A stretch of 64,000 nt of DNA from contig CALAJH010000011.1 in assembly GCA_937922655.1 (NCBI GenBank), positions 100,257 through 164,256 of the forward strand. Reading direction: 5' to 3'. The notes below the pieces were generated by a model, which made no database searches, was not told the origin of the DNA, and saw only the letters and a program-made list of their open reading frames with translations. Below are positions 1-64,000 of the stretch, piece after piece. Source of the stretch: an uncultured Bacteroidia bacterium (GTDB lineage Bacteria; Bacteroidota; Bacteroidia; J057; CALAJH01). The first letter of the stretch is position 1, and each line of letters opens with the position of its first letter. The translations under genes were made by a program, and so were the position numbers.

Positions 1-1036
1 GTTTTTTATTCACAACCGTATCAAAGGTTTGGTAGAAATTGCAAATATGATACAAAAGCTCGTCCCCGAAGCCCGGATTTGTATCGCCCATGGACAAATG
101 GACGGCGAACAGATCGAAAAAAACATGACGGCCTTCGTCGAACACGAGTACGACGTCTTGGTTTGCACTACGCTCGTTGAATCGGGTTTGGACATCCCCA
201 ACGCCAACACCATTATTATTGACGGTGCGCACAACTACGGTTTGAGCGACCTGCACCAAATGCGCGGACGCGTCGGACGTTCCAACCGCAAAGCGTTTTG
301 TTATCTGTTGGCTCCCCCCGTTATTGCCCGTACTTCCGAGGCCAACAAACGTTTGCAAGCCATCGAAGATTTTTCCGACCTCGGCGGTGGTTTTCAAATC
401 GCGATGCGAGACCTCGACATCCGCGGCGCCGGAGACATTCTCGGAAAAGAACAATCCGGTTTTATTACGGAAATTGGCTACGAATTGTACCAAAAACTCC
501 TTGAAGAGGCCGTGCGCGAGCTTAAACGCGAACGCCTCGGCGAAGACGACGACAACCCCGTTGCCGACGAGCGCGATTGTCAAGTCGATTTGGACGTCGA
601 ATTGCGCATTCCCGCCGAATATATTCCCAACGTTGCCGACAGACTCAACTACTATCAACGCCTAAGCAACGCGACCGAAGAAAAAGATTTACAAACGGTC
701 ATGAAGGAAATGATTGACCGTTTTGGCGTCCTCCCCCCCCAAGTTACGGCTTTGGCCGACGTCGTGCGCATACGCGAACTCGGAAAAAAATGTCAATTTG
801 AAAAAATTACGCTAAAAAACAATAATTTTACGGTCTCGTTGCCGTCCAATCCCCAAGACCCTTTTTATTCGGGGCCGGAATTTCAACGGTTGATGGGGTT
901 TATCCAAGGTCAAAAGCGGCGTTTTCAACTTAAACAGACGGGAAAAACTTTGTTGCTTGTTTCCAAAGGGGTGGAAACGTTGTGCGACGTTTGGGTGTTG
1001 ATGAATGACATTTGTCAGGCGATGAGTAAAAAATAG
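1..1036 (+). CDS. mfd: Transcription-repair coupling factor, C-terminal part (5' truncated by window edge)
   Basis: Helicase motifs AHGQM, VLVCTTLVESGLDIPNANT, LHQMRGRVGRS, TRG motif RDLDIRGAG, followed by the TRCF C-terminal domain (IPAEYI..RLNYYQRL). Confidence 0.97.
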   Translation, partial: FFIHNRIKGLVEIANMIQKLVPEARICIAHGQMDGEQIEKNMTAFVEHEYDVLVCTTLVESGLDIPNANTIIIDGAHNYGLSDLHQMRGRVGRSNRKAFCYLLAPPVIARTSEANKRLQAIEDFSDLGGGFQIAMRDLDIRGAGDILGKEQSGFITEIGYELYQKLLEEAVRELKRERLGEDDDNPVADERDCQVDLDVELRIPAEYIPNVADRLNYYQRLSNATEEKDLQTVMKEMIDRFGVLPPQVTALADVVRIRELGKKCQFEKITLKNNNFTVSLPSNPQDPFYSGPEFQRLMGFIQGQKRRFQLKQTGKTLLLVSKGVETLCDVWVLMNDICQAMSKK

Positions 1037-1037
1037 T

Positions 1038-2744
1038 ATGGAAAAGTTGTACGTACTTTTTGTAGACGATGAAACGACGGTGCTTAATTCCATACGCCAC
1101 GAACTGAGCGCCGAGTTGGGGCCCGAGTACGTCATCGAAACGGCGGACTCCGCCGAACTCGCTCTCGAAATCTTCGACGAACTTCGCGACGACGGACGCG
1201 AAATCGCCGTCGTTGTCTCCGACCAACTTATGCCGCGTATGAAAGGAGACGAATTTTTGATTCGCATTCATCGCTTTGCCCCCGAAATCAAAAAAATTTT
1301 GCTTACCGGCCAAGCAAGCGCCGAAGCCGTCGGCAACGCCGTCAATCACGCCGGCCTTTACAACTTTATCGCCAAACCGTGGCGACAAGGCGACCTCTCC
1401 ATGACCGTCAAAAACGCTTGCAACGCCTACAAAACCGAGCGTAACCTCCGCGAAAAGCAAAAGCTCATGGCCGACGTCGAACGTTACGTACGGGTCTTGT
1501 CCGAAGAGATTCGTCTCTTTCCGTGGATGGAAAAAATGCTTCGTCGAATCGTCAAGGACGCCGAATGTTCCCGGGCGCTGTTTTACGTCACGGTGAACAA
1601 TCAATCGTTTTTTCTGCAATGCGACGTCAACGGCGATATTTTGGTGCAGGAAATCAACAAAAAAGAATTTGCGGCCCGTTTCCCGGCTTTGGTTTTCGAC
1701 CGCGTCGCGGAATCGTTACAGCCGTTTTTGTACGATTCCGACCGTCAGGGCGTGCCTGCCGAATGGTCGCTTTTAGGTTCGTTTTATTGCATTCCCTTTG
1801 AACGCAAAGAACGATGCGTGGCCGTGCTTTATCTCGAATCGCCCAAAAAACGCGGTCATTTTACCCCCAAGCGCATCGAATTTATCAATACCGTCGTTAC
1901 CCAAGCCGCCGTTTCTTTGGAAAACGCAATGCTTTATGAAGCGGCCGAGCAGAGAGTACGGGACCGCTCGCGGCTTTTGGACCTCAAAAACCGTGATGTT
2001 GAGGCGGGGGTCGAATACGCCCGCAAAATTCAATACGCCATTTTGCCCGACCCTGCCGGCCTCGAAAAATATTTTTCCAAAGCCTTTGTTTGGTACGAAG
2101 CCAAAGACGTGGTCAGCGGCGATTTTTATTGGTTCGGAGAAAAAGGAGGGTTTGTTTTTTTGGCGGCCGTCGATTGTACGGGCCACGGCGTTCCGGGCGC
2201 CTTTATGAGCGTGCTTGGTTACGCCCTGCTCAACCAAATCATCATGGAAAACAACATCCTCGAAACCGACAAAATTCTTTCGGCCCTTCACCAACGGGTC
2301 TTCGCCATGCTTTCCAAAAAACAAAAGGAAAAAGACCAACTCGACGGCATGGACGTTGCCTTGTGCCGCTTCGACCTCAAAAAAAACCTCTTGCAGTTTT
2401 CCGGCGCCAACCGTCCCCTTCTCCATTACGGCCTTCAAGGCATGACCGAGTACAAACCCTATCGCTTTGCCGTCGGTTCTTCGCAAGAAAATCCCGCCTT
2501 CGGCGCCGAAAACATCAAATTCACCCCCGGCGACGCCGTTTATCTTTTCACCGACGGTTTAGGCGAACAAATCGGCGGCGACAAACGTCAAAAATTCTCT
2601 TATCGCCGCGTGGTCGATTTGCTCGAACTCAATGCCGGCGAACCCATTGAAAAACAAAAACAAAAAATCATCGAGGCTTACAACGATTGGCGCGGAAACA
2701 ACGCTCAGACCGACGATCTGCTCGTTATCGGCGTCAAACCCTAG
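1038..2744 (+). CDS. Response-regulator receiver + GAF-like + PP2C/SpoIIE serine phosphatase
   Basis: REC motifs LFVDDE, VSDQLMP, LLTG, FIAKPW; GAF-like end QAAVSLENAMLY; SpoIIE motifs VSGDFYW, DCTGHGVPGAFMS, DGMD, FTDG, QTDD. Confidence 0.92.
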   Translation: MEKLYVLFVDDETTVLNSIRHELSAELGPEYVIETADSAELALEIFDELRDDGREIAVVVSDQLMPRMKGDEFLIRIHRFAPEIKKILLTGQASAEAVGNAVNHAGLYNFIAKPWRQGDLSMTVKNACNAYKTERNLREKQKLMADVERYVRVLSEEIRLFPWMEKMLRRIVKDAECSRALFYVTVNNQSFFLQCDVNGDILVQEINKKEFAARFPALVFDRVAESLQPFLYDSDRQGVPAEWSLLGSFYCIPFERKERCVAVLYLESPKKRGHFTPKRIEFINTVVTQAAVSLENAMLYEAAEQRVRDRSRLLDLKNRDVEAGVEYARKIQYAILPDPAGLEKYFSKAFVWYEAKDVVSGDFYWFGEKGGFVFLAAVDCTGHGVPGAFMSVLGYALLNQIIMENNILETDKILSALHQRVFAMLSKKQKEKDQLDGMDVALCRFDLKKNLLQFSGANRPLLHYGLQGMTEYKPYRFAVGSSQENPAFGAENIKFTPGDAVYLFTDGLGEQIGGDKRQKFSYRRVVDLLELNAGEPIEKQKQKIIEAYNDWRGNNAQTDDLLVIGVKP

Positions 2745-3732
2745 ACTTAACCCGTTCCAACGCCCCCGCCGCCGCCCAAATCGGAACCTCCACGTTGTAA
2801 ACCGCCTTGCCCGTTCTTTCCAGCAATGTAAAAAGCGCCTTTCCCGCTTCGTTTTTTTTGTCTTTGGACATCAACGATTCCATGGCGTGCATCGAAAAAT
2901 TCGACAACGGCGGCATGTATTTTCTTAATTTTTCGACTATCGTTTCGGCTTCGATGGAATCCAGCCCCGCAAATTCGACCGAAAGCAGGGTTTCGGCGGC
3001 CATACCCCACGCCACCGCCTCGCCGTGAAGCAGGCCCGTGTCCATGAGCAGGCCCTCGATTGCATGACCGACGCTGTGGCCGAAATTCAAGATTTTTCGC
3101 AAGCCTTTTTCCGTCGGGTCGCTTTCGACCACCGCCGTTTTGATTTCGTACGACCTGCGTATCAACGCTTCGTCGTCGAGGTTTTCCGCTTGAAAAAAAT
3201 AGTCCGCGTCGCAAACCAAGCCGTGTTTGAGGACTTCGGCCATACCCGCGCGACGTTGGCGTTCGTCGAGCGTGGCAAGAAAGCGTGTGTCGTAGAACAG
3301 AAATTCGGCTTCGGCAAAGGCGCCGATAATATTTTTTGCCGTTCCGATGGACGTAGGCAAATCGACGGCCGTTTTTCCGCCGATGCATGCATCCGCCATG
3401 GCCAAGAGGGTCGTCGGTACGAAAACAAAAGGGGCGCCGCGCATCCATGTCGCCGCCGCAAAACCCACGAGGTCGGTGGTCATTCCCCCGCCGACGGCGA
3501 CGACGGTCGTTTTTCGCTCGGCGCCCGAGTCCCAAAGGTATTGCCAAAAACGTTCCGTTTCGCGAAGGGTTTTGTGTTTTTCTCCCGACCGAACGAGGTA
3601 AACCGGCTCAAAATCGACAAATTTTTTTTGATGAAGGCTATAAACGTTTTCGTCGACGGCGATTCGTCGGTTTTTCGACAAGAGTCCGGACAAATCTTTT
3701 TCGAGGCGTCCGAAGCGTAAGGGTGCGGACAT
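2734..3732 (-). CDS. aroB: 3-dehydroquinate synthase
   Basis: GEKHKT, GGGMTTDLVGF, PTTLLAMADACIGGKTAV, KNIIGAF, LNFGHSVGHAIE, DKKN motifs. Confidence 0.95.
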   Translation of the reverse strand: MSAPLRFGRLEKDLSGLLSKNRRIAVDENVYSLHQKKFVDFEPVYLVRSGEKHKTLRETERFWQYLWDSGAERKTTVVAVGGGMTTDLVGFAAATWMRGAPFVFVPTTLLAMADACIGGKTAVDLPTSIGTAKNIIGAFAEAEFLFYDTRFLATLDERQRRAGMAEVLKHGLVCDADYFFQAENLDDEALIRRSYEIKTAVVESDPTEKGLRKILNFGHSVGHAIEGLLMDTGLLHGEAVAWGMAAETLLSVEFAGLDSIEAETIVEKLRKYMPPLSNFSMHAMESLMSKDKKNEAGKALFTLLERTGKAVYNVEVPIWAAAGALERVKSRV

Positions 3733-5333
3733 TAGGTTTGAATCACGCCGAGTTTGTAGCTTTTGCGAATGGGGGCGTGGTTGGCGGCCTCAATGCCCGC
3801 GGAAATGATTTTGCGTGTTTGCCGGGGGTCGATAATGCCGTCCACCCACAACCGTGCCGCCGCATAATACGGCGAAAGCTGTGCGTTGTAACGGGCGGTG
3901 ATGGTCTCCAGAAGTTGGGCTTCTTTTTGCGGGTCGATGGTTTCTCCTTTTTTTTCGAGCGCCGCCACCTGTATTTGCAAGAGCGTTTTGGCCGCTTGCA
4001 TTCCGCCCATGACCGCGATTTGCGCCGACGGCCATGCGTAAATCAAGCGCGGGTCGTAGGCTTTGCCACACATCGCGTAGTTGCCCGCGCCGTAAGAGTT
4101 GCCCACCACGAAGGTCAATTTCGGAACGACGGAGTTGGACATTGCATTGACCATTTTCGCCCCGTCCTTAATGATGCCGCCGTGTTCGGAACGACTGCCG
4201 ACCATAAAACCCGTTACGTCTTGCATAAACACCAAAGGAATGCGCTTTTGGTTGCAGTTCATGATGAAGCGGGCCGCTTTGTCGGCGGAATCGGAATAAA
4301 TCACGCCCCCGAATTGCATTTCGCCTTTGCGTGTTTTGACGACAAGGCGCTGATTGGCTACAAAACCCACGGCCCATCCGTCCACCCGCGCCAAGCCGCA
4401 AACGATGGTTTTTCCGTAGCCCGCTTTGTATTCGACGAAACTGCCCGCGTCGTAGACGCATTTGAGCAGTTCGTTCATGTCGTAGGGTTTGATGCGGTCG
4501 TCGGGCAGAATGTCGAAAATTTTTTCGGCCGGGTATTCGGCTTCGACGGGCGCCTTGCGGTTAAAGCCGGCTTTGGGGGCTTCGGCGGCTTTGTCGAGGA
4601 GGGCTTTGACGGTATCCAGACACTCGCGGTCGTTTTTCATTTTGTAGTCGGTAACGCCCGAAATTTCGGAATGGGTAACGGCCCCGCCGAGCGTTTCGTT
4701 GTCGACGTCCTCGCCGACGGCGGATTTGACCAAATACGAGCCGGCCAAAAACACCGAACCCGTTCCTTCGACGATAAGCGCCTCGTCGGACATGATGGGC
4801 AAATAGGCGCCGCCCGCCACGCACGGCCCCATGATGGCCGCAATTTGTATGATGCCTTCGGCGCTCATGACGGCGTTGTTGCGGAAAATGCGTCCGAAAT
4901 GGTCTTTGTCCGCAAAAACCTCGGATTGCATGGGCAAATAAACGCCCGCGCTATCGACCAAATAAACGATGGGCAGTCGGTTTTCGATGGAAATTTCTTG
5001 GGCGCGTAGATTTTTTTTGCACGTCATGGGGAACCAAGCGCCCGCTTTGACGGTCGCGTCGTTGGCGACAATCACACAGGTACGGCCCGAAACTTTGCCG
5101 ACGACCACGACCACGCCCGCCGACGGGCAACCGCCCTCGTCGGCATACATTTCGTCGGCGGCAAGGGCGCCGATTTCGACGGCGTCTTCGGGGGCGTCGA
5201 GCAGGTATTCGATGCGTTCGCGGGCCGTCATTTTGCCTTTTTCTTTGTGTTTTTTGACGGCGGCGGGGCCTCCACCCGCGCGAACGGCGGCAAGTTTGGC
5301 ATTTAACGTTTCAATGGCGGCGATAAGGCTCAT
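3732..5333 (-). CDS. Acyl-CoA carboxylase carboxyltransferase beta subunit (methylcrotonyl-CoA carboxylase-like)
   Basis: GKMTARERI, ANDATVKAG, LVDSAGVYLP, GPCVAGGAY, QDVTGFMVG, GNSYGAGNYAMCG, AARLWVDGIIDP. Confidence 0.93.
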   Translation of the reverse strand: MSLIAAIETLNAKLAAVRAGGGPAAVKKHKEKGKMTARERIEYLLDAPEDAVEIGALAADEMYADEGGCPSAGVVVVVGKVSGRTCVIVANDATVKAGAWFPMTCKKNLRAQEISIENRLPIVYLVDSAGVYLPMQSEVFADKDHFGRIFRNNAVMSAEGIIQIAAIMGPCVAGGAYLPIMSDEALIVEGTGSVFLAGSYLVKSAVGEDVDNETLGGAVTHSEISGVTDYKMKNDRECLDTVKALLDKAAEAPKAGFNRKAPVEAEYPAEKIFDILPDDRIKPYDMNELLKCVYDAGSFVEYKAGYGKTIVCGLARVDGWAVGFVANQRLVVKTRKGEMQFGGVIYSDSADKAARFIMNCNQKRIPLVFMQDVTGFMVGSRSEHGGIIKDGAKMVNAMSNSVVPKLTFVVGNSYGAGNYAMCGKAYDPRLIYAWPSAQIAVMGGMQAAKTLLQIQVAALEKKGETIDPQKEAQLLETITARYNAQLSPYYAAARLWVDGIIDPRQTRKIISAGIEAANHAPIRKSYKLGVIQT

Positions 5334-6496
5334 TTCTTTTTGCGTTTATTTTTTTTGAGCATGACGGGGTCGGGACCGTCGAGTTTGGGACGCGGCGGCG
5401 GCAAGACGTCGTCGTCGGTTTGAATCAATTCTTCGACGCGCGAGCGCCGAAACTTTGGCGGACGGTTGAGGTCGACGCCCATTTCGTAGACGCGCGTTTT
5501 TTCTTTAAGCGCGTTTCGACGCAACTCTTCGGGGTCGTATTTTTCCAGCGTTGGCTCGTAGACGCGAACGTTTCGGTAGGGGGTAAAGTAGCCCTTGCGA
5601 AGCTCGTAGATTTTTTTGACGAACTCCCATCCGTCGTACGAGCCGTCAATGCCCCGGGGGCCGACTTTTTTGCCGTCTTCGAGGTGGTCGACGATAATCA
5701 TTTTTCGCCGCTTGTTTTCCATACCTACGTAGGCTTCCCCGTAATTGAGGTTGAAGGGCGAATTTTGACTGTACTGATACACCAAACGACATTTCATACC
5801 GTTTTTGGCGTAAAAAATCGGTACGCCAAAATAGACTTTGTTGGAATCTTGGGGGTCGAAGGCGACGACGTCGGCGATTTTATAGTCCGTGCCGCGTTTG
5901 TAGCCGTTCCAACCCAAAACGACGTAATAGCGCAATTTTCCCTTGATTTTTTTCGACAGCCGCTCCTGATAGCGTCCGTCAAAGGAAAGCACGCCGTATT
6001 CGGTGTTGCGCGGGTGATAGTAAAGGGCGCCGTACCATTCGGTGTGGGGCACGATGAGCGCGTCGAAGCGCGGAATTTTGTGAATTTCCGTACGTTGGAT
6101 TAAAGGAATAACGAATATTTTCGGATTTTCGCCTTTGACGGCCGGGAACCGGCGTTGTATCATTCCATAGTACGTGTAATTTTCTTTGGAATTGACCAAC
6201 GTGTCTTTGTCCACGAGCGTCCACGTGAATATGCGAAAGCTGTTGTCTTGAGGCCGAATAATCGAAACGGTTTTGAGCGAATCGAAGGGATAGTCGAAAC
6301 TTTCGGGGCGTAAAAGGGTTTGGCGCAAAAGGGTCATGAACGTTTGGTTCAGCTCTTTTTTGTAGGCCAAAGAGTCGTGTTTGAGAATTTCCTCGCCCAT
6401 TCGGGCGAGTTTTTTTTCCACCAACGGCAACTCGGAGCCTTGCGCCCACAGCGTTTGCGTCCATGCCAAGATTATCGCGACGACGATGTTTGCCAA
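5330..6496 (-). CDS. Exported hypothetical protein
   Basis: 388-aa ORF with signal-peptide-like N-terminus (..TLWAQ), 4-bp overlap with the downstream carboxylase gene; no motif recognised; TTG start uncertain. Confidence 0.75.
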   Translation of the reverse strand: MANIVVAIILAWTQTLWAQGSELPLVEKKLARMGEEILKHDSLAYKKELNQTFMTLLRQTLLRPESFDYPFDSLKTVSIIRPQDNSFRIFTWTLVDKDTLVNSKENYTYYGMIQRRFPAVKGENPKIFVIPLIQRTEIHKIPRFDALIVPHTEWYGALYYHPRNTEYGVLSFDGRYQERLSKKIKGKLRYYVVLGWNGYKRGTDYKIADVVAFDPQDSNKVYFGVPIFYAKNGMKCRLVYQYSQNSPFNLNYGEAYVGMENKRRKMIIVDHLEDGKKVGPRGIDGSYDGWEFVKKIYELRKGYFTPYRNVRVYEPTLEKYDPEELRRNALKEKTRVYEMGVDLNRPPKFRRSRVEELIQTDDDVLPPPRPKLDGPDPVMLKKNKRKKK

Positions 6497-6574
6497 GCTT
6501 GACTTATTGTGGCGCTAATATACGCCGGTTTGCGGAATAAGTATGGAATTAACGCAGGGTTTTTGACGACGCTT

Positions 6575-8947
6575 TCAACCTTTTCGCACTTCAACCCGTC
6601 CGTCTTTTTCGAGGATTTCGATGGCGCGTTGAAGGGTTTTGTCGGCGTCGGCGTCGGAAAGGGTCTTTTTTTCGTCCCACATCGTCATCGAAAGCGCGTA
6701 ACTCGGTCTGCCCCCGTCTTGGGGCCGATAAACGTCGAAAAGCTTCACTTCCTTTATCAACTTGGGATTGGCCGAACGCACCAGTTTTTCGATTTCGGCA
6801 TAAGCGATATCGCCGACAAAAAGGCTCAAGTCCCGTTGAACGGATGGGAATTTGGGAATCTCTTGAAAAACGGGGTAAGGAGCGGGCTTGATTTTTTCCA
6901 ATCCGATTTGAGCGAAAAACACCGGACCGCGCACCTCGTGTTCTTTGAGCGCCGATTCGCGCAAGGCGCCCAAACGCCCCAAAACGCTTCCGTCGGCCGA
7001 AACACATTTCATGCCGTATTCCCATTCGTATTCTTGGGCAAAAGTCTCGTATTTGACGACGACGGCCGTTAGGGCGAAAAGCCGCTCGACGGCGCGTTTG
7101 AGCGTGAAAAAGTCGGTTTCGCGCGGCGGCGTTTTCCAGTGTTGGGGGCCGCTTGTCCCGGCGACGAGTATGCCCAAAACCGTCTCTTCATCGTATTCGT
7201 CTTGGTTTTTGCGATAAATTTTGCCGATTTCAAAAAATTTGGGCGCGACGGCCTTGCGGTTTTGGTTGTAGGCCAAAACCTCGAGCGAAGTGTAAACCAA
7301 AGATTTTCTCAATACCGCGTGGTCTTCGGAAACGGCGTTGACCACCGCCGCCGAATCGGCTTCTTTTTTTCGGGCGGGGATGAGCGAATTGGTTCGGATT
7401 TCACGAAAACCGTCGGCGGCCAGATAGTCGGCCAAACGATGACGAAAGTCGTAAACGTCGTTGGGCGCTGCGGGGTAAATACAAAAAACCTCGCCGACGC
7501 GCGAACGGTTGATTCCCCAAATGCGCACAAACTCTTCGCACAGGTCTTGTTCGCGGGTAACGTCGGTGCGGTAACGCGGCACCACGGCGCGAATACGGCC
7601 CTTATCGGCGGGGCGGCATTCGATTTCCAAACGCGAAAAAACGTCGATAAAATCGGTGTCGGTGATGTTGGGGTCGCCGATAAGCCTGCGGGCGCGTTCA
7701 AAGTCGAATTCGATGTTTTTGGGGGTCAAGTCGGTAAAGACTTGGTCGTCGGGGTCGGAGACGGTCCCGCCCGCCCATTGAGTAACGAGCCAAGCGACCC
7801 GCGCAAGGGCGAAAACCGTTATCGCGGGATCGGTTCCGCGCTCGAAGCGATACGACGTCTCGGAATGCACCTGCGTCCGCCGCGCGGTTTTTCTTATCGC
7901 CGACGGCAAAAAATACGCCGATTCCAAAAAAACGTTTTCGGTGGCTTCGGTAACCCCGCTGTTTTCGCCCCCCATGACCCCCGCAATACACAAGGGTTCG
8001 TGGGCGTCGCCGATAACCAAATCCTCGGGGCCGACGACCGACGTTTTCCCGTCCAAACGTTTGAAAATCGTTTCGGCGGACGGGGTTTGAACCACGATTC
8101 CGACACGGATTTTGTCGCGGTCGAAGGCGTGAAGCGGCTGGCCGATTTCCAGCATGACGTAGTTGGTGGCGTCGACCACGCAATTGATGGAACGTTGGCC
8201 GACGGCTTCGAGTCTACGACGATATTTTTCCGGCGTGGGACCGACGCGCACGCCGTCGATGGTCATGCCCGAATAACGCAAACAACGGGTTCGGTCTACG
8301 ACCTTTACAGGGACGGGACAAGGACGGTCGCCCGCAAATTCAACGATTTCGGTAGGCTTTCGGATTTTTCGGTGAAGGAAGGCGGCCAAATCGCGGGCCA
8401 CGCCGTAATGAGAAAGCGCATCGGAACGATTGGGGGTAACGCCGATGTGAAAAACAACGTCGGTATAAACGTTCAAGGCGGTGGCGGCCGGCGTTCCGGC
8501 GGGCCAATGCTCGTCCAAAACGAGGATGCCGTCGTGTCCCGTTCCCAATCCCAGTTCGTCTTCGGCGCAAATCATTCCCTCGGACTCCACGCCGCGTATT
8601 TTCGAGCGTTTGAGCGTCAGCGCCGGGCCGTCGACGGGATAGAGCGTCGTGCCGACGAGGGCGACGGCAACGGTTTGTCCGGCGGCGACGTTCGGCGCCC
8701 CGCAAACGATGGACAAGGGTTTTTCGTTGCCGACGTTCACCGAACAAATACGCAGACGGTCGGCGCCGGGGTGGGCATCGACGCTTTCCACCTTGCCGAC
8801 GACCACCCCCGCCAACGCGCCGCGCACGGACTCGTATTTCTCAATGGCTTCCACCTCCAAGCCCACGCTCGTGAGCGCGTCGGCGATGAATTCGGGCGCT
8901 TCATCGATTTCGACAAAGTCCCGAAGCCAGTCGAGCGAAATTTTCAT
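6575..8947 (-). CDS. pheT: Phenylalanine--tRNA ligase beta subunit
   Basis: MKISLDWL, HPGADRL, IVCGAPNV, RGVESEGMIC, TPNRSD, GQPLHAFD, SYRFERG, C-terminal FDX-ACB (KFPSVQRDL, LFDVY). Confidence 0.98.
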   Translation of the reverse strand: MKISLDWLRDFVEIDEAPEFIADALTSVGLEVEAIEKYESVRGALAGVVVGKVESVDAHPGADRLRICSVNVGNEKPLSIVCGAPNVAAGQTVAVALVGTTLYPVDGPALTLKRSKIRGVESEGMICAEDELGLGTGHDGILVLDEHWPAGTPAATALNVYTDVVFHIGVTPNRSDALSHYGVARDLAAFLHRKIRKPTEIVEFAGDRPCPVPVKVVDRTRCLRYSGMTIDGVRVGPTPEKYRRRLEAVGQRSINCVVDATNYVMLEIGQPLHAFDRDKIRVGIVVQTPSAETIFKRLDGKTSVVGPEDLVIGDAHEPLCIAGVMGGENSGVTEATENVFLESAYFLPSAIRKTARRTQVHSETSYRFERGTDPAITVFALARVAWLVTQWAGGTVSDPDDQVFTDLTPKNIEFDFERARRLIGDPNITDTDFIDVFSRLEIECRPADKGRIRAVVPRYRTDVTREQDLCEEFVRIWGINRSRVGEVFCIYPAAPNDVYDFRHRLADYLAADGFREIRTNSLIPARKKEADSAAVVNAVSEDHAVLRKSLVYTSLEVLAYNQNRKAVAPKFFEIGKIYRKNQDEYDEETVLGILVAGTSGPQHWKTPPRETDFFTLKRAVERLFALTAVVVKYETFAQEYEWEYGMKCVSADGSVLGRLGALRESALKEHEVRGPVFFAQIGLEKIKPAPYPVFQEIPKFPSVQRDLSLFVGDIAYAEIEKLVRSANPKLIKEVKLFDVYRPQDGGRPSYALSMTMWDEKKTLSDADADKTLQRAIEILEKDGRVEVRKG

Positions 8948-8951
8948 GCCG

Positions 8952-8959
8952 CAAAATTA
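8952..8959 (-). promoter_or_regulatory. Bacteroidota sigma-70 -7 element (TAATTTTG) for pheT
   Basis: Matches TAnnTTTG; 4 nt upstream of the pheT ATG. Confidence 0.7.
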
Positions 8960-9075
8960 GCAAGAATCGAGCATGCCGCGTCCGTGCGGGCCCGGGAATT
9001 TCGCATCGACGTCGACGCCTGCCGGCCGTTTCTCGTCTCCTATCGGACATGCCGATGGGTTTGGCGAAAATGGCG

Positions 9076-9083
9076 TAACTTTG
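9076..9083 (+). promoter_or_regulatory. Bacteroidota -7 element (TAACTTTG) for carB
   Basis: Matches TAnnTTTG; 7 nt upstream of the carB ATG. Confidence 0.7.
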
Positions 9084-9090
9084 CGTTGGT

Positions 9091-11898
9091 ATGGCGGAAA
9101 AATTGGGGACGGTGCTGCTCATAGGCAGCGGGCCGATAATCATTGGTCAGGCGTGCGAGTTCGACTATTCGGGAACGCAGGCGGCAAAGGCCTTGCGCGA
9201 GGAAGGGGTGCGGGTGGTATTGGTCAATTCCAACCCCGCCACCATCATGACCGACCCCATGACGGCGGACAAAGTGTATCTGCTTCCCCTAACCCGCGCA
9301 ACGATAGAACGGATACTCAAAGAAGAAAAGCCCGATGCGGTTTTGCCTACCATGGGCGGACAAACGGCGTTGAATTTGGCCATGGAGTGTCAAAAAGCGG
9401 GTTTGTGGGAAAAATACGGGGTTAAACTCATCGGCGCGGATTTCGACGCCATCCGTACCGCCGAAGACCGCGAGGCGTTTAGAAAAAAAATGGTCGAAAT
9501 CGGCGTGGACGTACCGCGTTCGATGATAGCCCGTTCGTATTTGGAGGGCAAGGCCGCCGGTCAGCACATCGGTTTCCCTTTGGTCATTCGCCCGTCTTAT
9601 ACGCTCGGGGGTACGGGCGGCGGGTTCGTGGAAAACAAAGCCGACTTCGACGAGGCCCTGCGACGCGGACTCAACGCCAGTCCCGTCCACGAAGTCTTGA
9701 TAGAAGAGAGCATTTACGGTTGGAAGGAGTTTGAACTCGAACTTTTGCGCGACCATGCGGGAAACATCGTCGTGGTTTGCGGCGTCGAAAACATTGACCC
9801 TACGGGCATTCACACCGGCGACTCGATTACCGTCGCTCCCATTCTTACCTTGTCCGACAAGGCTTATCAACATCTTCGCAACGTCGCCAAAAAAGTTATG
9901 CAGGCGCTGGGCAATTTCGTCGGCGGTTGCAACGTTCAATTCGCCGTCCATCCCGAAACGGGCCGAACGGTGGTCATAGAAATCAATCCGCGCGTTTCTC
10001 GTTCGAGCGCCCTTGCCTCCAAAGCCACGGGTTATCCGATTGCCGCCATTGCCGCCAAACTTGCGCTGGGACTCCGGCTCGACGAACTGGTCAATCCCAT
10101 CACGGGTACGTCCGCTTTTTTCGAGCCGACCTTGGATTACGTCGTTGTTAAAATTCCGCGTTGGAACTTTGACAAGTTTCCCGGCGCCAACGACCGTTTG
10201 GGTTTGCAGATGAAGTCCGTCGGGGAGGTGATGGGCATCGGAAAAAACTTCGCCGAAGCCTTGCAAAAAGCATGTCAATCATTGGAGGTGAAAAGAAACG
10301 GTTTGGGGGCGGACGGACGGGAAATTCGCGACCGCGATTTTTTGCTCAAAGAACTCTCCAAACCGGGATGGAACCGGGTGTTTTTGATTCACGACGCTTT
10401 TTCTTTGGGTATTCCGCTTTCGACGGTGGAAAAACACACGAAAATAGACCCGTGGTTTCTCAACGAAATTAAAAACGTTTGCGAAATCGAAAAAGAACTT
10501 TCGCAATACACCCTTGATTCCTTGCCCGACGAACTCTTGCGTCGCGCCAAAGAACACGGTTTTGCCGACCGTCAAATCGCGCATCTCGTTCGTTGTTTGG
10601 AAAGCGAACTTTTGAGGCGAAGGCTTCAATCGGGGATTATCCGCAACTATAAACCCGTCGATACCTGCGCGGGGGAATTCGACGCGAAAACCCCGTATTA
10701 TTACTCGACGCTCAAACGGGGAATCAACGAAACCCAAACCTCCAACAGACCCAAAGTATTGGTTTTAGGTTCGGGACCGAACCGTATCGGTCAAGGAATC
10801 GAGTTCGACTATTGTTGCGTTCACGGCGTTTTGGCGGCCAAAGAGGCGGGTTATGAAACGATAATGGTCAATTGCAATCCCGAAACCGTTTCGACCGATT
10901 TCAATCTTTCCGACAAACTTTATTTCGAGCCCGTATTTTGGGAACATGTTTACGAACTCATTCTACATGAAAAGCCCAAGACGGTTATTGTGCAGTTGGG
11001 CGGGCAGACGGCGTTGAAATTGGCCGAAAAACTCCACAAATACGGGGTTCCGATTGCCGGAACGTCTTTCGATTCGATAGACTTGGCCGAAGACCGCGGT
11101 CGGTTTTCGGAGCTTTTGCGAACTTTGGGCATTCCCTATCCTCCTTTTGGCGTGGCCAAAAACGCCTCGGAGGCTTTGGAGTTGGTGCGGGAGGTGGGCT
11201 ATCCCGTGCTGGTGCGTCCGTCGTACGTCTTGGGCGGGCAACGCATGAGAATCGTCATCAACGACGAGGATTTGGAATCCCACGTCATCGACGTTCTCAA
11301 CGACCTTCCGGGCAACAGCGTTTTGGTGGACAAATTTTTGTCCGGCGCGTGGGAGGCGGAGGCCGACGCCATATGCGACGGCCAAAGCGTCCACATCATG
11401 GGAATCATGGAACACATCGAACCGGCGGGCATCCATTCGGGCGATTCCACCGCCGTGCTTCCTCCTTTCGGCTTGTCGTCCGCCGTCGTCGAAAAAATCG
11501 AGCGCTACACGACCCAAATCGCTTTGGCTTTGAAGGTAAAGGGGCTGCTGAACGTACAGTTTGCCGTCATGGGTGAAGACGTTTACGTCATCGAGGCCAA
11601 TCCTCGCGCCTCGCGCACCGCGCCGTTTATTTGCAAAGCCTACGGCGTGCCTTACGTCAATTACGCGGTAAAAATCATGCTCGACGCCGCCAAGATAAGC
11701 GATTTTTCCATTCCCCCGCGTCCCGAGGGTTTCGCATTGAAAATTCCCGTCTTCTCTTTTGACAAATTTCCCGAAGTCAATAAAGAACTCGGTCCGGAAA
11801 TGAAGTCTACGGGCGAAGAAATTCGCTTCATCGCCGACGTTACCGACGAGGCATTCGTCAAATTGTATACGCAAAGGAATCTGTTTTTGAGTCGGTGA
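9091..11898 (+). CDS. carB: Carbamoyl-phosphate synthase large subunit (short form without MGS-like domain)
   Basis: [17 protein letters not shown], two ATP-grasp halves (RPSYTLGG / [18 protein letters not shown] / EANPRASRT), GPEMKSTGE near the C-terminus. Confidence 0.98.
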
Positions 11899-12022
11899 TG
11901 TAATTGTGAATCGTTTTCAAAGTTTATTGTCGGACGACGAACGAGACGTTGCGCTTCTCAAAAAAGCGCTTGAAAGCCCTTTGGGTTGGGTTAAAGACTC
12001 GTTACGAAAACAACCCAAGCCC

Positions 12023-12052
12023 TCGCGGGAATGTGTTTTCACATCCCCGCGA
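12023..12052. terminator. Stem-loop between convergent carB and M1 peptidase genes
   Basis: TCGCGGGaATGTG-TTTT-CACATcCCCGCGA; a 13-bp stem on the minus strand with one G-U pair; no clean U-tract. Confidence 0.5.
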
Positions 12053-12076
12053 TTATAATCCAAAAAGAAAAAAAAA

Positions 12077-15000
12077 TTAAAACGTCCGTCCGACGGTCAG
12101 TATCCATCGAAACGCGAAAGGTTTTTCGCCGGGCGGCGGGGCGTCAACCCAAATCGGAATGTCGAAACGGAATACCAAATTCTTTTCAATCCTTGAAAAC
12201 GTGGGAACTTTGACGTCCAAAACCACGCCGATACCTGCGTCTTGCCGCCAAACGTCGAATACCGGTTTGTCGAAGCCGACGGTGCGTTCGTTGAAGGCCA
12301 ATATGCCGCCGTCGTAAAAAAGATAGGTTTTGAGGGCGGCGCGGTCGAAAGCATAGCGTCTTTTCACGCCAAAAAGCCGTTCGAACTCCAATTCGACGTT
12401 CACCGCCGCGCCCGACGTCGAGCGATAGCCTTGCCCCGTAACGCGGGTGGCGTTGGGACGGTAACCCGTATAGCCGCGCAAGTTTAAACCGCCGCCGTAT
12501 TGAAAATGGTTGCGCAACGAACCATCGCCCCCGGCCATCCATGCGTTGGGAATGTACCCCCGCGCCCGTAAAAAGTCGTTTTCGTACTGTTCTTCGGGAT
12601 TGCCGCCCCACATGTACAGTTGGGATTCGACGGGAAGCGCGCCCATGCCGTATTGCGCAAAAAAGCGGGTGCGCAACCGCAAGCGATTGAAAAAGTCCTT
12701 TTCATGAAGCGAGCGCGCGTTCACGGTCGCAAAATACGCGTCCGTTCCGGGTGCGGCGGTGCGCAACTCCGTCAATACATTGCCGTAACCCCTGACCAAA
12801 GGATAGTTTTTTTCAAAGCCGACGGTCAGCGAGGCGTTGGCTACGTTGTGATTCCAATGGTCGGGTTCGTTGAGAAAGTAACGGTATTCGAACCGCGAGC
12901 GAATCATGTATTTGTAAAAGCCATAGACGCGGTGGAAACGGGGGTTGTAGGGCGAACCGACGGCAAAAGTTTTACCGACGCCGGCTTTGTAAAGTTGGAG
13001 GCCGTCGCGAAATTCGGCCCGAAGCTCGACTCGCGCCAGCCGTCCCAAGAACGGCAACGCCGTCGAATATTCGGCCTTGACGTTTACGGGCGGAAAAGAT
13101 TTTTCGTATTCGGAAAATACCGCTTGCCATTCGGGCAGGGCGTCGGCCTGAGGCCAACCCGTGTTGTACCATACCGACGCCCTAAAACGGTGAAAATCGT
13201 TTAAATAACTTCCTTCGGCGGAAATGCCCGGTTGGAAGCCCGCGTAGGCGTTCCACCACAGATTGGGAAAAAAATTCGCTTTGTAACGTTTCCATTCCGA
13301 ATAATAGCCCGGTTTTTCCATGAAACTCCAGCGCACGGGCTTGCAACCCGAAACGTTGTTGAGCAGGTTTACGTCTCCCAATCGATACGAAGGGTCGATA
13401 ATCACTTTTTTTAACGGCGACGGCAAATCGAGTTCGACGGTATGGGTTTTGTTGATAACGTCCCAGCCGTACCATTGGGGCAAAATCGTACGATTGGAGT
13501 CTTTTTTTTCAAAATAAGTGTTGGGGACGAGGTAGTGCAGGGTGTCTCGGCTTCGGGTAACGACGGCAAAATCCAAAGGCATTTCCATTCGTCCTTTGCG
13601 TTTGAACTTGATTTTTGCGTTCAGCCCGCCGTATTGGGTCTTTACGCACGAAACTTTGTAGTCGAGTTTTTTGTCCGTTTCGAGCCATTGGTCGAAAAAC
13701 CACGTCAAATCGGTTTTGGCGACGTCGGTAACGGCTTTACGGAAGTCGTCGGGATAGGGGTGGGCCATTCTCCACTTTTCGAAGTAGTTTTGCATGGCTT
13801 TTAAGAACAATTTTTCGCCGAGGAGGTACTGGAGGTTGTAAAGCATGACGGCGGTTTTGTAGTAAACCTGTCCGTAACCGCCGCCGTGTCCGAGGGCTCC
13901 GTGGAACCGGTCGGAATGGGTGTTCAAAAAGCCGTCGTAGCCTTTGGCGGCGGCGGTGATGTAGCCGTGGTAGACTTCGGTGAAACGCGTTTCGAGCTTT
14001 GGATTTTCGGGGTCGTAAGGGCCTTCGATTTTTTCAAGGGCCCAAGCGGTTAGAAACTGGGTAAAGCCCTCGTCCAAAAAGGCGCGGTAGGTTTCGTTGG
14101 TGCCAATCATGCCGAAGAACCAATTGTGTCCCACTTCGTGCGCCAAAAGCCCTTTGTAACCCGGGGAAATGTCGCCGTCGAGGGTGAGCATCGGGTACTC
14201 CATGCCGTCTTTGGCGTCGGCGACAATCATTTTGGGATAGGCGTACATGCCGATGTCCTGGGAATAGACGCGAACGACCTTGGCGGTGAATTCGGCGGCG
14301 TCCTGCCAGCCGGCGGCGTTTTCTTCGCGGGCCAAGGCGACGCATTTGATTCCGTTCCATTCGGCCTCCCCGATGCGATAGGTGGGGTCGGCGGTGAAGG
14401 CGAAGTCGTGAACGTTCTCGGCGTGAAAACGCCATGTTTTGTTCGTGCCGTCGGGGGCGATGATTTGTTGGGCGGGGGTGCCGAGTTTTTTGTCGGCAAA
14501 GTTTTTGAGTTCCAACTTTTGGCGTAAATCCGGCGGCATGACCTCGGCCTCGTTTTGCAACACTCCCGTTGCGTCCAAGACGTACTGTTTGGGCAGGGAA
14601 ATGGCCACGTCGTAGGTTCCGAATTCGCCGTAAAATTCCCGGCTCAGATGTTGTTGGGTGGCGTGGCGAAAATTGCGGTCGTAGACGCAGACGCGCGGAT
14701 ACCAGTGGACAACGTCGAAATGCTTGACGGTTTTGAGCGTGCCGTCGGCTTGGCGTTCCTTGACGGCAAAGACCTTCATTCGCCGACGTTGGCTTCCCCA
14801 CCCAAAATAAGTAGTGAAGTTCATTTCGAAGCGACAACTTGCGCCGGGCGCCAAGGCCTCGCGCAATTTGACGCGCATTATCGTGTTGTCTATAAAGAAC
14901 TCCGCGGGGGCGCCGTTGTGTTTGACCGACTGCACTTCCGTCCCTTTACCGTTTTTTTCGTAGGTCGTATATACGATGGGTTCTTTGTTGGCCCGCTGGA

Positions 15001-15313
15001 GTTTTTCGTAATAACTGCCTTTGACGAAAGCGTTTTGATAAAGATGAAAATAGACTTCGGTGAGCGTGTCGGGAGAATTGTTCCAGTATTCGAGCGACAG
15101 ATTGCCCTGAATAAGGTTGATATCGTCGCGGAGGCGTGCGGAAATGACGTAGTGAACGTCTTGTTGCCAATAATCGGAGGGCATGTTCCGATTTTTCCAA
15201 TAATGGGGATTGGCGGGCGAACGATAGGTGTTGGGTGGCAGGACGAAGTCGGTTTGGGCGAAGGCGCCCAGCCACGTCAAGGTCGTTACCGCCGACAAAA
15301 GAAAAATTTTCAC
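12077..15313 (-). CDS. Secreted M1-family zinc aminopeptidase with C-terminal outer-membrane beta-barrel-like region
   Basis: GMEYP exopeptidase motif; HEVGH-x18-E at about 14126-14140; signal peptide after the probable GTG start at 15313; C-terminal amphipathic strands ending in F. Confidence 0.9.
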   Translation of the reverse strand: MKIFLLSAVTTLTWLGAFAQTDFVLPPNTYRSPANPHYWKNRNMPSDYWQQDVHYVISARLRDDINLIQGNLSLEYWNNSPDTLTEVYFHLYQNAFVKGSYYEKLQRANKEPIVYTTYEKNGKGTEVQSVKHNGAPAEFFIDNTIMRVKLREALAPGASCRFEMNFTTYFGWGSQRRRMKVFAVKERQADGTLKTVKHFDVVHWYPRVCVYDRNFRHATQQHLSREFYGEFGTYDVAISLPKQYVLDATGVLQNEAEVMPPDLRQKLELKNFADKKLGTPAQQIIAPDGTNKTWRFHAENVHDFAFTADPTYRIGEAEWNGIKCVALAREENAAGWQDAAEFTAKVVRVYSQDIGMYAYPKMIVADAKDGMEYPMLTLDGDISPGYKGLLAHEVGHNWFFGMIGTNETYRAFLDEGFTQFLTAWALEKIEGPYDPENPKLETRFTEVYHGYITAAAKGYDGFLNTHSDRFHGALGHGGGYGQVYYKTAVMLYNLQYLLGEKLFLKAMQNYFEKWRMAHPYPDDFRKAVTDVAKTDLTWFFDQWLETDKKLDYKVSCVKTQYGGLNAKIKFKRKGRMEMPLDFAVVTRSRDTLHYLVPNTYFEKKDSNRTILPQWYGWDVINKTHTVELDLPSPLKKVIIDPSYRLGDVNLLNNVSGCKPVRWSFMEKPGYYSEWKRYKANFFPNLWWNAYAGFQPGISAEGSYLNDFHRFRASVWYNTGWPQADALPEWQAVFSEYEKSFPPVNVKAEYSTALPFLGRLARVELRAEFRDGLQLYKAGVGKTFAVGSPYNPRFHRVYGFYKYMIRSRFEYRYFLNEPDHWNHNVANASLTVGFEKNYPLVRGYGNVLTELRTAAPGTDAYFATVNARSLHEKDFFNRLRLRTRFFAQYGMGALPVESQLYMWGGNPEEQYENDFLRARGYIPNAWMAGGDGSLRNHFQYGGGLNLRGYTGYRPNATRVTGQGYRSTSGAAVNVELEFERLFGVKRRYAFDRAALKTYLFYDGGILAFNERTVGFDKPVFDVWRQDAGIGVVLDVKVPTFSRIEKNLVFRFDIPIWVDAPPPGEKPFAFRWILTVGRTF

Positions 15314-15339
15314 GCCGTGTATCGAATTAAGGCCCAAAA

Positions 15340-16269
15340 TTACGAAAAAGCGCGTTGTTTGAACCATTCGGCGGTGGTTTGCAAACCGTCGAACAAAAGC
15401 GTTTCGGGGCGAAAGCCCGCCGCCTCAAAAAAATTTTTCGGGCTGATAGAGCTTCTTCGCTGTTCCCCGGGTTTGGGGGGGCCGAATTCGGGGGTAAATT
15501 GACGATTGAAAAAGGCGTTGAGGCCGTTGAACACGTCCACTACGGTGTGTTCTTTGCCCGTACCGATGTTGAAGGCCCCGGAACGCTCGAGCCGGGTCAG
15601 GGCGAGGACGTTGGCACGGGCTACGTCGCCGACGTAAACGTAATCGCGGGTTTGGAGGCCGTCGCCGTTGATGCGCGGCGCCATGCCCTGCAACATACGG
15701 TTTAGAAAAATGGCGACGACTCCGGCCTCGCCATGGGGGTTTTGTCGGGGACCGTAGACGTTGGCGTAGCGCAAGGCTCGATATTCCAAGCCGTAGTTCG
15801 CTTGGTAAACGAAAAGATACTTTTCCACCGCCACTTTGGCCGCGCCGTAGGCCGAAATCGGCTGTAAAGGGGCGTCTTCCGGGGTGGGGAATAGGTCCTG
15901 TTCACCGTAGCACGCCCCGCCCGTTGATGCGAAAACAACGGTTTTCGTACCCCCGAGCCTACAACCCTCCAATACACGAATCGAGCCGACGACGTTGGTC
16001 GTCGCGTCGAAAGCCGGGTCTTCCATCGATTTGCGCACGTCTATCTGCGCCGCCAAATGAAACACCGCGTCATAACCGCCGTCGGCGATGGTTTTCGTCG
16101 TCGCCGGATGGGCTATGTCGGCCTCGATGAGGCGTACGCCGTCGGGGACGTTGTGCGCAAAACCCGTCGAAAGGTTGTCCAACACCTCGACTTCAAAACC
16201 CTCGGCCAAAAGCGCATCCACGGTGTGCGAACCAATAAAACCCGCGCCGCCCGTAACCAATACTTTCAT
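15340..16269 (-). CDS. NAD-dependent epimerase/dehydratase (UDP-glucose 4-epimerase-like)
   Basis: MKVLVTGGAGFIGSH, HLAAQ, YGAAK (YxxxK), RYANVYGPRQ, TRDYVYV; start moved to ATG 16269. Confidence 0.93.
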   Translation of the reverse strand: MKVLVTGGAGFIGSHTVDALLAEGFEVEVLDNLSTGFAHNVPDGVRLIEADIAHPATTKTIADGGYDAVFHLAAQIDVRKSMEDPAFDATTNVVGSIRVLEGCRLGGTKTVVFASTGGACYGEQDLFPTPEDAPLQPISAYGAAKVAVEKYLFVYQANYGLEYRALRYANVYGPRQNPHGEAGVVAIFLNRMLQGMAPRINGDGLQTRDYVYVGDVARANVLALTRLERSGAFNIGTGKEHTVVDVFNGLNAFFNRQFTPEFGPPKPGEQRRSSISPKNFFEAAGFRPETLLFDGLQTTAEWFKQRAFS

Positions 16270-16299
16270 GTGCGCGAATTTCGTTATTTTTGCGAAACG

Positions 16300-17085
16300 A
16301 TGACGATGCGAATCTTTGCCACTCTGATTCTGGCGTGTACGGTTGCCGCCTGCGACCCCAAGTCCAATCCTTGCGACGAGCCGTCCAATCGCGCCTTTTA
16401 CGATTTCCAACGCGCCCTCGACGCGCAGTGCGACGTCGAAACCCTCGCCGTGGCCGGAAAACAAATCGAATCCGTTCCCGACGAAATTTCCCGCCTTACG
16501 GCCCTCAACACCCTTTATCTCAACAACAATCGGCTTTCCACGCTTCCGCAAGCCCTCTTTTCGCTGCCCATACAATATTTGTATATCCACAGAAATAATT
16601 TTACCCAAATTCCCGAAGGTTTGAACGCCCTGACGGATTTGCGCACTTTGGACGCGGGCAACAATCAAATCAACAACCCCGCCGTCGGCAATTTTTCCCG
16701 CTTGCGCTGGTTAAATCTGCGCAACAACGGCATAGAACGGCTTTCGAGCGACTTTGTCTCCGCACCCGAACTGGCGTTTTTGTATCTGCAGGACAACCGT
16801 ATCGATGCTTTGCCCGAGCGAATCGGAGAATTTTCCCAACTTTCGATTTTGGACGCAAGCGGCAATCCGCTTACCGACCTTCCCGCCAATTTCGGCAATT
16901 TGAAACGTTTGCAATCGTTGCGTTTGGAACGGGCGGCGTTTACGGATATGCCGGCGGTCATCGCGGGTTTGGATTCGACCAACGGAGGTTCGTTGCGCGA
17001 GCTTCGTTTGTCGGGCAACCCCATTCCCTCCTCAAAACGCGCCGAAATTCAAGCCCTTGTGCCCAAAGCCAGAATTTTTTGGTAA
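16300..17085 (+). CDS. Leucine-rich-repeat lipoprotein
   Basis: Lipobox VAAC after a hydrophobic stretch; repeated LxxLxLxxNxL units; start moved to ATG 16300. Confidence 0.88.
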
Positions 17086-17165
17086 CGTTAAATTGTGCCT
17101 CGGGCGTTGAAAAATTTTTTGATTGGCGTCCATTTCAAACGGCATTTGACGATTCGCCTACCGCC

Positions 17166-18182
17166 ATGTTAAAAATCGACATCCACACTCACATTTTGCC
17201 GAAAAAAATGCCCGATTTTGCCAAACGTTTCGGTTACGACGGCTTTGTTCATCTCGAACACGGACCCGATTGCACGGCCAAAATGATGGTGGGCGAAAAG
17301 TTTTTTCGCAAAATCGGTTCCAATTGTTGGGATTGTGGGGAGCGATTGCGGGAGATGGACGAAAAAGACGTGGCGGTACAGGCGCTTTCCACGGTGCCGG
17401 TGTTGTTTTATTACTGGGCCAAAGGCGCCGACGCTTACGAAACCGCAAAATTTTTGAACGACCACATCGCCGACGAGGTCGCCAAGCATCCGAAAAGATT
17501 TGTCGGTTTGGGAACGCTTCCCATGCAGGCGCCCGATTTGGCCGTCAAAGAACTCGAGCGTTGCGTTCGCGAACTGGGAATGCCCGGCGTACAAATCGGC
17601 TCCCACGTCAACGATTGGAACCTCGACGCGCCCGAAATTTTTGAGGTCTTTGCGGCGGCGGAACGTTTGGGCGCCGCCGTTTTTGTGCATCCGTGGGATA
17701 TGATGGGCAAAGACAAAATGCCCAAATATTGGCTTCCGTGGTTGGTGGGAATGCCCGCCGAAACGTCTTTGGCGATATGCTCGATGATATTCGGCGGTGT
17801 TTTCGAACGTTTGCCGAATTTACGCGTGGCCTTCGCCCACGGCGGCGGCGCCTTTCCCGCCACCGTGGGCAGAATTGAACATGGATTTCTTGTCCGTCCC
17901 GACCTTTGCGCCATCGACAATCCCGTCAATCCACGCAACTACCTCGGCAAATTTTGGGTCGATTCCCTCGTTCACGACCCGCGTTGTTTTCAATATCTTT
18001 TGGAAACGATGGGAGAAGACAAAGTGGCTTTGGGTACCGACTATCCTTTTCCGTTGGGGGAATGGCTGGGCGAATGGCGACCCGGAAAAATCGTCGAATC
18101 CCTTCAAAACGACGCCCTTAAACAAAAAGTTTTGGCCGACAACGCTCTTGCTTGGCTTAATTTGCCCAAAGAACGATTCTAA
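17166..18182 (+). CDS. 2-amino-3-carboxymuconate-6-semialdehyde decarboxylase (ACMSD, amidohydrolase family)
   Basis: [65 protein letters not shown] match ACMSD motifs. Confidence 0.92.
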
Positions 18183-18308
18183 TTCCAATCGTCGGCGTTG
18201 TCCGGCGTCCGATACAAGCGATATGGTTGTAACCGACGCAATATTAAGCCGCGTAAAAAGTCCCTTAAAATCGACATAACCAACTAAGCCTAATTAAAAT
18301 ATACAACC

Positions 18309-18683
18309 ATGGATAAAATGCGTCTGCTTATGGAGCTTGAGGCAGACTTTAAAAAGCTGGGAGAACTTTTTGCGGAATTGACCGAGCGGGCGATAGACGA
18401 GGGAATCAGTCGATTTCCTGTTTTTGTCGCGTCCCCGGGGCCGATAGCCTTGGGTGTGGCCGTCGCCGCGCCCGCCACGCATTCCGTGTTCAAATTTTAT
18501 TTCATGACGACGGTCGAAGAATTGGCCCGAAAAAAAGTCATTGTGGACGCGGCGGCGTTCAAAAAAGCTTTTCGCAACCCGCTGGAAAACGCATGTATCA
18601 TCATCGTCGCCGAAGAACCGCAACTGATATTCATCCCTTACCGCGAGCCGAGCTTTGAGTTCGAACCCGTTTCGTTAAATTAG
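18309..18683 (+). CDS. Hypothetical protein
   Basis: 124-aa ORF with an AT-rich leader, filling the gap between genes. Confidence 0.7.
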   Translation: MDKMRLLMELEADFKKLGELFAELTERAIDEGISRFPVFVASPGPIALGVAVAAPATHSVFKFYFMTTVEELARKKVIVDAAAFKKAFRNPLENACIIIVAEEPQLIFIPYREPSFEFEPVSLN

Positions 18684-19424
18684 TTTAAACGTCGAAAGGG
18701 GATAAAGCACGGGCTTGGACGGGGCGGCGTCGGCCATGAAGGGCGCAATTTGCAAATTCAAGGCGTATAATCCGTCGGAAACATCCTGCGGAACAAATAT
18801 AAACTCGGTAATGGTGCGTTGGGATTTTGCCGATTCGATGCGTGAATCTTGGGGTAAATCCCAAAAAATGCGGTGGTTGGAAAGTTTACCGTCGTCGTCG
18901 GCCTTGTCCACCGAGGCAAAATCCACCAACACATGTTCAAAACCCGACCGGCGAATTAGACGCATGGCGTCGTTGGAAAAAAACGCGGAAAAGTCTCCGA
19001 AAGGCTCGTTTCGTGTCCGAACGGCAAGGGCGCGAATCCCGGATTGAAAACCCGCGCGTTGCATCGCGGCGTGCAACGCATCCGCCGAAACGACTTTGTC
19101 GTCGGGAGAAAGACGGGGATAATATTCGTCGGAGGTTTGGCCGTCGGGTTCGACGCTTACGACAAGGCAGGTTGTCAAAAGCGGGATTTCGACGTCGCAA
19201 ACGAATATTTTTTCGGCCGTCAAGTGACCGATGCATTCGGTGTGGGTGGCGTTGCAATGAGGGGTAAGGGTGTAGATTTCACAATTGCACGGGCCGCCTT
19301 CGGCCACCGAACCCACGAAACTTCCCGCACGGTACACTTGCGATGTTGCCGCCGACGCTCCGAACGCCGATACCTGTTGTCCGCCAAAATCCAGCCGTAT
19401 CGCCAACGAAGCGCCTTTTTGCAT
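18675..19424 (-). CDS. Cyclase-family metallohydrolase (kynurenine formamidase KynB-like)
   Basis: PHCNATHTECIGH metal motif, SVD..D.G.L.NH, ITEFIFV, DAAPSKP. Confidence 0.8.
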   Translation of the reverse strand: MQKGASLAIRLDFGGQQVSAFGASAATSQVYRAGSFVGSVAEGGPCNCEIYTLTPHCNATHTECIGHLTAEKIFVCDVEIPLLTTCLVVSVEPDGQTSDEYYPRLSPDDKVVSADALHAAMQRAGFQSGIRALAVRTRNEPFGDFSAFFSNDAMRLIRRSGFEHVLVDFASVDKADDDGKLSNHRIFWDLPQDSRIESAKSQRTITEFIFVPQDVSDGLYALNLQIAPFMADAAPSKPVLYPLSTFKLI

Positions 19425-22094
19425 TTACCGTATCAATGTGATGCTTCCCGTGCGGTGAAGTTCTCGGTTCGAGCCGTAATAATCCGCGCTGAAAAGATAT
19501 ACGCCTTCGGGACAATCGGCGCCGCTGTCGTTTTTACCGTTCCATTGTACGAAGTCTCCTTTACCGACATCGGATTTAATGGAATATACCCTTGTGCCCC
19601 AGCGTTCGTAAATCGAGACTTCGATTTTTTCGTAGCCTTCGGGAATCGAAAAGGGAAATACGTCGTTGACGCCGTCGCCGTTGGGCGTAAAAACGTTGGG
19701 CAGCCCCGCGTGGACTTTTCGTCGCGGTTTGACCCGCACGCCGATGGTGTCCGTGGTGGTGCAACCGTTGGCGTTCACGGCGGTAACGGTGTAAACGGCG
19801 CTGGCGACGGGCGTGGCGACGACGCTCGTTCCCGTCGAGTCGGAGAGCGTGTTCGACGGCCGCCAATAAAAGGCGACGGCGTTGCCCCGGGCTCGAAGGA
19901 TTGTACCGTCACCTTCTTCGATTTCCGATTTTTCGCTTTCGAGCGTCAATTGGGGCGGCAAAACCACGGCGACGTCGACGGTCAGCGTTTCGGCGCACGC
20001 ACCCGTAATGCATACGCATTGGTAGCTTTGGTCGGCGTCGGGGGAAAACAGGGCGGTGGCGCCGTCGTCGAAGACGGTCAGACTCGGGGCGGGAGTCCAT
20101 TGGTAGCTTTGGGCGCCGGAGAGTTGTACGGTGGCCGTTTCCCCGCGACAAATGGTTTGCCGTCCTTCGGGATTTATCTTTACCCCCGGCAAAAGGGTGG
20201 CTTCGATGACGGCGTTTCCAATGCGTCCGCATCCGTCGCGTACGGTTAGCCGATAATTTCCGCCGACGCCGGTCGTCAAAGAGGCTTCGTTTCCAACCGA
20301 CGTGCCATTGCGTTCCCACAGATATTCGACGGGTTCTTGGGCGCCCGTTACTTCGGCGACAAAAGTCGCCGTTCCCCCGCCGGGGCAAATGTCGGCTTGT
20401 GTCGGCGTAACGTTTACGCTCAACGGCGGCAAATCGCTTTCGGATATCGTCAAACGAAATTCGAGTGAATCGCAACCGTTCGAGGCCCAAAATCCGTATT
20501 CTCCAAACGCCGAAACGGTTTGCGTCGGTCCGTAGGCGTTGGCAAAAGTCGTCGGTCCGAACCAACGATACCTTAATCCCGTAGCCGGCGTATAATTGAC
20601 GACGCTCACGACCGCACCTTGCGAACAGAAGTCTTGCATGTTCACGCCGATACCCAAATTGTCGGGAAGCGGGGCGGGCAAGGCAAGGGAGATGGGTTCG
20701 GAATCGGCAAAACCGCATTCGTTCGTGGAACGCGCAAAAACGGCGCCTGCGGTTGCTTCATCGAGAACGAGCGAATATTGCGTTCCGTTGGCCGCGGACG
20801 AATTGTTGTAAAACCATTCGACTTCCACGTTTGCGGTAAACACTACCGTTTCGCCGGGGCAGGGTTGTGAAGGCGAAACGGAGATTTGGGGCGTTGAGGG
20901 CAAAGTACCGACGGTCAAGGTGCGGGTTTCGGACTCGGCTATGCAACCGTTGAGCGTTCGGGAAAAAGAATACGTTCCGGGGACGTCGGTTTCCCATTCG
21001 GGCGCGACGCCCAAGCTTTCGCCGTTCAAAAACCATTCGATTTCGCCTTCGGATTGGGCGGGGGTCAGTACCGCCGTTTCGCCCGGGCAAATGAAGGCAT
21101 TGAACGGAGCCCATTCGGCCGTCGGCCTTTCGGGAACGCTAACGTCAATGTATTGAGTGGAGCCTTCGAGAAGGCTCTGACAGGCTCCGGATAAAAACAA
21201 TCTGCGTCCGAAACGGTAAACGCCCGGTACGGTGGCGGTAAAGGTTACCCTTGCGGAATCGGGGTGGGGGGAAAGCTCGGGTTCCGTTGCACCCTCGGGA
21301 ACCGAGACCGTAAACCACTGCCCCGAATACGGCGCAACGTTTGAGCCTCGCAAACGTACCGTTCCCTCGCAGGCATCCACCAACGACGAAAGAATATTGG
21401 GAATCGTGGGGGGAACGGGCGGCCTGCAATTGAGCAAGGCGGGGGTGGGGTTACCCGCCCAATCGAAAAGCACGGTTTCGCCGTCTATATTGGAGAGCGT
21501 GTTTGAGATATAGGATACTTCGTCGCAACATTCGGGGGTGGGACAAAAACGAAAGACACGGGGATTGGGATTGCCGGAGTTGGAGAAACGGCCTTGTTCG
21601 GATGTGTTGCTTGCGTACATGAGGTATACGGTATCCATGAGCCCCGAGAAATCGAGGGCGTCGGCGGAAAAAAGGGCGCTGGTTACAAGAATGACCCGGG
21701 CGCCGGCGGGGAGGGTGTAAGGAGGGGTAAGTTGGTCGGACACTTCGACAATTGCGGCGCAATCGGGATACTGCAAATTTGCCCGCCATTGGTCGACAAC
21801 GCTTCCGGTATAAGCGGTGGGTGGGACGAGGTGGTTGGCGTTGTTGGGAAAATTGATAATCGGCGTTTGGGAGAGATAAGCCGGCGACAAATCAATGGAT
21901 TCGGAGCCGACGCGCATAAACACCATTTCGTTCAAGCCTTCGGGTAGATTCTGACCGGTTTGAAGGTTGGGACAAGAATTGACCAAAATCGCTTCGACTT
22001 CAATGCATCCCGGTTCTTGCGCCTTTGTCGTCGCCCATGACCACGGCGCAAGAACCGCTCCCAATAAAATAACAAGTTTTGCCCGGCTCTTCAT
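19425..22094 (-). CDS. T9SS type-B (gliding-motility CTD) substrate; Cys-rich, with Ig/PKD-like repeats
   Basis: Signal peptide; repeated Y.W...G / G.Y.L / NGC units; CTD LPNVFTPNGDGVND...IYERWG...WNGKN...GVYLF...GSITLIR. Confidence 0.92.
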   Translation of the reverse strand: MKSRAKLVILLGAVLAPWSWATTKAQEPGCIEVEAILVNSCPNLQTGQNLPEGLNEMVFMRVGSESIDLSPAYLSQTPIINFPNNANHLVPPTAYTGSVVDQWRANLQYPDCAAIVEVSDQLTPPYTLPAGARVILVTSALFSADALDFSGLMDTVYLMYASNTSEQGRFSNSGNPNPRVFRFCPTPECCDEVSYISNTLSNIDGETVLFDWAGNPTPALLNCRPPVPPTIPNILSSLVDACEGTVRLRGSNVAPYSGQWFTVSVPEGATEPELSPHPDSARVTFTATVPGVYRFGRRLFLSGACQSLLEGSTQYIDVSVPERPTAEWAPFNAFICPGETAVLTPAQSEGEIEWFLNGESLGVAPEWETDVPGTYSFSRTLNGCIAESETRTLTVGTLPSTPQISVSPSQPCPGETVVFTANVEVEWFYNNSSAANGTQYSLVLDEATAGAVFARSTNECGFADSEPISLALPAPLPDNLGIGVNMQDFCSQGAVVSVVNYTPATGLRYRWFGPTTFANAYGPTQTVSAFGEYGFWASNGCDSLEFRLTISESDLPPLSVNVTPTQADICPGGGTATFVAEVTGAQEPVEYLWERNGTSVGNEASLTTGVGGNYRLTVRDGCGRIGNAVIEATLLPGVKINPEGRQTICRGETATVQLSGAQSYQWTPAPSLTVFDDGATALFSPDADQSYQCVCITGACAETLTVDVAVVLPPQLTLESEKSEIEEGDGTILRARGNAVAFYWRPSNTLSDSTGTSVVATPVASAVYTVTAVNANGCTTTDTIGVRVKPRRKVHAGLPNVFTPNGDGVNDVFPFSIPEGYEKIEVSIYERWGTRVYSIKSDVGKGDFVQWNGKNDSGADCPEGVYLFSADYYGSNRELHRTGSITLIR

Positions 22095-22184
22095 CGAATG
22101 TCGTTTACCAATCCCAAAATTGGTTTCAAAAAGTTAATAAATCTTGTTGTATTTGTGAACGATTTGTTAAAGCATTTTCGTAAG

Positions 22185-22586
22185 TCATTTTCTAAACAGG
22201 TAAATCCCTAAAATTACCAGCACGACGGCAAAAAGCTTTTTTACGGGTTGGTCGACGTCGATGTTTAATCCCGGAATGTGGACAAGGTCGGGAAGTTTGT
22301 TAATCCATTTTGAACTGAAATAACTGCCAAACATGACACCGAATCCCAAAATCAGGGCCCAATCGATGCGTGCGTTTCCGACTTTGTAGTATTGGTAGGC
22401 GCCGACGGCGGCAAAAGGAATGGCGAGCATCATGAGCGAGGTGCCTTGGGCCGTTTTTTGCGTTGCGCCCATGATTAACACCAAACCCGGGATGACGATG
22501 ACGCCCCCACCCAAACCAATGGCCCCGCTCAAAAGGCCCGTCAATACGCCCAGCAAAACCAGTTTGACCAAAATATCGATTTCCAT
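22185..22586 (-). CDS. TauE/SafE (sulfite exporter-like) membrane protein, half-size
   Basis: GLLSGAIGLGGGVIVIPGL, AQGTSL; about 4 TM helices; start moved to ATG 22586. Confidence 0.85.
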   Translation of the reverse strand: MEIDILVKLVLLGVLTGLLSGAIGLGGGVIVIPGLVLIMGATQKTAQGTSLMMLAIPFAAVGAYQYYKVGNARIDWALILGFGVMFGSYFSSKWINKLPDLVHIPGLNIDVDQPVKKLFAVVLVILGIYLFRK

Positions 22587-22614
22587 CAACGATTGAATAA
22601 CAATTAAATGAAAT

Positions 22615-23250
22615 TTAAATGAAATTGGGGTTGGATAAATCGGGCAGGAAAAGCTCTTCTTGTTTGGCGCCGGCGAGGTTGCGTTCTCTGCAGGCCTCGT
22701 TAAAGGCACGTCGGGACATCGGCTCGTAGGATTCGCTTTGGCCCAATAGGATGGTCGAATCGCCGGGAGCCTTTCGAAACGAAAAGTGCGCCGGCTCTTT
22801 GGTGCGTACGCATATCGCATGAAGTTTGGTAACGTATTCGGCGATGGCCAAAAGATAAGGCATGGGACCGAAAGGCTTGCCGGTAAAGTCCATGTCGAGT
22901 CCGGCGACGATGACCCGAACGCCCCGATTGGCGAGTTTTGCGGCGGCGTCGCACAAGTCGTCGCCGAAAAACTGCGCCTCGTCGATGGCTACGACGTTCA
23001 ATCCGTCGGACAAATCCAAGATTTTCGAGGCGTGGGTTACGGGAACGGAAGGAAGGGAGGTTCCCAAATGCGAAACGATTTCCGTTTCCGAATAGCGCAC
23101 GTCCATCATGGGTTTGAAAATTTTGACCGTTTGGCCGGCCAGCATCACTTGACGCACCCGCCGAATAAGTTCTTCGGTTTTGCCCGAGAACATACATCCG
23201 CAAATAACCTCGATTCTGCCCTGCGACGGCGGCACCGCGTAAAAATCCAT
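22615..23250 (-). CDS. tdk: Thymidine kinase
   Basis: GCMFSGKTEELIRR, AIDEAQFF, AGLDMDF, KLHAIC, YEPMSR. Confidence 0.96.
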   Translation of the reverse strand: MDFYAVPPSQGRIEVICGCMFSGKTEELIRRVRQVMLAGQTVKIFKPMMDVRYSETEIVSHLGTSLPSVPVTHASKILDLSDGLNVVAIDEAQFFGDDLCDAAAKLANRGVRVIVAGLDMDFTGKPFGPMPYLLAIAEYVTKLHAICVRTKEPAHFSFRKAPGDSTILLGQSESYEPMSRRAFNEACRERNLAGAKQEELFLPDLSNPNFI

Positions 23251-23371
23251 CGTCCGCTTTTGGTTGCAAAGATACGCGCAAAACCGAGAAATCCGCCCCC
23301 CTCAAAGACAAAATTTCTTCATGCAAGGCAAGGTGTTTTTTGTAAAAACAACGCGCCGGAAAACGAACGAG

Positions 23372-24391
23372 TTAAAACACGTCCCAATCGCCGAGGGACA
23401 ACTCCCATGCGTTGGGGTTGTAAACGACGTCGCCGGCGCCGAAGTCCAAAACGAGGTGGCGAAGTGGACGGGGATTGAAACGCGCGGGTACTTTGACGAA
23501 TCCGGCGGCCGTCAGCGGGGCGAGCAAAGCGGATTTTCCGGCGACAAAGACCAAGTCGGCATTTTGGGCCGTTTGGCGCACAAGGCCGGCCAACGTTCGC
23601 GCGTCGCCCGCAAAATCCATCATCAACAGCGCCGGACAACCGAAAAGTACGTCCTTTTTATAAACGACCAACGCTTTTTTCCCTTCGGAACGCAAAAAAT
23701 ACGCCGAATGCTCGCCGGCGGGGCGTTCAAAATAACGCCAATTGAGGTATTGTGCCGAGCGTAGGCGTTGCACGGGCGCGTTTTTTTCGGCGAAAAGCCG
23801 GGCGTGTTCGTCGTCGAAACACGTTACGGGGACGGCTTCTCCCGAGACTTTTATCTTTTTAAGGGACGTAAACGCTTTTATCACCGCTCCCGCCCATGCG
23901 TTGACGATGGGAATTTTCATTTTGGCGTCCAGAACGTTTTTGGGTTTTAACGGCAAAAGATAAACGTCGTAGTCCAAAACGATTTTGTAACCGTTGTATT
24001 TGAGAAAAGTATGAATACTTTTTTCGTTGGGATAAGTGTAAATGAAATCCACGCCGCGTCGGGGCAGGTCGAGGTGGGCGAATTCGGCCAATTTTCTGAA
24101 TTCTCCTTTTCCCCGGGCTTCGGGCACGACGGCCACGTCTTGAATAACCCCCGCCGTTTTGATTTGCCCGTTGACGAGCATTGGGTAGGTGGGGACATGG
24201 TAATAACCGCCAATATTTCCGTTTTCGTCGTGAAGGACGTAGACCCACGAGGGGTTTCGGGCATATTGCCAATCCCAAAATTTGCGGTCGAAAACGGGGG
24301 CTTTATGGGAATCCTCTTGTTGCAGGACGGTTTTTACGGCGGCGACGAGGCGCTCGGGGTCATCCGCGAGCGAGGCGTTCCATCGGGACAT
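23372..24391 (-). CDS. GNAT-family N-acetyltransferase
   Basis: FWDWQY..NP, DVAVVPEARGKGEF (acetyl-CoA motif A), YTYPNEKS, RSAQYLNWRY; start moved to ATG 24391. Confidence 0.8.
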   Translation of the reverse strand: MSRWNASLADDPERLVAAVKTVLQQEDSHKAPVFDRKFWDWQYARNPSWVYVLHDENGNIGGYYHVPTYPMLVNGQIKTAGVIQDVAVVPEARGKGEFRKLAEFAHLDLPRRGVDFIYTYPNEKSIHTFLKYNGYKIVLDYDVYLLPLKPKNVLDAKMKIPIVNAWAGAVIKAFTSLKKIKVSGEAVPVTCFDDEHARLFAEKNAPVQRLRSAQYLNWRYFERPAGEHSAYFLRSEGKKALVVYKKDVLFGCPALLMMDFAGDARTLAGLVRQTAQNADLVFVAGKSALLAPLTAAGFVKVPARFNPRPLRHLVLDFGAGDVVYNPNAWELSLGDWDVF

Positions 24392-25217
24392 GAGGCAAAT
24401 TTTGGCGTTTAAGATACGATTGTAGAACGGCGCCGGCGCCGGCAAAGCGAAACTCTTTGAGCATCGCCCGGGTGTTGGCAAGCGTTTTGGACAAGCGGGT
24501 GTAATGGGTGAAACGGGCTTTGCGTTCCATGGGTATACGTGGATGGCCGGGGTCGTACTCCCACGGATGGATATAAAACATGACGGGCAGGTTTTGGACT
24601 TGGCGCGTGCGAATACCCTTGCGAGTGAAAAAATAAGGCAACAATCGAAAATACGCGCCCCCGACCGCCGGCCTTTTATGTAGAAACGCAAAAGTGGACA
24701 AAGGAAACTCGACAATGTCCGCCTCGGGAACATAATACGGCACGTCGGGTGAGGTGGAAACGCCGTAACGCCACGTTTTGACGGGGCTAATCGAACAGTC
24801 GAGCGTATACCCTTCCTCGCGCAGAATTTGCAACGCCCAAAGACTTCGAGGCGTAACGCTAAAATAAGGGCTTCGATGGGCGCTAACGGCTTGCCCGCTT
24901 ATGTCTTCGACGCGGGCCTTGGTTTCGCGTACTTCGATGCGAAAGGCCTCGGGCGAAAGGTCGTAAACCTTTTCGTGGGTCATGCCGTGGGAACCGAGTT
25001 CATGGCCTCCGGCCGCAATACGCTTGACCGCCTCGGGATAGCGTTCGGCCACCCAACCGAGAATAAAAAATGTACCTTTCGCATCGTACTCCGCCATTAA
25101 GTCCAATAGTGGATACAAACCTTTTTCCAGCCGGCGTTCGTAACGCTCCCACGAATCGAAAGGCAACTCCACGCCGTGGTACCAATCCTCGACGTCCACC
25201 GTAAACGCAAAGTCCAT
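24360..25217 (-). CDS. Polysaccharide deacetylase (DUF3473 / XrtA-locus type)
   Basis: FTVDVEDWY, TFFILGWVAE, GHELGSHG..H, RSPYFS, GGAYFR, FYIHPWEYDP; start moved to ATG 25217. Confidence 0.92.
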   Translation of the reverse strand: MDFAFTVDVEDWYHGVELPFDSWERYERRLEKGLYPLLDLMAEYDAKGTFFILGWVAERYPEAVKRIAAGGHELGSHGMTHEKVYDLSPEAFRIEVRETKARVEDISGQAVSAHRSPYFSVTPRSLWALQILREEGYTLDCSISPVKTWRYGVSTSPDVPYYVPEADIVEFPLSTFAFLHKRPAVGGAYFRLLPYFFTRKGIRTRQVQNLPVMFYIHPWEYDPGHPRIPMERKARFTHYTRLSKTLANTRAMLKEFRFAGAGAVLQSYLKRQNLPHVPMERLARG

Positions 25218-25485
25218 TTTCTTTTGAATTATTGAGGCGAATATACGATTTTTTCCCTTGTATCGGCTTCGGTAATCGGCATATTTTTCTTCAATTCCCA
25301 TAAAATTTGGATACGAATAACAAAGAGAGGTACCGTTCGTTTTTATTGTCGTTGCCGCTAAAAGTCGGCCGTTTGTGAGTATCTTTGCAACCGTTTCTAT
25401 TTGCAAAAAAACATACGTCAAATTTCTGCATTGAAGACGGGGGCGTTTCCCCTGATTAAAAACGCAATTCCTGCCATTTATTTAT

Positions 25486-27237
25486 ATGAAGAAAATATTA
25501 CTCTTTTTTTTATTCGTTTTTTTATTGCCGGTTGCGGCGAACGCGCAAAGCAAGCCCGATTTGCGTACCCCTCACGAAAAAAACGGCGCCAACTACACGG
25601 CCACCCACATTGAAGCCATAGCCTATTACGAACTCTTGGCCAAATATTTTCCCGAAAAATGTACTCTTTTAAAGTACGAAAACGCGACGGACGTGGGCAA
25701 ACCCTTGCATCTTTTCGTCGCGGGGGAAACGAACGTTGTCCGTATTCGCGATACGCCCAAACCCAAAATCATGATTGTCAACGGCATTCACCCCGGAGAA
25801 CCCGAAGGAATCGACGCCGTCATGGCCCTCTGCAGAGACCTTTTGACGAAAAAACGCGAATTGTTGGACCGATTGGTACTTTTGGTCGTGCCGATTTACA
25901 ACGTCGACGGCGCATGCGTGCGCGGCTGTTGCAGTCGCGCCAACCAAAACGGACCCGACGAATACGGCTTTCGCGCCAACGGCCAAAACCTCGACCTCAA
26001 TCGCGACTTTATGAAAGCCGACACCCGCAACGCCAAAACTTTTCAACGTATTTTTCATGCCTTCGACCCCGACGTTTTCATGGACAACCACACCTCCAAC
26101 GGCGCCGACTATCAACATACGGTTACCGTCATCGGCACCCAACACTCCAAACTCACCGAGGATTTCGGGCGTTTCGTCAAAACAGAGTTTGTTCCGGCGA
26201 TGTACAAGGACATGGACGCAAAAGGCTGGCGCTTGGCGCCGTACGTCGTTACCAAAGGTTCCACACCCGACAGCGGAATCGTCGGCTTTTTTGACACCCC
26301 GCGCTTCTCAAGAGGATACGTTGCCCTTTTTAACTCCATCGGTTTTATCACCGAAACCCACATGCTCAAACCTTTTGTCGAACGCGTTCGCGCCACCTAC
26401 GACCTCAACGAAACCCTGCTCCAACAAACCGTAGTTTACGCCGAACGCATCAAAACCCTCCGCAAAAAAAACGAGGTCGAAGACTTTGCCGCGCCTCACC
26501 GCATGGTTTGGAAACGCGACGAAACCCGTGCCGACACCATCGTCTTCGACGGTTATGAAGCCGCTTACCGCACCTCGGCCGTTACCGGTCAACTCCAACT
26601 GTATTACGACCAAACCAAACCCTACACCCGAAAGATACCCTTTTACGACTACTATAATTTCACCATCGAACGCTCCAAACCTTACGCCTATATCGTACCC
26701 CAAGCATGGGAACGCGCCGTCGAAGGACTGAAAAACAACGCCGTACCTATGAAACGCCTCGCCCGCGACACCATCCTTGAAGTCGAAGTTCGGTATATAG
26801 AAAATTTCAAAACCGTTTTGGAACCTTACGAGGGCCATTACCTTCATTACGACGTCCAAACCCGTACTCAAACCGCCCGCGTTCCTTTTTTCAAGGGCGA
26901 TTGGTTCGTCGAGCTTACGCCCCGTTACGCCACGTTTCTCATGGAAGCCCTCGAACCCGAAGCCGACGACTCCTATTTCGCATGGAATTTTTTCGACGCC
27001 TGCCTCATGCAAAAAGAAGGCTTTTCCCCTTATGTTTTCGACACCGTCGCCGAACGCCTCCTCAAACAAAACCCCAACTTAAAAACGGAGTTCGAGCTGT
27101 GGAAACAGATTAACAGCCCTTCGGCTCGAGAACAACTCGACTTTATTTACAAACGTTCCCCGTATTACGAACCTTTCCACAATCGCTATCCCGTCGTTGC
27201 TTTGCCCAAACCAATCGTTTTGCCGTTGACCGATTGA
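25486..27237 (+). CDS. Secreted M14 zinc carboxypeptidase
   Basis: Signal peptide (ANA-Q); NGIHPGE, PIYNVDG, DLNRDF, DNHTSNG. Confidence 0.9.
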   Translation: MKKILLFFLFVFLLPVAANAQSKPDLRTPHEKNGANYTATHIEAIAYYELLAKYFPEKCTLLKYENATDVGKPLHLFVAGETNVVRIRDTPKPKIMIVNGIHPGEPEGIDAVMALCRDLLTKKRELLDRLVLLVVPIYNVDGACVRGCCSRANQNGPDEYGFRANGQNLDLNRDFMKADTRNAKTFQRIFHAFDPDVFMDNHTSNGADYQHTVTVIGTQHSKLTEDFGRFVKTEFVPAMYKDMDAKGWRLAPYVVTKGSTPDSGIVGFFDTPRFSRGYVALFNSIGFITETHMLKPFVERVRATYDLNETLLQQTVVYAERIKTLRKKNEVEDFAAPHRMVWKRDETRADTIVFDGYEAAYRTSAVTGQLQLYYDQTKPYTRKIPFYDYYNFTIERSKPYAYIVPQAWERAVEGLKNNAVPMKRLARDTILEVEVRYIENFKTVLEPYEGHYLHYDVQTRTQTARVPFFKGDWFVELTPRYATFLMEALEPEADDSYFAWNFFDACLMQKEGFSPYVFDTVAERLLKQNPNLKTEFELWKQINSPSAREQLDFIYKRSPYYEPFHNRYPVVALPKPIVLPLTD

Positions 27238-27443
27238 CCTTAAACGCCCGTTTCCGATAAGTTTCGAGCAACGACGGTTTTTAATTTTTGTCCCGTCTTC
27301 GACGCAAATTTTACGGATGTGCAGGTCGAATCTTGGATGCAAAGACTGGTGCGATTCAATTTGGCGTGGGGTTGGGGGAACGTTGTGCCAAGCTTGAAAG
27401 CAAGCGCTTGTGTTTCTCGGCTTGTCGGAGTCGAACGTACGGT

Positions 27444-28406
27444 TTACGCCCAAACGTATTTTTCTATCAGGTATTTGGTGGTCGAAGGCAGGGCGCGGAA
27501 AAAATAACGGTTGAGTTCGACGCCGAAGGACGGATTCATGTAACAATTGACGGCGCAACCTTCGCATTCGGGGAGTTTTCCTTCGGTTTGCCGCCACTTT
27601 CGCGCCTCGTCCGAATGCCAAACCTCGTAAAGCCGCCCCGCAATCGGCAAAGCCTTGACGCCCAAATGGTAACACGGCATCACCAAGGTGTTTTCGGGGG
27701 AAACAACGACGGTGGACGTTCCCGCACGGCAAACGGGACGGTCGATTCTGTTGCCTCCGTCTTCGCGCAAATCCAAAAACGCCGTATTCAGGTAAACGTC
27801 GCGTTTTTTCGACCAACGTCGCAAGAGCGCAAAATGTTCGAACGACAAACTTTCGCCCACGTCGTTGTACGCGAATATCGGATTGAGAATCAAAATCAAG
27901 TGATTGGGGCGGCAAATTTCTTCGTACACCCGTTCGATATGCGAAACGTTGTCGTTTTTGACGGTAAAAAGTATGTCCGGGCGTTCGCCGAGGGAAAGCG
28001 CGATGCGTATGCTTTCCAAAACAAAGTCGAAGCACGGAACGCCCCGGACGGCGTCGTGAAGCTCTTTATCGGCGTAATCCAACGAAAAGTGGAGCATATC
28101 CACGTTTTTGGCGAGGGCATGGGCGTTTTTGGGATAGAGTAGGGCGTTGGTCGTGAGCGTGGTAACAAAACCCATGGTTTTAGCGAGGCGGCAAAATTCC
28201 GCGGCTTGTCGGTGCAAAAGCGGCTCGCCGCCCGTAAAGTCGATGATTTTTACGCCCAAGCGTTTGAGGTCGCGCAAGTTCGCCACGACGGCTTCTCGGT
28301 CCGCGTAGGGCGACGGTTTTTCCCAAATGTCGCAAAACGAACATTTGGCGTTGCAACGGTAGGTCAAATAATAGTTGCAAAGTACGGGTTTTGAACGCAA
28401 AAGCAT
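27444..28406 (-). CDS. Radical SAM protein with SPASM/twitch domain
   Basis: CNAKCSFC (CxxxCxxC), FTGGEPLL, TTNA; C-terminal CRAG...PCY...CEGCAVNC; start moved to ATG 28406. Confidence 0.9.
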   Translation of the reverse strand: MLLRSKPVLCNYYLTYRCNAKCSFCDIWEKPSPYADREAVVANLRDLKRLGVKIIDFTGGEPLLHRQAAEFCRLAKTMGFVTTLTTNALLYPKNAHALAKNVDMLHFSLDYADKELHDAVRGVPCFDFVLESIRIALSLGERPDILFTVKNDNVSHIERVYEEICRPNHLILILNPIFAYNDVGESLSFEHFALLRRWSKKRDVYLNTAFLDLREDGGNRIDRPVCRAGTSTVVVSPENTLVMPCYHLGVKALPIAGRLYEVWHSDEARKWRQTEGKLPECEGCAVNCYMNPSFGVELNRYFFRALPSTTKYLIEKYVWA

Positions 28407-28410
28407 GGCG

Positions 28411-29529
28411 TCAATGGGTTTTTCCTTTCCAAACAACTTTTTGCCTCGTCAAAAAATAAAGCGGAAGCGTCAATACCAACGCCGAAAAATAAACGAAATA
28501 TGCCGGCACGTAGAGCGTCAGTCTCGGGCGACCCAAAGCCGAAGACGCAAGGGCGACAAAAATCGCGTCCGCCGCGAACTTGGCCGTCAACAGCGCCAAC
28601 CACATCTCAAAAGGCCAAACAAAATATCCGCCAATCAAAAACGGGGTGGTAAAGGCGATAACGGTGAACATCGCCGTGGCGTACCACGGACCGTGTTTTC
28701 CGCCTTGAAACCAACGGTTGCGCTGGCGCAAAAAACTTTTTCGGTCGGTGACGGGCCACGTCGCGTTCAGAATTTTCGGGTTGTACAGCATTTTATGGCG
28801 CATACCCTTTTTGACGACGGCCTCCATGAGTTTGTAGTCTTCGGTAACGGAAAAGGGTACGGACTCGTAGCCGCCGACGGCGTCGTAAGCGGTGCGGGTG
28901 ATGGCGGTGTTGTTGCCGTTGGCGGTGATGGGTTTGCCGAGCGCGTCGAAGGCTTTTATCGTCGCCATGCCGCCCAACCAATCCAACGCCTGCATCCTCC
29001 CCCACAAACCCTCGTCCCGTACGAGCGTGGCTCCCGAAACCATCGCGGGTTTTTGGCCGTAATGCGGAACATCGAAGCCCGCAACCATTTGTGCGGCCCA
29101 CGTCGGGTCGTGGGTAACGTCGGCGTCGGTAATCAACAGTATTTCCCCCGTCGCTTGCCGGGCCAGTTGCGCCAAAACGTTTTGTTTGAACTTAATTCCC
29201 GGCCAATCCTCCGTAATTTCGACCAGCGAAAAATGGGTTTTGTCGGCAATGAAATCCTTGACGATTTTTGCCGTCGCGTCTTCGGAACGGTCGTTGCCGA
29301 TTAATATTTGCGTCAATTCTTTGGGGTATTCTTGGGCGTCGAGGCTCTGTAAACATTCCAAAATATGGTCTTGTTCGTTGCGGGCGGCAACCAGAATCGT
29401 AATTTTTTTGTCGCGACGGGTACGGTAAGCGTCGGCGGTCAATACGCACGCCCATGCGATGAATATTTGCAGGGCGCAATAGACTACAACCGTTATCGCC
29501 GCCACATTTTCGTATATCGTTTCGAGCAT
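28411..29529 (-). CDS. Membrane-bound family 2 glycosyltransferase
   Basis: VAARNE, NDRSED, TDAD, TED, QRNRW (D,D,D,QxxRW); N- and C-terminal TM helices. Confidence 0.92.
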   Translation of the reverse strand: MLETIYENVAAITVVVYCALQIFIAWACVLTADAYRTRRDKKITILVAARNEQDHILECLQSLDAQEYPKELTQILIGNDRSEDATAKIVKDFIADKTHFSLVEITEDWPGIKFKQNVLAQLARQATGEILLITDADVTHDPTWAAQMVAGFDVPHYGQKPAMVSGATLVRDEGLWGRMQALDWLGGMATIKAFDALGKPITANGNNTAITRTAYDAVGGYESVPFSVTEDYKLMEAVVKKGMRHKMLYNPKILNATWPVTDRKSFLRQRNRWFQGGKHGPWYATAMFTVIAFTTPFLIGGYFVWPFEMWLALLTAKFAADAIFVALASSALGRPRLTLYVPAYFVYFSALVLTLPLYFLTRQKVVWKGKTH

Positions 29530-29658
29530 CGAAGAGCTTCGCGGTTATGGATATGCAAATATACGCGGATAACCCGAATAACGGCGGCGCCGGCGTTCAT
29601 ATCGGCGAAAATATCCCGTTTCGAAACTAGATTGCCCAAAAGTCGGTTTTATGAGTTG

Positions 29659-31116
29659 ATGAGCCAACGAGCGCGGGTGCTGGGCGAGCTGAAAACGCGG
29701 CCCCTGCCCATTAAAGACGAAATGCGGGCGAACCTGCTCGCCGCCATCAAAGACGGAAAAAACGTTTTTCGCGGCATCGTCGGCTACGACGACACCGTTT
29801 TGCGTCAGGTCAAAGCCGCGATTTTGGCCCGGCACAACATCCTGCTTTTGGGTTTGCGCGGACAAGCCAAAACCCGTATCGCCAGACAACTCACCGCCCT
29901 TTTGGACGAATACACTCCCGTGCTGGAAGGTTCCGAACTCAACGACGACCCTTTCCAACCCCTCAGTCCGTACGGAAAACAACTCGTGGCCGAAGCCGGG
30001 AGCGACGCCCCTATTGCTTGGCTTCATCGCGACGAGCGCTTCGTGGAAAAACTGGCCACGCCCGACGTTACCGTCGCCGACCTTATCGGCGACGTCGACC
30101 CTATCAAGGCCGCCAACCTAAAACTTTCCTATTCCGACGAACGGGTCATTCATTACGGCCTCGTCCCGCGTGCCAATCGTTGTCTGTTCATTCTCAACGA
30201 ATTGCCCGACCTTCAACCCCGCATTCAGGTGGCCCTTTTCAACGTTTTGCAAGAAAAGGACGTTCAAATCCGGGGTTTCAAAATGCGTTTGCCCCTGGAC
30301 GTGCGCTTCGTTTTTACCGCCAATCCCGAGGACTACACGCATCGGGGGTCGATAGTTACGCCGTTAAAGGATAGGATTGGCTCGCAAATTTTGACCCACT
30401 ATCCCAAAAATATTGCCGACGGCATGGCCATCACCGCTCAGGAAGCGGCGATTTTGCCCCAACAGCGCGTTTCCGTACCCGAAATCGTACGCGAACTCAT
30501 CGAGGAGGTGGCGGTGCAGGCCCGGCAAAGCGAATACGTGGACGCAAAAAGCGGCGTTTCCGCCCGTATGACCATATCCATGCTTGAATACGTTGTCGCC
30601 GCCGCCGAATTGCGTTCGCCTTTCGTGCCGACCGTCGCCCGTATCATGGACGTGTTTTCCGCCGTACCCTCCCTCACCGGCAAAATCGAACTCGTTTACG
30701 AGGGCGAACAGGAAGGACCGCAAAAAGTCGCCCTACATTTGATGAACAAGGCCGTACGGGCGCTTTTTTTGCGCAAATATCCCGACCCCGAAAAAATCAA
30801 ACGTTCCAAAGCCCTTAATCCCTACGAAGGCGTTCTTAAGCATTTTGCCAAAAAATCGTTGGATTTAACCTTCGACATGGACGACAACGCCTATCGAGGC
30901 GCTTTGTCCTCGGTGGACGGTTTCGGTGCACTCGGCGCCAAAACCGACGCCGAAAAAGAGCTCGTTTTACACGGATTGGCCGAATGCTCGCAAATCGGAA
31001 AACGCTGGCTCGAAACCGGCGCCGCCTTTACCGACATTCTCGGGGGTATTTTGGGCGCGGGTTTCAACGTCGACGACGACGAAGACGAAGACTATAAACC
31101 CAAAAGGCGCGGATAA
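29659..31116 (+). CDS. AAA+ ATPase, Mg-chelatase ChlI/MoxR-related family
   Basis: GLRGQAKT Walker A, ILNELPDL Walker B variant, FTANPEDYT, PLKDRI, SGVSAR; start moved to ATG 29659. Confidence 0.85.
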   Translation: MSQRARVLGELKTRPLPIKDEMRANLLAAIKDGKNVFRGIVGYDDTVLRQVKAAILARHNILLLGLRGQAKTRIARQLTALLDEYTPVLEGSELNDDPFQPLSPYGKQLVAEAGSDAPIAWLHRDERFVEKLATPDVTVADLIGDVDPIKAANLKLSYSDERVIHYGLVPRANRCLFILNELPDLQPRIQVALFNVLQEKDVQIRGFKMRLPLDVRFVFTANPEDYTHRGSIVTPLKDRIGSQILTHYPKNIADGMAITAQEAAILPQQRVSVPEIVRELIEEVAVQARQSEYVDAKSGVSARMTISMLEYVVAAAELRSPFVPTVARIMDVFSAVPSLTGKIELVYEGEQEGPQKVALHLMNKAVRALFLRKYPDPEKIKRSKALNPYEGVLKHFAKKSLDLTFDMDDNAYRGALSSVDGFGALGAKTDAEKELVLHGLAECSQIGKRWLETGAAFTDILGGILGAGFNVDDDEDEDYKPKRRG

Positions 31117-31173
31117 CTTCAACCCTTTCAACAACCGGGTACGTCAAACCCAACGGCATTCGACGCACCGCCG

Positions 31174-33417
31174 TTATTGTGCCAAACGCAACTTCTTTTT
31201 GGGAACGTCCTTAACGATGTAGCGCAAACCAACGTAGCCCACCGGACCCATTATCGGCCCCCAAATCATGGTGGCGTCGAAGCGGGGTCCAAAAGGATCG
31301 GCGGCGCCGACGATGGGCTCGGGTTGGCGAAAACCTCCCAAGTTTTCCCCGCCCACATACACGTCCAAACCCACCGACTTAAATTTTTTGGTGACTTGGG
31401 CAATCAAGACGGCATAGGCGGGAGCGTAGTCGGGGCGGCGCCACTCTTCGGGATTGGACTTGGTTGTCGGAAGCCGTTGCGGGCCGTAAACGTGTATCGT
31501 CGCGTCAAAGGCCCACGACTTGGGTTTGAACGAAACGTTCGCCAATCCCCTGTGGGGTGAAATCAACGGACGCGTCCGTAATTCTCCCGCCAGCGTCTCC
31601 CGTACGTCGTACCATTTGTAGGCCGCCTTAGCCTCGATGATTTCTTTGTGGGAAAATCCGAACTCGAATTGCGCGGCGTGGGCAAACGAACGTCCGTCTA
31701 TCTCTTGAAGATAACGAAACCGGACTTCTTGCGGCGAGACGTCGAAGTCGGCCAAAAGCCGATTTTCAAAAACGGTGTAATAATAATCGCCGGAAAGGTA
31801 AAACGACGACGCGCCGGCGAAAAATTTTTGTAAAGCCCCGACTCCCGCGTTCCAGCCGATTTCGGGTTGCAAAACCGAGGGGAAAACATAGTTGCGGGAC
31901 GAAAGGGCGGCGCCGTAATGGTCGGCAAAGATGTTGGGCGTTCGCCACGCCCGTCCCCCGCCGATACGCAAGGCCGTTTTTTCCGTCGGCGAATATTTTG
32001 CCTGCAACCTCGGCACGGCCATAAATCCGAAAAGGTTGTGCCAATCGGCGCGGGCGCCCGCCACCGCCGTCAATTTCGCATTTGGTTTGTAGGTATATTC
32101 GAAAAACGCTCCCGGAACCCATTCCGTACGGTTGAAATCCGATGCCGCGAAGCGTTCGCGATAGTCGTCGGCCAAGAACGACGCGCCCGTACGGTACGAA
32201 TGCGATTCCAAACCGAAGGTGGATTGCCACAACCAATTGACGTGGAACCGGCGTTGAAGGCCCGAATAATTGCGACGGCCAAAGACGGCGTTCTGTTGGT
32301 GAATCGTGGCGTTTGTTTGTACGCCCGTCGAACGCCCGCAGTGCATCGGAAAAACGTATCCCGTTTTTCCCCAGAGATTCAAACGTCGGGTGGACATTCG
32401 GTAGGGATAAAGTTCGGCGCCGGGGTGGTGGGCCTGAATTTGTCCGCCGTCGACGTCGTCCCATACGCCGTGCGCCCCGAATTGACCCTCGTGTCCGTTG
32501 CCGCCTTCGTAATGCCAACGGTGCGCCGCGTTGTACAGCGTGTATTTGGGCATATCGAGAAAACCATCGTGGTTCATGTCGTTGGCTCCTTGCAAGAAAC
32601 TGCCGTGCAACATCGTAGCCGAAGCCCATTTGCGTGAAACCGGCCGGGCGACGACAACGTTGGCCTCGCCCCGGCCCGCCGTGTTGCCGTAGAGGTTGAA
32701 ATGCAAAAATTCACGCGCGTGGGGTTTGGCGAGCTCGGCGTTGATTTGTCCGGTAAGGGCTTCGTAACCATTGACCACGCTTCCCGCCCCTTTGATGATT
32801 TGCACCGACTCGACCCACGTGCCGGGCATATAGTTGAGTCCGAAGGTTTTTCCCAAACCCTGCACCCAACCCAGTTGTTCGGTCGTTATTTGAGTGTAAC
32901 TGCCCGTCAATCCCAACATTTGCACCTCCTTAACCCCCGTAACCGCGTCGGAATAAGAAACGTCCACGGTGGCGTTGGTCTCAAAACTTTCGGAAAGGTT
33001 GCAACAGGCGGCTTTGGTTAGTTCGGTTCGGGTTAGTTCTTCGGATGGGTAGGGGCCAAGGGTGGAAAGCCGGGTTCCGGGGGCGGAGGCGGCGATTTCC
33101 ACGGTTTTTATCAAAAGCGCGTCGGAAAGCGTTACGGTAACGGGCCGACCGGCTTTGGCGGCGACGGTATCGGGACGAAACCCGATGGCCTCAACAACAA
33201 GACGGTAGGTTTTGCCGTCGGATACGGGAACGACGAATCGTCCTTCCGCATCGGTAACGGCGCCGGGGGCGTCCAACGGTTTTACCGTCGCCCCGGGCAA
33301 AGGGGATAATTTTCCGCCCTCGTCGATATATTTGACCGTACCGGTCAGGGCTTGGGCGTACGCGTCGCCGGCCCTTAATTTTACAATTAGGGTTATAAAA
33401 AAAATAAAATACTTCAT
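31174..33417 (-). CDS. TonB-dependent receptor, heavy-metal-associated type
   Basis: N-terminal carboxypeptidase-regulatory-like domain (PLPGATV..TDAEGRF); plug KAACCNLSESFETN, IIKGAGSVVNG; barrel ending YVGLRY. Confidence 0.9.
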   Translation of the reverse strand: MKYFIFFITLIVKLRAGDAYAQALTGTVKYIDEGGKLSPLPGATVKPLDAPGAVTDAEGRFVVPVSDGKTYRLVVEAIGFRPDTVAAKAGRPVTVTLSDALLIKTVEIAASAPGTRLSTLGPYPSEELTRTELTKAACCNLSESFETNATVDVSYSDAVTGVKEVQMLGLTGSYTQITTEQLGWVQGLGKTFGLNYMPGTWVESVQIIKGAGSVVNGYEALTGQINAELAKPHAREFLHFNLYGNTAGRGEANVVVARPVSRKWASATMLHGSFLQGANDMNHDGFLDMPKYTLYNAAHRWHYEGGNGHEGQFGAHGVWDDVDGGQIQAHHPGAELYPYRMSTRRLNLWGKTGYVFPMHCGRSTGVQTNATIHQQNAVFGRRNYSGLQRRFHVNWLWQSTFGLESHSYRTGASFLADDYRERFAASDFNRTEWVPGAFFEYTYKPNAKLTAVAGARADWHNLFGFMAVPRLQAKYSPTEKTALRIGGGRAWRTPNIFADHYGAALSSRNYVFPSVLQPEIGWNAGVGALQKFFAGASSFYLSGDYYYTVFENRLLADFDVSPQEVRFRYLQEIDGRSFAHAAQFEFGFSHKEIIEAKAAYKWYDVRETLAGELRTRPLISPHRGLANVSFKPKSWAFDATIHVYGPQRLPTTKSNPEEWRRPDYAPAYAVLIAQVTKKFKSVGLDVYVGGENLGGFRQPEPIVGAADPFGPRFDATMIWGPIMGPVGYVGLRYIVKDVPKKKLRLAQ

Positions 33418-33463
33418 GTTTTGAGGGATTAAGGTTATTGAACGAAAACGTCAATACCTTTTC

Positions 33464-33889
33464 TCAAAACCGAAATATTTGTAAGAACGGGGGGGAGGTG
33501 TATAGTAATCGGTGGGGAAATGGGGGCGCCGACGAGCGCGGCAGAATAAAGTTACCGGGACTTGGCGGCGCCGAGGGCGCTAAAAAGAGAATCGACGGTA
33601 TGATGAGCGGAGGCGGGGCGGGGAGCGAAAACTTGCGTGCCGTCTGCTTTACTTCGAGTTGATAAATCTCGGCGGCTTCCTCGCAACAATAACTTTTTTT
33701 AAAGCCGTGCTTGGGTTTTTCCGACGAATGTTTGCAACAAACGCGGCGCGAACATTTGTCGGCGCCCCAAAGGCCGACGTCGCGGGTTTGGGCGCTTTGG
33801 CAAAAATGGGAGGCTACGACCGGTCCTACGCCGTAAAACGCCGTAAGCGCCGCCAAAATCGTTGCCAACCATTTGCGCCAATAAACCAT
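33464..33889 (-). CDS. HYC_CC_PP-family small Cys-rich exported/membrane protein
   Basis: N-terminal hydrophobic helix, SHFC, two CC pairs, Pro-rich tail with APP motifs and terminal LQIFRF; sits upstream of a metal TBDR. Confidence 0.75.
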   Translation of the reverse strand: MVYWRKWLATILAALTAFYGVGPVVASHFCQSAQTRDVGLWGADKCSRRVCCKHSSEKPKHGFKKSYCCEEAAEIYQLEVKQTARKFSLPAPPPLIIPSILFLAPSAPPSPGNFILPRSSAPPFPHRLLYTSPPFLQIFRF

Positions 33890-33893
33890 GACA

Positions 33894-33901
33894 CAAAGTT
33901 A
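33894..33901 (-). promoter_or_regulatory. Bacteroidota -7 element (TAACTTTG) for the HYC_CC_PP/TBDR unit
   Basis: Matches TAnnTTTG; 4 nt before the ATG. Confidence 0.65.
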
Positions 33902-33920
33902 GTGCATTATCGGCAAAAAA

Positions 33921-35258
33921 TCAAATTCTTCCTCGCGCTTTGAGTTCCAAGTAGCGATTGACGCTTTGAGCGGAAAGTTGTCCGTAGGGGCAAAGCAGGG
34001 CGTGGATGCCGTAGGATTCGAGTTCGCGCACAATTTGTCGTTTTTCCATCGCCAAACGTTCGGCCATTGTGCGAACGTAAATTTTTTCGACGTTTTCCGC
34101 CGGCCGCCGCGCCATTTCTTCCAGTTCCTCGTTTTGAAAAAAGACAACGACCAACAAATGGTTTCGGGCCAGCTTGCGCAAATACGGCAAATTACGGCGC
34201 ATGCCCGTCAGGGATTCAAAGTTGGTGTAAAGCAAAATGAGGCTTCTGGGACCGATTTTTCGTCGGGTGGCGACGTACAAGGCCTCGAAATCCGATTCGG
34301 GGAAAGTGGTCGTTTGGCGGTAAAGCGTTTCCAAGACTTTGTTGAGCGTGCCGGGCCTGCGGTCGGCGGGCAAAAAGTCCACCGGCTCCGTTGAAAACGT
34401 GCATAGACCGAATCGGTCTTCTTTCAACAAAACAATATTGGCCATCACCAAAGCCGAATTGACGGCGTAATCCAAAAGGGTCATGCCTCCGAAAGGCATT
34501 TGCATCGGCCGACCCAAATCAATAAAGCAGTAAACGGGTTGGGAACGTTCGTCGCGATATTGATTGACCATCGGTTCGGATTTTCGGGCCGTGGCCTTCC
34601 AATTGAGGGTGCGGTAGTCGTCGCCGAAAACGTAAGTCCGGATTTGGTCGAACTCCATGGTATGGCCGATTCTACGCGTTTTTTTTACGCCGTATTGGTT
34701 GGACGCGCGTCCGGCGGCTATGAGTTCGTATTTGCGCATTTGCACGAAGGAGGGATAAACGGCGACGTCGCAAGGCTCCGAACCAATTATTTTTCGCTTG
34801 GCTAAACCGATACGCGTGGTGGCGAAGGCTATCGAGCGACCGAACCGGAACACCCCTCGTTCGACGGGGGTCAGCGAATAAACGGCGCGTTTGGCCGACG
34901 ACGCGTCAAGGGATAAGCGTATGGAAAAATCCCTTTTTTGGAATTGGAACGGCAGTTCCTCGATAATTTCCAGAAATATACGGACGGGAAAGTAGTTGGA
35001 AACGACGAGGGCGACGTTGTTGGGGTCGCCGTTGGAAAAACGTTCGGCGGTTTCGCGCCGTATCGTCGCCTCTCCTCGAAAAAGGACAATCGTTTCCGCC
35101 GCCGTCAATACCCCTAAAAGCATCAGCAAACCGACGGCGACGGGAGTTGTCGTCGGCACAAAGTAGGCTACGACAAACGCGAAGGCGGCCAGCCCTACGG
35201 CCGCAAAAAAGCGCGTCGTCGGGAACCAGTTCGTCCATAACCACCGTACCGCGTTCAT
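33921..35258 (-). CDS. DUF58-domain protein
   Basis: N-terminal TM pair, RGVFRFG, VAVYPS, EFDQIRTYVFGDDYRTLNWKATAR, VNQYRDE, IDLGRPM. Confidence 0.92.
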   Translation of the reverse strand: MNAVRWLWTNWFPTTRFFAAVGLAAFAFVVAYFVPTTTPVAVGLLMLLGVLTAAETIVLFRGEATIRRETAERFSNGDPNNVALVVSNYFPVRIFLEIIEELPFQFQKRDFSIRLSLDASSAKRAVYSLTPVERGVFRFGRSIAFATTRIGLAKRKIIGSEPCDVAVYPSFVQMRKYELIAAGRASNQYGVKKTRRIGHTMEFDQIRTYVFGDDYRTLNWKATARKSEPMVNQYRDERSQPVYCFIDLGRPMQMPFGGMTLLDYAVNSALVMANIVLLKEDRFGLCTFSTEPVDFLPADRRPGTLNKVLETLYRQTTTFPESDFEALYVATRRKIGPRSLILLYTNFESLTGMRRNLPYLRKLARNHLLVVVFFQNEELEEMARRPAENVEKIYVRTMAERLAMEKRQIVRELESYGIHALLCPYGQLSAQSVNRYLELKARGRI

Positions 35259-35267
35259 GGTGCGAGG

Positions 35268-35753
35268 TTACGCATTGCGGTCGGTTTGGGGTTCGGCTTC
35301 CAAGGCGGCGCGACGTTTTTCGATGAGTTGGTGTAGGGTCATGGCCTCGTCGTCGGTGAGCGCCGAACGGTGAAATTCCAAGACGTTGACTTGTTCGCTT
35401 AGCATTTGGATGAATTGATAGCCCTCTTCGGTGAGGGCGACGGCGATTTCGCGCCGGTCGGTTTCGGAAACCCGTTTGAATACTTTGCCTCGTGCGGCGA
35501 GTTTGTCCACGATGCGGGTGACGTTGGAAGTCTGATCTATCATGCGGTCGGCGATGCCCTTTCGACTTAAAGGCTTGGGGTGCGAACCGCGCAAAATGCG
35601 CAATACGTTTGCCTGTTCAAACGTCAAGCCGAATTCACGGTAGCGGCGATTGACGGCAATTTTTATTCGCGAAGCCGTATAAAGAATGTTCAAGTCGGCT
35701 TTTTGGCGAATATCCGTCAATTTGTCGGTTTTTAGCGCTTCTTCGAGTTTCAT
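35268..35753 (-). CDS. MarR-family transcriptional regulator
   Basis: LTFEQANVLRILRG, SNVTRIVDKL, DRRE wing, LTEEG. Confidence 0.92.
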   Translation of the reverse strand: MKLEEALKTDKLTDIRQKADLNILYTASRIKIAVNRRYREFGLTFEQANVLRILRGSHPKPLSRKGIADRMIDQTSNVTRIVDKLAARGKVFKRVSETDRREIAVALTEEGYQFIQMLSEQVNVLEFHRSALTDDEAMTLHQLIEKRRAALEAEPQTDRNA

Positions 35754-35881
35754 GCGTTATAATACAACTTGCCCGCCGACGTTTACATGCGTCAAGAAAA
35801 AAGGCTCAATTACAAAAATAACAATTTTGTCCCGCGTCATACGGACAATTCCGTTGAAATTTGGATTAAATCGATGGGGGG

Positions 35882-38800
35882 TTATTTTAGGTCTTCGACT
35901 TCGACGTTGTAAAAGGAAAGGGTAGGGGGCGGGGTGGTTTTTCCTCGTTCGCGCAAAGCGACGATTATCGTGTTGCGGTAGTTTTCCAGCCGCTGAATGA
36001 GGTTTCTGAAAAGTTCGATGTATAGCGTCCAATACAAGGCGGCTGTAAAAAGCCAAAGCATGAAGATATTGAAAACAAACGTATCGACGTAGTAGCCGTA
36101 CACGTATTTGACGGGCGCGTAGAACCATGTGCGAAAGCCGAAAATACCGGGTTTGGGCGGTGGAATGCGGTAATTGGGGTCGGAAAGCGGCACCAAGCGT
36201 CCGTCTTCTTCGGCGATGTGTTCGGAATAAATGGAATGGGTGAGCATGGCGGTCAAGGCGCGGTTGTCGTATTTTTTTTGAAGTTCGAGCGGATCGGCGG
36301 TTAAGGCGAGTTGTGCGGCGACGCGGTCTCGCGCGTCCCGGCTTTTTTTGCGAAGGGCGGAATAGTGTTTGCGCATGCGTCCATAGAGTTTGTTTAAATC
36401 TTGGGCGACACTCGCGCTGAATCGTTGGGGGTGTAGTTTTTCCAAGATTCTACGGTCTTTTAGGCCGAGCTTGGGCATGACGGAGCGTAATTCGGCGTCA
36501 ATCAACGACAGGTCGCGTTCGTATCCGAGGGCTTTTTGTGCGTCGAAAGGCAGGGGTTTGCCGACGGCTTCGGCCTTGATTTTTTCCGAAATATATTTTG
36601 CCGCGCGTTCGGTGCGATTTTCGAGTTCGGGAAGCCAGTAATCCAAGCGATAATCGGCTTCAAAAATGTCTTTATCGTAGGGATAAAAGTGTTTTTGATA
36701 CGAATTTTGAGTAAATTGTCGAACGGCGAGCGCTTCGTAGGCCCATCTTGCGGCGGTCAATTCGCCGACCAACGGGACGGGGTCTTTGCCGCCTATGGCG
36801 GGGTTCATTTTGTCGAATGAGACTATCGCGCCGCAAAGCACCATTTGCGGTATCAACAGAATGGGGACGAGAATGTAAATATTGACGGGTTTGTCGAACG
36901 TGGCCGAAACGTTCAATCCCAAGAGGTTGCCGAAACAGGCCATCGAAAACAGGACCATCCACCGCGACAGCCCAAGTTCGCGCATTTCCATAATCCGGTC
37001 GGAAACCCAAACGTATCCCGCCATTTGTATCGCCGAAACGCCGAAAAGCACGATGATTTTCGCGGCCAAATAGGCATGACGCGACAAGCCGATGTACGAC
37101 TCTCGTCTCCGTATCAAACGGTCGCGCACGATTTCTATCGCGCTGAATATCAATCCCAAAAACAAGGCGACAATCACCGAAACGAAAAAAAACGCCGGCA
37201 GATTGTCGTTTTCGTAAAGCGTATATTCGTATTTTCCTTCGCTAGACGTATTGGCTTTTAAGATAAAGGCCAATACGCCGGCCAAAATCATTCCTATGGT
37301 CGTAGCGATTAGGAAGTAGGGTTTGTTCGACCACTTGATTTTAAAGTCGCGAAGGGCGTAGGTCAGCCATTGCCGGAATTTTCCCGGAAGATGGAGGCTT
37401 GGACGCGGAAGCTCTAGCTCCCGCTCGATGCGTGGCTCGGGAATGCGGCTGTTTCGGAAGGCGTAGAACCATTCGTAGGGCTGCATCCGTCGTTTTTGCG
37501 TTATCCGTCCCGATTCGTCTATCAATTTCTCCTCGAGAATCGAAAAAACTTGGTCGGGATTGACCGCGCCGCACTCGTGGCATTCCACCGCCTCGGGATT
37601 GACGTGGTTGAAGGCGCGGCGAAAGTAACGAATACCTTCGAGCGGGTCGCCATAATATACGGGATAACCGCCTTTGTCCAAGAGCAGAAACCGGTCGAAC
37701 AATTTGAAAATATCCGACGACGGCTGGTGAATCACCACCAAAACCAACTTTCCCCGTCCGGCAAGGACTTTGAGCAAATCCATGACCGACTCCGAATCCC
37801 GTGAGGAAAGCCCGCTTGTCGGTTCGTCGACCATGAGTATGGCGGGTTCACGGATGAGTTCGAGGGCGATGTTGAGCCGTTTGCGCTGTCCGCCCGAAAT
37901 GGCGGGATTGAGGGCGTTGCCCACTTTTAGCCGCTTAATGTCCGAAAGGCCGAGTTCGGTTAAGGTTTTCAATACCCGGCGTTTGATTTGGTGGTCGGAA
38001 AGGTTGCCAAAGCATAGTTTGGCCGCAAAATAAAGGTTTTCGTACACCGACAATTCCTCGATGAGCGTATCGTCTTGGGAAACATAGCCCATGAGTCCGC
38101 GCACTTCTTGCTTGTAGCGGTGAACGTCAACGTTGTTGATGGTTACAAAACCCTTTGTAGGTCGAAGGGTGCCGTTGAGAATTTTGGAAAGCGTGGTTTT
38201 GCCGGCGCCGCTCGGCCCCATGATGGCCACCATGCGTCCCGACGTTTCCCTTAAATCCAATTCGTGCAGTCCGTAAACGCCGCTGGGAAACTTATACTCC
38301 ACTCCAATGGCCTCCAAGACTATCGGCTCGGTCATCTCTTCGCCTTTGGCCAAATTGACGAGGTCGGAATAGTACAAAGGACGCGTTTTACCCGACTTGA
38401 TGACGCTACCCGGAGACAGCGTATACACCGCTTCCGGGTTCATGATTTGCCCGTTGAGGTAGATGTCGCCTTGTCCGATGTAGCGGATGAGGTGAAGTTC
38501 CGCGTTCGCCAAATACAACATGGCGAAGTGGCCTTCTAGATGGTCGAGTTTGTAGATTTTTTCCGCAGGACCGCGTGCCTCTCCCGCAATGACCGTCATG
38601 TCCGGCAACATGCGATGCCGCGGGTCGGGACAGGTGATAAATTTCAGCAGTTGACGGTAATCGGAGTTGTCAATACGGAAAATTTTTGCCGCATTGCTAA
38701 TGGCGTTGAGTTCGAAACTCGACAGCGAACGGTCGCTGTACGCCAATTCAATCAGTCTTGTGAGGATGTAATATTTGTGGGAAAGACGCAAGTTGGCCGA

Positions 38801-39037
38801 AACCCGGCTTAACAACGTGGTCAAATCCCCCGATTCGTTCTCGTCCTCAATGAACTGTCGAAAGCGCAGAATGTATTCATGGGCGACGCGGTCGTTGAAT
38901 TGGTGGGAAAGAAAATTGCGCACGACGACAAAATCCTCGTCCCCCACACCGTTTTTGCGGGAGATGGCCGCAAAAATTCGAAGCAGTGTTTCGAGCAGGT
39001 CGACGCTAATGTTTTCCTTCTGGAGGTTTGCACTCAT
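35882..39037 (-). CDS. Single-chain ABC transporter (TerB-like N-domain, NBD, ABC-2/ABCG-type TMD)
   Basis: GPSGAGKTT, YVSQDD, ISGGQRKR, ILMVDEPTSGL, VIHQPS; multi-TM C-terminal half; N-terminal LIELAYSD..LSSFE TerB-like motif. Confidence 0.88.
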   Translation of the reverse strand: MSANLQKENISVDLLETLLRIFAAISRKNGVGDEDFVVVRNFLSHQFNDRVAHEYILRFRQFIEDENESGDLTTLLSRVSANLRLSHKYYILTRLIELAYSDRSLSSFELNAISNAAKIFRIDNSDYRQLLKFITCPDPRHRMLPDMTVIAGEARGPAEKIYKLDHLEGHFAMLYLANAELHLIRYIGQGDIYLNGQIMNPEAVYTLSPGSVIKSGKTRPLYYSDLVNLAKGEEMTEPIVLEAIGVEYKFPSGVYGLHELDLRETSGRMVAIMGPSGAGKTTLSKILNGTLRPTKGFVTINNVDVHRYKQEVRGLMGYVSQDDTLIEELSVYENLYFAAKLCFGNLSDHQIKRRVLKTLTELGLSDIKRLKVGNALNPAISGGQRKRLNIALELIREPAILMVDEPTSGLSSRDSESVMDLLKVLAGRGKLVLVVIHQPSSDIFKLFDRFLLLDKGGYPVYYGDPLEGIRYFRRAFNHVNPEAVECHECGAVNPDQVFSILEEKLIDESGRITQKRRMQPYEWFYAFRNSRIPEPRIERELELPRPSLHLPGKFRQWLTYALRDFKIKWSNKPYFLIATTIGMILAGVLAFILKANTSSEGKYEYTLYENDNLPAFFFVSVIVALFLGLIFSAIEIVRDRLIRRRESYIGLSRHAYLAAKIIVLFGVSAIQMAGYVWVSDRIMEMRELGLSRWMVLFSMACFGNLLGLNVSATFDKPVNIYILVPILLIPQMVLCGAIVSFDKMNPAIGGKDPVPLVGELTAARWAYEALAVRQFTQNSYQKHFYPYDKDIFEADYRLDYWLPELENRTERAAKYISEKIKAEAVGKPLPFDAQKALGYERDLSLIDAELRSVMPKLGLKDRRILEKLHPQRFSASVAQDLNKLYGRMRKHYSALRKKSRDARDRVAAQLALTADPLELQKKYDNRALTAMLTHSIYSEHIAEEDGRLVPLSDPNYRIPPPKPGIFGFRTWFYAPVKYVYGYYVDTFVFNIFMLWLFTAALYWTLYIELFRNLIQRLENYRNTIIVALRERGKTTPPPTLSFYNVEVEDLK

Positions 39038-39100
39038 GAATGACGCTACGAAGATAGCGCTTTTTCGCGTTCATCAGGCTTTGTTTTGTCCACATCGCCT

Positions 39101-39133
39101 AAAAATACAATGGGCCGCCCAAAAGAGCGGCCC
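39101..39133 (-). terminator. Probable intrinsic terminator after the lipoprotein gene
   Basis: GGGCCGC..GCGGCCC stem followed on the minus strand by ATTGTATTTTT. Confidence 0.55.
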
Positions 39134-39163
39134 GCGTGTATCGGTTTGAATTTGATGTTTTGG

Positions 39164-40123
39164 TTATTTTTGAACCAAGATATCCACTGCGCAAGAGTTG
39201 GCGCCAAGCGACTTCACCCAAATAATACCGTGTTTACCCGTGGTAACGTTTTTGAAACCAAAGGTTTGGCCGGCGGCAATTTGAATGCGTTTACCGTTGG
39301 GATTGCCCGTGAATGTTGAAAGCGTACCCGAATCCACAATGGTGGCCAACGTATCTTGCGAGGCGCCGGAAAGTACGCTGTAATTGGGATTGCCGGGAAG
39401 GGTGTAAAAATTCGTTATTGTCGTGCAATCGAAAGGAATGGCGGCGGGAGCCCCGTAACCGTCATATTCGCTCGACGAACGATGGTTGGGATCGATGAAC
39501 GAGTGGGTGTCGAAGCTGGTGGAATAAAGATACGTCAAATCAATTTCCGACTTGCGTGCGTCGCCACCGGAAGCGTCAAGGGGCGCGTTTCCGTCTTTGG
39601 TTACAAAGAAGGCGTTGGTGTTCGTAAACGTGACCCCTTCAATGGCACGGGGTGTTTGAACCGGCGGAGGTCCGGGTTTTTTCTTAATCGTCAAGGTAAA
39701 GGAGGTCGAAGCGGTCTTGTTGTTTTTGTCGATGATGGTTACGGTGTAACGTTCGGTGTTGCCCGCTTCGGTTTGTGCGACACGGCTGCTAACGCTTACT
39801 TCGAAAGTATAAGCATCTTCACCGCTTTTGCCTACAAGCGTATCGAGAATGGCCAGCGCGGCTCCGCCGTCATAAGAGACGGTAATACGGAGTTTTTCCA
39901 GTTTTTTACCGTCCGGGCCTTTGGTGGCCGTTCCACAGATTTTGAAATTTTTTTGTTCGCCCTGGTTCAATTCAAAAGTTTGGTCGGAACCCAAACAATC
40001 GCCGGCGCTGCTAATCGTAATACGAGGGTTTTCGTCTTTTTCTCCGCCGCAAGAGCCCGCGTAAACCACTGCTCCAAGCGTCAATAGCACAATATAAAGT
40101 CGTGCTCTCAAAAGTACTTTCAT
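39164..40123 (-). CDS. Hypothetical lipoprotein (Ig-like, Thr/Gly-rich)
   Basis: Lipobox AGSC followed by GGEKDE; beta-rich; Pro-rich linker KKKPGPPP. Confidence 0.8.
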   Translation of the reverse strand: MKVLLRARLYIVLLTLGAVVYAGSCGGEKDENPRITISSAGDCLGSDQTFELNQGEQKNFKICGTATKGPDGKKLEKLRITVSYDGGAALAILDTLVGKSGEDAYTFEVSVSSRVAQTEAGNTERYTVTIIDKNNKTASTSFTLTIKKKPGPPPVQTPRAIEGVTFTNTNAFFVTKDGNAPLDASGGDARKSEIDLTYLYSTSFDTHSFIDPNHRSSSEYDGYGAPAAIPFDCTTITNFYTLPGNPNYSVLSGASQDTLATIVDSGTLSTFTGNPNGKRIQIAAGQTFGFKNVTTGKHGIIWVKSLGANSCAVDILVQK

Positions 40124-40382
40124 TTTACTGCTTTAACTTTTTAATCGGAATAATTTCCTGCCGCAAAGTTAAGCGCTTATGGCATTATCGTCCAAATTTT
40201 TCGAAAAAAAAATGTCGTTTCCAATTCATGAAGCCGCGCCGATTGCGTACGCTTGTCGATTCGGTCGTCTTTCGAATTGCCCTCGGCCGAAGCCGATGGC
40301 AATTGGCGGGTGCGGTTATTGAGTGCGAAAGGTTTGTCGTTATGGCGGCATTACCGGTTGAATGGAAACGCGCGAAGCCCGC

Positions 40383-40970
40383 TTACTTTGAGACGTCTCG
40401 GTGATAGCGTTGTTTGCGGTGTTTGTGGAAACGAGGAATGCCCGAAATCCGAAATTCGCCCATCGGCCAAAAGTTGTTTCTTGGTTTGACGATTTCTCCT
40501 TCGAAGGGATAAAGCGTTTCGTGGCGCCACATCACGCCGATTTGCGCCTCCATAAATATCGAATACAGCCTGTCCATCTTAAACTTGAAGCCGACCATTG
40601 CCATACCCAAATGAACCGCGCGGGTTTGAGGCACGTCGGCGGGTTGTTTGCGCAAAATATCGTTAAGCAACCAACCGTAATGGTAGTATACCGAGGCGAT
40701 GACCGGTCTTTCACGCAGGTAGGGTAGGCGGACGTTTCTTCGGCGGCTGAGTTCTTGCGTCAAGCCTGCGGATAGGTAAAACAATCCCGGTGCGAGTCTA
40801 AGCGAAGCGCCCCGCCAATGCAGGTCGAACGAGGGTTTGACGTAGGTGTGCACGCCGCCCACGCCCAAAGACGCACCCCAAAGCAGGGGCGGGCGTTTGA
40901 CGCCGACGATTTGGCCCCATGCCGTGCCGCTAATCAGCGCCGCCGCCCACATCCATGCGATTCGCCACAT
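40383..40970 (-). CDS. Exported hypothetical protein, possibly a small beta-barrel
   Basis: Signal peptide (AWG-Q); amphipathic strands; own TAGATTTG element at 40975-40982. Confidence 0.7.
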   Translation of the reverse strand: MWRIAWMWAAALISGTAWGQIVGVKRPPLLWGASLGVGGVHTYVKPSFDLHWRGASLRLAPGLFYLSAGLTQELSRRRNVRLPYLRERPVIASVYYHYGWLLNDILRKQPADVPQTRAVHLGMAMVGFKFKMDRLYSIFMEAQIGVMWRHETLYPFEGEIVKPRNNFWPMGEFRISGIPRFHKHRKQRYHRDVSK

Positions 40971-41379
40971 AATGCAAATCTACATACAATTTTTGGCTTG
41001 AATTTCACCCGCGTTGTTTTTTTTCGACAAAGCGGTTTTATTCTCGGGCGTAAAACAACTTGCCGCCTTACCCGGCCCAAGCCGAATTATAGGCCATATC
41101 CAAGTGAATGCGGCCTCAAACGATGGTCGGAGTTAAACCCGTAACGATGAAAAATCCGTGCCCATTAAAAAGCAACGATTAACGTTAAATAATTTACATG
41201 GGGAGATACATTTTATCATCAACGATTGGTTTAACGTTACCGCCCATCGCATTCAAATGGTCGCCGTCGCCCCGAATTACGCCGGCGCGATATTGAGGCG
41301 GCGGCTTTTTCCGTTAGGGACTTTGAGGAGCGGCCGCTATGGAACACACAACGGAAAGGCTTATCCATCCTCATGGTTT

Positions 41380-41730
41380 TTAGTATTCCGTTGGGATAAA
41401 AGGCGGTAAGTGTTCGGACGGGTCCCAGAATACTTCTTGAAAATTTAGAACTTGGTCGTTTTCTATGGTTATCCCCTCGCTCCGTAACAAATCGGCCATA
41501 CGGGTCGGCGACCCAAAATGGACTTTACCCGTCAGCAGACCGTTTCGATTGACGACACGGTGTGCGGGTATGCCGTGGAAAGGGGATTGATTGAGCGTTG
41601 TCAAGGCGTAGCCCACCATGCGTGCGCCGGATTTGAGGCCCAAGTATTTGGCAATCGCCCCGTAGCTGGTTACTTTTCCATGCGGAATACGGCGGGTAAC
41701 CTCATAAACCGCGTAATAATAGCTTTTCAC
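41380..41730 (-). CDS. Alkyltransferase-like protein (ATL, MGMT family without catalytic Cys)
   Basis: IPHGKVTSYGAIA, ARMVGYAL, PAHRVV in place of PCHRV, LRSEG. Confidence 0.9.
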   Translation of the reverse strand: MKSYYYAVYEVTRRIPHGKVTSYGAIAKYLGLKSGARMVGYALTTLNQSPFHGIPAHRVVNRNGLLTGKVHFGSPTRMADLLRSEGITIENDQVLNFQEVFWDPSEHLPPFIPTEY

Positions 41731-42467
41731 AAAAACAAGGATTTAAGTTCTTGGACAAAACGGGGATTGGGATGTTCGAGAGCGGTGCCAATGACGAGAA
41801 CGTCCGCTCCCGCTTTGAGTATTGCTTCGGCTTTGTGCGCGTTGTCGATTCCTCCGCCGACAATCAACGGCAAATCTATCGTTTGCGAAACGGCGGTTAT
41901 GGTCGGGGTTGGGAGAGGGGATTCGGCCCCACTGCCCGCGTCCATGTAAATGGTTTTCAAGCCGAGATATTGCCCGGCCAACGCCGTGTAAGCGGCCAAG
42001 GAAGGTTTGTTCGGGGGTAAGGGAGGGGTGGCGGTAATATAGCCGGCCGTGGTGGGGCGGCCCGTGTCAAAGAGCATGTATCCCGTAGGCACAATTTCCA
42101 TTTTGTTGTCAAGCGCCAGTTTTTTTACCATCGGCGCCGCCTCCACTTGTCTGCCAATAAGGTAATCGGCGTTGCGTCCGCTAATTAGGCTTAAAAACAA
42201 CAACGCGTCGGCGGGTACGATTTGTCTTACGTCTCCGGGAAAAAGAACAACGGGAAGGACGGTGCGTGTACGGACGCTTTGCACAAAGGCCGCCGTTTCC
42301 GTTTGATGCGTGTAACTTCCGCCTATAAAAACAAAAGCCGCACCCCCGCGATGAAAGTCTTCCAATCTTCGTGGAAGTTCGGCCAAGGATTCGTCCGGGT
42401 CGAGAAGCCCGGCCCACGCTTTGTTTTTTAGAGAGCGCAGGCTTTCAAAACGAGCGAGAACGCTCAC
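41727..42467 (-). CDS. Geranylgeranylglyceryl-phosphate synthase family (PcrB/GGGPS, group II)
   Basis: LLDPD, FIGGS, LFPG, LFLSLISGRNADYLIG, PTGYML, YMDAGSGA, IVGGGI, GADVLVIGT. Confidence 0.92.
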   Translation of the reverse strand: MSVLARFESLRSLKNKAWAGLLDPDESLAELPRRLEDFHRGGAAFVFIGGSYTHQTETAAFVQSVRTRTVLPVVLFPGDVRQIVPADALLFLSLISGRNADYLIGRQVEAAPMVKKLALDNKMEIVPTGYMLFDTGRPTTAGYITATPPLPPNKPSLAAYTALAGQYLGLKTIYMDAGSGAESPLPTPTITAVSQTIDLPLIVGGGIDNAHKAEAILKAGADVLVIGTALEHPNPRFVQELKSLFL

Positions 42468-42865
42468 GGTTTCGGTCGTTGCTCCAAATATTGGGTAAGT
42501 AATTTTTTCATGTAGTGTAATAAAAACAGCTTCATCGCTTCAACGGCGAGCGTTGACAAAAGCGATGGGCGTGAAGAGCGCACCGTAACGGCGCCGGCGG
42601 ACGTGGTTATTTTTCGGCTTTTTCGCCTTCCCGAAACCAGACGTATAATCACATAGCTTATCAAGATGCCTCCGGCAACGAAATAAGTGCGTCGGTCGGA
42701 AAGCAGTCGCATACCCGCGATTTTAAGATTGTCTCCGATACGTTTAAAATTCGTTTGTTTCATATAAAAATGGACTTCTTGGCGAATGAGGTCTTGATAG
42801 CGTTCGGCACGGGTTTTGGCGTCTTCGATGAGTGCGTTTACCCCGCCCGTTTCCGTGGTGGACAT
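42464..42865 (-). CDS. Hypothetical membrane protein
   Basis: One TM segment; 4-bp overlap with GGGPS; probable ATG at 42865. Confidence 0.65.
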   Translation of the reverse strand: MSTTETGGVNALIEDAKTRAERYQDLIRQEVHFYMKQTNFKRIGDNLKIAGMRLLSDRRTYFVAGGILISYVIIRLVSGRRKSRKITTSAGAVTVRSSRPSLLSTLAVEAMKLFLLHYMKKLLTQYLEQRPKP

Positions 42866-42918
42866 TCCTTGGAAGGATTTTGAGGTCAAAGTTAGTGAAA
42901 GTCCATGAAATTGGCAAA

Positions 42919-43407
42919 TTATTGGTCTCTTCCCGCGCGCGGCGGGCCTTCGATTTCGTGTATCGCTTCGGTGGGCGACTTGCCGCCGTAAACCACGCCC
43001 ATGAAGCCTTTCATGTAATTGTCAAGTGTGCCGATGTTGGTGTGAATTAAGCACGAGAGGTCTCCGTCGCCGGGCGGGTGGTCGTAAGTCGTCATCGACG
43101 TTTTGAAACGTACCTCCCCGTCGCTGAAATCCATTTCAAAATTGCCGATGTTCATGCCGTAGTTGGCACGGGTGATAAACTCCGAAATTGCATGTCGTTT
43201 GTCGAAAGGGATGTAATTGGGCAAAACGGAATACAAACAAACAAAATTTCGACTTTCGTCGGCGATAAGCGTACAATAGTATTTGCCGTTTTCGCAAGAA
43301 ATGGGAAAGCGCATCGTTTTTTCGTCGCTGACGACGTAGTTCCAACCGAGCTTGTCGAGATATTCCATGACAACTTCGAGCAGAGCGGAAGGGGTTATGT
43401 CTTGCAT
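42919..43407 (-). CDS. YbjN-domain protein
   Basis: ISEFITRANYGMNIGNFEMDFSDGEVRFKT is typical of the YbjN family. Confidence 0.85.
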   Translation of the reverse strand: MQDITPSALLEVVMEYLDKLGWNYVVSDEKTMRFPISCENGKYYCTLIADESRNFVCLYSVLPNYIPFDKRHAISEFITRANYGMNIGNFEMDFSDGEVRFKTSMTTYDHPPGDGDLSCLIHTNIGTLDNYMKGFMGVVYGGKSPTEAIHEIEGPPRAGRDQ

Positions 43408-43414
43408 GGCGGAA

Positions 43415-44191
43415 TTATTGACCGGTTTTATGGAATTCCAAAATGCCGTCGCAAATGCCGGCGGCGACGTACTGTTGGCCTTCCTTGCTGTTGAGAAATT
43501 TTTCGTCGTTGGCGTTGGAAAGAAAGCCGGTTTCTACGAGTACCGAGGGCATCGTTGTTTTCCACAACACCATGAATCCGGCTTGTTTGACCCCTCGGCT
43601 TTTTCGGCCGGAAGATTTTTCGATGTGGGTTTCGATTTTTTCGGCAAGTGCAAGGCTTTGACGAAGCGAGGCGTGCTGATGAAGTTTAAAAATAATGTAG
43701 GCGTCGTGGCTTTTGGGGTCGAAGCCGTCGTATTTTTCTTTGTGGTTGTGTTCCATGAGGATGGAGGCGTTTTCCGCCTTCATCACCTCAAAGTTTTCAT
43801 CGGACTTGTGCACCCCCATCGCGTAGGTTTCGGAGCCGCAGGCGGCTTTGTTGGGATTGGAATTGCAATGAATGGAAACGAAGAGGTCGGCTTTTTTTTG
43901 ATTGGCGAGTTCGGCGCGTTCCTGAAGACCGACGAAAGCGTCGTCTCCCCGGGTGAGTTCAACCTTGACGGATTTTTGTTGGAGCAGATTTTTAACTTTC
44001 AACGCCACTTGGAGCGCAAGGTCTTTTTCTTTGGCGACGGCTCCGAGCGTACCGGGGTCTTTGCCCCCGTGCCCCGGGTCCAAGACCACCAGCTTTAGTC
44101 CCGCCCCCTTCGGACCCGATTCCACCCGAAACGACGCCGTCGTCAACGCCGTCGCGCTCAATAAAATCAAAACCCCTATCCTTTTTTTCAT
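43415..44191 (-). CDS. N-acetylmuramoyl-L-alanine amidase (Amidase_3)
   Basis: VVLDPGHGGKDPG, EKD, LTR, ADLFVSIHCNS, MPSVLVETGFLSN; signal peptide; start ATG 44191. Confidence 0.95.
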   Translation of the reverse strand: MKKRIGVLILLSATALTTASFRVESGPKGAGLKLVVLDPGHGGKDPGTLGAVAKEKDLALQVALKVKNLLQQKSVKVELTRGDDAFVGLQERAELANQKKADLFVSIHCNSNPNKAACGSETYAMGVHKSDENFEVMKAENASILMEHNHKEKYDGFDPKSHDAYIIFKLHQHASLRQSLALAEKIETHIEKSSGRKSRGVKQAGFMVLWKTTMPSVLVETGFLSNANDEKFLNSKEGQQYVAAGICDGILEFHKTGQ

Positions 44192-44295
44192 GTCGTTATT
44201 CAATGCAAACAACGCGCCAACGACTCAAAATATAATAAATGTTATGCGATACGTCGGTCGTATACGAAAAATCGAATGCGAAGGTTGCAAAAAAA

Positions 44296-45429
44296 TTAAT
44301 AGCTCGACAGCATTACGGGCATAAGAAGCATGAGCAGGTGTTCGTTGGCTTCTTGAACGTTGGGAAGGATGACGGCCGTGCGGCCCGGCGTATCCATTTC
44401 TAGCAAAACGTCTTCGGTTTCGGCGTTGGCGACGACTTCCTGCATGAGCGCGACATTGAATCCGATTTCCAAGTCCTCGCCCTCGTAGAGACAATTGAGG
44501 GTTTCGTTCGCTTGATTGACGCCGTCCAAGTCCTCCGCTTGAAGCGAGAGCAGGTTGCCTTCGAACTTAAACCGACCCATGTGCGTCGATTTGTTGGCGT
44601 AAATGGCCAAACGTTTGAGTGTTGAAACGATGTCTTTTTTTCCGACGATGGCGCGATTCGGACTCGATTGCGGAATAATGGGTTCAAAGTCGGGAAATGT
44701 CGCGTCAATCATTCGGCAAGCCAAAACCATATTGCCGAATTTGAAAAGCGCCGCCGTTTTGTTGTACTCCATGTTTATCACTTCGTCGGCCAAATATTCG
44801 GCCAACGACGCGCTCGTCAGCAGTTTCAAGGCCTTTTGCGGCAAGGTGAAACGGACGGGTTTTTCCACCGTAACGTCGAAACGGCGGTAACGCGAAAGCC
44901 GGTGCGCATCGGTGGCGGCAAACGTCGTATATTCGGGACGAAAATCGAAGTTCACCCCCGTCATGGCGGGTTTGAGTTCGTCGGTCGTGCAACAGAATAT
45001 CGTTTTGCCAATGGCTTTGACCAGCGCCGAAGCCGCTATTTTTATGGCTTCGGCATTTTCTATTGGCGGTAGGCTGGGAAAATCCGCACCTTTGTGGGCG
45101 CTGATGGCGTATTCGCCGTTGTCGGTAACAATTTTTACCGTCTGTTCGCCGTCGAAATGAAAACGCAACGGCTGTTCCGGCAACGCTTTAATCGTCTCCT
45201 GCAATATCTTGGCGGGAATGACGGCGTCGAATTGCGCTCCGGTTTCCGCCTCCACCGACAACGACGTTTGAATCGTGATTTCGATGTCCGAACCCGTCAA
45301 TATCAGACGGTTGCCATCCAACTTGAAATGTATCCCCGTAAGCACCGCCAAAACCGATTTGGCCGGCACCACCCCCGAAACCGCATTCAAATGCTTTTGC
45401 AGTTCGCCCGATGAAACGATGAAATTCAT
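44296..45429 (-). CDS. dnaN: DNA polymerase III beta sliding clamp
   Basis: GSDIE, PAK, DFP, PAMTGV, AATDAHRL, RMIDATFPDF, IGFN, terminal LLMPV. Confidence 0.97.
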   Translation of the reverse strand: MNFIVSSGELQKHLNAVSGVVPAKSVLAVLTGIHFKLDGNRLILTGSDIEITIQTSLSVEAETGAQFDAVIPAKILQETIKALPEQPLRFHFDGEQTVKIVTDNGEYAISAHKGADFPSLPPIENAEAIKIAASALVKAIGKTIFCCTTDELKPAMTGVNFDFRPEYTTFAATDAHRLSRYRRFDVTVEKPVRFTLPQKALKLLTSASLAEYLADEVINMEYNKTAALFKFGNMVLACRMIDATFPDFEPIIPQSSPNRAIVGKKDIVSTLKRLAIYANKSTHMGRFKFEGNLLSLQAEDLDGVNQANETLNCLYEGEDLEIGFNVALMQEVVANAETEDVLLEMDTPGRTAVILPNVQEANEHLLMLLMPVMLSSY

Positions 45430-45519
45430 GTGCTTTGTTTTTGTCCCAACGACCGTTGGAAATCGAACGCGAAACTAAGCCAAATACGCCGAAATCCGGG
45501 GTAGAATTTTTCTACCGTC

Positions 45520-45528
45520 TGTGTATAA
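45520..45528 (-). promoter_or_regulatory. DnaA box (TTATACACA) upstream of dnaN
   Basis: Exact TTATNCACA match about 90 nt upstream of the dnaN ATG, next to the inverted repeat GGTAGAA-TTT-TTCTACC (45500-45516). Confidence 0.55.
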
Positions 45529-45605
45529 AAAACAATTATCGACGATATTCAAGACTTTGAATTCTTTGCAACACAGCCCAAGCTTGCCCCGTCCCCGAAC
45601 GCGGC

Positions 45606-45733
45606 TTAGCCGGGGTCGGGATTCGCCGGCGGCATTGCCTCCGCATAACAATACTTGCACCTTGGGACGCTTTGTCGCAACCCGTCGTGGGATTCCATGT
45701 TTTCTGCGTCCATTCAATTCTGCCGTCGGCCAT
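45606..45733 (-). pseudogene. DUF5131 (phage Gp37/Gp68-like radical-SAM-fold) N-terminal remnant
   Basis: MADGRIEWTQKTWNPTTGCDKASQG, then after a 1-nt frameshift CKYCYAEAM, then a stop. Confidence 0.85.
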
Positions 45734-45769
45734 GGGCGAGTGTTATTCGTATAACGCCGTTAACGCCGT

Positions 45770-47215
45770 CTAAAATTTAAGGTAGACGAAAGGCAGGGTT
45801 TCCGCGGAACGCATTTGCCACACCAATATCACGGCCGCCGCTCCGGCCACGGCCACCGCCGGCCACGGCGCTTTTTCCACCCATTGCCACAAGCGTTTTT
45901 TGATGTTAGTGGGGAGAAAGTGTAGCGCGACGGCGGCAACGATGGCGGGAATCACCGCCGGTCCGTACGTTTCCCACCATTTCAACGCCGTCGCCCAATC
46001 GTGATCGGAGAATATTTTGGCATAAACCACCCCGGCGCTTTCCAAGCTCGGTGCGGCAAACAGGGGGTAGGTTAAAATTAGGAAAACCAACGTGGCGGCA
46101 TGCGACAGCGTTCGATAAATCGGATTTTTGCTCCACTTTCTTCGGTGTTTGGCCAACAGGGTTTCCATGGCGATGGCCAAGCCGTGCGCCAAGCCCCACA
46201 ACACGAACGTCCATGCGGGGCCGTGCCACAAACCGGACAAAGCAAAAGTGATTACGGCCGCCCCCGCCGCGCCCGTCGTTCCGGCGTTTTTCCATGCAAA
46301 CGAAAGCGGCTTGAAAACGTAGTCCCCGAACCATTGCGACAAAGAAATGTGCCACCGGCGCCAAAACTCCGAAACGCTCGCCGACTTGAACGGTTCATTA
46401 AAATTCGCCGCCAGTTTGTATCCCAACAGCCCGGCCAAACCCGTCGCCATGTCCGAATAACCCGAAAAATCGTTGAACAAATACAAGCCGTAAACAAGGG
46501 TGGCCGTCAGATTTTCCATACCCGAATATGTTTCCGGCGCGGCAAACACCCGGCAAACGAGATTGGCGGCAAGTACGTCCGCTATCGCCGTCTTTTTTAT
46601 CAACCCTATTACGAACAATCCACCAAATTTGGCGATCTCCGCTTGGGAAAGCGATACTTTGAGTCGCGACTCTTCCAGAAACGATTCCGCACGATGAATC
46701 GGTCCGGCCAACATCGCCGGAAAAAACGTTACGTAATGCAAATAATACCAATAGTTTTTTTCGGGCTTTTCTATCGTTTCGTAATAAACGTCGAAAACGT
46801 AGGATAAAGACTTGAAAATAAAAAACGACAAACCAATAGGCGCAAGAATTTCCCCCGCGCTTTGTCCCGTAAAAATTCCGGTCAAAAACCCGGCGTACTT
46901 AAAATAGGACAGCAGGCCCAAATCCACGGACAAGGCCAGTCCAAGCGTCAGTTTTTTTGTAAGCGCGGATTTGGTTAGATGGATGATTTGCGCGGCCAAG
47001 AAGTCGGTTAGGGCCACCGCCGCCGGTAAAAGCACGAAATACCCGGCATAAAAATAATAAAAGCCCAAACTTGCCGCCAAACAAAACGCCGTCCGCACCG
47101 CCGCCCAACGCGAAACGGCCGCATACAGCAAATAAAATACGCCAAAGCACGCCGCAAAAACGCCGCCCGTAAAAAATAAATTCGCGCCTGAAAACAATCG
47201 GACGAGCGCGTCCAT
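45770..47215 (-). CDS. MBOAT O-acyltransferase (AlgI/DltB-like)
   Basis: YFKY, PIGLSFFIF, FFPAMLAGPI, DFSGYSDMA, NFNEPF, FWRRWHISLS, GLWHG. Confidence 0.95.
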   Translation of the reverse strand: MDALVRLFSGANLFFTGGVFAACFGVFYLLYAAVSRWAAVRTAFCLAASLGFYYFYAGYFVLLPAAVALTDFLAAQIIHLTKSALTKKLTLGLALSVDLGLLSYFKYAGFLTGIFTGQSAGEILAPIGLSFFIFKSLSYVFDVYYETIEKPEKNYWYYLHYVTFFPAMLAGPIHRAESFLEESRLKVSLSQAEIAKFGGLFVIGLIKKTAIADVLAANLVCRVFAAPETYSGMENLTATLVYGLYLFNDFSGYSDMATGLAGLLGYKLAANFNEPFKSASVSEFWRRWHISLSQWFGDYVFKPLSFAWKNAGTTGAAGAAVITFALSGLWHGPAWTFVLWGLAHGLAIAMETLLAKHRRKWSKNPIYRTLSHAATLVFLILTYPLFAAPSLESAGVVYAKIFSDHDWATALKWWETYGPAVIPAIVAAVALHFLPTNIKKRLWQWVEKAPWPAVAVAGAAAVILVWQMRSAETLPFVYLKF

Positions 47216-48133
47216 CTATTTGACGACGACCGTTTTACGGGTCGCGCCTACGCCTTCAAAAACCCCCACCGCTCCTTTGACCGTCGAAAGCATTTGTGCA
47301 GGCTGGCCGAAAGGATTGAAGTTGGCGCCGACCGCGTCTTCCAGCGATTCGATGAACCGGTAATGGCTCGGGTTGATTCTTTCGATGGACACAACCAAAG
47401 CTTTTCCCTGCGGCCAATCGAAACCCGTGGCGATAAACAGCTTGCCGTTCGTTGCAATGTCGTCGGGAAACTCAACGGCCCGCAAAGAATCGCGGTTGCC
47501 CGGGTCGACGACAAAACGCCAATAGTCGGTTTGGCCCGGGTTGGGGTCGCGCCATTCGGCTTGGATGGAAAACAGGTCTTTTTTGTCTTGTTTAAAATAG
47601 ACGGTGTCTATCGCCACGGGGGGCAATATTTGCGTGGCGCCCGTAACGTGAAAGTCCCGCCAACGAATGGACAAGTCTATCGGACGATTGAAAAAATCGT
47701 TGGGCAACGGCCGCGAGCTTACGTATTCCGCCAAGTAATTCAGACGGTTTTCCGCCAAAGCCTCTGCAATCTTGAAAATCGAAGGCGGGCTGTACCGGAG
47801 GGTGTCCGTAATGCCGTCGTAGCTCACGACGACTTGTGCGTCGGGAACCAAAAGCCGTTCGTTGAGGTAGGGAATGAGTTTGTCGTAAAAGGCCAAAACC
47901 TCCGCCACGGCGGTGGCCGAGTCGCGAAAGGCCGTCGTGTCGTAGTCGGGCAGACGAAAATCGTTTATCGGCACCGAACGCGAAAGCCAAAGCCGTACGG
48001 GTTCGCCGGCTTCGGGATAGCATTCGACGACGAGCGTCGGTTTGCCCGGCGGGATTTTGACGTTGATTTCTTGTTCGCGGAAACATCCCGTCAGCGCCAG
48101 CGTTGCGGCAATCCCCCAAAAAAGCGGTTTCAT
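47216..48133 (-). CDS. DUF4249-family lipoprotein
   Basis: Lipobox LTGC, LVVE, DP...DYW, NPFGQP..STVKGAVGVF; start ATG 48133. Confidence 0.8.
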   Translation of the reverse strand: MKPLFWGIAATLALTGCFREQEINVKIPPGKPTLVVECYPEAGEPVRLWLSRSVPINDFRLPDYDTTAFRDSATAVAEVLAFYDKLIPYLNERLLVPDAQVVVSYDGITDTLRYSPPSIFKIAEALAENRLNYLAEYVSSRPLPNDFFNRPIDLSIRWRDFHVTGATQILPPVAIDTVYFKQDKKDLFSIQAEWRDPNPGQTDYWRFVVDPGNRDSLRAVEFPDDIATNGKLFIATGFDWPQGKALVVSIERINPSHYRFIESLEDAVGANFNPFGQPAQMLSTVKGAVGVFEGVGATRKTVVVK

Positions 48134-48242
48134 GTTTGTTTGTCGAAAGTACGGTTGTTTTTTTAACGCACAAAATGGTCGGTGCGTTCCACGCATCCAC
48201 GTTTGGGCCGTCCGGAAAAAGACGGTCCAAACGCAGGCCTCG

Positions 48243-49532
48243 TTAAAGACTCATGTATTCCATTGTTTTGATTTTGCCCCGAAAAATGCCCTTGATATCC
48301 ACCAATAGGGGTGAATTGGCGTTGCAAATGCTCAAAAAATAGTTTTCGTCGTATTGTTTGTAACTATCGTGGGCGACGGCGACGACGACGGCGTCGTAAT
48401 CGTTGCGGATTTGGGTTTTCAATTCCAAGCCGTATTCGTGGCGTACTTCTTCGGCGTTGGCGTGGGCGTCGACCACGTCCACGTTCAGCATGAACGAACG
48501 CATTTCCTCAATCAAATCCACGACTTTGGAGTTGCGGATGTCTTGTACGTTTTCTTTGAACGTTACGCCCATGACCAACACGTGGGAGTCGCGCATGTTT
48601 TTGCCGAAAGTGATGAGTCGTTTGACGATTTGCCGGCCGATGCGGAAACCCATGTTGTCGTTGATTTCACGGCCCGCAAGAATGACTTTGGCGTGATAAC
48701 CGAGTTCGTTGGCTTTATAGGTCAGATAGTAAGGGTCGACGCCGATGCAGTGGCCGCCGACCAAGCCCGGCGAAAACTTTTGAAAGTTCCATTTCGTTCC
48801 CGCCGCCTCAATCACCTCGTAAGTGTTGAGGCCGATGCGCTGAAAAATGAGCGAAAGCTCGTTCATCAGGGCGATGTTTAAGTCCCGCTGCGTGTTTTCG
48901 ATGATTTTTGCCGCTTCGGCCACTTTTATCGAAGAGGCGCGATGCACCCCCGCTTCGATGACCAGTTCGTATACTTTGGCGATAACGTCCAACGAGGTTT
49001 CGCAACAGCCCGAAACGATTTTGACGGTATTCGAAAGCGTGTGGACGGGGTCGCCGGGGTTGATGCGTTCGGGCGAATAGCCAACGTAAAAATCGTTCGG
49101 AAACTTTAAACCCGACTTTTCGAGTATCGGAATGCAATCCTCCTCGGTACAACCCGGGTATACCGTCGATTCGTAAACGACGTAGTCGCCTTTTTTCAAC
49201 ACCTTCGACAGCGTTTCCGACGCTTTTATCACGGGGGTAAGGTCGGGATTTTTGTGGCGGTCGATAGGCGTGGGGACGGCGACAATGTAAAAGACGGCCT
49301 CGCGCAAATCCTCGGGGTCGGCGGTGAAGTGTATGTCGCATCCTTCAAAAGCTTCCGGGCCAAGTTCGCCGCTTGGGTCCAAGCCTTTTTTCATCATTTC
49401 CACCCGTTGGGCGTTGATGTCAAAGCCGACGACCGATATTTTTTTGGCGAAAAGCAAAGCAATAGGCAAACCTACGTACCCCAAGCCGATGACGGCCAAC
49501 TTTTTCTCCTTGCGGAGAAGCTCTTCGTACAT
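48243..49532 (-). CDS. UDP-N-acetylhexosamine dehydrogenase (WbpO/TviB-like nucleotide-sugar dehydrogenase)
   Basis: IGLGYVGLP, AVPTP, YESTVYPG, YSPERINPGD, AEAAKIIENTQRD, GGHCIGVDPYY, TFKEN..DIRNS; probable ATG 49532. Confidence 0.95.
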   Translation of the reverse strand: MYEELLRKEKKLAVIGLGYVGLPIALLFAKKISVVGFDINAQRVEMMKKGLDPSGELGPEAFEGCDIHFTADPEDLREAVFYIVAVPTPIDRHKNPDLTPVIKASETLSKVLKKGDYVVYESTVYPGCTEEDCIPILEKSGLKFPNDFYVGYSPERINPGDPVHTLSNTVKIVSGCCETSLDVIAKVYELVIEAGVHRASSIKVAEAAKIIENTQRDLNIALMNELSLIFQRIGLNTYEVIEAAGTKWNFQKFSPGLVGGHCIGVDPYYLTYKANELGYHAKVILAGREINDNMGFRIGRQIVKRLITFGKNMRDSHVLVMGVTFKENVQDIRNSKVVDLIEEMRSFMLNVDVVDAHANAEEVRHEYGLELKTQIRNDYDAVVVAVAHDSYKQYDENYFLSICNANSPLLVDIKGIFRGKIKTMEYMSL

Positions 49533-49618
49533 GTTTTTATTATGCTGTGACAAGGCGCAAATATAAAGTTATTTTTAACGGCGACGTATCGAGTTTCGAC
49601 CAACGTCGATTTGACCGC

Positions 49619-49653
49619 ACAAAAAATCGACCCGGGCGGTTGATACCCGGGTC
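49619..49653 (-). terminator. Intrinsic terminator after the SCP2 gene
   Basis: GACCCGGG-N9-CCCGGGTC stem followed by GATTTTTT on the minus strand. Confidence 0.65.
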
Positions 49654-49676
49654 TAGGACTAAAATTTTGCAAATAA

Positions 49677-49973
49677 TTACAGTACCTTGTTGATGTTCAT
49701 GGCGATGGCCATGTTCCCTTCGACCTTGATTTTTCCACTCATGAACGCGGACATCGCGCTCGTTTCCCCGTCCATGATTTGGCGCACGGTATCGGCGGAG
49801 ACCTTGATTACGCAGTCGGCGGGGCCGTTTTCGTTGGAGACGAAATTCGGTACTTTGGAGGCGTCGATAAAAATCGAACCCGTTTCCCCGAGGTCGAATT
49901 TAACCGTGGCGTTGAGGCCGCTGTCGTTCCCTACTTTTTGACGGATGCGCTCCGTCAGATTTTCCAAGCTCAT
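49677..49973 (-). CDS. SCP2 sterol/lipid-binding domain protein
   Basis: ADCVI, AFMSGKIKVEGNMAIAM are the SCP2 signature. Confidence 0.92.
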   Translation of the reverse strand: MSLENLTERIRQKVGNDSGLNATVKFDLGETGSIFIDASKVPNFVSNENGPADCVIKVSADTVRQIMDGETSAMSAFMSGKIKVEGNMAIAMNINKVL

Positions 49974-50406
49974 TCTTTTTATGTTAGGATGGTAATTTCT
50001 TCGTTAATTCTTCTCTTCCAAAAGGTTGCGAAGGGCATGGATTTCAATCTTTCAAGGATTTGAAAAGAATACACCCTTTGCCGCAACTCGTTTTGCCCCA
50101 AGCGGATGGATGTTTTTACACCAACGCCGTATCGGAAACATGCACGCTGAAACGAGCCTTGCGCACGGCAAAATCTTACGTATTGCCCCTTGCCCGATTG
50201 CCATACGGGTATTTCCCATTGCATCGTAGGGGAGACCTTCGCAAAAGTCCCGACGAGCATCTCGAAAATCGAACACGCCTCGCCGCGCTTGTTTTTCGGA
50301 TTCGTTTCAAGACGCGCTTTGACCGATTCCAAGCAATCCCCGCCAAATTTGACCCCGCAAATATAACGCGTAATGGCGGACATACACAAAAAAAAATCCC
50401 AATTTC

Positions 50407-52950
50407 TCAGGGTTTGGATGAGTTTTTTCGTTTAAAGTCAAAATTTACGTCCAAACCGCCGAAAAATCTAAACGGGACTTGGGGTACGCCGAAAAAGTCC
50501 GCCCCCGTGTCGTAGTGGTTGGGGTGAAAATATTTTTGGAACGTGAGGTTTTCAAATTCGACGAAAAGGCGCAAAAACGGCAAAATTTCATAGGAGGCGT
50601 TGAATTCGACGGTGTGATAGCCCGGAAGCGTGGCGCGACGGTAAGGATTTTCGGCGTCCAAGCGGATGGTGCGTTGGGCGCTCATGGCCACCAGCGCCGT
50701 GAACGCCGAGAACTTGTCGTAACGAAAATGCACGCCCGTACGTTGTTGAAATTCGGAAATGTACGGTATTTGTCGTTTGACCCCAAAAAACACTTCCTCC
50801 CCGTTCAGGTAACCGAAGCGTGCGTAAGCCCAAAAGTCTATTTTAGGACCGAAGGACGTGCGATACTGCACATCCAAGTGGCCGCCGTAATTGGTCTGTT
50901 CGCCGTTGTTTACCCGTACTTCGACGTAGGACACGCTATAACCCCTGTCTTGGTTGTTGTAGCGGTTGCCCGTTTCCGCGTCGTTCGATTCAAAATACAA
51001 ATTTGATAGAAAAAGCACGTAGCCCGTTAGCGCGATGCGAAAGTCCCCGATGTTTTGTGCAAAGTTGATTTCGAGGTTGCGGTTGACGATGGGTTTAAGG
51101 TCGGGGTTGGCCAAATGTCGAAAAAACGACGTCCACGACGAGTCTTGCCCGGCTTGGTTTTGTACCCTGACGAACGAGCCGAACTGTTCGTAAGCGTCGA
51201 GCGGCGACGGCGCGTAAAACGCCGAACCGTAAAACAATTTAATCGACGTTTTTTGCGTCGGCGTGAAGACCACGCCCGCGCGGGGATTGAACGTTTCTTG
51301 ATAGCGGGTGTTATAGTCGAGGCGGGCGCCGGCGGTCAAGGCCCATTTTTCCGATGGTTTGTATATCGCCTGAGCGAATACGCCGAAATTGTCGTAGCGC
51401 AGCGAGAAAAACTCCGCCGGCACGTCCGAACCCAAAATGTTTGCCTTCGTCGAGCGCGCCGGCTTAACAGGCCGGTCCAAATCCTCGCCTTTCGGCGTCG
51501 AATAATACGGCTGGTAAACCATCCCGCCCGTTACCTTGAGCTTCCTCCATGAAAAATTGACGACCTGCTCCAAATATCCCATCATGCCGAATGCGAATTT
51601 ATAGCCCGGATTCAGGCCCGAAAACACGTTGCGAAAATTCGATTTCGGATTGAGTTCATAAGTGGAAACCATGGCCGTTGTTGTAAGCGAAACACGGTCG
51701 GAAAGCGTTTTTTCGTGCGTGGCGCTCAGTTTGGTTACCGTATGCTCTTGAAAAACGGCGTGGTTGTAAATGGCGTTGGACGGATAATACCCCGTCGAAC
51801 CCGGGGTGCGCGCCGAATGTCGGACGACGTGAAAGCGAAAGTCCCCCACGGTTAGCAAGCCGTCGATATTGTATCCGAAGCGACGATACCGATAAACGCT
51901 GTCGTAGGCAACGGTCGGGGAAATGGGGCCGAAAATCGTGTTGAACCTACCCGTTCGGTAGTTTTCTATGCTTTTGTATTCTTCGGGATAATATCGCGGC
52001 AAGGATTCGTTGCCGTCGTAAAAATAACTTGCGCCCAAACGGAAGCCTAACTTTTCGTACCGTTTGCCCGCAAGTGCATAGCCGCCGTAGGAATGGTACA
52101 TGCCGGCGCGCACGCCCGCACGCACCCCGTCAATCTCTTCGGGTTTATAGGTTACAAGGTTGATGACCCCGGAGAGTGCGTCCGCCCCGTACAACGCCGA
52201 CGCCGAAGACGACACCATTTCCACTTGTTTGACCATGTACAAGGGAAAGTTTTCGGCCATGGCCAAAGGTTCGTTGGTCGGCGATGAAATTCGCAGTCCG
52301 TCTTGGAGCAAAAGAAACTTTTCCATGCCGCGAATGCCGCGGGTGGTTACGGAATTGTAGTTGCCGGGTTCGGAGCCGTTGTCGATTTTGTATTCGATGT
52401 TGTGGCGGAGAACGTCGGCTAAAAATCGTTGTCCGCGGGCTTGTACTTCTTTGGCCGTGGCAACGTGAATGGTTACGGGCGCATCGAGAATGCGCTGAGG
52501 AACGCGCGAGGCGGTGATGATGACCGTTGCGTCCAAGGTTACGACCTCAAACTCTAAGGCGACGTCCACCGTTGCCCCGTTTTTGGGAATCACCAACCGT
52601 GCGGAATGGTATCCGACGAACGATATTTCAATCTCGACGGTTTCGGGCGCGTCCGTGGGTAGGCGAAACTCAAAGCGTCCGTTTTCGTCGGCGTAGGCGC
52701 CGTAGCTTTGGCCGACGGTTTGTACGGCCGCACCCATGAGCGCCTCGCCCGTTTCCGCGTCGTAAACCTTTCCCGAAACCATGTTTGGCGCTTTGGGCGG
52801 CGACGGCTTTGGTGCGACGCCGGCTTCCCGAGGCGGTGTAGGCGTTTTTAACGTTTTTCGACGCCGTGCTTCCTGTGGAATTTGACCCAACGTTTCCAAA
52901 AACGTAGCGACCGACAACAAACCGACGACGAGCAGTGTGTTTATTTTCAT
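50407..52950 (-). CDS. TonB-dependent receptor with carboxypeptidase-regulatory-like N-domain
   Basis: SGKVYDAETGEALMGAAV..DENGRF, ITASR, SALYGADALSGVINLVT, GARLD, ENL; probable ATG 52950. Confidence 0.9.
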   Translation of the reverse strand: MKINTLLVVGLLSVATFLETLGQIPQEARRRKTLKTPTPPREAGVAPKPSPPKAPNMVSGKVYDAETGEALMGAAVQTVGQSYGAYADENGRFEFRLPTDAPETVEIEISFVGYHSARLVIPKNGATVDVALEFEVVTLDATVIITASRVPQRILDAPVTIHVATAKEVQARGQRFLADVLRHNIEYKIDNGSEPGNYNSVTTRGIRGMEKFLLLQDGLRISSPTNEPLAMAENFPLYMVKQVEMVSSSASALYGADALSGVINLVTYKPEEIDGVRAGVRAGMYHSYGGYALAGKRYEKLGFRLGASYFYDGNESLPRYYPEEYKSIENYRTGRFNTIFGPISPTVAYDSVYRYRRFGYNIDGLLTVGDFRFHVVRHSARTPGSTGYYPSNAIYNHAVFQEHTVTKLSATHEKTLSDRVSLTTTAMVSTYELNPKSNFRNVFSGLNPGYKFAFGMMGYLEQVVNFSWRKLKVTGGMVYQPYYSTPKGEDLDRPVKPARSTKANILGSDVPAEFFSLRYDNFGVFAQAIYKPSEKWALTAGARLDYNTRYQETFNPRAGVVFTPTQKTSIKLFYGSAFYAPSPLDAYEQFGSFVRVQNQAGQDSSWTSFFRHLANPDLKPIVNRNLEINFAQNIGDFRIALTGYVLFLSNLYFESNDAETGNRYNNQDRGYSVSYVEVRVNNGEQTNYGGHLDVQYRTSFGPKIDFWAYARFGYLNGEEVFFGVKRQIPYISEFQQRTGVHFRYDKFSAFTALVAMSAQRTIRLDAENPYRRATLPGYHTVEFNASYEILPFLRLFVEFENLTFQKYFHPNHYDTGADFFGVPQVPFRFFGGLDVNFDFKRKNSSKP

Positions 52951-53054
52951 GGCGCCAAATAATTGCACTTTTTAGGACAAGAATTTAAAATTCGCGCAAA
53001 ATTCGTAAATTTGTACCAACATTCATTGCCGACTTTTTTTAACATTTTTTTGCC

Positions 53055-53807
53055 ATGAACCCAAAAGTTCCGGGAGACGTTTTTTCCGACGTTGCCGACG
53101 ATTACGTCAAGTATCGAACGAGTTATCCCGACGAGTTGATACGTTATGTTTTGGTTTACGTTCGTGGACGCGCCATCGCTTGGGATTGTGCTACCGGAAA
53201 CGGCCAGACGGCTCAAAAACTTGCCGCTTTTTTTGAAAAAGTCTACGCCACCGACGTCAGCGAAAAACAATTGGAACGTGCTCCGCGTTTGGACAACGTC
53301 GTCTATTCCGTAGCTACGACTGAAAATTCGGGTTTGCCCGACCAAAGTTGCGACTTAATCGCCGCGTCGCAGGCCGCCCATTGGTTCGACATACAGGCCG
53401 CCGCCCGCGAATTTCGCCGCGTGGCCAAAAACAACGCCGTCGTCGCGCTTTGGGGATATTCCCCGCCACGGTTTAATCCACAAATCGACACCGTTTTCGA
53501 CGATTTTTATTTCAACGTTTTGGGACCTTATTGGGACGAAAGACGGCGTTGGGTGGACGAGCGTTATCGCACGCTCGATTTTCCTTTTAGGGAAATTCCC
53601 ACGATGGAATTCGTTCATTCGGTCGTCTTTGATTTGGATTCTTTTGCGGGATATTTGCGAACATGGTCGGCGGTGGGCGCTTTCGTCAAAGCCAACGGCC
53701 GCGACCCGGTCGTCGAACTGACCGAAAAACTCAAACCTTTTTGGCAAGGAAAAATTCGCGGCGCTTATCCCATATTTTTACGTATGGGTTACGTGAACGA
53801 CGTTTAA
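53055..53807 (+). CDS. Class I SAM-dependent methyltransferase
   Basis: FS..ADDY..YR..YP, WDCATGNGQ, ATDVS, QAAHWFD, YLRTWSA. Confidence 0.92.
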   Translation: MNPKVPGDVFSDVADDYVKYRTSYPDELIRYVLVYVRGRAIAWDCATGNGQTAQKLAAFFEKVYATDVSEKQLERAPRLDNVVYSVATTENSGLPDQSCDLIAASQAAHWFDIQAAAREFRRVAKNNAVVALWGYSPPRFNPQIDTVFDDFYFNVLGPYWDERRRWVDERYRTLDFPFREIPTMEFVHSVVFDLDSFAGYLRTWSAVGAFVKANGRDPVVELTEKLKPFWQGKIRGAYPIFLRMGYVNDV

Positions 53808-53808
53808 T

Positions 53809-54852
53809 TTAATTTTCGGGGGGCGTTCCCGACAAACTCACTACGTCTTTGAACCCGTATTTTCCCATGAGCAATGCGGTGGCTTGACGGCTTCGTTTTC
53901 CCGTTTGACAATGGACGACGATTTTTTTGTCGCGAGGTATTTCCCCTATTCGCATTTCCAACTCCGCCAACGGAATCAACCTGCCGCCATAGTTCTTTTG
54001 ACGGGCTTCTTCGGGCGTGCGTACGTCGAGCAAAAAGTGTTCTTTGCCTTGTGCTTTCCATTCGATTAAAGTTTTGCGGTCGATTTCGGGTACCGCTCCA
54101 CAAAAATAATCGTAGTCCGAATCGGAAATTGCGCGGCCCGAACGCAACGGATTTTCCGGGTTCGGTGAAAGCGTCAATATCGAGTTTCGGTAGTTAAGTC
54201 CGTCGAAAACGAGGAGTTTGCCTTTGAGGTTTTCACCGATTTGGGTGGCGACTTTAATCGCTTCGGCGGCTTGTAGGGTTCCAATTATCGAAACAAAGGC
54301 GCCGACCGTTCCCGCTTGCGAACAGTCGGGAACGGTTCCCGGGGCGGGGGGATGGGGATAAAGGTCCCGGTAGTGAATGCAAGCGTCGAAAGTTGCCAGC
54401 TGTCCTTGAAACCGAAAAACCGCCGCCGAAACAAGGGTTTTGCCGAGCGTGGCGCATACGTCGCCGCACAAAAAACGCGTGCCAAAGTTGTCGGTGCCGT
54501 CGAGGACGAGGTCGTGGTCGGCGATGAGTTCGCGGGCGTTGCCTTTGTCGAGCGCGGCCTCCAATGCCAAAATTTCCACCTCGGGATTGAAGCGTCGTAG
54601 ACGTTCGGCGGCGAGCAGGGCTTTGGGGCGGCCCTCGTCGCCGGGGCGGTAAAGGTTTTGGCGGTGAAGGTTGGTGGTTTCCACGCGGTCGGGGTCGAGT
54701 ATCGTCAATCGTCCGACGCCGGCGGTAACGAGATGGGTGGCGGCCGGGCATCCCACCCCCCCCGCTCCGACAAGCAATATTTTCGTCCTTCTTAATTTAT
54801 TTTGCGCCTCGGCGCCTATCAGCGTCGTTTGTCTCGCGTAATATTCGTTCAT
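53809..54852 (-). CDS. MoeB/ThiF-family adenylyltransferase with C-terminal rhodanese domain
   Basis: VGAGGVG, TNLHRQ, DGTDNF, PDCSQAG, LLDVR, VVHCQTGKRS; probable ATG 54852. Confidence 0.92.
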   Translation of the reverse strand: MNEYYARQTTLIGAEAQNKLRRTKILLVGAGGVGCPAATHLVTAGVGRLTILDPDRVETTNLHRQNLYRPGDEGRPKALLAAERLRRFNPEVEILALEAALDKGNARELIADHDLVLDGTDNFGTRFLCGDVCATLGKTLVSAAVFRFQGQLATFDACIHYRDLYPHPPAPGTVPDCSQAGTVGAFVSIIGTLQAAEAIKVATQIGENLKGKLLVFDGLNYRNSILTLSPNPENPLRSGRAISDSDYDYFCGAVPEIDRKTLIEWKAQGKEHFLLDVRTPEEARQKNYGGRLIPLAELEMRIGEIPRDKKIVVHCQTGKRSRQATALLMGKYGFKDVVSLSGTPPEN

Positions 54853-54893
54853 AAAACAAAAAACGCTTTCGCGCCCGAAAGGTGCGAAAGCGT
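54853..54893 (-). terminator. Intrinsic terminator after rplY
   Basis: ACGCTTTCGCACC-TTTCG-GGCGCGAAAGCGT stem followed by TTTTGTTTT. Confidence 0.75.
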
Positions 54894-54917
54894 GCAAACA
54901 ATAAGCCGTTGAAACAG

Positions 54918-55502
54918 TTATTTTTTGCCTTTGGCGGCGGCGACGGCTTCCTGACGCAACGCACGGGTTACTTCCACCGAAGCGACGGGAATGTTTTTGA
55001 CCATCGTGATTTCAAGTTTGTCGAAGGAAAGGTCGCCCGTTTTGAGCGATCGTCCCAATCGCAATCCCGAAATGTCTACGTTCAAATGTTGGGGCATGTC
55101 GGTGTAGATGCCTTTGACCGTGATTTTACGGAGTTTTTGCACCAATTTTCCACCCATCAACACCCCGGGCGAGGTTCCTACGAGTTTGACGGGCAAAGAC
55201 ACCTCTACGGGACGGTCTTCGTAAACGCGGACGAAGTCGGCGTGAAGCAGGCTTTCATGGATGGGGTGAAAATCGGTTTGGGAAAGCAGGGCCTTGACTT
55301 TTTCGTCGCCGAAGTCAAGGCTGATGAGAAAAACTTCGGGAGTATAAATGGCTTTGGCAATTTGCTTGCTTTCGACGGCGAAGTGGGTCGCTTGGCCTTT
55401 GCCGTACAAAGCGCAGGGCACCCAACCCTCTTTGCGAAGCGCTTTTGTCGCCGTTTTTCCCAAATCCGTTCGTTTGACGGCTTTTATTTCTATGGACAAC
55501 AT
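54918..55502 (-). CDS. rplY: 50S ribosomal protein L25/Ctc (long form)
   Basis: GKTATKALRKEGWVPCALYG, HPI..LLHADF, PVKLVG.SPGV..GG, VDISGL; ATG 55502. Confidence 0.96.
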   Translation of the reverse strand: MLSIEIKAVKRTDLGKTATKALRKEGWVPCALYGKGQATHFAVESKQIAKAIYTPEVFLISLDFGDEKVKALLSQTDFHPIHESLLHADFVRVYEDRPVEVSLPVKLVGTSPGVLMGGKLVQKLRKITVKGIYTDMPQHLNVDISGLRLGRSLKTGDLSFDKLEITMVKNIPVASVEVTRALRQEAVAAAKGKK

Positions 55503-55523
55503 ATCCCCGGTGAATTTAGGCCG

Positions 55524-55531
55524 CAAAGTTA
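55524..55531 (-). promoter_or_regulatory. Bacteroidota -7 element (TAACTTTG) for rplY
   Basis: Matches TAnnTTTG upstream of rplY. Confidence 0.65.
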
Positions 55532-55698
55532 CGTATTTTTTCTATTCGCAACCCCTTTCCGTTTATGTGCTTGTAAAACGGCTTGTATGGATTGGGCGCC
55601 AAGGCGCACAATCGTTGTGGGGATTGGCGCACGCCAATTCACAAATTCTTCACCGTTTCTCCGGATTTTCGGCGTATTTTTGCGAAAATTTAAAAACC

Positions 55699-58602
55699 AT
55701 GCATATCCTGATTGTATTTGTTTACATTTGTTGGACGGCGTTTGGCGCCTCGGCGCAAACGGAAAAAACGTTTTTGTCGAACGCCCGCCAGCTTATCTAC
55801 GAGGGCAAGCGTTCGGGCGAAGGATATTTTTCCCAAGACGGCAAAAAAATTGTTTTTCAATCCGAACGCGAGGCCGACAATCCTTTTTATCAAATTTATG
55901 TATTGGATTTGGAAACGGGGGAGAGCCGTAGAATTTCGCCCGGCGTCGGCAAGACCACTTGCGCCTATTTCCGTTGGGGCGGTTACGACGAGATTCTTTT
56001 TGCTTCCACACACGAAGACCCTCAAGCCCGTGAAAAACAAAAAGCCGAAATCGAATTCAGAAATTCGGGTAAAGAACGTCGTTACTCGTGGGACTACGAC
56101 GAAACGATGGATATCTTTTCGGTCAAAACCGACGGCTCCGACCTCAAAAACCTCACGCGCACCCTTGGTTACGACGCCGAAGGCGCTTATTCCCCCGACG
56201 GCAAACTCATTGTTTTCTGTTCGACGCGCCACGCTTTTCCCGTTGAAAAACTTTCGGAAAAAGAACGCAAGATTCTCGAAACCGACCCCGCCTATTTCGG
56301 CGAAATTTATCTGATGAACGCCGACGGTTCCGACGTTCGTCGATTGACCGATTGGCCCGGTTACGACGGCGGGCCCTTTTTCACCCCCGACGGCAAACGC
56401 ATCGTTTTCCGACACTTCGAAGAAGACGGAACCACCGCCGACGTTTACACCATGAACCTCGACGGCTCGGACAAAAAAAGACTGACCGACTTCGGCTCCA
56501 TGAGTTGGGCTCCGTTTTTCCACCCTTCCGGAGACTACGTCGTTTTCGCTTCCAACAAACACGGCTTTGGTAATTTCGAACTTTTCATCGTCGACGCCGA
56601 AGGAAAAAAGGAACCCGTGCGCATTACCTATACCGACAAGTTCGACGGTTTGGCCGTGTTTTCTCCCGACGGTAAAAAATTGGCGTGGTGTTCGGCACGA
56701 ACGAGCGACGGAAAATCGCAAATATTCCTTGCGGATTGGAACGACGCGGCGGCACGCGAAGCCCTCAAAAACGCCCCGTCCCGCACCAACCACTCCCAAT
56801 TGGGCGCAACCCGCTTTCCCTCTTCCTACGGACATTTTCACGGCGACGAAGCCAACGCGTCTTGGAACCCCGAAATCACCGCCCAAGAACTCGAAAAATC
56901 CGTGCGTTTTTTGGCCTCCGACGAACTCGCCGGACGTATGACGGGTTCGGAAGGAGAAAAAGCCGCCGGCGAGTACGCCGCCAAACGTTTTCAATCCCTT
57001 GGCCTCAAACCCGTCGGCAAAGACTATTTTTATTCTTTCGATTTCACTTCCGACGTGGCGCCCAAAGCGGGAGCCAACCGCCTTTCCGCAAAAATTGCGG
57101 GAAAGCAAACGAATTTCGACCTCGAATCCGACTTTAACCCCATGGCTTTCGGCGACAACGCCACCGTTGGCGCTCCCGTGGTTTTTGCGGGTTACGGTCT
57201 CAAAATCCCCGAAGGCGAAGGCCTGCCCGCCCACGACGATTACGCGGGATTGGACGTCAAAGACAAAATCGTCGTCGTTTTTCGCGGCGTGCCGCAAGAC
57301 GTTTCCCCCGAACGACTTCGACGTTACAATCGCTACGCCGACCTGCGTTACAAGGCTATGATGGCCCGCGAAAAAGGCGCCAAAGCCATTGTCGTTGTGG
57401 ACGAGGAAAAACCCGAAAAGCCTATTGGGTTAAAATACGACCGTACGGCGGCCGCCTCGGGCATTGCCGCCGCCTCCATAAGCGCCGCCGCTCTCGACGT
57501 CTTACTCAAACCTTCTCAAAAAAACTTCGAACAACTTAAAAAAGAATGGCAGGGCGACAACCCCCATCGTTCAGGTTTTGAACTTAAAGACGTTACGCTC
57601 ACCCTCCAAACCGACCTCGTTCGACAAACCACCACGGGCCGCAACGTCGTCGCCCTACTCCCCCCCGCACAAGGCGGCGATTACATCGTGGTCGGGGCGC
57701 ATTACGACCACCTCGGACGCGGGGAAACCGGTTCTCGCGCCGAAGCCGAACGCAAGAATCACGTCCACAACGGCGCCGACGACAACGCCTCCGGAACCGC
57801 CGTCGTTCTCGAACTCGCGGAATATTTCGCCGACCTTTACAAAAAAAGCCCCGGCGATTTCAAAAAAGGAATGGTTTTCGCCCTGTGGTCGGGCGAAGAG
57901 CTGGGACTCATTGGTTCGACCGCTTACTGCGAAAAGCCCCCCGTACCCGCCGTCGCCTGCCTGAATTTCGACATGGTCGGCAGACTCAAAGACAACGAAC
58001 TCATCCTACAAGGTTTGGGCTCTTCCAATGCATGGAAACCGTTGATAGAAAAACGCAACGTCGCCGCAGGGTTTAACCTCAAAATCCAAGACGACCCTTA
58101 TCTACCCACCGACGCCACCTCTTTTTATCTCAAACAAGTTCCGATTCTTAATTTTTTCACGGGATTGCACGAACAGTATCATCACCCCGACGACGACGCC
58201 GATCTGCTCAACTACCCGGGCATGGAACGCATCGCCAAATTTTCCGCCGCCATTCTCAAAGATTTGGCCACCAAAGCCGAAAATCCCGATTACGTCAAGG
58301 TGGAAGCAAGCGCGAATATGTCTACTCGTCGCGCATCGGGCGTATACTTGGGCACGATTCCCGACTACGTTTCCGATGGCGAGGGCTTGAAACTTTCGGG
58401 CGTTCGGCCCGGTTCGCCCGCGGAAAAAGCGGGCGTTAAAGGCGGGGACGTAGTCGTGGAACTCGGAGGGATGGCCGTCAAAAACATCTACGACTATACC
58501 TACGCCATGGACGGACTTAAAATCGGGCAAAAAACAAGCATGGTCGTCGTGCGCGACGGTAAAAAAATCAAGCTCGAGCTAACGCCCGGAACCCGGGACT
58601 AA
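55699..58602 (+). CDS. Secreted M28 peptidase with TolB-like (PD40) propeller, PA and PDZ domains
   Basis: Repeated FSPDGK units; PA insert (VFAGYG..DDY.GLDVKDK); GAHYDHLG, GADDNASG, SGEELGL, NFDMVGR, YHHPDD; YLGTIPD..GSPAEKAG PDZ; ATG 55699. Confidence 0.92.
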   Translation: MHILIVFVYICWTAFGASAQTEKTFLSNARQLIYEGKRSGEGYFSQDGKKIVFQSEREADNPFYQIYVLDLETGESRRISPGVGKTTCAYFRWGGYDEILFASTHEDPQAREKQKAEIEFRNSGKERRYSWDYDETMDIFSVKTDGSDLKNLTRTLGYDAEGAYSPDGKLIVFCSTRHAFPVEKLSEKERKILETDPAYFGEIYLMNADGSDVRRLTDWPGYDGGPFFTPDGKRIVFRHFEEDGTTADVYTMNLDGSDKKRLTDFGSMSWAPFFHPSGDYVVFASNKHGFGNFELFIVDAEGKKEPVRITYTDKFDGLAVFSPDGKKLAWCSARTSDGKSQIFLADWNDAAAREALKNAPSRTNHSQLGATRFPSSYGHFHGDEANASWNPEITAQELEKSVRFLASDELAGRMTGSEGEKAAGEYAAKRFQSLGLKPVGKDYFYSFDFTSDVAPKAGANRLSAKIAGKQTNFDLESDFNPMAFGDNATVGAPVVFAGYGLKIPEGEGLPAHDDYAGLDVKDKIVVVFRGVPQDVSPERLRRYNRYADLRYKAMMAREKGAKAIVVVDEEKPEKPIGLKYDRTAAASGIAAASISAAALDVLLKPSQKNFEQLKKEWQGDNPHRSGFELKDVTLTLQTDLVRQTTTGRNVVALLPPAQGGDYIVVGAHYDHLGRGETGSRAEAERKNHVHNGADDNASGTAVVLELAEYFADLYKKSPGDFKKGMVFALWSGEELGLIGSTAYCEKPPVPAVACLNFDMVGRLKDNELILQGLGSSNAWKPLIEKRNVAAGFNLKIQDDPYLPTDATSFYLKQVPILNFFTGLHEQYHHPDDDADLLNYPGMERIAKFSAAILKDLATKAENPDYVKVEASANMSTRRASGVYLGTIPDYVSDGEGLKLSGVRPGSPAEKAGVKGGDVVVELGGMAVKNIYDYTYAMDGLKIGQKTSMVVVRDGKKIKLELTPGTRD

Positions 58603-58731
58603 TTTTTTCTGCAATGAGGGCGAAACCGAATTCTCACCCCTGCCGCATGCATTGGAGCGACGAAGAATGAACTTGGCTTCGGGAGGCCGGGCAAATAAGC
58701 GGGAAGTTGATTAAAATACGACGAGTGGCAA

Positions 58732-59939
58732 TCAAGGTACAGTTGATTCCTCGTTCGAGACCGTTCTTTGAAACAAGTCTTCGTTGCAGGCAAAAACGGC
58801 TTGGATAATTTTTTTCTTCCACTCGTCCAAAGAAGAACCGCTTTTGGCTTGGACGTTTTCCAACGCTTCGAGAACGCGTGAAACTTCGAATACCGATACG
58901 CCTTGAAGTTTTGCTTTAACCTGCATGACGGTTTGCCGTTCGGAATCGCTTAGAACGGTTTCTTTGTTGGCTTTGACGTAACTTTCGGCGCCCGAAGCGC
59001 CCTTTTCCGCTCCGGGGAGGCTGATGCGAAAAACGGCTCCACGCCCGGGTTCCGATTCGGCCGCGATGGTCCCGCCGTGCGCTTCGACCGCTTTTTACGC
59101 CCGAGCCAATCATGAGTTTTAAGGCCGATTCGTTGTAGCGCAGGGCCGCCGCCATGCGCCCGGTTTTCGCCGCCAACTCCGCGTGTCTGCCGTAGATGTA
59201 TCCGAGCGTGGCCATATCCCCGACTTTTTGGCTCAGCGTTTCGGCACGCAAAAAGTATTTTTCCGCTTCGTCAAATGCGCCTAAAAGCGTATGTACGTCT
59301 GCGATGTTGCCGTAGGCCGTCGCCAACCGCGAAAGGTCGTGAACCGTATCCATGACCGCCAACGACCGTCGGTGGTAAGACAAGGCCGGTTCCAAGAGTT
59401 TTTTGTCGTTTTGAGCGACGCCTTCCCGTCGATATAGGTTGCCCATGTTTTGGAGGCAAGATACCAAACCTTCGTCGTATTTGGTTTTTTCGTAAGCCTC
59501 CATATACTTTCTTGCTTGAGGGAACTCTTTCCTTTCCAAGTAAAGCAGTCCGAGGACTTCCTTGGCGATGGCGGCTTCCCTCGGCAAGGTTTTTCTTTTT
59601 TGCGCCGTCGGCCTCGGCCAAAGGAATGGCTTCGGTATAGAGGGCGATGGCGGAAACGTAGTCTCCCGCCGAAGCGTAAGCCAAGCCCAGCATATTCCTG
59701 CACCGCACCCGATAACGTTCAAATCCGATTTCGTCCGCCAATTTTTTGCCTTCCTCGCCGAATCGCACGGCTTTTTGCGGGTCGAAAAAACGGTGTTCTC
59801 AACACAAAAGGCACAGCGTTTTGACGCCTTGGGTGTCTTTGGCGACCGTAAGCGCGTTTTCAAGCGAATCGGTTGCCGCGTTTTGAGCGAATAGGCGAAA
59901 ACCCCAAAACGTCGCCGTTCCGACGACTACGAGCCGCAA
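58732..59939 (-). pseudogene. Degraded TPR-repeat sensor histidine kinase
   Basis: Signal + TPRs broken by an in-frame TGA (59799-59801) and a frameshift near 59590; joined out of frame near 59094 to a HATPase tail KAVEAHGGTIAAESEPGRGAVFRISLP. Confidence 0.8.
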
Positions 59940-61120
59940 TAAACGTCCAGTCCTCGTTGTAGGCATTCGACGGATTTTTCCAAGTCGGCAACATCCAGAA
60001 CGTAGGCCAGTCGGACGGTATTGCGTCCGGCGCCGGGGGTGGCGTAAAAACCCTCGCCCGGCGCCATCATCACCGTCGCCCCGTCGTGGGAAAATCTTTC
60101 CAACATAAAACGACAAAAATCTTCCGCGTTTTCGACGGGCAGGCGGGGCATGAGGTAAAAGGCTCCTTCGGGCATCGGGCAAACAACCCCGGCAATCGAA
60201 ACGATGGCGTTGTGGAGAAAGTCGCGGCGGGCTTTGTATTCACGACGCACCTCGTCGTAGTACGATTCGGGTAAATCAAACAAAGCTTCGGCGCCGATTT
60301 GTCCCAGCGACGGCGGGGAAAGCCGCGCTTGGGCGCATTTCGTCGCCACTGAAAGCACGCCTTCGTTTTCCGAAACCAAGGCGCCCACTCGCGCACCGCA
60401 AGCCGACCAACGTTTGGAAACCGTATCGACGACGACGACCCGGTTTTTCAGGTCCGTTCGTGCCAGTGCGGTTTCGGGACGCGAACCGTCGTAACGAAAG
60501 TCGCGATACGCTTCGTCGCTGACGACGAACAGGTCTTTTTCGTGGGCCAATGCCTCGATTCTTTCCCATTCGTCGCTACGGAGCAGTTTGCCCGTGGGAT
60601 TGGAAGGGTTGCAAACGAAAATGGCACGGGTACGTTCGGAAACCGCGGCGCGAAGCGCGTCGTCGGAGGGAAGCGCATAGCCGTCCTCCACCCGGCACGC
60701 CAGCGGTACGACTTTCACCTGCGCCATTTGCGCATAGGTGATGTAGTTGGCGTACATAGGCTCCGCAACGATGATTTCGTCTCCGGGGTCGGTCGTTGCC
60801 ATGAGTGCGAAGGCAATCGCTTCGCTTCCGCCGTTGGTGACGATGACGTTGGCGGGGGAAAGCGCGACGCCGTAGCGTTGGTAGTCTTGGGCCCATTTGA
60901 TGCGCAAAGGCTCGAAACCGGGCGAAGGGGAATAATCGAGCGTGCCGTGCGGATGGTTTTGAACGGCGTTCCAAAAAGGCTCGGGCGTAGGCAGGTCGGG
61001 TTGTCCGATGTTGAGTCCGTAAACGCGCAAGCCGCGATTGCGGGCCGCCGCCGCCAACGGCGCCAAACGACGTATGGGGGACGAGGGCAGGCGGAGACCC
61101 CGTTGGGATATTTCAGGCAT
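59927..61120 (-). CDS. PLP-dependent class I/II aminotransferase (aspartate aminotransferase-like)
   Basis: LNIGQPD, TNGGSEA, CNPSNPTG, SDEAY, DTVSKRWSACGARVG, PEGAFY. Confidence 0.95.
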   Translation of the reverse strand: MPEISQRGLRLPSSPIRRLAPLAAAARNRGLRVYGLNIGQPDLPTPEPFWNAVQNHPHGTLDYSPSPGFEPLRIKWAQDYQRYGVALSPANVIVTNGGSEAIAFALMATTDPGDEIIVAEPMYANYITYAQMAQVKVVPLACRVEDGYALPSDDALRAAVSERTRAIFVCNPSNPTGKLLRSDEWERIEALAHEKDLFVVSDEAYRDFRYDGSRPETALARTDLKNRVVVVDTVSKRWSACGARVGALVSENEGVLSVATKCAQARLSPPSLGQIGAEALFDLPESYYDEVRREYKARRDFLHNAIVSIAGVVCPMPEGAFYLMPRLPVENAEDFCRFMLERFSHDGATVMMAPGEGFYATPGAGRNTVRLAYVLDVADLEKSVECLQRGLDVYCGS

Positions 61121-61274
61121 ACAGTGGGCTATTCACCCCAAAATTACAAAAATACCTTATGCGCTGCGCCCCGTGCGCGGCCTTACCATGCGCTTGGTTG
61201 CCGGTTTGAAAAAAATACCTGAAAGTTTACCCGGGTTTTCAATTCGGACGCGACGCAAACACGGTATTTATTCT

Positions 61275-61282
61275 TAAATTTG
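61275..61282 (+). promoter_or_regulatory. Bacteroidota -7 element (TAAATTTG) for nadK
   Basis: Matches TAnnTTTG upstream of the GTG start. Confidence 0.6.
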
Positions 61283-61316
61283 TCGCTAAAAATCTCAAAC
61301 TCATTTTTTTAACAAC

Positions 61317-62207
61317 GTGAAAATTGCCCTTTTCGGCCGACTGACGGCCAAAACTTCTCCCGGAGTTTTGTCGGATTTTGTTCGTTTTTTGTTGGAACGT
61401 GAAATAGATTTCAGTGTTTTTCGTCCGTATCGCGACGAATGGGCGGCCCACGCCGATTTCAAACATCTGGCGGCCGTCGCTCCGAAAACTTTTGAACATC
61501 GAAATGAAGTCGCGGGCGTGGATTATCTTTATTGCATGGGAGGAGACGGCACGATATTGGAGGCCGCTCGGTTTGTACGCGAAACCCCGGTTTTGCTCGT
61601 CGGCGTGAATATGGGAAGACTTGGTTTTTTGACTTCCGTGCCGCAGGAAGAGCTTGTCGAGCGGACGATCGACCTTCAAGCCGGCGCGTGGAAGGAAGAC
61701 CCCCGGACGGTTTTGACCGTACACGCCAACAAAGGCGAACTTTTCGGTCAATCCCCCCTTGGCATCAACGAGGTCAGCCTCCATAAAATGTACGGCAACG
61801 AAATGATTATTATTCACACCTACGTCAACGGCGAATTCATGAACTCGTATTGGGCCGACGGCTTGATTATCGCCACTCCCACGGGTTCGACGGCATACAA
61901 CCTCGCCTGCGGCGGGCCGATTATCGCCCCTCAATCGGAAACGTTGGTCATCACGCCCATCGCGCCCCACTCGCTTACCGTTCGTCCCGTCGTCCTGCCC
62001 GATTTCTCGGTTATCACCCTTGCCGTTGAATCCCGCGCCCGAAAATCCATGATTGCCATCGACAACCAAAGTTACATCGTCGAAAACGATATAGAAATTG
62101 CCGTAACCAAAACCGATTTTCAAATTAAGTTGGTTCGCTTTGGTGCAAGGGGATATTTTTCCACCCTTCGCAACCGCTTGAATTGGGGCGTGGACACCCG
62201 AAATTAA
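61317..62207 (+). CDS. nadK: NAD kinase
   Basis: GGDGT, GVNMGRLGFL, NE motif, ADGLIIATPTGSTAYNLACGGPI, PIAPHSL. Confidence 0.96.
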   Translation: MKIALFGRLTAKTSPGVLSDFVRFLLEREIDFSVFRPYRDEWAAHADFKHLAAVAPKTFEHRNEVAGVDYLYCMGGDGTILEAARFVRETPVLLVGVNMGRLGFLTSVPQEELVERTIDLQAGAWKEDPRTVLTVHANKGELFGQSPLGINEVSLHKMYGNEMIIIHTYVNGEFMNSYWADGLIIATPTGSTAYNLACGGPIIAPQSETLVITPIAPHSLTVRPVVLPDFSVITLAVESRARKSMIAIDNQSYIVENDIEIAVTKTDFQIKLVRFGARGYFSTLRNRLNWGVDTRN

Positions 62208-62676
62208 CTCCGCGTCTTAAAGCGGCGTTTATCAAGCGCTTAAATTATCGACAAAAATATTTGAAAAATTTTCGTATGGATACCTCCCCTCAATTTTGTC
62301 GGCGTCAAATCGATGACGGCGGCTTTTGCTTGCGCGCATCCCAATTGTTTCAATGAATAATCCTCCCCTTGTGCCGATTTTCGGCATTACTTGTTGGGCG
62401 CCATCGTTTTAACGGCGCGTGGGCTTTCAAAGTCTTTCAACCGATGAAACGAACCTAGTTGTCTGCCGAATTTTTCGAAGCGCTCGTCGGTTGCCTCGGT
62501 TTTTTCTTTTATCACCAACCCGTCATTGTCTGTTTACCGTTGCCTTTGCGGGGGTATGCAACCCAATTTTATCCTTTTCGTATAACGACAAACGCCTCAA
62601 AGACTTATGTCGGCTACCGCAAACGGAAAACTATGCTTTGCAAACGCCGCCGCATCGTTCACCCAAAATTTTTGCT

Positions 62677-62684
62677 TAACTTTG
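62677..62684 (+). promoter_or_regulatory. Bacteroidota -7 element (TAACTTTG) for rpoN
   Basis: Matches TAnnTTTG 36 nt upstream of ATG 62721. Confidence 0.6.
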
Positions 62685-62720
62685 AGCGTCCGGCATTGGA
62701 CTATTTGATTGTAGACCGCC

Positions 62721-64000
62721 ATGCTAAAACAAGGTTTGTTCCAAAAGTTATCGCAACGTATTTCTCCGCAACAGATACAATTTATCAAGTTGTTGGAGAT
62801 ACAAACGGCCGAACTCGAGGCTCGAATCAAGGAAGAGCTTGAGGAGAACCCCGCGTTGTTGGACGTGAGTGAACCGATGGACGAGGCGGATTCGACGAGC
62901 GAAAACGCCGAGGACTCCGTCGAAGACTCCGCGCCCGAGACCTTCGACGCCTCCGACTCCGAACTCAACGAGGTCAGTATGGAGGAGTACCTCACCGACG
63001 ATTTCGACTACAAAACCCATTTGCCCGACGACCCCAACCGCGAAACCTACGAAATACCCATCGTCCAAAAGCGTTCGCTCTACGACTTTCTCGAACAACA
63101 AGTGGGTATGTTGCCCTTCGACGAACGCCAAGAAATTATTGCCGAACACGTCATCGGCAACATCGATGAAGACGGCTATTTGCGTCGCTCCGCCGCCGCC
63201 ATTGTTGCCGAGTTGGCCTTCAAACGCTCGATGGACGTCGAGGAAGCCGAAGTCGAATACGTCATTGAAAAAATCCAAGGACTCGACCCGCCGGGCGTCG
63301 GAGCCCCCGACCTCAAAACCTGTTTGCTCATCCAGCTCAAAAGAAAACAACCCACCCCGCAAGTACGAACCGCCATCCGTGTTGTTGAAGAGTGTTTTGA
63401 GGAATTCACCAAAAAACATTTCGACAAAATCATGGACAAACTCGACCTCGACGGCGATTTTTTCAAAGAAGTCTATCATCTCATCACCAAGCTCAATCCC
63501 AAACCCGGCGAATCCGAAACGGAAATCAAAAACCAATACATCATCCCGGACTTTTTGCTGACGGTAAACGGCACGGACATCGAAATCAAACTCAACCGAC
63601 AAAACGCCCCCGAACTTAAAGTAAACAAACGCTACCTTGCGCTTTTTAAAGAGTACGAGGCGGAAGCGAAAAAAAACGGCGCCGACAAAAAAGAGTCCAA
63701 AGAAACGCTCAAATTCGTCAAATCCAAGATAGATTCGGCCAAATGGTTCATCGACGCACTTAAACAAAGACAATTCACGTTGCTCAAAACGATGTTTTCC
63801 ATCGCCGAATTTCAAAAAGAATTTTTTCTTTCCGAATGCGATTTCACCAAACTTCGCCCCATGGGCCTAAAAGACATCGCCGAGGCAATTAACATGGACG
63901 AATCGACGGTGAGCCGCGTAACCAAAAGCAAGTACGTCCAAACCGACCACGGCATTTTTCGGCTCAAAGAATTCTTTTCCGAAGGCGTTAAAAACGACGC
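62721..64000 (+). CDS. rpoN: RNA polymerase sigma-54 (3' truncated; absent from the ORF track)
   Basis: Translated by hand: MLKQGLFQKLSQRISPQQIQFIKLLE..EELEENPAL, IGNIDEDGYL, DPPGVGA, LRPMGLKDIA, ESTVSRVT. Confidence 0.96.
   Translation, partial: MLKQGLFQKLSQRISPQQIQFIKLLEIQTAELEARIKEELEENPALLDVSEPMDEADSTSENAEDSVEDSAPETFDASDSELNEVSMEEYLTDDFDYKTHLPDDPNRETYEIPIVQKRSLYDFLEQQVGMLPFDERQEIIAEHVIGNIDEDGYLRRSAAAIVAELAFKRSMDVEEAEVEYVIEKIQGLDPPGVGAPDLKTCLLIQLKRKQPTPQVRTAIRVVEECFEEFTKKHFDKIMDKLDLDGDFFKEVYHLITKLNPKPGESETEIKNQYIIPDFLLTVNGTDIEIKLNRQNAPELKVNKRYLALFKEYEAEAKKNGADKKESKETLKFVKSKIDSAKWFIDALKQRQFTLLKTMFSIAEFQKEFFLSECDFTKLRPMGLKDIAEAINMDESTVSRVTKSKYVQTDHGIFRLKEFFSEGVKND

Follow-up and report, generated by a model that had tools for sequence, protein, structure and literature searches.

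RESULTS

The gene and its product

The window (the whole stretch of DNA analyzed here, 64,000 nucleotides from an uncultured Bacteroidia bacterium) carries on its reverse (-) strand a single open reading frame that spans positions 12077..15367 when counted from its first ATG. Because the upstream neighbor, an epimerase gene (PF01370; E value of 1.8e-61), ends at position 15340, the GTG at position 15313 is the likely start, which yields a protein of 1078 aa and agrees with the span of 12077..15313 given in the first-pass annotation. The host of the gene is a marine Bacteroidota bacterium. In the window the gene is adjoined by the epimerase gene and by carB, and across 80 loci, the commonest neighbors (BrkB, nadC, rlmH, and DUF4783, found at 18-25 of the 80 loci) are housekeeping genes, with no conserved partner or substrate gene among them.

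The protein begins with MKIFLLSAVTTLTWLGAFA/Q, a Sec-type signal that, as read by eye from the sequence, lacks a lipobox cysteine and is cleaved at about AFA/Q. AlphaFold2 renders leader residues 2-18 as a helix of low pLDDT, and in the consensus of 70 homologs the leader ends in "AQ." The features of the gene are collected in Table 1.

Table 1. Features of the M1-barrel gene, with positions counted in the window
Feature	Residues	Positions	Strand	Basis
Stop codon		12077..12079	(-)	ORF reading
C-terminal beta-signal, WILTVGRTF	1070-1078	12080-12106	(-)	Sequence
Predicted 16-strand barrel of the Omp85 superfamily	677-1078	12080..13285	(-)	AlphaFold2, Foldseek, VIA-align, hhalign
FYDGG, on strand 13	999-1003	12305-12319	(-)	AlphaFold2, sequence
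LNLRGY, in loop 6 (892-966)	943-948	12470-12487	(-)	AlphaFold2, sequence
Structured 37-residue linker	640-676	13286..13396	(-)	AlphaFold2 pLDDT, alignment
All-beta domain, equivalent to M1 domain III	546-639	13397..13678	(-)	AlphaFold2, Foldseek
M1 catalytic (thermolysin-like) domain	~251-545	13679..14563	(-)	PF01433, invariant residues, fold matches
HEVGH (E415 completes HEXXH-x18-E)	392-396	14126-14140	(-)	Sequence
GMEYP	370-374	14192-14206	(-)	Sequence
M1 domain I (N-terminal beta domain)	~21-250	14564..15253	(-)	AlphaFold2, fold alignment
GTG start and Sec signal peptide	1-20	15254..15313	(-)	Sequence, AlphaFold2 helix, homolog consensus

An M1 peptidase module

The N-terminal part of the protein is an M1 peptidase module and apparently an active zinc aminopeptidase. 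It matches PF01433 over residues 389-543 (E value of 4e-14; 53.2 bits against a cutoff of 27.7 bits), and the M1 motifs quoted in the first-pass annotation are present: GMEYP and HEVGH (with E415) each occur once, and G370, E372, H392, E393, H396, E415, and Y484 are invariant in 70 full-length homologs, leaving the zinc site (H392, E393, H396, and E415) complete. In alignment, Y484 pairs with the Tyr of "TVYEKGA" in Escherichia coli PepN, which we take to be the catalytic Tyr of that enzyme. The exopeptidase motif, GxMEN in M1 aminopeptidases, here reads D369-G-M-E372-Y373, with Met-Glu kept and the Asn replaced by an invariant Tyr, and so the specificity of the enzyme could differ.

The predicted fold points the same way. 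Among the Foldseek matches listed for the M1 part, 36/36 are M1 aminopeptidases (E values of 1e-23 to 1e-20), and the alignments, including those to IRAP and ERAP, extend over ~650 columns. Residues 546-639, which AlphaFold2 models as six strands and zero helices, are equivalent to M1 domain III. VIA-align pairs the module with tricorn factor F3 (Z score of 29.8 over 456 residues; rmsd of 2.9 A), ERAP1 (Z score of 27.7), and LTA4H (Z score of 27.4); the strands of domain I lie at residues 52-248, and alignment to M1 aminopeptidases begins near model residue 50. The fusion shares with tricorn factor F3, ERAP1/IRAP, LTA4H, and PepN domains I to III, HEXXH-x18-E, the exopeptidase-motif Glu, and the position of the catalytic Tyr, but it differs from them in that it is predicted to be exported and membrane anchored and in that the helical domain IV is absent, domain III being followed in the AlphaFold2 model by a linker and a barrel. 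Short M1 enzymes are also found among solved structures (e.g., 6a8z, with 435 residues).

A diverged barrel of the Omp85 superfamily

The tail of about 400 aa, described at first reading as amphipathic beta-strands, is modeled by AlphaFold2 as 16 long strands, both on its own (pLDDT of 81.5; pTM of 0.83) and within the full-length protein (pLDDT of 88.5; pTM of 0.85), where the same strands occupy residues 677-1078 and no soluble, ERAP1-like helical domain appears. When the tail model was compared with 48,161 chains by VIA-align, ranks 1 to 18 were all held by members of the Omp85 superfamily (Z scores of 20.5-15.6; 261-303 residues aligned; rmsd of 4.2-6.9 A), including Sam50 (20.5), the BamA proteins of Deinococcus radiodurans (20.2) and Flavobacterium johnsoniae (19.0), FhaC (18.4), TamA (18.3), Toc75 (16.7), and CdiB (15.6). 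Other barrels of 14 to 22 strands scored between 10 and 13.6, the top one being OccD2. Foldseek matches listed for the tail are TamA or BamA in 47/47 cases, at modest scores (TM-scores of 0.34-0.48; rmsd of 7-15 A).

Each tail motif quoted in the first-pass annotation is present once and in the order given there: GGGLNLRGY (940-948), YLFYDGG (997-1003), RQDAGIGV (1023-1030), FRFDIP (1048-1053), and WILTVGRTF, which forms the C terminus. In the tail model, LRGY, which fits the published definition of the loop 6 motif as (V/I/L/M)RG(F/Y/W) (PMC11358297), sits between strands 11 and 12 in a loop of 75 residues, and FYDGG lies within strand 13 (model residues 353-370). The tail positions G941, G942, N944, R946, Y997, F999, D1001, G1003, G1027, R1049, D1051, and P1053 are invariant in 70 homologs, and F1078 is conserved in at least 90% of them.

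At the sequence level, the relationship emerges in comparisons of profiles. Pfam Omp85 (PF01103) has no match in the 1078-aa protein and none at an E value of ≤10 in 39 tails (0/39), which yielded chance-level matches only, and searches of PDB sequences with the tail returned 0 matches at an E value of ≤10, whether as a single sequence or as a profile. Aligned by hhalign with 26 Omp85 barrels, the tail alignment reaches a probability of 94.9% (E value of 4.6e-8; 140 columns), pairing LNLRGY with "svRG," N.ELxF with "nElR," and YLFGDAG with "aFxDaGN"; a larger tail alignment gives 95.2% over 172 columns and extends to the C terminus. Alignment by sequence is confined to the C-terminal half. Eight controls (reversed, shuffled, and the M1 part) remained at or below 0.2%. 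When subfamilies were taken one at a time, the best was a POTRA-bearing second group (74%), with no other group near it (short Omp85 group, 12-22%; PD40 group, 0.4-6.5%; BamA alone, 0.1-0.3%), and the four Omp85 proteins of the same genome, taken singly, gave at most 1.7%. A bridge is provided by a divergent homologous fusion (L117), which aligns with the profile of the tails across 412 columns at a probability of 99.1%, passes Pfam Omp85 (26.8 bits against a cutoff of 24 bits), and carries PF01433 as well. From profile alignment, this bridge, and both fold comparisons, the tail is a much diverged member of the Omp85 superfamily fused to an M1 peptidase, as the first-pass annotation had proposed.

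The junction between enzyme and barrel

The first-pass annotation had suggested that a POTRA domain be sought between peptidase and barrel, and none was detected by Pfam (no POTRA family at an E value of ≤1 across the protein), by profile comparison (residues 545-690 matched a POTRA profile from BamA at 0.2%, with a positive control at 96.2%), or in the AlphaFold2 model, in which residues 546-639 are all beta. Between this domain and the barrel lies a linker whose length is conserved in the homolog alignment and whose mean pLDDT is 92, 91, 86, and 92 in successive 10-residue blocks; it contains a short helix (650-653) and one strand (660-664).

Two sets of VIA-align results bear on the placement of the enzyme. 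In 6/18 Omp85 comparisons, the alignment begins at model residues 453-458, opposite the membrane-proximal POTRA region of the target, and in 9/16 M1 comparisons its end falls at model residues 787-791, a barrel turn on the periplasmic side, opposite residues of domain IV. From these alignment ranges, which are the first and last aligned residues against a predicted model built by a program ignorant of the membrane, we infer that the M1 module would occupy the position that POTRA domains hold in solved Omp85 proteins.

Distribution of the fusion and of stand-alone barrels

The survey of Bacteroidota called for by the first-pass annotation showed the architecture to be widespread: at least 571 species genomes encode the fusion, which is common in environmental Bacteroidota and present in 18/78 genomes of the window's own order. 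Homologs of the barrel also stand alone in Balneolales-like genomes, as proteins of 400-480 aa with their own signal peptides. In a sample of the phylum, stand-alone barrels are present in 49/49 genomes of one family, and they occur in a single genus of the order to which the window belongs. No M1 gene lies within ~6 kb of the stand-alone barrels at 5/5 loci. Pfam assigns no family to the stand-alone barrels tested; among the proteins listed, PF01103 is present in 1/120, and a few bear the name BamA/TamA family or D15 surface antigen in their source records.

Frames of 1056-1123 aa that carry PF01103 in relatives of the genome were considered as orthologs and rejected, as they belong to another class, with a TolB-like propeller and Omp85. 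A further M1 protein of the genome (P0390) also has a long tail, for which only a language-model lead suggests a barrel; hhalign gave no support for a barrel in that tail.

DISCUSSION

Relationship to known enzyme-Omp85 proteins

The fusion resembles PlpD and FplA in joining an N-terminal enzyme and a C-terminal Omp85 barrel of 16 strands on one polypeptide that bears a Sec signal, and the enzyme domain of PlpD has been placed in the periplasm, overturning an earlier claim of surface translocation (Hanson 2024, PMC11116518), the same side that we propose for the M1 enzyme. It differs from both in bearing an M1 zinc aminopeptidase rather than a patatin lipase, in a barrel diverged enough for PF01103 to miss, and in the junction: type Vd, as outlined in a 2019 review, is defined with a single POTRA between enzyme and barrel (PMC6555100), and the M1 fusion, having none, therefore departs from the PlpD architecture. 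The absence of POTRA is compatible with membership in the Omp85 superfamily because the published "noNterm" members also lack it (PMC4104836, PMC11358297).

Canonical POTRA arms are likewise lacking in the "WD40-like," "Metallo," and "noNterm" classes of Heinz and Lithgow (2014), which are enzyme-bearing or domain-less Omp85 proteins, and the stand-alone homologs of the M1-fusion barrel fit the "noNterm" class. The "Metallo" class differs in carrying a PF00149 phosphoesterase domain (PMC4104836). The supplement of that paper gives, for "WD40-like" proteins, a "best aminopeptidase hit" to M1 templates (98.7-99.4), namely, 3qnf (ERAP1), 4fgm, 1z5h, and 4kxd (PMC4104836). Two of these, 3qnf and 4fgm, were recognized as M1 from the VIA-align results for the M1-fusion model. 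The other two, 1z5h and 4kxd, are M1 templates as well. In "WD40-like" proteins, however, a TolB-like propeller separates the peptidase-like part from the barrel, and the class has no BLAST similarity to the M1 fusion. One such protein (PF01103 at 6.8e-12, with weak Peptidase_MA_2 and PD40 matches) is encoded by a relative of the genome. The Pfam table of the same paper does not contain PF01433 (PMC4104836), and the M1-barrel fusion would have escaped a census based on PF01103. A literature search for Omp85 paired with an M1 peptidase found no such paper, in line with the first-pass annotation, which knew of no characterized M1-Omp85 fusion, the M1-like matches of the 2014 supplement belonging to a different class. 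One paper containing both "Omp85" and the string "Peptidase_M1..." was set aside, as the string meant M10 and M17.

A peptidase probably held beneath the outer membrane

We consider it reasonably probable that the protein consists of Sec-exported M1 domains I to III, a short rigid linker, and a diverged 16-strand Omp85 barrel, with the enzyme in the periplasm; by the model and by analogy with PlpD, the enzyme is most likely held beneath the outer membrane rather than displayed on the cell surface. The BAM machine would insert the barrel into the outer membrane by way of its C-terminal beta-signal, and the barrel is probably shut toward the outside, since the "lid-lock" residues R946 (LRGY, loop 6) and D1001 (FxDxG, strand 13) are kept. 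The peptidase would be docked below the barrel on its periplasmic face, at the POTRA position, as the predicted model and PlpD suggest, and peptides reaching the periplasm would lose N-terminal residues to it, given that the exopeptidase and zinc residues are intact. A more speculative and, in our view, doubtful elaboration is that the barrel replaces M1 domain IV, its periplasmic rim capping the catalytic cleft to form one chamber, such that peptides passing through or emerging at the barrel, by its lumen or lateral seam, would be trimmed immediately or the state of the barrel would switch the enzyme on and off; if true, this would make the protein an aminopeptidase coupled to a channel, or one that senses the membrane, on an Omp85 scaffold.

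The first-pass annotation had instead proposed a candidate self-displaying, type V-like protease, anchored or exported by its own barrel; on this view the M1 domain would reach the cell surface as an anchored or released ecto-aminopeptidase. With no lipoprotein signal, no type IX signal seen, and a beta-signal at the C terminus, the protein has no other obvious way to the surface, and by our estimate the 37-residue linker could span a barrel. Marine Bacteroidota are, moreover, known for cell-bound aminopeptidase activity. The enzyme-plus-Omp85 architecture resembles that of PlpD and FplA, a kind still classed as type Vd secretion in 2019 (PMC6555100). We nevertheless regard self-display as unlikely: the POTRA domain is absent, the PlpD enzyme domain was exclusively periplasmic in topology tests (PMC11116518), the linker is modeled as structured (pLDDT of 86-92) in a protein of pTM 0.85 overall, the model puts the M1 module at the periplasmic POTRA position, the lid-lock residues, by which Omp85 barrels are closed, show no variation among the homologs, and a three-domain zinc enzyme of ~640 residues would need to cross unfolded.

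It is also rather improbable that the protein is a working Omp85 insertase or translocase in which the peptidase serves as a built-in processing or quality-control enzyme in place of POTRA, which would make it functionally comparable to an assembly machine with its own protease. In favor of this, the barrel retains the lid-lock motifs and the beta1/beta16 region, the existence of stand-alone barrels implies a role independent of the enzyme, and quality control by proteolysis in the periplasm is the function that Heinz and Lithgow suggested for their enzyme-Omp85 class (PMC4104836). Yet the exopeptidase-motif Glu is kept and the enzyme resembles an aminopeptidase, not an endoprotease; the 80 loci offer no conserved partner or substrate gene; the patchy distribution of the fusion in the window's own order argues for an accessory rather than a core role; and BamA-type Omp85 proteins are already present in every genome searched. 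That the tail is some other beta-barrel or a soluble beta domain bearing its motifs by chance is very improbable, for although Pfam and PDB sequence searches are empty and other barrels reach appreciable Z scores, the hhalign probability stands at 95% with clean controls, the bridging homolog exceeds the Pfam cutoff, the 18 best structural matches are all Omp85 and outscore every other barrel by ~2 Z units or more, the motifs fall in canonical elements of the tail model, and stand-alone homologs include a few with BamA/TamA or D15 names, PF01103 being present in one of the proteins listed.

Implications

Omp85 proteins are known as protein assembly or translocation machines. The M1-barrel fusion is a further variety of the enzyme-Omp85 fusions, widespread and unstudied. 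PlpD indicates that an Omp85 scaffold can bear a periplasmic enzyme, and the M1 fusion would be a second case with an unrelated enzyme and no POTRA. Because databases annotate the fusion only as "M1 family metallopeptidase," it goes uncounted in censuses of outer membrane proteins and of Omp85 diversity. Marine Bacteroidota depend on peptide degradation as a central part of their ecology, and an outer-membrane-anchored aminopeptidase would bear on where in these bacteria that degradation takes place.

Gene limits and peptidase module

The M1-barrel protein is encoded by a single long ORF on the minus strand, 12077..15367 when counted from the first ATG; because the upstream epimerase gene ends at 15340, GTG 15313, where the first-pass annotation also began the gene, is the likely start, giving a product of 1078 residues. 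Each motif named in the first-pass annotation occurs once in this product, in the order stated there, and the N-terminus, where a signal peptide was noted, reads as a putative Sec-type leader with no lipobox cysteine. Divergent from the epimerase gene lies a leucine-rich-repeat gene (LRR_4, E 2.4e-24), whose ORF as listed extends into the 5' end region of the epimerase gene, so that the true start probably lies further downstream.

Positions of features of the M1-barrel gene, its product, and the loci compared with it
Feature	Position	Remarks
M1-barrel gene	window 12077-15313 (-)	1078-residue product
NAD-dependent epimerase gene	3' end at window 15340	same strand, upstream of M1-barrel gene; PF01370, E 1.8e-61
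Leucine-rich-repeat gene	window 16057-17085 (+)
Beta domain	residues about 52-250	AlphaFold2 model
Thermolysin-like domain	residues about 255-545	AlphaFold2 model
Six-strand all-beta domain	residues 552-639	AlphaFold2 model
GMEYP	residues 370-374
HEVGH	residues 392-396	plus E415
GGGLNLRGY	residues 940-948
YLFYDGG	residues 997-1003
RQDAGIGV	residues 1023-1030
FRFDIP	residues 1048-1053
WILTVGRTF	C-terminus of the 1078-aa protein
Target positions opposite model residues 453-458	TamA 229; N. gonorrhoeae BamA 366; CdiB 149/160; Sam50 50; F. nucleatum BamA 296	structural alignment
Second M1 peptidase, P0390 (L121, same genome)	contig C5:233954-238585, ORF 10-3189 (-)	1060 aa
"WD40-like" protein of a relative (G009)	L133:70-3273 (-)
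Stand-alone barrel loci	L112-L116, L128-L132	genomes G144, G092, G184, G196, G060, G333

Peptidase_M1 (PF01433, E 4e-14, residues 389-543) is the sole Pfam family found in the protein, and the only NCBIfam matches, to PepN and LTA4H, are weak and far under their cut-offs. The M1 catalytic motifs had been described as intact, and H392, E393, H396, and E415, which make up the zinc ligands and catalytic Glu, are invariant across 70 full-length homologues, as are E372, the Glu of the exopeptidase motif (a variant with DGMEY in place of GxMEN), and Y484, which aligns opposite the Tyr of "TVYEKGA" in E. coli PepN, presumably the catalytic Tyr of that enzyme. When the full-length AlphaFold2 model (mean pLDDT 88.5, pTM 0.85) was compared with known structures, all 36 matches listed by Foldseek were M1 aminopeptidases (IRAP, ERAP1/2, PSA, and APN; E 1e-23 to 1e-20 over ~650 columns), and VIA-align returned Z scores of 29.8 for F3, 27.7 for ERAP1, and 27.4 for LTA4H. 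Together with the modelled domains, these matches identify the predicted peptidase module as M1 domains I to III, without the helical domain IV.

Assignment of the C-terminal barrel to Omp85

The Omp85 family model of Pfam (PF01103) misses the M1-barrel protein and, at E<=10, all 39 homologous tails, and sequence searches of the PDB with the tail were empty; the same model detects four other Omp85 genes of the genome. An alignment of the 39 tails, compared by hhalign with a profile of 26 Omp85 barrels, taken from this genome and related ones and spanning four subfamilies, gave a probability of 94.9% (E 4.6e-8, 140 columns), against <=0.2% for all eight controls (the query reversed, the target reversed, the columns shuffled five times, and the M1 part). 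The alignment pairs LNLRGY of the tails with "svRG" of the Omp85 profile, N.ELxF with "nElR", YLFGDAG with "aFxDaGN", and DAGlG with "GxG", and a larger tail alignment scored 95.2% over 172 columns, reaching the C-terminus. Single-subfamily profiles matched weakly (BamA, 0.1-0.3%; short Omp85, 12-22%; PD40 class, 0.4-6.5%), with the exception of the POTRA-bearing second group (29-74%). A bridge is provided by L117, a divergent homologous fusion from another Bacteroidota family: its match to the tail profile spans 412 columns at 99.1%, and Pfam detects PF01433 (E 8e-20) in it as well as PF01103 (E 4.6e-6; 26.8 bits, above the cut-off of 24).

The AlphaFold2 model of the tail (pLDDT 81.5, pTM 0.83) has 16 long strands, with LRGY in a 75-residue loop joining strands 11 and 12 and FYDGG on strand 13; this modelled placement is the layout given for the Omp85 "lid-lock" (PMC11358297). 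TamA and BamA account for all 47 matches listed by Foldseek for the tail (E 1.1e-9 to 1e-6), with TM-scores of just 0.34-0.48. Among 48,161 chains searched with VIA-align, ranks 1-18 all belong to the Omp85 superfamily (Z 20.5-15.6) and include Sam50, BamA of five bacteria, FhaC, TamA, Toc75, and CdiB, whereas the top non-Omp85 barrel reaches Z 13.6. A language-model search, which serves as a lead only, places the tail near "D15 surface antigen" clusters. The profile comparison, the bridging L117, the model, and the fold searches thus agree with the Omp85/BamA-like barrel first proposed, and the assignment of the tail as an Omp85-type barrel is supported.

This barrel family has an unusually long loop 6, of 75 residues (892-966; 12524-12640 region), and before LRGY the loop holds an extra, strongly conserved segment, consensus AGANPEEMMENKYTRS.GF, the best-conserved stretch of the entire tail.

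Distribution of the fusion and of stand-alone barrels

The fusion is widespread in Bacteroidota, across which a survey of the architecture had been proposed: a scan of species genomes found relatives encoded in at least 571, with titles nearly all Bacteroidota. The tail retrieved 305 proteins at E<=1e-3 from 8000 scored candidates; PF01433 is present in 119 and PF01103 in 0 of the 120 listed, which are mostly 1000-1125 aa long and, where named, are "M1 family metallopeptidase" of Bacteroidota. An exhaustive profile search yielded 621 representatives at E<=1e-3 (209 of them at E<=1e-30), many of the 150 listed being gene fragments. Within the window's own order the distribution is patchy (18/78 genomes and 12/37 genera at E<=1e-20), and a sample of the phylum had a match in 71/301 genomes (E<=1e-5).

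The barrel also occurs alone: in 49/49 genomes of one family in the phylum sample the match lies in frames of ~400-480 aa, and the same holds for one genus of the window's order (three genomes). Examples of these stand-alone barrels have signal peptides of their own; in profile comparison they score 100% (E 7.5e-75) against the tails and 92.8% against Omp85. The relatives of one such barrel carry names of Balneolales-type bacteria, and the named proteins are mostly "hypothetical"; among the 120 listed, three are called "BamA/TamA family outer membrane protein," "Surface antigen," or "D15," and PF01103 is precomputed for 1. No M1 gene was found within ~6 kb of the barrel in five loci. A protein of ~577-608 aa lies nearby in three of the five, and two of these, when scanned, gave a weak caspase-domain match (L128) and a weak SH3 match (L130).

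Side of the outer membrane faced by the enzyme

No POTRA domain was found between peptidase and barrel: Pfam has no POTRA family in the protein at E<=1, residues 545-690 score 0.2% against the BamA POTRA region (96.2% for a positive control, the N-terminal part of another Omp85 group), and the all-beta domain that precedes the barrel aligns as M1 domain III. From this domain to strand 1 runs a linker of 37 residues, conserved in length and modelled at pLDDT 86-92; because it is short and confidently structured, and given the pTM of the whole model, the M1 and barrel modules may be docked in a fixed arrangement.

To our knowledge, Omp85 N-terminal domains are periplasmic in every protein studied. 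When the full model is aligned with Omp85 structures, the alignment starts at model residues 453-458, in the catalytic domain, in 6/18 rows, opposite the target's membrane-proximal POTRA region; against M1 structures, 9/16 rows end at residues 787-791, opposite residues of domain IV. The latter residues form the turn that joins strands 6 and 7, predicted by strand parity to be periplasmic. Read from these range ends alone, in a model that ignores the membrane, the M1 module would, tentatively, sit under the periplasmic face of the barrel, with the barrel roughly at the position of domain IV. In PlpD, the model of "type Vd," the patatin domain was shown to be "exclusively in the periplasm" (PMC11116518). 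By this analogy and the modelled placement, we consider the enzyme moderately likely to be periplasmic. The type V-like self-display first suggested, in which the barrel presents its own M1 domain outside the cell, is unlikely, given the missing POTRA, the periplasmic enzyme domain of PlpD, the structured linker, and the modelled position of the M1 module.

Relation to known enzyme-Omp85 systems

The genome's second M1 peptidase, P0390, has an M1 module 31% identical to that of the window protein and a different tail of ~430 aa, whose last residue is not aromatic. A language-model search puts this tail beside "D15 surface antigen" clusters (0.97); hhalign gave no support for it against the Omp85 and 39-tail profiles.

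Two structural templates, 1z5h and 4kxd, we take to be M1 enzymes. Both appear, with the M1 structures 3qnf and 4fgm, at 98.7-99.4 in the "best aminopeptidase hit" column for the "WD40-like" class in supplement file 3 of Heinz and Lithgow (2014) (PMC4104836), so that this supplement already records an Omp85 protein with an M1-like domain. In the available parts of that paper, ten Omp85 subfamilies are described, the "Metallo" class has a PF00149 domain, and PF01433 is absent from the Pfam table; "peptidase" does not occur in the main text. The "WD40-like" class is also present in relatives of our genome (L133, L105, and L107; 1060-1110 aa), with a weak MA-clan peptidase-like N-terminus, then a TolB-like PD40 region, then a clear Omp85 barrel; in the L133 protein PF01103 matches at 6.8e-12, whereas Peptidase_MA_2 and PD40 match weakly. 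BLAST detected no similarity between a relative's "WD40-like" protein and the window's M1-barrel protein. Unlike that class, the window's family has a full M1 I-III module, lacks both propeller and POTRA, and has a barrel below Pfam's reach.

A 2019 review defines type Vd by a passenger together with a single POTRA and a barrel of 16 strands, lipases being the sole known cases (PMC6555100). Literature searches, covering supplements in part, found no paper on the M1-Omp85 family. The original observation of an M1 peptidase fused to an Omp85-type barrel is thus confirmed, and the M1-barrel family joins the known "enzyme-Omp85 fusions" as a widespread, unannotated, and unstudied member.
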